64,000 nucleotides of DNA from Hyphochytrium catenoides (taxonomy: Eukaryota; Protista; Hyphochytriomycota). Shown in pieces: positions 1 to 64,000 of the stretch. The translations under genes and the position numbers were made by a program. Position 1 is the stretch's first letter, and each line of letters opens with the position of its first letter. The stretch spans positions 1 through 64,000 of the forward strand of contig FLMG01001674.1 in the NCBI GenBank assembly GCA_900088475.1, written 5' to 3'. The notes below the pieces were generated by a model that worked only from the letters and a program-made list of their open reading frames with translations, was not told the origin of the DNA and searched no databases.

Positions 1-67
1 GAGAGAGAGAGAGAGAGAGAAAAAGAGGGAGGGAGGGAGAGAGACTGAAAGAAGAAAGGAAGGGAGC

Positions 68-796
68 ATGAGGCCCATAGATCAATTTATCAGCAGCAGC
101 ACGTTTCTTCATCACAATTCTCTCTCTTTCTCTCTGATTAGAGCTGGGAGAGTTTCGCTTCTTCCCCTTTCTCTCTCGCTGGTTCCCCTTTCTCTCTCTC
201 TCTCTCTCTCTTTCCTGAGCTTCTTGCCATTCTGGCTTCCTTCTTTCCAGACAGAGATGCAGCGTATCCATTATCTCTCCCAGAGAAAGGACCTGGTTGT
301 CTCTCTCTCGCGTGCCTCTTCCTCCTTTTCTCTCTTTCATGGTTCTTCTCTTCCGCTCCAAAAGGAGGAGAAGACAGAGAGAGAGAGAAGACGAAGGTTA
401 GGAGAGAGAGACCTCCACTCTCTCCAGACCGCTATTTCTTTGAAGAGAGAGAGTCAGAGAAAAGGAAGAGAAACAGAGTGCGTACAACTCTATAGAGAAA
501 GCAGGCGATGGCTGAGTGGGAAAGGAGAGAGACACGAAGGAGAAGAAGAGAGAGGAGCCGAGGACGAAGATCCTAATTACGAGCTGCCGGCGCACTGGAG
601 GTAATGTCTCTTCGATTCTTTCTCATCTTGCTCTCTCTCTCTCTCTCTCTCTCTCGCTTCTGTTCTCTCCCCTTCCCTTTCTCTCTCTCTCTCTCTTTCT
701 CCCTTCTTCCTCTCTACCCTCCCCCCACGACCTTATTCGTCTTCCCGGCCATCTCTCGTTGGTTGGGTACATCTCTTTCTCCATTCTCTCTCTCTC

Positions 797-848
<52 letters not shown>

Positions 849-1652
849 TTCTTTACCTTTCGTCTTCCTCTCTCACAGACCCAGCATCTCTCTCTGTCTG
901 TCGCGCTCTTTCTCTCTGTTGCTCTTCTCATTTTGTTCTCTCTTCAGTGGTCTCCTATCTTGTCTTTTCTTTCTGCCCTCTTGGCTTTTCTTCCCTCTCT
1001 TCTCTCTTTTTTTCCCCTCTCTCTCTCACTCTCTCTCTCTCTCTCTCTCTTGATCACTCCTCTTCTCTCCATTTTCTAGGTCCCTTGAGAGCCGCATCAC
1101 CTCCCGCCAATTGAAACCTCGTCGACCAAGAGAGGCAGGAGAGAAAAGAGAGAGAGAGAGACTTCAAGTCCCGAAGAGCGATGAAGAGCATTGGTTAGAG
1201 GCAGGACTCTATGACCAACTGCTAGACCGAGAGAAGGGAGAGAGAGAAGAGAGAGAAAGAGACTCCTCCAATAGAGAACTCGCTAAGAATGAAGAGAGAG
1301 AAAAGCTTTTGACGAAAGAGAAGCCACAGGAGAAACAAAGGGCAGATCTTTCCCTCTCTAGTCTCTCTCATGAGAGAGGAGTAGGTGAGACCAAGAGAAA
1401 CACACGTTATCTCTCTCTCTCTCTCTCTCTCTCTTGTTAAGGTCTTTCTTCATTGTTGTCTGGCCTCTCTCTGTCTCCCCTGTCTTCCCTCTATGTCAGT
1501 CGAGGAGCCTCTCTCTGTTTCTCTCTCTCTCTCTCTGTCGTTCAGCTTGCCGCTTTTCTCTCTCTCTCTTTCTCCTTCATCACCATTTGTCTCTTGCTGT
1601 TTGTGTCTGTCTCGTACTTCCTTGCTTTGATTTAGTATCTCTCTCCTTCGTT

Positions 1653-1711
<59 letters not shown>

Positions 1712-2175
1712 TTTGTCTCTCTCTCTCTCTCTGTCTTTTGTCTCTCTCTCTCCGTGTCTCTTCTGACACCATCTCTTGCCCTCTCTCTCCTGTTGGCAGT
1801 GAGAACATCTGTGCTGCCCATCAAGCGAGAAAAGGTCAATGTTCTTCTCTCTTTCTACCAGGAGAGACTCTCCCCACTCTACAGCGTAAGAAGCTCTCTC
1901 TCTCTCTCTTTCTCTCTCTCTCCCTTTACTGGACTCTAGTATCTCTGTTTCTCTCTCTCTTTCTTTCCTCCGTGCTCTGGTAACTCGACCCCTTCTCTCT
2001 TTCTCTTTTGATTTCTCTTTCTGTCAAATCTACCTCTGTCTCTCTCCTCTCGATTTCTCCCCTGGGCGTGAGTGTCTTTTACTCTCTCTTCCTGTCATCT
2101 CCTCTCTCTTCTCTCTCTCTCATTCTTTTCTCTCTCTCATTCTTTTCTCTCTCTCATCCTTTTCTCTCTCTCATT

Positions 2176-2215
<40 letters not shown>

Positions 2216-2591
2216 NNNNNNNNNNNNNNNNNTCTCCCTCCCTCTCTCTCTCTCTCCCCCCCTCTCTCTCTCTCTCATCCTCCCCTCTCTCTCTTTCTTC
2301 CCCTAGCGGTGTCCTGGCTTTCGCGCGGGATATTTGCTGCTCCACGAAGAGAGAGAAGAAGCGAGCAATGTCACTCTTTGGGACTCCTCTTCCTCTCTCG
2401 AAGAAGCCACAGCGTCCCCTCAATACCAGGAAACAATGAAAGAACTGGGAGAGATTGTAGATCTCTCTTCTTCTCTCTCTTCGTCTCTCTCTCTCTCTCC
2501 CTCTCTCTCCCCTATATCCGGGTTTATTTCCCCTGATATGGAGGGACAAAGAGACGCGCTGTTGGAGAAAATGAGGAAAAGATGGCAATAA
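68..2591 (+). CDS. Probable 3' part of a multi-exon hypothetical protein gene; exon structure uncertain
   Basis: Non-repetitive coding-like blocks (~220-600, ~1080-1385, ~1800-1885, ~2307-2591) are separated by CT-rich segments with GT..AG ends. The last block ends ...QRDALLEKMRKRWQ-stop. No recognisable motif. Confidence 0.3.
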
Positions 2592-3080
2592 AAGGCTATT
2601 TTGATTTCCTTTCAATCTCTCTTTCTCTTTCTTTCTCTCTCTCTCTCTCCCTCTTTCTTTCTCTCTCAAGAGAGAGAGAGCAATTTCTCTTCAGCTTCCA
2701 AGAGAGAGAAGGCGCTTAGCATTTATAACTCCGGAAGGTGAACCAGATAGGAGAGAAAGAGAGAGATACACAGGCAAGAGAGAGAGAGCAAGAAAGAGAG
2801 AGGAAGACAAGGACTAAGAGGAAACATAGAACAATAAAGAGAGCAAGAGCGAGCGAGGGAGAGAGAGAGAGAGAAGGAGGGAGAGAGAGAGAGAGAGAAG
2901 GAGGGAGAGAGCGAGAGAGAGAGATGGAGAGAGAGAGAGAGGGAAAGAGAGAGAGAGGAAGAGCTGGTCCATTGCAAAGAGGACATAGTGCTCATGAAAG
3001 ATATCTCGAATTTGAGTCGCATTGGAGAAGACGCTGAATTTATTATTTGTTTCTCTCTCTTTCTCTCTCTCTCTCTCTTT

Positions 3081-3420
3081 CTAGGTAGACTGTGCGATGC
3101 CGATCACTCCGCCCGCAATCCGAGCGCCAGAGTTTCCATTTTGAAGAGAGAGCTCGTGGCCACCCTAGAGAGAGAGAGAAAGGGTGTGAACATAAAGAAA
3201 AAGAGACAGAGAGAGTGAGAGAGAGACATAGAGCAAGGCATCGAGAGTGACAGAGAGAGAGAGAGAGAAAGAGGCAATGAGCGAAAAAGAGAGAGGGGAA
3301 TCGGAGACAGAGAGAACAAGAGAGAGAGAAATTGAAGACCCAGGGTTAGCAGAAGAGAGAGCAAGAAGAATAGAGACATAGAGAGCACCAAAGGCTATAG
3401 CAAACAGTCTCCCAAACACA

Positions 3421-3464
<44 letters not shown>

Positions 3465-3614
3465 AAGACCGCATTACCTTGCCAAGATCATCCTCTCTCT
3501 CCTTAACTACGAGGGATCTTCCAATGACGGAGTGTGGGCCAATGAGCTTGACGCCCCTGTCCTCAATCTTCACCACCGCAGTACCATCAGTGTCAGCCTC
3601 AATGTTCCCTGGGG

Positions 3615-3655
<41 letters not shown>

Positions 3656-3677
3656 GAAGAAAGAGAGAGAGAGAGAG

Positions 3678-3721
<44 letters not shown>

Positions 3722-3851
3722 TAAAACAAAGAAGAAAGAGAAGCAGGTCAGGACAATAGAGTAAAGACATGTTGGACAGAAAGAAGTCAGAAAGATAAGA
3801 GGAAGATCGGGGAACATAGAAAGTAGCAAGAAAGACATAAAAAAGGCAGAG

Positions 3852-3900
<49 letters not shown>

Positions 3901-5099
3901 AAAGAGAGTCCAACATCCTTTAGGCATCTCGTTTTCAAGCAGAAATGCTTGAATGGAGAGACTTCAAAACCAAACCAGTGCAAAAAGAGAGAAAGAGACT
4001 CATAAGAGAAAGGAAGGAACCTTGGGAGCACAGCCTCTCCAGAGAGAGAGAGAGAGAGAAAGACGGAGAGGGAGAGAGAGAGCAAGAGAGAGCACGGACA
4101 GACCTAGGTCTCCGGCTCTGCGCTCCTTGTCATCGGGGCCTCCATGGTTCTTTAGGTGTGGGTTGAAAATATTGCCTAGGAAAGGAGAGAGAGAGAAAGA
4201 GAGTGAGCCCGAGAGAGAGAAGAGAGAAAAAAACAAGAGAGACACGAGAGTAAAGGCACGGTATATAGATAAAGACAAAAGAGAGACAGGGAGAGACTGC
4301 AAGGGAGAAGTAGTGTAGATCATAAAGTAAGAGCCACCCTACTTTCAGGATCTACGTGAAAGAACCAGAAGAGAGAGAGAGAAAGAGAAAGAGAAAGAAA
4401 AGGAAAAAGAGCGCGCGGACAGAATGGGGGAGAGAGAGAGAGAGAGAGAGAAGGAGACAGACGGAGAGAGAGAGAAAAGAGGACATATAACAGAATACGA
4501 GAGAGAGACCTTGACGGCAGAGAGCGAGAAAGCAGGAAGGGCATTAAGAAGTACATAGAAAAGAGAGAGAGGGAGAGAAAGAGAGAGAGAGAAAGTGCAA
4601 GATAGGTAAAGAAGAAAGAAAGGGAAACAAAGGACTCACCACAGCTGACAAAGTTCTGGGAGAGATCTCCGAATGTGTGGATGTGGAAGCCGTGCTTGCC
4701 CTGGAGAAGAGAGAACAGCCATAAGTGGCCTTGGAGAGAGAGCCTTTATATTTTCTCTCTCTTTCTCTCTCTTTCCTTCCTGCATTTCCCTCTCTTTCCT
4801 GGGAGTAGTCAGCACTTTTTTGTCTCTCTCTCTTTGTTCACAACTATTTTCTCTCTCTCTCTGCTGAATCTCCCCTATCTTGCTTGCCGTCTTTCACTTT
4901 TGAACGCACAGCTCTCTTTCGCACTTCTCTCTCTCTCTCTCTCTGTGTCTCTCTTCTTTTCTCTCTCTTGAAAATGACATACCGCGGTGAGGCCCTTAAT
5001 GGTCCCAGAGATGATGGTAGGAGCATCTTCCTGTGACTGAGTCAGCAGAATCTCTCCGCTGATGCCGTCGCCAGTGAGAACACAGATAGCGCGAGCCAT
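3081..5099 (-). CDS. Cu/Zn superoxide dismutase-like protein, 154 aa, 5 exons, with degenerate metal sites
   Basis: Exons 5099-4983, 4700-4640, 4175-4104, 3608-3478 and 3164-3081 (all GT-AG) splice in frame to [10 protein letters not shown]...[12 protein letters not shown]...[25 protein letters not shown]...[50 protein letters not shown], collinear with SOD1. Confidence 0.93.
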
Positions 5100-5277
5100 T
5101 TTATAGAGAAAAAAGTGCAAAAAATCTGTCTGAAAAGCTTCGAAATGCGCCGGGAAAAGCTTCAGAATTGCGGCGATGGAGCTCTAAAGAGGTGAGGAGA
5201 GAGAAAGGAGGAAGGATCTTCCAATGTCCAGAGGAATTGTGTGGTGTCTAGAGAACGGAGAGAACAGAGAGGAGAGG

Positions 5278-5321
<44 letters not shown>

Positions 5322-5866
5322 AGAGAGAGAGACAGACAGAGACAGACAGAGAGAGACTGAGAGGGAGAGAGAGAGAGACAGAGAGAGAGGAAAAAGGAGA
5401 GAAAGGGAGAGAGAGCTTGAGAGCGGCAGACAGAGGGGGAAAGAGAGATAGAGGCAGAGAGAGAAAGAAAGAAAGAGAGAGAGAGAAAGGAGAGAGAGAG
5501 AAAGTAGGAGAGAAAGAGAGAGCTTGAGAGAGGTGATAGAGAGAGAGAAAGAAAGAGGCAAGACATGAAGGTAATGAGGGCAGTGCGCACACTGTAAGAA
5601 CAGACGGACATTTTGGAATAGACAGAGAGGAGGAGAGATACAGAGAAATAGGCGTAAAGCAAATAATGAAGAAAGACAGAGGAGGTTTGAGGCATATGCC
5701 CCATGTATCGAATCCTTAGCCGGTATAGTCAATCTAACGCTATAAATCTGAGAGCGTTACCCAATCATAAACCGCCATGGATATATGGAGAGTTTTGCAT
5801 TGTGAAAAAGGGAGGACTAGCGAGACAGAGTAATAGCGACCAGAGAGAGAAGAGAGCCTCTGTTTG

Positions 5867-5897
<31 letters not shown>

Positions 5898-6156
5898 TGA
5901 CTCGAATGCTTGTTCCCTTTCCCTTCTTTCTCTCTTTCGTCTTCTCATTCAACGCTATCAGTCTTTGACAGCGCAGTCTTCGATAGCGGCTCTGTGCCAT
6001 GGTCCAGTTAGAAAAACATGTCTCTTCATGAGATCTGCATACGAAGCGTCTTTCTCTCTCTCTCTCTACACCTAATCCCCTCCTCGTCTCACCTAATCCC
6101 TCCTTCCTCTCTCTCTCTCTCATTCTCTCTCTTCCTCTTTCTTTCTTTTGCCTTAA

Positions 6157-6635
6157 TTATCCGCTTTCTGTCGCTATCCAGCGAGGAGAGAGAGAGGAAG
6201 AAGCGTTAAGAAGAGAGGGAGAGATATCGTTTGCTCTTTCTTCCCTTCCCAGCTTTGCAAACGCTTCTTTCAGGACCAGCTTGTGGTCAAAGGCGAGAGA
6301 AGGGGGAGAGTCAATGGAGAACCAACGCGCGTCTTTCGCATCATCCTGGAACAGGCAGCAGAGGAGAGAGAGGGAGAGAAAGATAGAGAGAGAGAGACCG
6401 TCAAAGAAGAAAGAGACTTGAGAGAAAGAGAGAAAGAGGAGGAAGAAGAGACATGGCAGATAATAAGGAACGGAAAGGCATTTCGAGCTAGCTGAGTCCC
6501 TAACTTTATCATCAGGACGCACCTATCCAGAGAAACAGAGAAGCAGACAGAGAGACTAAGAAAGAGAGACAAAGAAAGAAAGAGAGATAAAAAGAGAGAG
6601 AGTAAGTAAGAAAGACGGTGGCAGAGCGGAGAGAG

Positions 6636-6668
<33 letters not shown>

Positions 6669-6968
6669 GTTTCTTTACCGCTGCCTTGACTCCAATGTCC
6701 GTGCTCTCCACCAGCGCGGCGTAAGCCACAGTGACAGTCCAACCGCGAGGGTCCCGACCCTTTGCACCGAAGGCACCGACCTAGAAAGTCAAAGAGAGAG
6801 AGAGAGAGAGAGAGAGACAGAAAGCGAGACAGAGAGAGAGACAGAGAGAGAGACAGGGTTGGCGACAAGCAAGAGAAACTAAGAAAAAGAAAGAGAGAGG
6901 ACCTTAAACCTGAGGAAAGATCTACGAACTTAGAGAGAGAGAGAAGGCAAAAAGACAGAAAGAGAGTG

Positions 6969-7002
<34 letters not shown>

Positions 7003-7647
7003 TGCCTGCACGAGTAGCACCTGCGATGGGTCTACTGACGTCTCTTCCTGCAGCTCTCTGGCAGCTGCAGCCTCCAAAGGCTCTTCTTCATCCACAAACC
7101 CTCCAGGAAGGGCCCAGCATCCCTACCCAAGAGAGAGGAGAGAGAGAGAGAGAGAGAGAGAGACAGGCGGGCGGCAGAGTAAAAACAGGAAGGAAAAAGG
7201 AGAGAGAGAGAGAGAGAGAAGTTAGAACTTGTAAGTGTGAGATAATGGAATGAGGGGGAGGATGAAGAGAGAGAGAGAGAGAAAGGGGGAGAGAAGGGGG
7301 GAGAGAGAGAGAGGAAATGAGAAAGAGACAAATAAATCTCTATAAAGTAGCAGTGCACCCTTGAGGGGAGAGGAGAAGGAAGAGCTAACCTTGAACGGAT
7401 CATTCTTTCTTTGGATAAGGAGAACTTTTGGGACGCCTCTCTCTCCTTCTTTGGGCACTTTCTCTTCCTCTCTCTCTCCCTCTCTCTTGGCCACGATAAT
7501 AGTGTCTACCGTGAGAGAGGGGCGCGGATATCTTGGAGAAGAAGAGTCAGAAGAGAGAGAGAGAGAAGGACAGGAAGAAGAGGATGTGTAAGAGAGAGGA
7601 GAGAGTATGAGGAGAGAAAGGATACCCAGGAAACGGAAGAGGACCAT
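6157..7647 (-). CDS. Nudix hydrolase (ADP-ribose pyrophosphatase-like) with a hydrophobic N-terminal leader, 4 exons
   Basis: Exons 7647-7390, 7122-7006, 6780-6679 and 6345-6157. Motifs [31 protein letters not shown], Nudix box GGFVDEEEPLEAAAARELQEET, RDPRGWTVTVAY, ADDAKDARWF and LAFDH. Confidence 0.92.
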
Positions 7648-8384
7648 TGAAAACCTATACCAAATAAGAAGACAGTGTTAGGAGAGAGAGAGAGAGTGGT
7701 GGAGACAAAAGATAAAAGAAAAGCACAGAGAAAGAGAGAGAAGGAGATGGAAGAGAGAGAAAAGACTGAAAGAGAGAGAGAGGAGACCGTCGTTGGGGAG
7801 AGAGATAAGCTGACTCCAAAACGGGGGGAAAGAGAGAGACAGAAGCATCTCTTACTGATATGTGTGCACCATCTTCAGCGCGGTCTTGCTCTTCTGACGG
7901 GAAGAGAAAAGTGAGAAAGAGCTGATGTTGGGCGTACAACACCGGAGATGCGAGGAGCGGAGACAAAGACAGCGCTTTGCTAGGGAAGACACCTGCATTC
8001 ACCAAGCACTCTACCCTTATTTTCTTTCTTTCTCTCTTTCTCTCTCTCTCCTGCTGTTTTATGATGGTGTGACTTCGTTTTCTCGGTGTCTTGCCCGTCA
8101 ATGCAAAAAAGCTTCGCCGGTGGAGTTTCTGCTTGGGTATGCAAAAGAGGAGTTGATAAACAGAGGAAGAACGAGAGAAGTGGACCGATAGCGAAGGAGA
8201 GAAAGAGACAAGAAAGAGGAAGACAGAGAACGTAAGATGAGAGAACACATTGGTGCATTGTCTGCATGCAGTGAGAGAGAGAGAGAGAGGAGAGAGAGAG
8301 CCTAAGAAGCTAGCCGCCGAAGTGAGGAAGACAGAGGAGCTGAAGAAAATACCGGGGAGGAGCGAGAGAGAGAGAGAGAGAGAG

Positions 8385-8436
<52 letters not shown>

Positions 8437-9028
8437 AAGAGAGAGTGAAAGGAGAGAGAGAGAGACAGTGAGAGAAAGGAGAGTTGAAAACGGCTCAGAA
8501 CCTTGCCTGGCAAGATCCCCAGAAGATCTTGAATCTTGAATCCTGAGATCTGACCGTACCAGTGATAATCAATAGAGGATCAACAAAATATTTGTGTCCT
8601 TGATATTCCTATAGTGATCTGACGAGCTTCCTGTGATACTGAACTCCGTACTGGTGATTTTTATAACAACAGTTATTTGAGTCAACTACAACAAGACCAG
8701 GGGCAGATCTTCAAACTGAATTATCCGGAACACTGAGTACCTTTATGCCGTATACACCGCCTAATTACCTATCATATGACGAATAGCTCTCCTCAGCAGG
8801 TGATCCAGTCACAAACTACTGATAATCTATAAGAAATAACTAATTGCATGCCAATTATAGCCGGTAGCGGTCTTATGGGTGAGAAGAAAAGGTATGATGA
8901 AGCTTTTGGGAAGATCATCGCGAAGTGGACGAGATGGACAGAGCTTGCCCAGCATCTCCTCATTTTAGGAAGCTTTAGCAGAGCTTATCGTGGCCATTCT
9001 GCCTTAAGGACGGTGGAACTGTTTGAAT

Positions 9029-9333
9029 CTAAGTGCGGTAGTTGGCTTGCTGTCCTTGGCTTCAACATTGACGGTTCCTAGGTCGCGATTACACCTGGCA
9101 CACACTCTGACCCTCCTCGAGCCTTACGGCGGGGTTTCTGCTGCCGGTAGCGCTTGCTTCTCATCAGCACACGAAGAGGACTAAGTACGGTAGTTGGCTT
9201 CCTGTCCTTGGCTTCAAAGTTGACGGCTCCAAGATTGCGATCACACCTGGCACCCACTCTGACCCTCCTCGAGCCTTACGACGGGGTTCCTGCTGCCGGT
9301 AGCGTTTGCTTCTCGTCAGCTCACGAAGAGGAC
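9029..9333 (+). repeat. 152-bp diverged tandem duplication, possibly a retroelement reverse-transcriptase relic
   Basis: 9029-9180 and 9181-9333 align throughout with scattered substitutions. One frame reads K(C/Y)GSWL(A/P)VLGF(NI/KV)DGS and contains in-frame stops. Confidence is for the repeat; the retroelement origin is tentative. Confidence 0.85.
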
Positions 9334-9468
9334 CACGTTTCTTTCTTTTCTTGGGACCTCTCCTATGCTACTCAAACGTCATTGGTGGCGTCTGTTCCTT
9401 ATCTGAAAGGCATAACATCTTCCATATACCGACTGTGCCCAAACCGTTCGTGGTATATTGCCTTGAAG

Positions 9469-9827
9469 ATGCTGCGAGATCTCGTGGGAACCACTGTTTA
9501 CGCCATTGGATCTATTTTCATAGTCTTTCTTTGCTTGGCTGTCGGTAAGAGGACCTATTCAACCAGCCTGTGTCCGATTTTTTAAGAAACAACTCTCTTT
9601 TTGCCATCATCCAGTCCTCATTTATAGTCAAGTTCTCACGTTTGCTTCTGTGGCTGTGTCTCACTCTTCTCCTATGTATCTTAGGGTGGTGGATTGTCTG
9701 GAAGAGCATCCTGTCTCATCTTCCTCTTATTCAAGAACTCATGGGCGTGACAGAGCAGAGCGCTGGCAGAAAAGAGAAGAGTCGCAAGCCGTCCAGAAGA
9801 GTAAGTGCAGACAGATCTATGCTCTGA
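9469..9827 (+). CDS. Small integral membrane protein, SMIM13-like, 72 aa, 2 exons
   Basis: Exons 9469-9544 (G|GTAAG) and 9685-9827 (TTAG|) give MLRDLVGTTVYAIGSIFIVFLCLAVGWWIVWKSILSHLPLIQELMG..., resembling the SMIM13 signature GWY.VW.LFLS.F.FLREL.G. Confidence 0.7.
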
Positions 9828-10765
9828 ACGAATCAGAGGAAACCGAATCTCTCTAACCGTCTTCATGTTCCTCTCTCTGCCATGCAGTTACCGTCCAATC
9901 TCGCATCGGCAGTGGACGACAGTCCGACAGCCATTGATGGCAGTGCCTGGGGCATTGGACGAGATCTAGACGGGTCTCGCCCACAGCCGGTGAGAAGGAG
10001 ATGAAGGGCCAAGAAGAAGGAAGGCTTTTAGAATTGGCAACCCGTGGGAATTTGTTAGAGGAAAAGGACAGAAGGACATCCGTGCGGTTAGTAGTGCCGT
10101 GGGCACGATATTGACCTGGAGGACCTGAACATTTTAACCTATTTATTGGTCCACCTGGATGATCAAGGGACCTCTTTTCCTCCACTTGCAACATTCTAAA
10201 CCGTCACTTTCTTTCTTTCCGCGCCTCCACCTCCCTCTCTGTTCTCTCTCTCTGTCCCTTTTTGCCTCTCCCTCTCTACCTTTCTTGCACCATGCTCACA
10301 TGTTGCATAAGAAGCTCCCTTGCAGCTCCGCTTCCTCATCCTCAATCCACTAAGCTGCTGCTTACCTACATAGCACTAGAAGGGAGAGGCTATCAGCAAT
10401 ATCGCATGTTCTTCCTCTTCGTCCTTCCCTTTCTGTTTTATTTCTCCTTAGTCGTTTGTGCTGCCTTTCTGAGGCTCGACTTCTCTGTCTCTAGAGCCCT
10501 TCTGATGACGGCACGCTGCTGACCTCTGGCATAATCGTGGCCAGATGATGCTTCCGCCTCCACGTCCTAACGCAACCGTGGACCTTACCGAGAGAGGAGG
10601 AAAAGAGTAATGAGCTCAACTTGAAGGGTTAAAGACTGAGAGTAAGAAGGAAAAGAAGATAGAAGAGAGAGAGGGGACAGAGAGAGAGACACACACGAAG
10701 AGAGAGAGAGAGAGAGAGAAAGAAGACAATCAGAGACTGATGAGGAAGCAGGACAGCAGGACTCT

Positions 10766-10804
10766 CAAGTACAAGTACAAGTGCCAAGTACAAGTATACT
10801 TGTA
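10766..10804. promoter_or_regulatory. CAAGTA repeat cluster ending in the perfect 16-bp palindrome TACAAGTATACTTGTA; candidate cis-element
   Basis: Palindrome at 10789-10804, about 245 bp upstream of the eIF2B-epsilon ATG. Related motifs occur at ~19184 and ~44620. Confidence 0.3.
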
Positions 10805-11048
10805 ACAGTTCGCTAAGGATAGCCGTTAGCGCCCATCTTGTCTACTACGTTAGCCGTTAGAGGCTACATGAGGTTTTCCGTCCAGGTCTCCAGTCAGATC
10901 TCTCAAATGATTTTCTGAAGCTTCATGAACCATCAGAAAATCCAATAAATGGAGACTTCCTTCTGCTGAAGATTCTGAAGCCCATCACAATAGAAGAAGA
11001 GACAAGGAGAGAGCAACGCCTTTCGTACATCTCCATCATAAGGCCAAG

Positions 11049-12054
11049 ATGGCGAAAAAGAAGGCCGGAGCTCAAGGCGGAGGGGGTAGCGCCAATGACG
11101 TACAGAATGAGCAGCGGCTGCAGGCAGTGGTGCTGGCTGATTCCTTCACTAGGAATTTCAGACCGATCACGCTGGAGTCTCCTAAGGTTCTCCTGCCCCT
11201 GGTCAACGTTCCAATGATAGAGTATACGCTAGAATTTCTGATCTCCAATGGCGTGGAAGAGGTAAGATCAACGGAGAGAAACGAGAAGAAGGATGCGATA
11301 GTCTGCTAGCGGTGCCACTCCCTCAATTGCTCTGAAAGATTGGCTCTCCGTACACTTTGACTGTTAGAATGACCACTGTTCCCTCCCTATTTCTTTCTCT
11401 TTCTTTCTCTTCTTTCCTATTTCTGGATGTTTTGTCGGATGAGCAGCTCTTCGTGTTCTGTGTGGCTGGGGCAGAGGAGATCCGCGAGTATTTGAAGAAC
11501 TCTCCCACAAGCTCGCGCGCTGAGATCCATTGCATCTCTTCTTCCACCTGCCTCACCGCCGGTGATGCACTTAGAGAGCTGGATGCCATGGCCGTCATAC
11601 GATCAGGTGATTGGTCGGTCGGAGTACTTTCGAAGATAGAGAGTTAGGGTCGAAGGGAGAGAGAGAGAGAGTATGAGAGAGAGAAAGAGAGACAAGAGAT
11701 GTGCTTCGCAGAAGAAAGCCCTTTCTTAAGATTGCACGACTCTCCTCAACCTTGCTCTGCCTCTTTCGTTCCTGTCTATTTCTTGCTCTCCTATCCCTCT
11801 CTCCTCCTTTTCCCTTTCTCTCCCTGTTTCCCCATCTTTCTCTGTCCCTCTCCATCTCTCTCTCTGATCTGTTCTCTCCCTTCTCCATTGTTTCTCATTT
11901 CTTCCTCTTTGCGTTGACCTTTCCTCTCTCTCTCTCTCTGTCTTTTTACTGGTTACCTTAGGCCTCTCCCCATAGGTCTATAGACTCACATTCTACCTCA
12001 ACGTATCTCTAACATACACCATGCTCCTCTCTCCTGCTCTCTTTCTTCTCATAC

Positions 12055-12102
<48 letters not shown>

Positions 12103-12732
12103 TCTCGCTGCTTCCTCTCTCCCGCAGACCCGTTCATCCTCATCAGCGGCGATGTTATCTCCAACATGAACCTGGAGAAAGTGATCTCGGTGCACAAGGA
12201 GAGAAAGAAGAAGGACCCGTCCAGTATATTAACTATGGTCTTCAAGACTGCGGACATTGAACATCCGACGCGCTCTCTTCGCGATGACCTCGTCGTAGCT
12301 GTAGATAATGTCACCGGACAGGTAGCAATCTCTCTATCTCTTCTCTCTTTCTGCCTTTTTCTCTCTCTTTTTCTGTCTCTCTCCCTCCCCCTTTCTCTCT
12401 CTCTCGCGCGGGCGTTCTCCTATCCTATCTATCTCTTTCCTTCTTCTTCATGTCTTCTCTCTCTCTCTACTTTTCCAAGTCCTCGCTATTAAAGAAAAAT
12501 TTTGAGTATATAAACTCTTGCTTCTGGCAAACGGTTGCCGCTGCGTCTATTCTGCTTTGATCACTCGTCGCGGAATTGTCGCTTTTCTTCCTCCTTCTGG
12601 TCTCGCTTTGGATTACTCTCTTTCTCTTTGCCAGTCGATTTGCCTGCTCTCTATATAGTAGCAGCAGCAGCTTTTTCTCCCGTCTATGTTGTCTCTTTTT
12701 CTTGAAGAGAGTAGTAGGTAGACAGAGGACAG

Positions 12733-12770
<38 letters not shown>

Positions 12771-14124
12771 TGCCACAGTGACACTGACAGCACTTCCCAC
12801 TTTCTTATAGATTCTGCTGTATAGCGATAACAGCTCGGACCCTAATGTTACGATGGACATCTCAGAGCGATATGCCGAACATCCGGAGATACGCTTTCAC
12901 TACGATCTGCTTGACTGCAATATAGACATCTGCTCCCCAGAGGTAAGAGAAGAGAAAGAGAGAGAGAAAGAGAGAAAGAGAGAAAGAGAGAACACAGGGA
13001 CCAGCGGGAAACAGGGTCAACATAAGGAGATATTTCCTTGCAGAGAGAGACAGAAGATAACTCTCGGCACTATCATAGGTTTGCTTATCTTCTATCTTTC
13101 CCTTTCTCTCCTCCTCCTCCTCTCTCTCTCTCTCCCTCTCTCCTCGCGCTACAGGTGTTGGTCAAATTCAGTGATAACTTTGACTATCACGACATCCGCA
13201 AGCACTTCATCAGCTACGAAGTGGTCAACACAGAATTAGGAGACAAGGTCTTCTCCTACCTCATACAGAATGGTAAGGACCAGACCGGCCGGCGAGCTTT
13301 TCTCTCTCTCTCTTCTCTCTCTCTCTCTCTCTCTCTTCTTCACTGTCTCTCTCTCTTGCTCTCTCACTCCCTCTATCTCTTTCTGACCGCTTTCTTTTTT
13401 TTTTTCCTTCTCACTCTTGTGCCGTCCACTCATACTCTCTCTCTCTCGCTCTCTTTCGTTCGTCGTTCGTCGTACTCTTCTCTCGTTCGTTTCGTCGTTC
13501 TTTCTATCAAACCTTGTCTGTTTTCTCTCTCTTTCTGTGTCTCTCTGTTCTCTCGTCCTCTTCTTCTTATCCGCTCCTCCTCTCGTTGATATCCACTCTA
13601 ACCTTTTCTGTCTCTACCACTCACTTTCTCCCAAATTTCTCACCACTCTCACTTTCCCTTCGTCTCTCTCCCTCTCGTTCTCTCTTTCTGTTCTTCTCTC
13701 TCCCGAAAGAGTACGCGGCCCGAGCACATGATCCTCGGACCTACAAATCAATCTGCCAGGACATTATCCACCGCTGGACCTTTCCTCTGGTCCCTGACAG
13801 CAATTTCCTAGGACGATCTTCGTACTATTATCAGAGGAGAGGAATCTATAAAGAAGAGAATGTCTCTCTCTCCCGCTCTTCTCGCCTTCTCGAGGATGTC
13901 GTCATTGGCAGCAAGACTGTCATTGGAGCAGAAACCGTAGTTAGCTCTTCGGTTATAGGGCGAGACTGCAAAATTGGTAAGGGCAAGGGAATAGTACTCT
14001 CTCTTTCTCTCTCTCTCTCTCAGAGTCTGTCTGTCAGTCCGTCTGTCTCTCTCCCGCTCCCTCTTCTTCTCTCTTTTTTTCTCCTTCCTCCACTCCACCC
14101 CCACCCCCAGCCCCAACTTTCCTC

Positions 14125-14168
<44 letters not shown>

Positions 14169-15286
14169 TTTTTTCTTTCTTTCTTGTCTCCCTCTGCTGA
14201 CTGATATTTCCTATTCTGCCTTATAAGACTCTCTTCGTTTGCTGGAAAGGAAATGTTACTGCTCTTTCTCAGCCTGAGTTATAGTCAGACAGGAAAGGAT
14301 GTACCCTGCTTTGGCTTGGAATTGTGTCTCTTCTTCATTGATGTGACCTTTCCCTTCTTTTTCCTCTCTCTCTCTCTCTCCCCCAATATTTGTCTCTCTC
14401 ACTTGCTCTTGCTTTCTTTTTTTTTCTTGCAGGCAACAACGTGGTAATAATCAACAGTCTCTTATGGGATGGATGCGTCATTGAGGACAATGCGAGGATT
14501 GAGTCTGCCATCCTCTGTTCAGGAGTCAAGGTAGAGCTCTCTTTTTTTCTCTCTCTCTCTCTCTCTCTCTCTACCTTTTCTCTTTCTTTCTTGTATATGG
14601 TTGAGCATTCTTCTATCCCAGTCCCTTGTTCCTGCCATAGTCCCTTCTTGTCTCTCTCTTCCTTTTCTACCTTTGACTGCCTCCTGCCACCCGCTCTCTC
14701 ACATTCTTGCTTCTGTCGGTCGGTGTATCTGTCTGCCTCTCTCTCTCTCTCTCTTTCTCTCTCTTTCTTTCTCTCTCTCTCTCTCGCTCTCTCTCTGTCT
14801 CTCTCTGTCTCTCTCTTTTCTCTATCTAGGTCCTCAAAGGCGCGCGTGTAGGTCGTGGGAGTATTTTAGGATATAATGTTATCATTGGGAGAGACTTCTC
14901 TCTTCCTGATTTTTCATTTCTCACAAAATCAAAAAAGAGAGAAGAGGACGAAGACGATGATTTTGGAGACGATGCAGATGAAGAAGAGGAGGAAGAAGAT
15001 GGAGAGGGAGGCAATGAAAGAGAGAGAGAGGAATGGGATGAAGAAGACGTAGGCCCAGGAGGAGAGGGAAGAATCTGGAAGATAAGACAGCCCGAGGAAG
15101 AGGAAGACGACGAAGAGGATGAGCTCGAAGAGTTGAGAAGAAAGTTTGTCCAGCAAATTTCTTTAGGAGGAAGAGAGGCAGAGAGAGAGAGAGCAGAGGC
15201 CTGGAATGAATGGCAGCTCTCAGAAGAAGAAGACGAAGAGGAGGAAGAGGTAGACTATTGGCTGCGTATTGACTTTCTCTCTCTCA

Positions 15287-15345
<59 letters not shown>

Positions 15346-16009
15346 TCCTGCACCAATCTTTCTATGTTATACTCTCTCCTTTATTCTCTCTCTCTTCCTT
15401 TCTCTCTTTTCCTGTCTCTTCCCATAATATCCTCTGTCCGACTTTTTTTTACTTGCATGACTCTCTTTCACACACCCGCTTTCTCTATCCTCTTGCCTCC
15501 TGCAGGAAGAAACTCCTCAAGAGAGATTCCACCGTGTCGTATGCGAAATGGTGAAGACAGCGGAGGCAGAGGTAATCTTTCCTTCCCCTCCGTTTCTCTG
15601 TTCTTCCTCACCTATTTCCCTCTTTTGTCTCTCTCACTCTCTTTTTCTCTCTCTCTCTGTGTCTCTCTCGTGTGTCGGAGTATTCTTTCCTGAAGAGCCC
15701 GAGCCTCCATTTCTTCAATCTCATTGGCCAAGTTTTGACTCTCTTACCCAAATGCTTGACACTCTGTCGGCTATCCATCTTCTTTGACTCTTTCTCTCTC
15801 TCTCTCTCTTCTCGTCCTGACTGGACCCGGTGGAGTTCCTTCCATAAGACAGTCCACGGACAGTCCAGTCCACTGACAGAGATAGCTCTACATTTAGCCC
15901 TCTATCTCTCTTTTTGTCTTTCTGTCTCTCTCCCTCTCTCAGTCTCTCCCCGCCTTTCGATCGGACTCATGCTCACCGTCTCTCCCTCTTCCTCTATCTC
16001 CCAACCCCA

Positions 16010-16060
<51 letters not shown>

Positions 16061-16485
16061 TCTCTCTTTCTCTCTCTCCCTCTCTCTCCTATTCTCTTGA
16101 TGCTTGTGTCCAGCGTCAATCCATTGAGAATGTCGCTATAGAGATCAAAGGCTTCAAGTTCGCGCAAGATTGTTCTTTCATTGACTGTCTCCGGGCCATC
16201 GTGCCCACTCTCCTATCGACTATCAGCACCGCCGGTGAGGCCTCACTCCTAGTTTATTTTTACTCTCTCTCTCTCGCTTTCTCTCTCTCCCATTTTGCAA
16301 TGGTTCCTGCATTCTCTCTCTCTCTCTCTGCCTCTCTCTCTCCCATTCACCCCACACACACTTTCTCTTGATCTCTCTCTCTCTGCCTCTCTCTCTCCCA
16401 TTCACCCCACACACACTTTCTCTTGATCTTTCTCTCTCACTCTCTCTCTTTCTCACACTCTCACTCTCTTTCTCCACTCTCTCTC

Positions 16486-16532
<47 letters not shown>

Positions 16533-17599
16533 GCTCTCTTCTATAGGCAAATCTGACATGCAAGTTGTCCAAGAAATGAAGACGAAACTTCTTCGCTGGC
16601 GGCCGATGCTTGAGAGCTGTCTCAAGGGAGGGGCAGGGGGAGAAGAGAGAGAACTCATCAATATCGTTGACAACGTATGCAGAGAAAGAGAGAATGCTCC
16701 TCTCTTCCCGAAGCTCTTCCGCTTTTTGCTACAGGTGAGCATCAGCAAGAGGAAAAGAGAGGGAAGAAGAGTGTTGAAACAGCTCTTGTTCTCTTTCTCT
16801 CTCCTTCTGTTGTCCTCCTCTTCTCTCGTGGCACGGTGTAACTTTTAGGGCTGTTGCCTAAGCATCGCCTGTTTTATCTATTGAGAGCGTCGTATCCCTT
16901 CTTCTTTGTCACCCTTTCTTGTCTTTCTTCTCTCTCTCTCTCTCTCTCTTTTCTTTTTTTTTAATCTTCTTGCCTCTGCTTCTCTTCTCCCCATGCCGGA
17001 GTCTTTCTCTCTTCTCCCTGGGTGGTGTTCTACTTACACTTTCTCCCTATCTCGGTCTCTGCACCTCTTACCGGCACTTCTCTTTCTCTCTTTTCGATTA
17101 CCTCTTGCCCTCTCTTATTTCGCTCTTTCTTCTTTTTCTTTCTTTCTCTCTCTCTCTAGATTCTGTATGATGAGGAACTGGTAGGAGAGGAGGTACTGAT
17201 AGAATGGGCGGCCGCAAGAAAGAGTCTTCCCTCCTCCAGTCCCGAGAGAGTACTCGTAGACCGTGAGGATGTAAGTCAGCAATGTCTGTCTCTCGCATAC
17301 CTTTTCTCTCTCTGTCTCTCTCTCTCTCTCTCTCGGTGTGTCTCCGTCCATGAAGATGTGGATCTCTTTTTTTTCTTTCTTCAGTGTGCAATCTCTCTGC
17401 TCAAGTGAATTGTGCTTTTCTCTAACATTGGTCTCTCTCTCTCTTTCTTCTTCTCCTGCGCTAATGTCTATGCCTTCTCTCTCTCTCTTTTTCTCCCTCT
17501 TTCTCTTTTTGCTTATAGGTCACAGAGTTTATAGAGTGGCTAGAAGAGGAAGAAGAAAGTGACGAAGAGGAGGACGAGGACGAAGAAGACGAGGATTAG
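11049..17599 (+). CDS. EIF2B5: Translation initiation factor eIF2B subunit epsilon, multi-exon
   Basis: [71 protein letters not shown], the NF motif [20 protein letters not shown], left-handed beta-helix exons (13710-14530), and a C-terminal W2 domain [15 protein letters not shown]...[15 protein letters not shown], stop at 17597-17599. Confidence 0.96.
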
Positions 17600-17731
17600 G
17601 CATCTCTCTTCTTTCTCTCCCCTCTCTTCCCGTCTCTTCACTATTATGAACTCCCATTTCGGCCCGTTTCAAATGTATTTGGGCAGTACTAACTAACTTA
17701 TAAAGTTCCTTTTATTACGGTGAGATCTTTA

Positions 17732-17763
<32 letters not shown>

Positions 17764-17764
17764 G

Positions 17765-17812
<48 letters not shown>

Positions 17813-18423
17813 TCTTATAAGCCTAGAGCAGTCTGAAAAGGACTAGAAGACCAAAATCTACGAGAGAGAGTAAAAGAAGGCAGAGAGAGAATTTTGAGAC
17901 GGAAATGCCACGAGAGACAGAAACAGAAAAGTTTTCTCCAAAACATATTTCGAAAGCGGACAATCGTCCATACCGCAGCCTTTCGTCCACCGTGGTCGAC
18001 CAAGAGAGAGAGAATGAAAGAAAACGACACGGAGAGAGACAGAAAGGCATGCACAAAGAAGAGAGAGAGAGAGCTGTAGTCCTACAGAAGAGAAGAAGGG
18101 TGGGGGCGTAGGAAATGAGAAGAAGGGAACGCAACCCTCTTACCATTTTTATCTTCGAGGAAGGAGAAACAGAGAGAGAGAGAGAGAGAGCAGGAGAGAA
18201 GGAGTGCGAGAGAAAGGAGAGACATATGGAAACATTGGTTAACAAAAGAGCCAGTTTCCATCATGTCTCTAGAGGAATGCTCCTGTGCTAGAGGAGAAGC
18301 AGCGATATCTCAAAGCAAGGCATCCATCGCTGAGAAGGAGAGATATTTCTAGACCCAAGCAGGAAGAGAGAAGGCGAGAGGACCACTCCCGCTGAGAGAG
18401 AATTATCATGTTGAGGCCGGGTG

Positions 18424-18475
<52 letters not shown>

Positions 18476-18801
18476 AAGCATAAGAGAGACGATGGCACTC
18501 GTCTTTCTTGGCCAACTGGTCATCCTCTTAAGAGTGTTTCTAGCGGGAAGAGAAAGAGATGAAGAAGCCAACCGTCGGCGGGGAAGGAGAAAGATAGCCT
18601 TTAGAGCAAGACAGAGACAGAGAGGAGAGGATGAAGACGAGGAGGAGGAGGAAAGGAGCGAAATGAGAGAAAGAGGGAGAGGGAGGGAGAAAGGACGAGA
18701 TTGAGAGAAAAGGAAAGGGAGAGAGAAAGAGTGAGAGAGAGGAAAGGAAGGGAGAGAAAGAAAGAAAACGAAAGGAAAAAGAGAGCAATGGAGGGACGGG
18801 A

Positions 18802-18835
<34 letters not shown>

Positions 18836-18873
18836 AGACAAAGAGAGAGAGAGAGAGAAAGAGAGCGAGAGAG

Positions 18874-18988
<115 letters not shown>

Positions 18989-19404
18989 AATGATAAAGAG
19001 AGAAGAAGAGAGTGTGGGAGGGGGAAAGAGGAGAGGAAGAGAGAAGAAAGGAAAGAGCGAATGCCGTTCAACCTCCAAGTACATGAAGATCTCAATCACG
19101 CTTTCTCCAAGTACTCAATTACTGCAGAATAGCTCTAAGAAAAACGATGCACATCTGCCTCTTCCATGGAACCAAGTACAGCTTCAAGTATACTTACTTA
19201 CAAACCCAACAGAACTGGAGGTAAAACAGTAGTGCGATTCTGATAGTAACACTATAAGCGTGACTCTACTGTATGGAACAGTGAGGTAAACAGAGGATGG
19301 CAGGGCTGCTGGTTAATAATAGTAGTGCCTGCATTTTTGTTTCTCTTTCTCTTTCTGTTTCTCCCTCTCTCTCTCTTTTTCTCTCTCTCTTTCTCTCTCT
19401 GTCA

Positions 19405-19443
<39 letters not shown>

Positions 19444-19811
19444 CCTCTCTCTCTCTCTGTCTCCCTCTCTCTTCCTTTCTTTTTCTCTCTATATATGTCT
19501 CTCCTCTCTCTATATGTCTCTCTTCTCTTTATTATATGTCTCCCTGCGCGTCCCTCCTCTTGATTTCTTGCCTTTCTTTTTCTCCCCTTCTCTCCCTTTG
19601 TCTGTCTCGCTCTCAATTCTTTCTCTCTCTCTTCCGTCCTTCTTGTTAGGTCTACTTCTTCAATCTTCCCCTCTCATTTCTGGTACGGGGAGAGCGAGTA
19701 CCTTGAGACTTCAGACTTTTCAAGCCTATTCGACCTAAGAAATGGAGCATTGTAGTTCTATGTCATGCCACACTTTCCTCTTCCCTGAACAGTCTAAGAA
19801 GGAGTCTCTCC

Positions 19812-19876
<65 letters not shown>

Positions 19877-20648
19877 CAACAAATAAACGAGGCCGCCAGA
19901 ACCGGCAACCTCTTCACAAGCTGCAGGGACAGGCGGGTCCTTACTAGCTCTCGGGAGAAGAAAGAGAGTAATGACCTCCTGCCTATTTTCTCTCTTCTTC
20001 CCACGGCGTAAGGCGCGTACAGCCACCCCCAAGACCAACACTTTTCTCTCGCGATTCAGATCCCCTGAGATCTCTAGGAAATAAAGGAACGAGGCAGAAG
20101 TGGCGCAAAGATGGCGCTGTGACAGACGTCAACTCGACCCAATGCACCTGATCATTGTCTTCTGCATGTCTTGTCCAGGACTTCATCCTGGCACTTTTGT
20201 TTCGCACAAAGTAGTCGTCTTCTCTCTCTTGCCTTTCTTTATCTCGCTCGCCTTTTTCTCTCTCTCTCTTTCTCTATTGAGTACAGTGTGCCCTCTCTCT
20301 CTCCTCTCTCTCCCCCTGCTCCTCTCTCTTTCTCTCTCTCTCTCTCTTTTTTCTCGCTTCTATTTGTTCTCTCTTTCTCTCAGTGCAGGTAGTTCTATGA
20401 TGTCTCTCTCTCTCTCCTCCTCCCAATCGTCCACAGATGCTGCATCCACCTGGACTCAAAGGAAAGAAAAGTTGCACAATAAACTTGTGACTTCCCACTT
20501 CCGGGCCGCTGACCTACAAATTTTAGTGAACCGGGAGGAAGAGAGAGGAGAAAGGCAGGGAAAGAAGTCTTGACCGGGCTCCATAAAGAGAGCGCAGCCC
20601 TCCTTGGGAACTTCTCCTCCCTATGAGAAGAGCGTCCGGTACTTCCTT

Positions 20649-20709
<61 letters not shown>

Positions 20710-21190
20710 CTCCCTCTCTCTCTCTCTCCCTCTCTCCCTCTCTTTTTCTCTCTCTCCTGTTTACTGCTCTCTCTCTCTGTTTCTCTTTCTCTCTAACTCT
20801 CTCTCTCTCTCTCTTCCTCTTTCCTTTTTGCCTGTTTACTGCTCTCTCTCTCTGTTTCTCTTTCTCTCTAACTCTCTCTCTCTCTCTCTTCCTCTTTCCT
20901 TTTTGCCAAATTACTCTCTCTTCCTTCATCCTCTCTCCTTCTTCCTTTCCTGATGGCGGCTGCCCTTCTCTTCTGGGTGCTCTCTTCCCGACCTCACTCT
21001 CTTGAGAATGCTCACTTTACTTCTTTCTCTACTCAAAAAGAGAGAGAGAGAGATCGAAGAGCGCACTGTCCGCCGCCCGCGCCACCAGGATAATCTCCAC
21101 CTATCCTGGCCGAGCGCCTTGAGCACCTCATAGTTTGACCACAGAGAGAGAGAGAGAGAGTCCTACATCTCACTCTTCCCTACGGAGAAT

Positions 21191-23290
21191 ATGGCACTCA
21201 TGAAGACCGCTATTTCTCTCTCTCGTCTTGGCCTCCTTCTTCTCTTTGTCTCTCTCGCAGCAGCGCAGAGAGAGACTGGAAAACTCCCTCTCTCTTCCTC
21301 TGCTGGATGGCAAGGGAGAGAGAACGATGCTCTTTCCCGGAGTGAGAGCCTTCCAGGGACAAAGAGTCCTCAAGGGAAGACGACTCTGGCAGGAGGAAAA
21401 GCTTCGACAGTAGAAGAAGAGAGAACGGGAGACAGAGAAAGGAAAGAGTGTACTCTCTCTCTTCCTTCCTCTTCCCTAACAGCAAAAGGACTCTCTCAAC
21501 CTTTTCTTCTCTCTTCCGATTGCCCAAGACAGAGTGTCTTTCTCTATGGCTACTTCATAGACAAGGACTCCATAGAGATGTTCTATCCCGTTCTCATAAG
21601 TGAGGGAGAAGAGATCCCTCGGATCATTCCTCCCTCTCTCCCTCAAAACGCGGTTGTGGCTTTCTTCCTAGCGACAGACAGAACGACCGCCCTGACAGTG
21701 GAAGAGAACAAAGAGACGAAAGAAGGAGAGAGAGCGCTTTGTGCCTCTCAGACAAAAGAAGGGCTTATGGCATGCAACGCTCTCTCTTTCCAGGAAAAAC
21801 TAGCTGCCTCTAGGGTGTGGAGAAAGTCTCTCTCTCCTTCTCCTTCGTCTTCTTCTCTTTCTTCTTGCCCCGACTTGATGGACTTTGAATCCGTCTCTCT
21901 CTCGTCCATGAAGAAACTGAGCAGTGAAGAAGAGAAAGCAAAGAGAAGACAGTCTTTCATGAAAGCCGTTATCGCGTGCAAGTCCTTCTTCCCTCATGCA
22001 AACTCTTCTTCTCCCTTGTCAGAAGAAGGAAAAGAGGGAGATCAGGGGAGAGAGATTCAGGGAACAGCAGGAGAGGAAGACAGTCTCTTGGCTGCGGATA
22101 CCGCGAGCCAGAGTGGCGAGAATGCCCTTGTAGCAGGAGGACAGGTGCGTGGAAGAGTTGGAAAAGGAATATCTCCTTCACCTCCTCTAGGAGACGGAAT
22201 GTCAGGAGAAGGCGTGGGAGACTCTCTCTCTCTTCCTCCCTCTCCCGCGGAGGCAGGATCTGCATCCGGCGCAATGGGAGGAGCAGGAGGAGGAGACATG
22301 ATGGGCGGCGGCGGCGGAGGAGAAGCAGGAGGCTTTGACGCCATGGGAGGCGGAGGAGGCGGAGGAGACATGATGGGCGGCGGCGGCGGAGGAGGAGAAG
22401 CAGGAGGCTTTGACGCCATGGGAGATGGAGGAGGCGGAGGAGGCATGATGGGCGGCGGCGGTGGAGGAGGAGATGCACTCAGTGCGCTGGTGACCGCAGG
22501 GACCAACGCCTTACAGACCTTGATTGGCAGTCAAGGAGGAGGAGGAGGAGGAGGCATGATGGGCGGAGGAGGAGGAGGAGGAAGCGGAGACTTTGACGCT
22601 ATGATGGGAGAAGGAGGAGACATGATGGGCGGCGGCGGAGGAGGAAGCGGAGGCTTTGACGCTATGATGGGAGAAGGAGGAGAAGGAGACATGATGGGCG
22701 GCGGCGGAGGAGGAGAAGGAGGCTTTGATGCTATGGGAGGAGGAGGAAGAGGAGGAAGCGGAGCGGGGAAGGATCTCTCTTCTCTCTCTTCTAAAGAAAA
22801 TAATGGCTCAGGAGGACAAGGAGGAAGACAATCTTCTTCTTCTTCCCCTGACGCTCTCTCTCAATTGACTGGAGGAGGAGGAAAAAAACCGAAACAGCCG
22901 GCCCAGGCCGAAGGACCCAATACTAAGACCACGGCGGCCGCGGTAGACCCGAAAACGGCGGTAACGGCTAAACCCACATCTAAGACAACGTTAGCCGCCA
23001 CCGGTGGGACCAAAACTACGGCCACAACCCCGAAACCGGCCGGCCGAGGAACTGCCGCAACGAAGAAAGCCAGCTCGTTGTACCCCTCCAGCGGCAGCAG
23101 CAGTTCTACTCAGAAAATATCAGGCGCTAGTAAGAACAAGGCAAGCGGCGGAGGAGGAAAGAGTGTCCAAGGTGTCCAGCAGCCAGTGCAGAAGAAGAAG
23201 AAGACAGAGGCGCAGGCGCAACAAGGAGCCGCAGGAGGAAAGAAGAGAGAGAGAGAGAGAAGACACTTGCGAAGAGACAGAAGAAAATGA
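21191..23290 (+). CDS. Intronless secreted protein, 699 aa: signal peptide, Cys-containing globular domain, Gly/Met-rich repeats, basic Thr/Ala/Lys tail
   Basis: Long uninterrupted ORF with a signal peptide (RLGLLLLFVSLAAA-Q) and in-frame repeats. Confidence 0.8.
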   Translation: MALMKTAISLSRLGLLLLFVSLAAAQRETGKLPLSSSAGWQGRENDALSRSESLPGTKSPQGKTTLAGGKASTVEEERTGDRERKECTLSLPSSSLTAKGLSQPFLLSSDCPRQSVFLYGYFIDKDSIEMFYPVLISEGEEIPRIIPPSLPQNAVVAFFLATDRTTALTVEENKETKEGERALCASQTKEGLMACNALSFQEKLAASRVWRKSLSPSPSSSSLSSCPDLMDFESVSLSSMKKLSSEEEKAKRRQSFMKAVIACKSFFPHANSSSPLSEEGKEGDQGREIQGTAGEEDSLLAADTASQSGENALVAGGQVRGRVGKGISPSPPLGDGMSGEGVGDSLSLPPSPAEAGSASGAMGGAGGGDMMGGGGGGEAGGFDAMGGGGGGGDMMGGGGGGGEAGGFDAMGDGGGGGGMMGGGGGGGDALSALVTAGTNALQTLIGSQGGGGGGGMMGGGGGGGSGDFDAMMGEGGDMMGGGGGGSGGFDAMMGEGGEGDMMGGGGGGEGGFDAMGGGGRGGSGAGKDLSSLSSKENNGSGGQGGRQSSSSSPDALSQLTGGGGKKPKQPAQAEGPNTKTTAAAVDPKTAVTAKPTSKTTLAATGGTKTTATTPKPAGRGTAATKKASSLYPSSGSSSSTQKISGASKNKASGGGGKSVQGVQQPVQKKKKTEAQAQQGAAGGKKRERERRHLRRDRRK
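22274..22760 (+). repeat. Coding repeats of the type GGGDMMGGGGGG(EA/S)GGFDAMG
   Basis: Recurrent gacatgatgggcggcggc and ggctttgacgc(c/t)atg units; FDAM occurs five times in the translation. Confidence 0.9.
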
Positions 23291-23623
23291 GAGAGAAAGT
23301 GAGGCGACGATGGCGATGAGAATAGCCTTTCTTTTTCATGATGTTCTCTCTTCTTTCTCTTCTTCCCCGGTCTCCTCTTTTTTTTCTTATCTCTTGAGCT
23401 ATCTCTATTTACTGGTGGGGAGAGAGGAGGAAGAAAGACGACAAGAGAGAAGAGAAGGACACGGGAAGGAAGAGACAAAGAAAGACAGCTCCGTCTCTCT
23501 TTGTGATCTATTATTACTTTTATTATTCATTTACTGCTGCTTTCATTCATAAGTTGCTCCTCCAAGAATTTTGCTTCTTTTCTCTTCCTTTTTTCCTCCT
23601 GGCTCAAGCTCACTTCTTCCTTG

Positions 23624-23662
<39 letters not shown>

Positions 23663-24301
23663 GGCAAGGAGCTAGTAAGTAGCGATGAAGCACAAACGAG
23701 ATCCTCTCTCTCTCTCTTCCTCTGTTCAATCAGAAGGAGGAGAGAAGAAAGAGTAAAAGGATTGATGCTAGGAAGGACGGGGAGGAGCGAGAAGGAGAGA
23801 GGCCATGAAATGGGAAGAGGGATGCAGAAAGAGAGGAGGAGAGAGAAGAAGAGAGCTGGAGAAGGAGGAAGAGGGAAACCCAGTTGACTACCGCCTGACG
23901 TATCGTGGACAACAAACGGGCATCAGAGGAGAGACAGAGGGTTCCACATATCAAGAAGAAGAAGAAGGGAGAGAGAGAGAGAGAGAGAGAGAGGCGAGCT
24001 AGTCCGGTTATGAGGACTGCAATCTGATCCTTGATTATTCTCTGATCCTTGATTATTCTCGCCTCTATCTCTTGTTCTCTCTCTGGCTCTTCACTCTCTG
24101 GATGGCCTCTCTCTCTCTCTCTCTCTCTCCCTCTTTCTCTCCCCCTCTCGGGTGTTTGTCAAGCTGCGCCTTTCTTCCCTGTTGCCTTCTTACTATGGAA
24201 GCAGAAGATTGTCTTTCTCCCTGGACGCTATGTCTCTCTCTTCTCTTTCTGCCTTTACTCCCCTGGATGTTGGCTCTCCGGTGCTTTTTCCTCTCCTTCT
24301 C

Positions 24302-24340
<39 letters not shown>

Positions 24341-24732
24341 NNNNNNNNNNNNNNNCTCTCCCTCTCTCTCTCTCTCTCTTGTCTCCACATCCACTCTGTC
24401 CCTCCTCTTACCGTGTCATTGCTACTTCGCTACTCGCTCTCTCCACGCACGTCCCCTTGTCTTCTCTTCTCTCTGTGTCTCTCTCCCTGCCCTCCTCCGT
24501 GTCCCTCTCCTCTTCAGTCCTTGTCTCTCTCTCTTTCTTCCTCGCCTCTTTTACTACCTCTGTCGCTTCTTCGTCCTCCTCTTCCCAATCAGTTGCTGGT
24601 GTCTGTCAGCTTCTCTCTCTCCCTTTTTCCTCGTTTTACCTCTCCTCCGTCTCCTGTGTCTCTCTCTCCTGCTACTTGGAGCGAGTCCCGCTGCTTGTTG
24701 ACTCACTCTTCCCTTCTCATATGTCTTTTCCA

Positions 24733-24780
<48 letters not shown>

Positions 24781-24809
24781 CATTCTCTTTCTCTCTTCCA
24801 CTCTCGCTC

Positions 24810-24842
<33 letters not shown>

Positions 24843-24880
24843 NNNNNNNNNNNNNNNNNNNNNNNNNNNNNNNNNNNNNN

Positions 24881-24921
<41 letters not shown>

Positions 24922-25187
24922 GTCTTTCTCTCTCCTTCTAGCCGTTGCTGTGCCTGTGTCTTTCTCTCACGACGGTTCAACTGGATATATCCCTGATTAC
25001 CCATAGACCTTATGGGTATCATGGGCTCCAGAGAAGCCCCATATAATCAAGGTTGAAGGATACATTTCTCATACAAGACCTGGGTAACCTAGAGAGGAAG
25101 GATATTAAGGGTGGGTGGGTAAAGGTTTCTTTTTCTCCCTTGAAAAGAGCATTTTTTTCTTGTCAACGTTACTCGGCGCAACAGTCA

Positions 25188-25232
<45 letters not shown>

Positions 25233-25380
25233 TTCTCCGCCCCTACAACCCAGCATCAATCACAGTCAGACGCCACCCGCCCAAAATCTTCACAATCCAA
25301 ATCTCCGTCTGCAGACAACGTTCCCTAGGACACATCTCTTCTCTCCGCCTAATATTAACACAGGGAAAACGCACCGCGCC

Positions 25381-26580
25381 ATGGCTCCTGTCGATAACAA
25401 GCCCCACCCTCCACCTTCTCCTACAAAGAAGCGCACGGCCAGCACGGATAGCGCATCTTCTCCTTCTTCCAAGGCAAAGAAGACCAAGGCTGGGAGCAAG
25501 GGGAAGGTCCTCGTGGCTGGTGGAGGAGGATTCATCGGCTCTCATCTGGCCAAGCGGCTGAAGGAAGACGGCTACTATGTCATCGTCGCGGACTGGGCGG
25601 AGAATCCTTACTTTGAAGAGTCAGAATTCTGCCATGAGTTCCATAATGTGGACCTGCGCTCACAGGAGAACTGCGACAAGGTGACCAAAGGCGTAGATGA
25701 GGTCTATGACCTTGCTGCCGGTAAGGAGAGAGTGGATGCATTGAACTTCTTTGTGACGTTTCTTCTTTCTCTCTCTCTCTCTGTCTCTCCCTCTCTCTTT
25801 CTCTGTCTCTGGGAGCTCTCATTGGGCCTCGTGCCATCTGTCTCTCCCTTGTTCAACGTGGTTTTGGTGTATGCTTGTGCCTCCTGCCTGTGAAAAGAAG
25901 TTCTCTTTCTTTTCTCCTCGCTCTCTTTCTCGTTTGGCCTGTCTTTTCCTAGTCCTCTTCTACTTATCTTCACATTCTCTTCTCTCTATTCAACTCAAAG
26001 GATCGATATCTTCTTCTCTCTTACCCGTTCTTTCTATAGAGTTCGAGCTTCAACTGACTCCATTTGACTTCGTTCTCTCTCTCTCTCTCACTTTCACTCC
26101 CTCTTTCCCTCTCTCTTTCCTTCTCTCTTCTCTCTTTCTCTCTCTCTCTCTTGTGGCTTGCAGATATGGGCGGCATGGGCTTCATTCTCTCCAACCACTC
26201 CGTCATTCTGCAGAACAACCTTCGGATTGGACTCTGTCTCCTCCAATCTGCAGCAAAATACGGCGTTAAGCGTTTCTTCTTCGCCTCTTCGGCCTGCGTT
26301 TACCCTGATTATAAGCAGGAAGAGGCCATCATCCCAGCTTTGAAGGAGGAAGACGTCTGGCCCTCAGATCTTAGGAGTAACGCGTAAGTGTCTTATCTAT
26401 CGAGGGAGAGAAGAGAGACGAAGAGAGAGAGAGAGAGAGAGAGAAGTGAATTGAATTGACAGGAAGTATCTTGCTTCTCTGTCTCTTAGCCTTTTTTGGA
26501 TCGCTACCACGGAAGAATACTGTTGCACCTTGGTCTCCTTTCTTCATACACAAACTGACACTCCGGAACTCTCTCTCCTA

Positions 26581-26611
<31 letters not shown>

Positions 26612-40097: not shown

Positions 40098-41090
40098 TCG
40101 TTAAAACAACTCGTGAAGCTTCAGAGTGATCGCTCTGCTCTTGAGGCCTGGTCCTCTTAGTCATTGCTCTCAATTGGCAAAGGCTCTAGCTCTTCCCACC
40201 AGAATCTCTTTCGCGTTCCATGAAGAGAATGCGCTACAGATTCTGAAGCGCATTCCTCTTCAGCAGTTGGACGCCGCTGTTGCTTGCCTGATCGATTGTG
40301 ATGAAGGTCTTGCGCTACGTCTTCTTCTTCTCCTCGTCCGTTCCTATCGCTATTGCTGATGGTTCAACTTTGATTTTTCTTCCTTTCCCAATAACGATGG
40401 TGGTGGAGGAGAGCGCGTTGATGACTCCAGGACTTTGTAGCACTTGGCTCTTCTTCATTTTCTTCTTCTTTTTCTGCTTCCTTTTCCTCATCCCACTCTC
40501 CTTCTACCTCTTCTTGGGGTGGTATTGGTTGAACATAGCGAACCCTAAGAAAGCAACCTGAAGTAAAAGTTAAGGTATCTCTTTGTCAAAACAGATATCC
40601 TCATCATCATATTAGCGTGTTTCGGCTTCTGATGTGTCTATCTGAGACTCGCTGCAATCGCGGACTCTTCCTCATGCAGCGGTTCGTGGTGCTGTGTGCT
40701 GCTACTAGGATCCTCAATCGTCGGGAGCAGCCCATCAAGACGAGGAAGAACCTATGAGGCTCGCTGTAAAGACTGTTTGTAGGCCTGCAGCTCGTCCCTT
40801 TAGTTTGGAAAATTTGGGAGGCGCCACGACATGGGTTCTTCGCTTTGCTGTGTGGAAGGGCTCGTTAAGCTTCAAGGCGATGAGTCTTCACTTCCTGTCA
40901 CTTCTTGGAATTAATGGACATCGATGATCTCGTCTTAGGATGGCTTTACGACTTCATCCCACCAGAGTCTCTTTTGCGATCCCATGAAGAGTCCGAATCC
41001 GAAGTGCGCTTCTCTTCGTCGGCAGTAGTAGTTAGACCCTACTCGTGCTTGGCGCGTGGAGGATGATGACGATGGTCTCAGTGCCTTTTC
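40098..41090. repeat. Old diverged direct duplication with a 763-bp offset in degenerate, stop-ridden sequence
   Basis: ctcgttaa...aagcttca at 40098 and 40861; cccaccaga(a/g)tctcttt..gcg..ccatgaagag at 40195 and 40958. Confidence 0.6.
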
Positions 41091-41712
41091 GTCCTTCCTC
41101 CCTTTCCTTTTTTATATGAGTGCTGAGGAAAGCATTTATTATGATGCTTCCTTTGGGATGACGATGACCGTAGAGAAGGAGGAGTTGAAGAGACCAAGAC
41201 GCTGTAGCTCTTGCCCGATCTTCTTTTTCTGCTCCCGAGTCCCCCGTAGTAGATGCTAGCTCATTGTCTCTCTAACCTTTATATAAAGAGCAACATAGCG
41301 CGTCGTCGTCTGATGATAGAGTCACGACGAGAGGCTATAATGGAAGGTGTCATGTTCTGTCACCTATGTTGCTTCTTCATGCCATTTGGACTACCAGCGC
41401 ATAGTCTCTGCAAAACTACTTCTTTTTGAAGGAGGACGTCTTTTTGAAGAAGAAGGACTGAGCACTGGAGGAGAGAGAATGACCAGACTGTCACAAGCGG
41501 CACCACTACACTACGACTGGCCCGTGTTATTGTTGACAATCTCGACCAAAGGAGTAAACGCAAAGTGATGACCAGCATCATACGCCAATCCTACGCCTGT
41601 TTGCTCTTCTGCCGCTGAAGTAGAGTCTACTGATCATCATCACGTTTTGAAGAATACATCTCTGGCCTCCGCTACTAGCTTCGTCGCAGGCAAGCCTTGA
41701 CGTCGCTCACCT

Positions 41713-43188
41713 TCACTCTGCCTCATGATTTTCAGGCTGCGACGCAATGGCTGTCTCTGTGGACCGTACCCTTGACTTGATAATAACACAGTCTTCTGGA
41801 TGACGGAAGCTTGAGTAGACGAGCTTCAGGACCATTAAAAAGATAGTGCAGCCGCGGTTAAGGCAGAAGTCTTTCAGTGCAAAGCTCAATCCCGGATTTG
41901 TTAAGCTCTTGCTGCTGCTCCCGTCTCCCAGTGATGCCGCGTACTCCCTGTCCTCCAACACGAAGCCATGCACGAGGTTCAGGCGATAGGGACGAAAGTT
42001 CTCTCCTAGTTCCACGTAGATAAAGGCAAGGGAAAGTGTGAACGCCACTAAGTTGAAGAGTTGTACATAACGAAGGCGCGGCCTCTCAGTAACGCTGAAG
42101 CTGTCATAGAAGAGGAAGACAGAGCAGAAGCCGCCAAATACTCCGAGACCACTGAGTGCGCTAAAGACTGAATGGCCTAAGAGAACAAAGTAGCTGCAGC
42201 TGAAGACAAACATCTCTCCCATCAGTAGATGGGTTTCATACACAGCTGCACAGCGCTTTACCATGGCCCAGTTCATGAGGGAAGTGAAGGTTAAGCACAG
42301 CCACGACACAGCTATCACAAAGATGCCAGCCAGGGCTCCTCTTAACGCAGAGCTACCTTCATCATCGTCATCCGTGATGTCAAGCCCAAGCTTCGGCCCA
42401 AAGCTCAGGTACAAGCCCGATATCCACGCCAGAGCACTGGTGATCCACATGCCCCACAGGTCAGAACGCCTGTTGCATCTCTTCTTCCACCAGAAGGCAG
42501 CATTACGCCCTAGAAGCCTTTCCATGACGGTGTCGTTGCTCTCCTCCAGCGACAGTTCAGTGTAGGGATAAGTAGCAAACAGAGCTTTGTACTGCTTTCT
42601 CGCTTCTTCCGGCGGCATCCTGCCTCGATGATCGTGAGGCGCCCATGACGCTGGTTGTGCCATTCTCTTACTTCTTCTATGCTTTTGTTGCAAGGCGCGC
42701 CGCTTGACTTGGACCACGCCGACCGTAGTACCTGCAAAGCTGCTGTCTTTCCTCGAGATCGCGCGAGGAACATCTCCTTCTGCAGCAGGGTGGCGAGGAG
42801 CTTTAGAGCTCTTATTGATACCACTGCCGCAGACCGCCAGAGTGGCAATGGCCAAACGTGACTCCGACGGCCGCGAAGAGCTTTCGTTTCCGCAGAGGAG
42901 AGAAGGCGTCAAGTCAGCGTTGCAGCAGCTCTTGATCAGAACAGTGCTGGCTGTGCTCGTAGTAGGGGCAGCGAGAGACAACAGACAAGAAGAGCGCCCG
43001 AGAACGCCCTCAACGGCTGCCGTGACCTCTTCTAAAACCTTTTTGTCACTGTCGTCCAGTTGAGGATTGCCTCTCAGGAGCACACTTAGCCTATGGCATA
43101 GCTGCTTGAGTTCTCTAGAAGACGGCGATAGGCTTGATTGGCCACTGTCAGAGATAGCTGCTTCGCTGCTCCTGCTAACTTTGATCAT
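41713..43188 (-). CDS. Uncharacterised intronless multi-pass membrane protein, paralogue 1 (491 aa)
   Basis: Long ORF with about 6 hydrophobic segments and strong motif conservation with paralogues 2 and 3. Confidence 0.9.
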   Translation of the reverse strand: MIKVSRSSEAAISDSGQSSLSPSSRELKQLCHRLSVLLRGNPQLDDSDKKVLEEVTAAVEGVLGRSSCLLSLAAPTTSTASTVLIKSCCNADLTPSLLCGNESSSRPSESRLAIATLAVCGSGINKSSKAPRHPAAEGDVPRAISRKDSSFAGTTVGVVQVKRRALQQKHRRSKRMAQPASWAPHDHRGRMPPEEARKQYKALFATYPYTELSLEESNDTVMERLLGRNAAFWWKKRCNRRSDLWGMWITSALAWISGLYLSFGPKLGLDITDDDDEGSSALRGALAGIFVIAVSWLCLTFTSLMNWAMVKRCAAVYETHLLMGEMFVFSCSYFVLLGHSVFSALSGLGVFGGFCSVFLFYDSFSVTERPRLRYVQLFNLVAFTLSLAFIYVELGENFRPYRLNLVHGFVLEDREYAASLGDGSSSKSLTNPGLSFALKDFCLNRGCTIFLMVLKLVYSSFRHPEDCVIIKSRVRSTETAIASQPENHEAE

Positions 43189-43972
43189 CTTCGTCCGTTG
43201 CTGACAGGTTAGTGGAGATAAGAGTCCATCGATCTCTCCGTAGATGTTGATGTGGGCTTAGGGCTGGACAATCATCACGCTGTCGAAGACAACCGAGAGA
43301 GAGAAGAAGATTTCAAGCAGTGCGATGATCCTATAACTGAGGGAAGAGGAAGAAGAAGAGAGATGGTGACTCTCCTTGCTCATTACGTTATGGGTCTGGT
43401 ATGCCGGGGCACAACCTGTCAAGATCGTGAACGCCCTACACTTGCCACACTTCCTTCTTCCGCAGCTGCTGGAAGAAACCTCGAGCGCAAAAGAAAGTGA
43501 CCAAGTGACCAATAGAACCTCGCTGTGCAAAGGTAGTAGCAGACTGGCTTGCAAGGACAGCTGAGCTAATCACTCCTGACCAGCAAGAGCCCATGCGGCA
43601 TCGAGAAGGATAGCAGACCAGGAGGAAGTAAGCCAACAAGGAAAGAGACAGCTGGTTGAGGGCGTTTGCTCCAGGCTTAACAGACTTTGGCGCGCGGGGA
43701 GCCAGAAGAAGCGATCTTCTATGATCCTCGCGTCGTGGCGTATTGACTGTTCTATGTAAAGTCATAGAAGAAGAAGAAGATGTCGCGACTACGGAGGAAG
43801 ATAACCGCCACTACTGGGCTCTTCCTCCTCCGTTTGTCTTGCGACTGACTAACGCCGCTTTGTCTCCTCCTGCGTCTCCTTCTCCTTGGTGCCACGACGC
43901 CCAAGTGGCGCCTCTCGGTTTGCCTTTGCTCTCTCTCTCTCTCTCTCTCCCTCCTCTCTTTCTCTCACTCCC

Positions 43973-44009
<37 letters not shown>

Positions 44010-44264
44010 GTCTCTGTCTCTCTCTCTCTTTTATATCCAGCATCGCTTGCCTTCCAAGAGAAGAGCTTGAGCAGAAAAACAGCAGGAAAAGTGGTGACAG
44101 TGATCAATGAGAAGAAAGAGAGACCACGCTGGCCGTCGCTCTGGAGGGATGTAGCAAGAAGAGGGAGAGGGAAGGAGAAAGAGAGAGAGAGAGAGGTGGG
44201 AGGGAGGAGAGAGAGACAGAGAGAGAAAGAAAGAGAGAGAGAGAGACAGAGAGTGAGAGACAGA

Positions 44265-44311
<47 letters not shown>

Positions 44312-45530
44312 GCCTTCTTGCTATCCCTCAACCGCCATTATCCCAGATGTCCGAAGATAAGAAATGTTGACCTGGTAGAGGGCCCCCTCCTTTATAATAA
44401 TGTTAGAAAAAGCCGATAATAATCTGAGTCGAGTGACCCGATTCACTAGATTAGGGATAATCTGATGATGATGAAACTGTTGTCAAACGTGTTGTCGAGG
44501 GGGAACAGAGGTGTGCAGTATAAGTATACCTGCATTACTTGTACTTAGAACGCGTGCTTGCCAGCCCTTACAAGACCTACCATACCACCAAGAACAAACG
44601 AAGCTGGTGCTCCTAGGATTTATACTTGTACTTGTACTTGTCCTTGCGTCCCAAGAGGAGGGAAGCGAGATCGTTCCAGCAGTTTTTCGGTCCGTTACAG
44701 AGGAGTCAGCGCTGTACGTGAGGCCTGCTTGTGATGCACTGAGGCTGAGGCTTCCTTCTGGGCTGAGGATGATGAGCGAGACTGTCAACTCAGGGAGAAC
44801 ACGAGGTGGGCGGTGGCTGCTGTGAGAGGAGAGGAGAGGAGGAGGGCGGCTTTGATGAGCACCACCGTGGGGAGAAGAGCTAGGGGCAGCAGCAGGAGCA
44901 ACAGCTGGTTGGGCTCTCTTCGTACTTCCCATCGATCGTGGTTGAGGGGCCCTTCTTCTTCTTTCTGAGGATGGGGCCCCGTCTACTTCGTCTTCTTCGA
45001 TCTGTGAGGTCAGTTGTCGGTCCTCGTCTTTTCTTCTCATCGACTTGTATGAGGGCAACTATATAGTCAAGAGACAAGAAGAAGGAGAGCAGAACTTAAA
45101 GAGAACGCGGTTGTTCTTCGCCAACAACCTACTAGACAGCTTCACCTCTGATGCACCGTCTGCTGGTGCTCTGCTTACTTAGACATGCAGCATGCTATAC
45201 AAAGAAGTTCGCCCTTTCTCACGTACTACCACGGCCTAGTTCTGGCTGCTCTTAGCCTTCCGTCCACTGTGTAGCAGGCAGCATGTTATCTTGCAGTGCT
45301 ATCGTTCCAAAAGTTGCTGCCTTCAATTTCTGACCGGACAAGTGACGGGCGACTCTAAGCGCTAGGACGACCAGCTGTCAAGCTGTTTCCTGCAAGCGTA
45401 GCGTGTCCGGCAGCAGGCAGCAGGGAGGAGGAGGAGAGCCGGCTGCTTGTTACAAGCGGTGCTTCCTCCTGATAGTGCCAAACAATAGGAGGAATCAAGG
45501 TTCTGGAGTGCACTGTTTTCTCCAAACACG

Positions 45531-46904
45531 ATGATTGCTGCTGCCAAGTGGATGGCAGAAGAGAAGGAGCCAGGTCTAGCACACGGTAGTACTTCCTGTG
45601 TAACATCTTCTTCCTCGTCAAAGTCTCCAGTGACTCAACTTTGTCAGCCTCTCGTCTCCTACCTCTACGGTCCGCGTCCGCCGCTGGATGACACGGCTAA
45701 GAATGCCCTTCGTGAAGTGGAAGCAGCCATAGAGGCCGCTTTAACATGCTCTACTAGTAACTACCCTGGTTCCTCTATTACTCCTGTTCCGATTGGAACA
45801 ACGAATAGCATCACCGCCTCTAGCCGCACTGCAGTGTCTGTACGGCTACAAAGCGCAGAGCAAAGTTCTCTTTCCGATCCTCCCTCACTATGCGACACTC
45901 CTTCCTACGGCTTCAGGGCAGGAGTGGTGAAAGTCAAGCAGTGCAAAGGGCAGGAGCATGGTCGAAGTGAACATGGGCCAGAGCAAAAGACAAGGTCCAA
46001 ACAAGAGAGGCTGTTGCCGCACAAGGCTCTATTTCCCACCTATCCTTACACAGAGCTGTCAGTGGAGGAGAGCAATGATACCGTGATGCATAAGCTACTG
46101 GGACGCAGAGCATGTGAATGGTGGCGGAGGCACAACAGAAAGAACTTTATCAAAGGCTTGTGGATAACCAGTGTCTTTGCCTGGCTTTCAGGCTTCTACT
46201 TGGGCTTCGGCCCGCTGCAGGTTCTTGGAGAGGATACCGTGGATGCGCTGCGAGGGGCGTTAGTAGCTGTGTTTGTTCTTGTGGTGCTCTGGCTCTGGCT
46301 CTCGGTCATTTCACTTATGAACTGGGCCATGGTAAAGCGCTGTGCCGCAGTCTATGATACTCATTTCCTTATGGCTGAGATGTTCTTCTTCAGCTGCAGT
46401 TACTTCATCCTTCTAGAGCATTCAGTACCTAGTGCGCTCACCGCGTGCGGAGTCTTCGGGGGCTTCTGCTGCATCTTTCTCCTCTATGACAGCTTTGGAG
46501 TGGCGGACAGGCCGCGCCTTCGCTATGTCCAGCTCTTTCATATGACAGCCTTCGCCATATTCTTGGTGCTAATCTATACAGAGGCAGGGACACGCGTTCG
46601 TCCATATCGCTTGGAGGTTGCCTCAGGCTTCAAGCTTGTGGAAGAAAGATCGAGAAAGAGCTGTGATAGTAGAAGCAGCTCTGACGGGGATCCGGAGTTA
46701 CTGGTGGCCGATAAGCTGAGCCTGTCGCTGAAGGGTTTCTGCCTTAATCGTGGCTGTACGATTCTTGTGCTGATGATGAAGCTTGTCTATTCAAGCTTTA
46801 AGCATCCTGACGACCTTCTTATCATCAGATCCCGTGTACGGTCGACAGACATAATCCACTCACCACCAGGTGCGTCAGCAGAAGCTTCATATGGGAGAAA
46901 GTAG
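45531..46904 (+). CDS. Uncharacterised intronless multi-pass membrane protein, paralogue 2 (457 aa)
   Basis: Shares TELS.EESNDTVM, SLMNWAMVKRCAAVY, YDSF, RPRLRYVQLF, FCLNRG and KLVYSSF.HP.D..II.SRVRS with the other two. Confidence 0.9.
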   Translation: MIAAAKWMAEEKEPGLAHGSTSCVTSSSSSKSPVTQLCQPLVSYLYGPRPPLDDTAKNALREVEAAIEAALTCSTSNYPGSSITPVPIGTTNSITASSRTAVSVRLQSAEQSSLSDPPSLCDTPSYGFRAGVVKVKQCKGQEHGRSEHGPEQKTRSKQERLLPHKALFPTYPYTELSVEESNDTVMHKLLGRRACEWWRRHNRKNFIKGLWITSVFAWLSGFYLGFGPLQVLGEDTVDALRGALVAVFVLVVLWLWLSVISLMNWAMVKRCAAVYDTHFLMAEMFFFSCSYFILLEHSVPSALTACGVFGGFCCIFLLYDSFGVADRPRLRYVQLFHMTAFAIFLVLIYTEAGTRVRPYRLEVASGFKLVEERSRKSCDSRSSSDGDPELLVADKLSLSLKGFCLNRGCTILVLMMKLVYSSFKHPDDLLIIRSRVRSTDIIHSPPGASAEASYGRK

Positions 46905-47385
46905 CGTAAACTTAACGAGCCACTTCAGCCAGTCCGACAGTGGTGGCCTGTCAAAGGAGTGACAAGAGAGAGGCCAACGAAGTACGAGAGAATTTGGAAA
47001 CATATGAACGGGCTGCGTGCCTGAGCAGCTACGCCATAGCATTGTGACCGGCCGACTGGACGAAGAGCGCACCTCTGCTAGGAGCCGGATCTATTGTTTC
47101 CCTCTGGGGCATAGCGCAATATTTATAGCAGCACAGTCAGATGGCTCCACTAGCCTCTTCTGATGCCGCCTAACTTTATCTGTAACCCTACTTCTTTTCT
47201 CTACCGCCTCTTTGATGGGCCTCTTCTTTGTCATAAGACCGACGAGGGTCCGTGGGCACAATTGGCAAAGGAGAGCCAGGGCAAAAAGAGGAGCACAGCC
47301 ACCAGCAGACTGGACACGTTAGCAGAGTCTATATTATATTTAGTAAGAACACCACCAGATCGGCTGGGATAGAGCAGACTCTTCA

Positions 47386-48846
47386 TCATTCACGTACTGT
47401 TAGTTGGCACAACCTTCTTTTCTCCGGGCCTCTCAGCGATACGGGCTGCAGGTTGTCATCTTTCTTCCCTTCAACTTTCTTGTCGATGGCGTGGCCATTG
47501 TGAACGCTTTCCTTCGCGCTTATCGCTACCTCTACGGACCTGACGCGTGACTTGATGATAAGACAGTCTTCAGGATATCTGAAGCTCGAGTAGACGAGCT
47601 TGACCATCATAAGGAAGATGGTGTATCCGCGGTTGAGACAGAAGTCCTTCATTGACAGGCTAAGCCTCGCGCTGTTTGACGGCCCACAGCTTGTTCTAGT
47701 GCTATCGCCTATACTATCACCATTACTGTTTGGTACACCATCGTAGACTAAGCCATCAAAGAGATCCAACCGATAGGGCTTGAAGCCATCCCCAACTTCG
47801 GCGTATATAAAGGCCAACGGAGCGATGAAACCCACCAGGTTGAATAGTTGAACATAGCGGAGGCGAGGTCTCTCGCTGATGGGAAAGCTGTCATAAAATA
47901 AGAAGACGCAACAGAAGCCCCCAAAGACTCCCAGACAGCCGAGGGCACCAAATAAGGAGTGACCGATGACGATAAAGCAACTGGAGCTGTAGAGAAACAT
48001 CTCCGCCATGAGAAAGTGCGTCTCGTATACCGCGGTGCACCGCTTCACCATAGCCCAATTCATAAGAGACGTGAGACCCAAGCACAGCCAGGAGACGGCC
48101 AGAACAAAGACACAGGCTAGAGGAATACGGAGCAAGCCGCTATTTCCCGCTTCAGCAGGGCCAAAGCTCAAATACATCCCGCTGACCCAAGCCAGAGCGC
48201 TCGTGGCTCCAAGTAAGATGATCTCGTATCTCTTCCTATGGTATCGTCGCCATAAGCGATGGACCTTGGCTCCCAGAAACTTGTGCATGACAGTGTCATT
48301 GCTCTCGTTCAAGGAGAGCTCCGTGCGTCGATAGGTAGGGAAGAGTGTCTTGTACTGCAGTCGTTCGCTCTCTTCACTGTCTGCTTGCGTTGCTAACGAT
48401 GAGTGTATTGTCTTCTTTTGCGCAGCACCACCACGGCGCTTGACCTTGACTTGCCCTGCACTGGAAGAGGGCGGACTTCTATTTACTAAGAATGCTGGCA
48501 AGCACGTTTTTCTGAATCCTTCCCTAGGAGACGTGATGGCTTTAGCGGGCACCGTCTGGTTACAGGCAGTCGTAGGGCTATGAAGCAGAGATAAATCGGC
48601 ACTGAGCCTTACAAAGTTTGGGGAAGGAGAAGGCGGAGACAGTGGTACTACTGGGGCCGATGAGGTTCGTTGAAGTAGGTCATCAATGGCTTCTCTCGTT
48701 TCGTGCAAGATATTGCTGGCGCTATCGTCTACCTGAGGGCTATCCCGAAGAAAGGACAGCAGCGGTTGACAGAGTTGACCCACCCTGATTGACGGCGGAC
48801 AAGCCGAGGAATATTTAAAGTGTTCACTGCCTGGCGTGTGCTGCAT
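47386..48846 (-). CDS. Uncharacterised intronless multi-pass membrane protein, paralogue 3 (486 aa)
   Basis: Same conserved motifs and hydrophobic pattern as paralogues 1 and 2. Confidence 0.9.
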   Translation of the reverse strand: MQHTPGSEHFKYSSACPPSIRVGQLCQPLLSFLRDSPQVDDSASNILHETREAIDDLLQRTSSAPVVPLSPPSPSPNFVRLSADLSLLHSPTTACNQTVPAKAITSPREGFRKTCLPAFLVNRSPPSSSAGQVKVKRRGGAAQKKTIHSSLATQADSEESERLQYKTLFPTYRRTELSLNESNDTVMHKFLGAKVHRLWRRYHRKRYEIILLGATSALAWVSGMYLSFGPAEAGNSGLLRIPLACVFVLAVSWLCLGLTSLMNWAMVKRCTAVYETHFLMAEMFLYSSSCFIVIGHSLFGALGCLGVFGGFCCVFLFYDSFPISERPRLRYVQLFNLVGFIAPLAFIYAEVGDGFKPYRLDLFDGLVYDGVPNSNGDSIGDSTRTSCGPSNSARLSLSMKDFCLNRGYTIFLMMVKLVYSSFRYPEDCLIIKSRVRSVEVAISAKESVHNGHAIDKKVEGKKDDNLQPVSLRGPEKRRLCQLTVRE

Positions 48847-51630
48847 CCTTGTTCACTGGTGGTGAAAGGAGGAGACCCTGACGAGGACTTCGTCTTCCGT
48901 AGTAGAAAAAGATAAAGGCTACTTTTGTGCAGCTCAATCTTCCAGTTGAAGGGCTCGAGGTACTAAGAACAACAAGCTCAGCACCACCACTGACTAGGTG
49001 TCGGTATGACAATTTTCAGCTACAATACTTCGTGCATGACGTTCATTGGAAGAAGGAGAGCGCTTCATAGCCGCAAGAAGGCGGAATGGTCGTAGAAAAC
49101 AAAGCATAACAGGGAAGAGACGAAGACGAGAGAGAGAGAAGAACGCGCTGGGAGGACGGGAGGATGAAGCTAGTTAAGATTTCGTTCCATTGATCATGCC
49201 CTTATGCACGGCGGCGTTGGCCACCCGAGGGGAAAGAAAGGGAAGTGGCAGCTGAAGAGCTGATTGAGAAATACAGAGGAACGGTTCTGCGGCACCAATA
49301 ATGCGCAACAAGATGCAAAAGAGAGTCTGAAAGAGAGAGGAGAGAAGAGGAGAAAAGGAGGGCCCGTGCTACGGCATTTAGTAGAGTCCACTTCTTCCTA
49401 TTCGTGTCTTCTCCTCCTTTCCTCCAACCTCCTCCTCTCCCGGATCATGAGGCTCGCTCTCTCCTCCTGCGCTGTTGGACGGAACGAGTGCTGCTCCTGT
49501 GTGCTGCTGCACCGAAGTGAAGCCTTCTTGTTCATCCCGCGGCCTTCTTTCTTCATCATCCGGCCCCACCTTGTGTCCCCTTCCTTTCCGCAGTGAGTGC
49601 ACTATTCAAGATGTAACGGACGCTTTCCCTGACGTTACCGGCTGTAACTGGTCCTGACAGTAACGGATGTCAGGTAAACTGCCATTTTGTTCCCTCAGTC
49701 AGTCGAGTGACGCCTTCCTTTCGCGTCCTCCTTCGCATCCGCGTTCCTCAGCTTCTGGCCTTCGGCCTGCTGCCAGCAGCCCTGGTGTCTCTTCTTCCCA
49801 ACTCTTGCTAATAGTGCTTGACAGTTCCTATTATTCGCTCTCATTGCTTCCGTTACTCTGGCTCCGGATAACAAAACATCATGCAGCCTTCTATGATGAT
49901 GGATGTTGTCTATCATCTGCTACTGCGTGCGGGCATTGGAGTTGTATCTACACGAAGGACATGACGCCACCGACCGCCTTGCTCTGGAAAAAGGGAAGAT
50001 GGATCTATTAGTCCCTTCCTGTCAAACTGGTGCATCTAGCATGATAATGGCCCCACATGCTGTTGTATTACTTTACTCGTCATCCGAGACATACCACCAA
50101 CAACAACAAGCACGAGCACCACCACCATCTTGGCTGGGGCCAAGTAAGTGTCACCTAGACTGGCGGAAGAGATGACTTGCTACAAGAAATGCTGAAGAAG
50201 AGACAGCTCCTCACTATTATCGGCCACCTACAAAGTGACTGACAACAGAAAAGAAAGGCAATCAGTAAGACGGCAGGAGATGTTTGCCTTACCTCTAACT
50301 ACTCTCGACCACTTTTTTGAACAACATCTTGATAATGACCGATAGATTCCCCCAAAAGGCAGACGATTTATACACTTTGGCCACGACGACCGTCATTCGC
50401 AAACATGTGCTGGCAGCGTCTGGAGATGACGGTGAGGAGGACGACATCTCCTGCTCCCGGTACGGATAATAATGCTGCGGACAGAGAGGGCAACTTAATA
50501 GAGGAAGATCGATGCTCCATCGGCGATCTGCTAAACGGAAGTTTTGCTGACTAAGAAGACAATAAGGCAACAGACAGAGAAAGTTATTAAAAAAAAAACC
50601 TTTAGCGTTCACTGAATAGAGTTCACCGCTCGGCAGGAGGCCACGAAGAAATGCAACCCACTGAGAGAGAGAGAAAGGAAAGGAAGAAGCAACCTCCTCG
50701 AGATAGAAGTAACCCTTGGAGAGAAGTATTATAAAGAAGCACACACAGAAAAAGAGAGATAGAGAGTACTTAAGGAGGAGAGAGAATGGAAGTCTTATTA
50801 GCACTAAAATAAACGGCTGAGGAAACGAGACAACGAGATAATAAGAAAGAGTAGTGAGCAAGGGGAGCCCGAGCTGGTTGTCCAAGACAAAGTGAAAGTG
50901 GAGAGATGGCACTTCTGCTTAAGGTTCATTCTATAAGTAGGCTGTCTGCTTCTGGCTCGTCGCTAGTGATTTGTGCAAAGAAGCATATTAACTACTAAGC
51001 TGGTGTCTAGAACATATCAAAGATTCGTTTTTCGCCGCCTCTTCTTTTGAGGACTGGCTGGTGGGCTGGAGGAGGACAAGTAGTACAGGACTTGTAAATC
51101 ATTGGCGTTGATGGACATCATCATGCTGCTGCTGCTAAGTATTGCTTGTTGTTAGCTACTTTGTTGGTAGACTTCATCTTCCTGCTATTAGTGGTCCATT
51201 AACCATGGTGTTTTATTTCCCCTTCTTGTGGACCTCCTCCTCCTTCTTCTGGTCAATGCTTATTAATTGCTACAAGTACTTCGTGCTATTTTAGTCAGAG
51301 CTGCTTCAGCCACGCTACCATCAGCAGCAGCCATGAGGCTGGGAAAGAAGACTGGACGCGACGATCGATGACGGAGGGAAGAAGAAAGCAGCAGAGAACG
51401 ACGCTGATGCGACGAATGACGACTGCTAAGAAATCAGCTTGCTGTAAGTTTAAACTCCTCCCCTCCTCAGCATCACCTCCGCTGCTTACGATTGACTATC
51501 TGGTTGTGGAGATCTGTTGTGGAGGAGAAGACTCTATGGGGAGGGAAGCTGTGCATTAAGTGGCGGAGATGATGATGATGATCTTACTCTTCAAACGTTC
51601 AGTACGAGTAGCGGTTCGGAGGAGGATGAT

Positions 51631-52635
51631 ATAGCGTTTAGAGCCTCTCGGAATCCTTTCCGAGACAGGTCTCTCTCGTACGCTCCTAGTAGGCACAGAG
51701 GAAGCCTTGGAAAGAACACTCTGGCGCAATAAACCGAAGTGCAGATCGTCTGGAAAATGTGAAGTGAGATAACAGCTTAGCGCGCGGTGAGCGCGGCAGT
51801 CGCACATCCCGTCGCTATGTAGAACATGCAAGGTCTAGACTACTGCTATCAAGTAAACATGCAAAGGCAAGCCATCAAGAGTGGGGAGTGTGGACTACTA
51901 CGCTATAGCTGACGTGGACCTTTGGAGTGATGGAAACATTCCCAACAACGTATTGATGAAAAGAAGAAAATGTTACATGATGCTCCCCTCCTTAAGCGCT
52001 TGCCGTCCGCGGCAAAGAAAGTACAGCGAAAAGTACTAGTCAAGCCATCAGATATTAGGTCGCGTGGGTTCAGAGTTAGAGCGTCTTCACCATAGGGAGA
52101 AGGTTGGAGGATTCGGGTTCCCAAGTAGCATCAGAGAGTGGGTAACCGAGCCATTTGACGAGGTATTGGCGCTGGCGACGGTATTCTCGAGTCTTCAAAA
52201 TCTTCTCGACATGATAATGAAGATCGTCACCAAGAGGACCGACAAAAGGCGTTGGTGGAGGTTGTTTGTAGGCCGCCGCCCGCCAATATCTCATCAAAGG
52301 GCTCGTCGGTTACCACTGTAACGTTTAGTAGAGCATCTCGCAAACCTTTCCGAAACACGTGTCTCTCTCGTACGCTACTGGTAGGCACAGAGGAAGCCTT
52401 GGAAAGAACACGCTAGCGCAATACACCGAACTGCAGATCGTCTGGAAAATGTGAAGAAGTAAGATTATTATAACAGCTTAGTGCGCGCGGCGCGGCAGTC
52501 GCGCATCCCATCAGAACATGCAAGGTCAACGGCATAATGAAGTACGTGCGGTATATACTGTACAATAAGGGAAGGGGTAATTCCAAATAACAAGAAAGTG
52601 TGAAAGGATATCCCTGATGTAAGGCTTAGTTGACA
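51631..52635 (-). mobile_element. Miniature non-autonomous Ty3/Gypsy (chromovirus)-derived LTR element, TRIM-like
   Basis: Direct repeats ~51635-51836 and ~52322-52526. On the minus strand the upstream LTR ends GTTACA (52317) and is followed by the PBS-like TGGTAACCGACGAGC. A polypurine tract AAGGAGGGGAG precedes TGTAAC, which opens the downstream LTR at 51977. The internal ~340 bp encodes a chromodomain. The outer boundary at 52635 is less certain. Confidence 0.8.
52076..52294 (-). CDS. Stand-alone chromodomain ORF (retrotransposon integrase C-terminal type); possibly a pseudogene fragment
   Basis: YHVEKILKTREYRRQRQYLVKWLGYPLSDATWEPESSNL, preceded by a Pro-rich linker. Confidence 0.7.
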   Translation of the reverse strand: MRYWRAAAYKQPPPTPFVGPLGDDLHYHVEKILKTREYRRQRQYLVKWLGYPLSDATWEPESSNLLPMVKTL

Positions 52636-53680
52636 CCCTGTGAAGATTCGAAGGATATGGGATTGGAGCACCTGCACAGCTTTTCTGATGGATCTGTTCT
52701 AGCAAGCGCTACAAGGGAGAGAGAGGGAGAGAGGGAGACGCGGGAGATAGAACGGAGAGGGAAGGAGAGCGAGGGAAAGACAAATGAGAAAGAGAAAGAA
52801 AGAGAGAGAGAGTGAGAGAGAGAGAATGAGAGAGAGAGTGAGAAAGAGAGAGAGAGAGAGAGTGAGAGTGAGAGGGAGCGAAGGAGAAAGCCGAAAACTG
52901 CAGCCGCGTTCTGAAAGCTAGAAGCCAGCAGTTGTGTTTGGAGGTGAGAAAGTTCTTCTTACTGGCTCCTCCCCTCAGAACAGCTGCCCCCGCTTCTCTT
53001 CTCTCCCACCGCACGGCCAGTGCTTCCATTCCTCAATCTTCCGCTCCCAAGCAACAAGCTGCCGGCGCCACCGAAGCACTCGTTGGGATCCCTGGGCCTG
53101 CATCGGAGGAAGAAAGAGTCGGTAAGAAGCCCCAGAAATCGCGAATGTGGAAATGATGATGATAGTAGGGTCACAACTGCTGTCCTTTGCCTGTCTGAAT
53201 GCTGCGTGGTTGCTTTGTCATTTGTCCCACGCCTCAAAGGACAACTCTCTGCACTCGACTCGTGACTGTGTATGTCTATCAAGACCTTCCCTTTTTGTCT
53301 CATGATGATCTACCCAGCCTTCTCCGCTGCCTAGGGTCTGTTGGACGTGGAAGTGTGCTCTGTCTTCTTTTGACAAAGGCAGTTGAGGCTTCTTAGGTCC
53401 CCGTCTCGCCCTCTTCCAGTCATCTCCTCCTCACATAACCCTGCTTTTCTCTCTTCGTTATCAAGTCTTTACCACTATGGACCTGATGAGGTCCGGTTGT
53501 TTGACATTCCCTATGCGCTCTGCTGCCCACAGATCTGTAGAGAACTGTCTACCAAGCGAGGAGGATCTAACTCTGACGCTTGCAGTGTCACGAGGAAAAA
53601 GGGTCCTTGCTGTCACACTCACTCGCAGTCGCTGGTATCCCTAAATCTCTGTCTTTCGCGTATCTCCCCTTTAGCTTGCC

Positions 53681-54640
53681 ATGGACGCCTGGGTGACAAA
53701 GGCTGGAGAGCACTCGCTCCAGCGGCAGCCCATTCCCACGTTGAGTGAACGCGATGTTCTTGTCCGCCTCAAGACCGCGGCGATGAACCCTGTCGACCAT
53801 AAGGTAACCGCAGGCGGAGCTGACAATGCCATCCTGGGCTTTGACGGCGTTGGAACGATAGAGAAGCTTGGCCCCAAGGCCGTGCTGGGCTTTAAAGAGG
53901 GCGATGAAGTCTGGTTTGCTGGCAACCTCAAGCGGAATGGCTGCTATGCCCAATATGTTGCCATAGATGAGCGCATTATCTCTAAGAAACCCAAGAAGTT
54001 TGATGCTAAGCAATCCGCTGGCTTTCCATTGGTAACGCTTACAGCCTGGGAAGCCTTCGAGGAGGGAATGGGCATCACAACGCTGGACTCAGGGAAGACC
54101 ATGCTCGTTATCGGTGGAGCGGGAGGCCTTGGAAGTGTTGCCATCCAAGTCGCTAAGCAGCAATTTAACCTCTTCGTCATCGCCACCGCTTCCAGGCCAG
54201 AAAGTAGCGCTTGGTGCACCAAGATGGGTGCAGACCTTGTCATTGACCATACAAAGGACCTTCTTCCACAGTTGGGGGACCACCGAGTGGACTATCTCTT
54301 CTGCACGGAGGACAAGTCTAGGACATGGGACCAGTGGGGCGATATCATGAATGTCAACGGGAAGATTCAGCTGATCACGGCTCCAGACAGGCCAGTCTCG
54401 CTCGAGCCCTTCTTCTACAAGCGTATTAGCGTGGGCTTAGAGCTGATGTTCACAAGGCCTATGTTTGACGTGGAGCAGGAGAAGCAGGGTCACATTCTTA
54501 AGAGGATGGCCCACTTGGTGGATGCAGGACGCATCGTCCCCGTTGATAACTATCATTTTGACTTCAAAGAGCTGAAGAAAGGGTATGAGCAGATCAAGAC
54601 TGGAAAAAGCATTGGAAAGATCATCTTCACTGGATTTTAG
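53681..54640 (+). CDS. MDR-family NADPH:quinone oxidoreductase / zinc-type alcohol dehydrogenase-like protein, intronless, bacterial-type
   Basis: MNPVDHKV, ILGFDGVG, FKEGDEVWFAG, PLVTLTAWEA, VIGGAGGLGS, IATASRPES, MGADLVIDH, ELMFTRPMF and GKSIGKII. No zinc-ligand Cys cluster. Confidence 0.93.
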   Translation: MDAWVTKAGEHSLQRQPIPTLSERDVLVRLKTAAMNPVDHKVTAGGADNAILGFDGVGTIEKLGPKAVLGFKEGDEVWFAGNLKRNGCYAQYVAIDERIISKKPKKFDAKQSAGFPLVTLTAWEAFEEGMGITTLDSGKTMLVIGGAGGLGSVAIQVAKQQFNLFVIATASRPESSAWCTKMGADLVIDHTKDLLPQLGDHRVDYLFCTEDKSRTWDQWGDIMNVNGKIQLITAPDRPVSLEPFFYKRISVGLELMFTRPMFDVEQEKQGHILKRMAHLVDAGRIVPVDNYHFDFKELKKGYEQIKTGKSIGKIIFTGF

Positions 54641-55238
54641 GTGACGATCACGATAGGCGAGAGTGCAAAGGGCCACAAAGAGAAGCGATCGATCTCTAAC
54701 CTTAAACGATAAAAGAGAGCGACAAGGTTTCTACCGCCTAAAGCCCAACTCTTCTCATTCCTTTCGTTATCGTTCCTCAGATGCCGGCTACGATGCTGAA
54801 GAAACTAGTCACACTTTCAGTCGATAAGCGGCCTACTGCATGCACTTCATCATAGCTCTGAGGGCCAAAGCGTGACACGTACAGGGCCTCTCTCACTGCC
54901 GTCCCTCATCCTAAGCCCGAGTATAACGAGGGCAGAGCCTTATTCTATCTGAGCGAGTCCTCCAACACAACTTCTCAAAAGTGAATGACCTCCACAAATG
55001 TAGATTATTATCATGAAAATTAGAAGTAGGACTAAACTCACAGGCACAACTGAGCCATTATCAAGGTGGTAGGTAGGACGCGTCTATATAGAGATAAAGC
55101 AGGAAAGGACCAACAACTGTTGACGGACAGAAGAAAGCCAAAGAGAATTATGGAAGACAGACTAAGCACTCGCCTACTTCAGCTCTGCCCGAGTATCATA
55201 TTCTGCTATTCATTGTCTTCTCTGATGACCACATCGCT

Positions 55239-58200
55239 TTACTCGCTCCAGCGCGAGTTGGAAGCAACTTTCTCCTCCTCAGCTGACAAAGCCGGAGAAG
55301 CTGAGTTTATTCTCTGGACACATCGCTGATGGTGAGCTCCCTGCTCTCTGTGCCGCTGCTTAGGAGGGAACTTGTTAATCGTTGCGATCAGCTCATTCAC
55401 ACGAAGCGGCTTGGTCACATATTCGTCCTATGATGAGAGAGGAAGAGAGAAAAGATTGGTATTAGAAGGTCAGGGGTCATGATGATAGAAGGAAAGTATG
55501 GAGGTCACTAGGTTGACAAAAGGTAAAAATCTATGGGGTAGTACAGAAGCAGTCACGATAAGTGAAGAAGACATCCAGGGCTAAACAGCGGTAGACACTT
55601 CAATCTTCTTACCATGCCCGCAGCGACGCATTTCTCCCTGTCACCAATCATGGCATGCGCTGTGAGCGCAATGATAGGCACTCTCTCCCAGACTTCCTGC
55701 CCTCTCCTAGTGGCATTCTCCTGCTCCCACTTCCTGATTCTCTGGGTGGCCTCAAAGCCGCCCATGATAGGCATCTGCACGTCCATCAGCACCAGGTCGT
55801 AATCGCCCATCTGGAACATTTCAACCGCGATTTGTCCGTTTGAGGCAATCTGAACCTTGTGACCGAACTTCTCGAGCACTCTAACCGCAAGCTTCTGGTT
55901 GACTACATTATCCTCGGCCAGCAGGATGTGCAGCGGAGTAGGAGGCGTAGAAGCGTTTGCAGGCAGCGAGAGTTGCAGCTCGAGGGCCGGCAGAAGAGCA
56001 TTGAGTACGTCTGGCAGGGTTGGAGTCACAGTCAGCGACTGGATGCCCAGCTCAAAGCACTTCTTCATGAGCAGAGGCGGATGCACCGGTGAGAAGAGAA
56101 CCATTGGGATGTAGCGCAGATATGGGGACTGGCGCAGAGGAGGGATGGACGAGAGCTTGGACACTGTTGGCAGCGCAGCAGGAAAGAGGAAACTTAGAAC
56201 TGCAGGATACCATCATAGAAGAGACTCTTGAACTAACTGCAGGCCCTGGGACTCTCTACCCGTCATTTCTCTCTCTATCTCTCCAGCCATTCTGAATTTT
56301 CAAGGCTATCAAGGCTATTTCCCTGCTGGTGCTTACCTATGGCCACGTCGAACTTGACACCCTTGAACTTCCCTTCTTCTTCCCACTGAATAGCCTCCCT
56401 TGCCGTGCGGACCCTGATCGGCCGCAACTTGAGCGCTTCAAGATGCTGGAGCATGAGAGAAGCCATGGTCTCTCGGTCTCTGTGAACCCATTCGTTCTTG
56501 GTAATAACCTCTCTATGGGGAGGTTTCTTTGCATCAGCTCTGTCCCTCTTTCTTCTCTTCCTCTTTCTCTTTTCCTTGTCAGTTCCATATGGCTCCTCGC
56601 CAGCTTCTCCTCCTGGTTGAGCGCCTTCTTCTGCCTCATCAACCTTCTCATCCTCGCTTCTCTCTTGCTCAGAAGCCATGTCCTCGTCATCATCACCTGG
56701 TTGCTCCTCCTCCTGCGTTACCGTTCCAATCTCCATCTCGTCCTCCGGTATGTCACAATGGCCAGAGAGAGACAGGAAGGGAGAAACAGGCTCATCCTCT
56801 TCTTCATCCTCTCCATCCACAAGTAGGATCCATCTTCCAGTGTAAGGGATCATCTTCTGCTCCATGAGGAGATTGATGTCAGCGTTGATGTTGACATTGT
56901 TGCCCACGTAGATGGCAGAGAGCTCCTTTCCTTTCTCGCCTACCCTCTTTCGCCCATCTGCTCCCCCTATCACTGCACAGCCGCCACTAGTCTTAGCTAG
57001 CGCGGACGAGACACAAGGTGGCTCGAACGGAACGGATGAAGGTAGCGCGAGCGCCGTGGAGGCGGGTGATGCGCAGCTCTTATTCTCCGTAACTTTGACT
57101 GTGAAGTAGAAGCGTGATCCCTCTCCATACTTAGATCTGACCCACAGCCGGCCGCCCATCAGAGCAACAAGCCGCTTTGAGATGCTTAGACCAAGCCCCG
57201 TACCGCCATACTTGCGCGTGGTAGAGCCTGTGCCACGGATGTAAAGGTTAAGAAGGTGTTTGGCCAGTATAGTCGCTAGGTGTCTTACCGTCTGCCTGAC
57301 AGAAAGTGTCGAAGATGACGTGCGCCTTGTCTTCAGGAATGCCAATGCCGGTATCACTGACGCAGAGAGTGAGCTCCAGAGAGCTTTCCTCTTCCGTACC
57401 GTTTTCATCAATCAGCCTCACGCACTTGGCGCTGACCACAATCTCGCCTTCAGATGTGAATTTGACGGCATTGCCCACCAAGTTCGTGATGACCTAGAGA
57501 GTAAACTTGTTAGAGAAAAGCTTCCCTCGCCAGCTCATTTATCAATCCACGCACCTGTCTCAGTCGAAGAGGGTCGCCGATCAGTTGGTCAGGAATGGCA
57601 GGATTGATGTTATAGATCAAGTTCAGGTTCTTCTGATGAGCCTTAGGAGCCATCGTCTTCAGCATTGAGAAGACAGAAGAGCGAAGAGAGAACGGGATGC
57701 GCTCGATATTCAGCTTGCCAGCCTCGACTGCAGGATTAAGAGGAAAACAATGGAGAAAGGAAGCAGACATCGGTCAGAACTGCCCAGGTAACGATTCAAC
57801 ATGGGGAGACAAGGACTTACTCTTGGAGATATCGAGAATGTCATCGATGATTGTCAGTAGAGAGTTGGCAAGAGAACTGACTGTCATGAGATTCTCCCTC
57901 TGCTGACGGGTGAGCTCTGTTTCCAGAGTCAAGTTCGTCATACCGATAATGCCATTCATCGGGGTTCGGATCTAAGTGATAATGATGGTCATGCAGAGAG
58001 CACGGCCTTAGCAAACCAATTAAGAAGCCCCAGGCGAGATCATTTTGCTTCTTACCTCGTGAGACATGTTAGCCAAGAACTCTGACTTGCTTCTGTTCGC
58101 AGTCTCTGCCGCCTCCCTTGCCAGCCTATTCTTATGAATACTCTCACGCAGATTGTAGACCATTTGGTTGATCTTCGTCTTTAGCGAGTCCATTTCACCC

Positions 58201-61200
58201 GACGCCTTGACGGTGATATAGCTGTTGACAAATGAAGAGAGGTGCTCAGCCATAACAGTCCACAATCTCATCGTGCTAGTGAAAGAACGTGAAAAGCGGG
58301 AAATTGGACAAGGCGCCGGCGAATGCAGAGTAGGACATAAAAAGTGTCAGAGAGCGGCGGTGTACCTGGTGCAGTCGGTATCAGTAGCAGAAGCTGAAAT
58401 CTGTGCAAAGGCTCTCACTTGACTGGTGAGGTTGGACGCCATAGTGTTCACATTGTTCGTGATTTCCTTCCAAGCACCTTCTACATCTTCAACCTGCGCC
58501 TGTACGCCAAGCTTTCCTTCTATGCCCACCTATAGGAGACCAGGAGTCAATATCACGTCACTCTCTTCCATTCGAGAGAGAGAGAGATATTGTCTTGAGA
58601 GTGTCCTTACCTCTCTGGCGACTCTTGTCACCTCGCTCGCGAAGCCCGCGAGCTGGTCCACCATCGTATTGATCGTGTTCTTCAGCTCAAGTATCTCTCC
58701 TCGAGAGTCAACGCGGATCTTTTTGCTAAGATCTCCGCATGCCACTGACTTACACACTTGAGCGATGTCTCGCACCTACGGCCAAACCAGGCAGGGACAA
58801 AGGGAGGAAGGTCAGATCCCTTATTGCTTTCCCAAATCTCTCTTCTGTGACCGCAAGAAAAGTAAGGATTAGTTTACCTGATTGGTTAGATTGAGCGCCA
58901 TCGTGTTCACATTATCCGTCAGCTCCTTCCACGTGCCACCCAATGGATCCACATGTGCTTGCACGCCTAGGATACCCTCTGTGCCCACCTCTCGAGCTAC
59001 ACGTGTAACCTCTGACGCAAACATTCGAAGTTGGTCAACCTGGAGAAAGAGACGAGAGAGCAGATCGTTTTACATTAGACATACTAGAAGATGCGGTGAG
59101 GATGACTCATCCGTCCTTACCATTCGATTGACTGTATCCTTCAGCTCCAGAATTTCTCCCTTAACGTCCACTGTGATCTTCTTGCTCAAATCTCCCTGAG
59201 CCACCGCAGTAGTGACCGCGGCAATAGAGCGCACCTGTGCCGGTAAAGAGGGTGGAAGGCGAAGACCAGGAAGGAATGTGTTAGATCCTGCTAGAACAAA
59301 CAAGGGTGTTGGCAATCATTCTTCGTACCTGGCTGGTGAGGTTGTTGGCCATTAAGTTCACAGTGTCTGTTAGAGCTTTCCAAGTACCATCGACGCCCCG
59401 CACCACAGCCTGACCACCAAGCTTACCCTGAAAAGGATAGGGAGGTCACCAATGAGCATCCTGACAACAAGAGACAGAAGCTAGATTGGGAGTGTTCCTT
59501 ACCTCCGTGCCGACCTCTAGACTGACTCTGGTTACTTCTGTCGCAAACTCTTGCAGTTGGTCAACCATAGTATTGATCGTGTTCTTCAAGTCTAGAATCT
59601 CGCCCTTTACGTCCACCGTGATCTTCTTGCTTAGGTCGCCCTGGGCCACAGCCTTTGTGACCGCTGCGATAGAGCGCACCTACAGCGCAGGAATATCGAA
59701 TATCCTTATGAGTCAAAACTGCACTGGCCGATTTCCGCATAGACTATTGCTTCCGAAGTCTTACCTGGCTTGTAAGGTTGTTTGCCATGAGATTCACAGT
59801 GTCCGTCAGCGCCTTCCAAGTACCATCCACCCCACGCACCACAGCTTGACCGCCAAGCTTACCCTGTTACGATCAGCGGTAAGTAGAAGGTAACAGGTGA
59901 CCAGACAAAGCGGCAGGTCAGGCCATGACAAGGTAAACAGGATGGTGTGTAGAAGTTTGCAGACTTAAATTACCCAGAGGCGTGCCGGTAAGGACACTGC
60001 AGGTAGATTCTAGCCTCCTGCGCTGTTCATCACTCTCTCAGTGATTTCTTACCTCTGTGCCGACCTCCAGACTGACTCTGGTTACTTCTGTCGCAAACTC
60101 TTGCAGTTGGTCAACCATAGTATTGATCGTGTTCTTCAAATCCAGAATCTCTCCCTTTACGTCCACGGTGATCTTCTTGCTTAGGTCTCCCTGAGCCACG
60201 GCCTTTGTGACACCCGCAATGGAGCGCACCTTAATAATAGAGGAGTACGGGCCCAAGTAAGTCCCTGGTCAAGCGAAACGCACAGAGAGACACCTATCGT
60301 TACCTGGCTCGTCAAGTTGTTTGCCATAGTGTTCACATTATCAGTTAGGAGCTTCCACGTGCCAGCCACATTGGGGACCCGCGCCTGAACGCCGAGCTTG
60401 CCCTAAAGAAAGCAGAGGGATAACAGGTTAAGATTGATATCGGAGACACTACTAGTGAGCTACGAGGAGACTCAAACTTCATCTAACAAATTTAAACATG
60501 GGACACACTTGGATGCACACAAGGCAACAGGAGCTATCAATGCTATAATACCCTCCAGCCTGCAGTCCTTACCTCTGTGCCGACCTCATGGGCCACACGG
60601 GTTACTTCCGATGCAAATGAGTTCAATTGGTCAACTAGACGAGGGAAGAAGGGAAAGGACAAGTCGGTCAGTCCCTATACACGCCGCCGATGGAAAAGTA
60701 TAGAGTAGGCAGGGTAGGCAGCGCCTGGGCCCTATGCAGCAGCCATGGAAGAGAAGCGGACTGCAGTGACAAGTTGAAAGTCTAACGAGACTGACCCATA
60801 GTGTTAATCGTGTTCTTCAGAACCAGGGTTTCTCCCTTTGCTTCCACAGTGATCTTCTTGCTTAGATCGCCATGAGCGACGGCGGTAGAGACTTCAGCAA
60901 TGTCTCTCACTTGCTCTGAGTGATTGGCAGCCAACATATTAAGATCGCACACAAATTCTCTCCATGTTCCGGAGAACCGAGAAGGATCTGTCTGAAGTCC
61001 AAGCTTTCCGTCTACCACTTCTCTCACGTAGTAGATAGTGGTCGTCGTAAACAGCGTCAAGAGGTCCAGGAGAGAGTGCAGAGAAAGAACAAAGGGAAGA
61101 GAATCGCAATCCCCCACGGGGCATTGCACCCGCTGTGAGAGGTCGCCTTTGCAGGCCTTGTCAAAGATGTCAGCGCATTGTCGGAAGCAGGAAGGGCAGA

Positions 61201-62265
61201 GTTCGCGGGGATGGCGCTCGGCAGTGTAGGAAGTTGGGAACGGGAACCTGCGGCAATGAACGACACAGTCAGTCAGAAAGGAGTGAGATGGCATAGCCCA
61301 CCGCTGAGGAGAAGATGCGTCACTCTTTATGCCAGAGACAGGCTAGAACAGATCAGATAGCTCAGGGAAAAGGACCTTGTGGATACCTTTTGGAGATCTC
61401 CATGGATCTCTGAGCCTTCAATCTCCTCTTCCCAACCAAGTCCAACGAGTCGCTAAGCTGGCAGCTTCTCTTTCCTCCACTGCTTCTGCCAACTTCAGGA
61501 ACCACGTCCAGTTCCTCGCAATCGTCTTCACACTCATCTGAGAGGGGAGGTGTGGTCATGACAGAGGACCAGCTGTTGCCTGCGTTCAACAATCCACCTT
61601 TGCTATTCTTTTGTGCGCCATTCTCATCCCCTTCACAAACCACTTCCACGAATGCTTCTTCCGCATAGCACGTCGTTAACTCCTTTAGTGCTGTCTTGGT
61701 CTGACCCAGCTCAAACTCCAAGTGAATGACCCGGCGGGTAACCTAGGAACAGTTATACGAAGAAGAAGAAGGGAGAAGTCGAGTACGTGAGACAGTGCTC
61801 AAGAGAACAGAAGCAGCCTTCCGAAGCGCGAGAACGAGCGCGCAAGTGACCTAGAAGATCGATATAGTTTCATCTACGCAATGGAGGTCGACGGCCACGC
61901 CTCTTAAAGAGACATTAAAAGCCGCTTTCTTATCCTCCTCCCAGGAGTTCCAAGCCCTAGCCGCTCGGATAGCTTACCTTCTGTAAGGCAGCCTCTAGCT
62001 CCGTCATCGCCGGATCCGACGCACCTCCAAGATCCAACTTCTGATGGCAGTTGACGCCATCGCCCTCTGCCAAAGCTGAGAGAAACTCTGCGAGCCTCTT
62101 CATCGTGGCGCCATCACAGCAGACCATCGTAGGAGACGAAGAGGATTCCTCTTCCGCCTCTCTACTCCGTTGCTCCGCGTCTGAATGTCGCTGCCGCCAC
62201 TGTTCTTCTTCTACGGTCGTGGTTTCTTGACGGCCGTTTTCAGTGTGCAGAGAAGCCGGCGGCAT
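55239..62265 (-). CDS. Group III (NIK1/Os-1-like) hybrid histidine kinase: poly-HAMP, HisKA, HATPase, pseudo-receiver, receiver; many short introns
   Basis: Five full ~92-aa repeats ([38 protein letters not shown]...GEIL.LK.TIN.MVDQL..FA.EVTRV) plus a partial sixth. H-box [16 protein letters not shown]-box [30 protein letters not shown], receiver [30 protein letters not shown], stop at 55241-55239. Start codon tentative. Confidence 0.94.
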
Positions 62266-64000
62266 AGTCGTCGCCAACTTGGCGGCGTGTGTCCGAGCAG
62301 ATAGAATGGAGGCAAATGAAGTGAGGAAAAAGATAGCTGCAACAGGAAAAGAAGAGGGAAGAATGAACCTGGAGGTCAGTGCACCAAGGGAGAAAAGGTG
62401 AGCAGCAAGCCTTCAGAAGAATAAGAGGTTGAGCTCGATCTTCCTCCAAGGGCAAGCAGCAAGCAACAGGGGAAAGAGCTGCCAGAAACGAAGGGGTCGG
62501 GGTTAGAATGTGAGAGGCGAAGGTTGGATAGCTGAGCTGGTTCACTGCTGGAGTGTGAAGCGGGTGTGAGTTCTGTCTGCCTACATTCAGTTCAGTAACA
62601 AGGCGCCAGGAAGCACAGCAACAGCAGCCTTACCTTACGCCCATTGCCGTCACGGTGAGAGCTGAGGTGAGGTCGTAGAGGAAGGTGCAGGGAATGGACA
62701 CTTCAGGGTGGGAAAGGTGGGGAGGCAAGCCAAAGAACAGAAAGAAATCAGCGGCAAACAGTGCGACTGGCTCTTCCTCCTTCCCTCCCTCTCTCTGCGT
62801 GGTCTACAGTGCACTACTTTAGGCCCTCGTCTTCCACAGTGTGGAGAAGCAGCGCCAGGCTTGCCTGTGAGAGAGGAGGGAAGAAGACCAGCAGCATCAC
62901 AGTCGAAGGCAGCGGAAAAAAGATCTAGTTGTGAGGCAATGGCAGGGATCTTCCTTCTTATGATGATGAGCATCCTCCTGCGTCATCACGAGGACAGAAC
63001 GGCGAAGACAGAGTGTGGCCGGGTGGGGGTGAGAGATAGAGGATAAGTTGTGCGAGATGCCCAGGCCGTCACCTTGCCGTCCAAAGCCCCGTCAGATTGT
63101 TCCCCCTAATATTTTTACTATAAGAAAGAGAGAGGGCTATTCAGCTCCCCACAAGGCGCGGTGGGGGAAGGGCAAAAAGCACACGAAATGGGTCACCAGA
63201 GCGCGCTTTTGTACGGTCTCGAGCCCTAAACGGTGCAAAGGCCTAAACAGAGCGGAACCGTCATTGTTCTGCTCAGTAATAGACGAGGCATACCAGAGGG
63301 TAAATATACGGGATCAAGGGCGTAGTAAGAGGTCTGTAAAATGTCTACCCACCCAGTGGGGTCCTACATCACTGGTGCGTTGATTTAGAATAGATGACGG
63401 TTGAGAAAGCCTCATTCCGGAGAGGGGGAGTCGGATTTTTTGTTAGGTGAGGCACCAGGTGGTGTCCCTTGTGCTACAGGTTGCGGCCCTGTCCTCACAG
63501 TCCTGTGTGTTACTTAGTGTAACGCCTAACTATCTTGCTCTGTGAAAAGTGTGGGTGATAGTGATGAGGATAGTCCAAGGGTGAGAGACAGGCGATGGCC
63601 AAGTGGCGCCAATGATCTGTATGGTGGAAGGGAACATAGGCCGTGGATGCACAAGTGTACGGAGCAGGACTATGTACTGGCCAATATGACCTCGGATGGT
63701 ATGGTTGGGGCTGAGACATGAGGCCTTCTCATCAGGGCTGCACTTCCATTAGAGGAGGTAACGCAGGATTAGAGGATGCAACGCAGGCATGACTGGTGCT
63801 TGTCCTTGCCCGTCAAGTCGAAGAGGCTAGAGTTGATGATGGCTTTGACGACAGTGAATGCCCAGTCACCCTGCCTCCTTCTTCCGGCTATAACCATCAG
63901 ACAGGAGGAAATCATGGGTCGCATTGCTTTTTGCAGTGCTCTTAGCGGAGCTTCATCCTCTTCAAAGATTGGACTAAGGAGTCTCTCTTCTTTAGCGCAC

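Follow-up and report, generated by a model that had tools for sequence, protein, structure and literature searches.

Several proteins combine the fold of Cu/Zn superoxide dismutase (SOD) with a reduced set of metal ligands. YojM of Bacillus subtilis is a SOD-like protein with the Cu/Zn-SOD fold that misses two copper ligands and is not known to have significant activity. This bacterial lipoprotein belongs to the prokaryotic SodC lineage, and the set of residues lost from it differs from the set lost in the eukaryotic protein described below. In SOD1, copper is bound by H46, H48, H63, and H120 and zinc by H63, H71, H80, and D83, with H63 acting as the bridge between the two metals (PMC4460010). 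A 2026 review of SOD1 derivatives by Peterson and Culotta covers CCS, the Cu-only SODs, and CSRP and does not mention an algal or stramenopile class (PMC13017621). Domain II of CCS is derived from SOD1, has lost the copper site, and has kept the SOD1 dimer interface (PMC13017621); it is accompanied by an N-terminal Atx1-like and a C-terminal CXC domain. The Cu-only SODs (SOD5/CSRP) are likewise built on the Cu/Zn-SOD template with a degenerate metal site. They lack both loop VII and a zinc site, have kept the four copper-binding histidines, are secreted or GPI-anchored, and are active (PMC13017621). SOD1 ranks among the most thoroughly investigated metalloenzymes, and each of these known derivatives uncovered new metal biology. 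Poxvirus pseudo-SODs are catalytically dead SOD1 homologs, maintained for a non-enzymatic role (PMC7605207). Full conservation is restricted to His71 and Asp83 in most diatom sequences annotated as "Cu-ZnSOD" (Groussman et al. 2015, PMC4460010). That study dealt with diatoms alone, assigned no function to these proteins, and still regarded them as putative Cu-ZnSODs (PMC4460010).

Here, we analyze a SOD1-like gene of Hyphochytrium catenoides, located in a 64-kb stretch of genomic DNA (the window). Its product is of the same length as canonical SOD1, forms the same eight-stranded Greek-key barrel with loops IV and VII of normal length, and shares 67% of its residues with the canonical SOD1 of Platysulcus tardus. 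It keeps H43, H46, H48, H71, D83, D124, R143, and the interface motifs, but differs from canonical SOD1 in lacking H63, H80, H120, and the C57-C146 pair and in the alteration of E133, K136, and T137. In our trees, it falls into one clade with the diatom "Cu-ZnSODs"; however, H46 and H48, which are lost in the diatom proteins, are retained in this protein from the oomycete-side lineage. Unlike CCS, it is a bare barrel of 154 residues. The poxvirus proteins are viral and compete for the chaperoned copper of the host.

Results

The SOD1-like gene is encoded on the minus strand between positions 5099 and 3081 and consists of five exons with a coding sequence of 465 nt, corresponding to 154 amino acids. 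All four introns are bounded by GT...AG, and all features given below lie on the minus strand. Exon 1 (4983..5099) begins with the ATG at 5099-5097 and encodes residues 1 to 39. The protein begins directly with beta-strand 1, lacks a targeting or signal peptide, and is preceded by just 7 open codons, free of any ATG. Intron 1 (4701..4982; 282 nt), which on the coding strand consists largely of CT repeats, is followed by exon 2 (4640..4700) with H43, H46, H48, Phe at the position of Cys57, and Cys60 (human SOD1 numbering throughout). Downstream of intron 2 (4176..4639; 464 nt), exon 3 (4104..4175) carries Ile at the position of His63, His67, H71, Arg at the position of His80, and D83. Intron 3 (3609..4103; 495 nt) separates it from exon 4 (3478..3608), which encodes the Greek-key loop and beta-strand 7, including Lys at the position of His120, D124, and D125. 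Intron 4 (3165..3477; 313 nt) precedes exon 5 (3081..3164; stop codon at 3081-3083), which contributes E132, L133, Q136, and N137 as the remnant of the electrostatic loop, R143, and Gly at the position of Cys146. Exons 2, 3, and 4 each match the Pfam family Sod_Cu (PF00080) on their own, exon 2 with an E value of 1.9e-4 and exon 4 with an E value of 8.7e-9, which surpasses the Pfam cut-off. Exon 4 also aligned to human SOD1 structures (PDB) without gaps over residues 86 to 128, with Lys facing His120.

When canonical and variant SOD1s were compared with the 64-kb window by tblastn, just these five exons were matched, and an alternative exon was not detected. From end to end and without indels, the protein is colinear with cDNA-derived relatives of 153 to 155 residues. 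The orthologous gene of a close relative is present on a 581-bp metagenomic scaffold, termed L001, whose introns coincide in position with introns 1, 2, and 4. Intron 3 is missing from L001, and its genomic DNA continues uninterrupted across the exon 3/exon 4 junction and encodes the same peptide (GDLGNIE). Every one of the altered codons is situated within an exon. Considering the lack of an alternative exon, the readthrough of the junction in L001, and the exonic position of the changed codons, splicing that brings the histidines back is effectively excluded. The Phytophthora ramorum orthologue has one intron elsewhere in the gene and is uninformative on intron conservation. RNA reads of the Hyphochytrium gene were not found among public runs matching this stretch, which share 5-7% of words with it. 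Four such runs were examined, and all that matched in them were GA-repeat 31-mers and a conserved stretch of 32 nt in exon 2, derived from SODs of other organisms.

Mapping of the metal ligands to codons showed that H46 (4683-4685), H48 (4677-4679), H71 (4144-4146), D83 (4108-4110), D124 (3490-3492), and R143 (3120-3122) are kept, as are H43 and D125. Replaced are C57 by Phe (4650-4652), H63 by Ile (4168-4170), H80 by Arg (4117-4119), H120 by Lys (3502-3504), and C146 by Gly (3111-3113), and Cys60 is encoded at 4641-4643. The original prediction, made by reading the DNA, had named the same five substitutions, retention of H46, H48, H71, D83, and R143, and a Cys near position 60, and the codon map bears it out in every detail; Lys120 was additionally recovered in the PDB alignment. 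The electrostatic loop carries the changes E133L, K136Q, and T137N, while E132, R143, and the loop length are retained, and there is an extra His at position 67. With Ile at position 63 and Lys at position 120, the copper ligand set (H46, H48, H63, H120) is incomplete; so is the zinc ligand set (H63, H71, H80, D83), with Ile63 and Arg80. Each metal site is left with two of its four ligands, the bridge position is aliphatic, and the partners of the C57-C146 disulfide are gone (Phe57 and Gly146). H80R also occurs in human SOD1, as an ALS variant that affects the zinc site. Judging from these residues, the canonical Cu-His63-Zn center and the disulfide cannot form in the Hyphochytrium protein, which would make canonical superoxide dismutation very unlikely.

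The protein does not conform to the described classes of SOD1 derivatives. It is not a CCS, as it has neither the N-terminal Atx1-like domain with an MxCxxC motif, given its start at beta-strand 1 and the 7 ATG-free codons upstream, nor the C-terminal domain III with a CxC motif, since it ends with ...GIAQST-stop, a normal SOD1 terminus. The original prediction had suggested a structural, chaperone-like, or regulatory role; a chaperone role in the sense of CCS is unsupported, because both the Atx1-like domain and the CXC tail are lacking. With two copper-binding histidines, a full-length loop VII, and no signal peptide, it is not a Cu-only SOD either.

Comparison with L001 allowed us to assess selection on the gene. 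The two proteins are identical in 108 of 122 aligned amino acids (88.5%; pN 0.089), whereas synonymous sites are saturated, with GC3 values of 0.61 in the window gene and 0.10 in L001. It follows that dN/dS is far below 1 on the lineage of the window gene itself. The lineage-specific residues C60, H67, L68, K77, R80, Q136, and N137 are conserved between the two proteins, and L001 retains I63, R80, and K120 despite the saturated synonymous change. Departures from the family consensus were found in 3 of 55 columns with at least 90% conservation versus 40 of 99 variable columns (Fisher p = 1.4e-6); with 16 of 89 family members departing at least as often, the Hyphochytrium protein is a typical member. 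We conclude that the gene is under strong purifying selection. Relaxed dN/dS, which had been set out beforehand as evidence against a maintained protein, was thus not observed: dN/dS relative to L001 is far below 1 and conserved columns are avoided. A decayed pseudogene is ruled out by the intact frame together with the purifying selection seen in the comparison with L001. This agrees with the early reading of the gene as intact in frame, length, and splice sites, now backed by the five-exon GT-AG model and by protein identity maintained in the face of synonymous saturation.

Relatives were collected by a database search with the stop-free ORF at 3349-3729 (minus strand), in the region of exon 4, followed by a search with a profile of the full-length matches. 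Membership in the ligand-poor clade was defined by I/V63, M/R/K80, absence of Cys at positions 57 and 146, and retention of H71 and D124, and the Hyphochytrium protein has the corresponding residues F57, I63, H71, R80, D124, and G146. Clade members were found in every sampled ochrophyte class and in oomycetes, and many of them are MMETSP transcripts. The pattern typical of ochrophytes, with H46, H48, no Cys at position 57, I63, H71, M80 (rarely R or K), D83, K/T/F120, R143, and G/A146, occurred in Phaeophyceae, Xanthophyceae, Chrysoparadoxa, Raphidophyceae, Chrysophyceae, Pelagophyceae, Pinguiophyceae, Bolidophyceae, and Eustigmatophyceae. Members include proteins of Ectocarpus, Choristocarpus, Tribonema, Chrysoparadoxa, Heterosigma, Chattonella, Fibrocapsa, Hydrurales, Chlorochromonas, and Epipyxis, and further of Aureococcus, Aureoumbra, Chrysophaeum, Phaeomonas, Triparma, and Nannochloropsis. 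The diatom form of the clade is characterized by S/T46, N48, I63, M80, and Y120 and the oomycete form by N48, V63, R80, S83, H120, I143, and F/Y146. The original prediction had suggested similar variants in other stramenopiles. The exon-4 and profile searches and the table of ligand columns substantiate this and reveal a whole ancient clade.

Differences between this clade and the nearest canonical SOD1s are essentially confined to positions 57, 63, 80, 120, and 146. In the non-diatom ochrophyte group, H43, H71, D124, D125, R143, and the Gly motifs are conserved to 95-100%, as are the interface motifs GD at 51-52, IGR at 113-115, and GI at 150-151. Most of these columns are equally conserved in diatoms and oomycetes, R143 being replaced by Ile in the latter. 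H71 and D124 are invariant across all variant groups, which also have in common a long side chain at position 80 (Met, Arg, or Lys) and Ile or Val at position 63. Position 120 is constant within each variant class and different between classes. Pelagophytes have Phe, raphidophytes Thr, and diatoms Tyr; Lys is present in 76% of the non-diatom ochrophyte group as well as in the Hyphochytrium protein and L001. Conservation of H46 and H48 amounts to 95-100% among non-diatom ochrophytes; the Hyphochytrium protein likewise keeps both, and diatoms have other residues in their place. A search with a canonical diatom SOD1 as query returned few canonical matches from stramenopiles, followed by those from animals and fungi, which is suggestive of a scarcity of canonical SOD1 in stramenopiles.

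Phylogenetic analysis placed the Hyphochytrium protein inside the ligand-poor clade. All ligand-poor variants were located on one side of a branch separating them from canonical SOD1s, with support of 99/89 when ligand columns were included, 84/77 without the 11 ligand and cysteine columns, and 78/69 in an enlarged set without those columns. As the nearest outgroup, the trees recovered the canonical SOD1 of Platysulcus. When ligand columns were included, the Hyphochytrium protein was placed weakly inside the ochrophyte group, whereas with these columns removed and L001 added, it formed together with L001 the sister group of the oomycetes (97/82). In the tree built without ligand columns, the ochrophytes formed a starred set, with the AHW group nested within it (96/87). 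An AU test on a 60-row alignment without ligand columns, prepared before the addition of L001, rejected neither placement (p = 0.45 and 0.40). The exact sister group of the protein depends on the ligand columns. The order within the ochrophyte set largely matches accepted groupings, for instance in pairing diatoms with Triparma and in uniting brown algae with Tribonema and Chrysoparadoxa, and the gene tree of the clade largely mirrors the species tree. The simplest reading of these trees would be a single orthologue that has been passed down vertically from the common ancestor of the ochrophyte and oomycete lineages. I63, K120, and G146 would then be the old state, and the oomycete state would be further derived.

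The fold was modeled on P0053, a proxy that is 68% identical to the Hyphochytrium protein and has the same ligand pattern, HHFIHRDKRG, R80 included. AlphaFold, supplied with a 150-row alignment, returned a model with a pLDDT of 97, which superimposes on human SOD1 with a TM score of 0.97 and an rmsd of 0.9 Å over 153 residues. Prediction from a 19-row alignment reached a pLDDT of 54, which we attribute to the shallow alignment. In the model, the backbone fold is unchanged and the loops are of normal length. Since AlphaFold does not model metals, the quality of the model says nothing on stability of the metal-free protein. Pfam matches of exons 2 to 4, the PDB alignment, and the TM score of the proxy consistently identify the product as a Sod_Cu Greek-key barrel.

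Discussion

The Hyphochytrium gene belongs to an ancient stramenopile clade. We propose that its SOD1-fold product is cytosolic, and the residues and relatives of this protein make a metal-independent, non-catalytic role the probable one. Across the clade, the bridging His63, the zinc ligand His80, the copper ligand His120, and the Cys57-Cys146 pair have been replaced by ordinary side chains. With the imidazolate bridge gone and two of four ligands remaining at each site, the Cu/Zn pair would be unable to assemble, and superoxide would not be dismutated via the canonical copper redox cycle. In place of metal and disulfide, the loops might be held by packing of Ile63 with Met or Arg80 and of Lys, Tyr, or Phe at position 120, aided by the retained H71-D124(-H46) network. 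The invariance of H71 and D124, the long side chain at position 80, the Ile or Val at position 63, and the class-specific residue at position 120 look like a packing substitute for the metal cluster, not like a new conserved catalytic site. Maturation may require neither copper nor zinc nor the chaperone CCS; the CCS-dependent step is eliminated together with the two cysteines. The function that maintains the gene would rely on the fold and on conserved surfaces, namely the dimer-interface motifs, loop VII, and R143, and the protein is probably homodimeric. As a role, binding or scaffolding or loose buffering of metal seems more likely than catalysis. R143, D124, and the full-length loop VII, in which T137 is Asn in Hyphochytrium, would also fit the handling of small anions. 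A purely structural role does not account for the conservation of H46 and H48 outside the diatoms, which could reflect a residual metal site. In the literature searched, in which subscription journals were thinly covered, we found no usable report on the biochemical characterization of any clade member, and nothing usable on oomycete SOD1 or on CCS in ochrophyte algae.

Such a residual site leads to the alternative that the protein is still a redox enzyme, a SOD or other, with a remodeled mononuclear copper site built from H46, H48, and Lys120 or another new ligand and with R143 steering the anion. The near-invariance of H46 and H48 in non-diatom ochrophytes and their presence in Hyphochytrium, the prevalence of K120 in the same group and its presence in Hyphochytrium and L001, and retention of R143, D124, and the length of loop VII are what this alternative would predict. 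We nevertheless consider it unlikely: position 120 is occupied by Phe, Thr, or Tyr in pelagophytes, raphidophytes, and diatoms, respectively, and diatoms have neither H46 nor H48, so no copper site is conserved family-wide. Moreover, the characterized Cu-only SODs all keep four His copper ligands (PMC13017621), and a combination of two His and Lys matches no known SOD site. It is somewhat less likely still that the protein acts in the canonical copper pathway as a partner of, or decoy for, SOD1 or CCS, similarly to CCS domain II or to the poxvirus pseudo-SODs, which compete for chaperoned copper (PMC7605207). The motifs forming the SOD1-SOD1/CCS dimer interface are invariant in non-diatom ochrophytes and in Hyphochytrium, as expected for such a partner, but a partner role needs a partner, and in many species canonical SOD1 would be missing. 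Most diatoms express the ligand-poor form only, without a canonical Cu/Zn SOD (PMC4460010), and the search with canonical diatom SOD1 recovered very few canonical stramenopile sequences. The absence of an Atx1-like domain and a CXC tail adds to this.

That the gene is a recently disabled copy or the altered residues an artefact of the splicing model, with a true product that is canonical or absent, is highly improbable. The failure to find RNA reads for Hyphochytrium catenoides would be in line with this explanation; however, it is opposed by the intact frame with GT-AG introns, the absence of alternative exons from the window, and the indel-free match to cDNA-derived relatives over the entire length. 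L001 shares three of the intron positions, has the fourth junction uninterrupted in its DNA, and keeps I63, R80, and K120 after synonymous change has reached saturation.

Ligand loss in diatoms was already known; the breadth and age of the clade, the loss of the disulfide, and the constraint on the protein are new with respect to the literature that we found. Extending the proposal of a metal-independent, non-catalytic protein from Hyphochytrium to the whole clade, we tentatively raise the possibility, a little short of an even chance in our estimation, that the main "Cu/Zn SOD" of ochrophytes, among them diatoms, brown algae, pelagophytes, raphidophytes, and chrysophytes, and of water molds and their relatives is an abundant SOD1-fold protein without stoichiometric copper or zinc, which has had a non-dismutase function since their common ancestor. 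If so, it would add a fourth class to the SOD1 derivatives CCS, Cu-only SODs, and CSRP and would be a natural SOD1 barrel that folds without metal, disulfide, and chaperone, with a bearing on SOD1 folding and ALS. Annotations as "CuZnSOD" and the copper and zinc quotas derived from marine proteomics would then be wrong for ochrophytes and water molds. If no metal is bound, the question would arise as to the role of the clade in cells relying on Mn, Fe, and Ni SODs, and many expression studies of algal and oomycete "CuZnSOD" would need to be re-read, as would the Cu:C and Zn:C figures.

Members of the clade are still annotated and modeled as normal Cu/Zn enzymes, though the protein is made in ecologically dominant diatoms. 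In a 2026 Science Advances paper, the "CuZnSOD" of Fragilariopsis kerguelensis was quantified by the peptide DGSSSCGPIFNPFGK (PMC13754022). The same metaproteomics study assumed one Cu and one Zn per monomer for its ocean Cu:C and Zn:C ratios, and the estimated metal contribution of this protein was about 0.3 of that of MnSOD (PMC13754022), from which it follows that the Fragilariopsis protein is abundant. The peptide has Ile at position 63, and within our assembled family set its last ten residues occur in diatom-type members only.

An orthologue in a metagenomic scaffold

The scaffold L001 (ENA metagenome; L001:1-581) is a genomic piece bearing a close relative's orthologue of the ligand-poor SOD1-like gene of the window. 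All of the lineage-specific residues of the H. catenoides protein are present in the scaffold too, and three intron positions are common to the two genes. GC3 is only 0.10 in L001, versus 0.61 in the window gene, and the source genome of the scaffold is very AT-rich.

Ligand variation among related proteins

Environmental proteins P0025, P0031, P0062, P0071, P0074, and P0082 constitute a third ligand-variant group, with A46, H48, H63, H71, H80, G/S83, A120, P143, and W146 in human SOD1 numbering. Three zinc-site histidines are kept; copper ligands, R143, and the disulfide are gone. In the tree, this group lies within the stramenopile variant clade; should this placement hold, its members have either kept His63 and His80 or regained them. 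The EukProt protein P0190 of Cantina marsupialis, which clusters with canonical SOD1 sequences, possesses every ligand but H120, replaced by Asn, and lacks both cysteines (A57 and A146). It could represent an intermediate or a parallel loss.

The oomycete proteins P0081 (Saprolegnia), P0202 (Plasmopara), and P0083 (Phytophthora) are annotated as copper/zinc superoxide dismutase. They carry N48, V63, R80 (except for Cys at this position in P0202), S83, I143, and F/Y146, and their public names are probably misleading. P0207, deposited as "sod1, partial [Symbiodinium microadriaticum]," shares 86% identity with P0053, a family member of the chrysophyte type, and its occurrence in this species reflects either assembly contamination or a transfer.

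Repeats and other open reading frames in the window

Tracts of (CT)n on the coding strand, read as GA on the forward strand, make up most of all four introns of the window gene (3165-3477, 3609-4103, 4176-4639, and 4701-4982), and the same repeats fill its flanks. Because of these repeats, a search of public sequencing runs gave only spurious matches. A short run of N at about 2200-2230, seen as X in ORF translations, is presumably an assembly gap within GA/CT repeat. Elsewhere in the window, long stop-free ORFs with Pfam matches encode a zinc-type alcohol dehydrogenase/quinone oxidoreductase-like protein (53681-54640, forward strand) and a protein bearing a HATPase_c domain of the histidine-kinase type (56275-57411, reverse strand).
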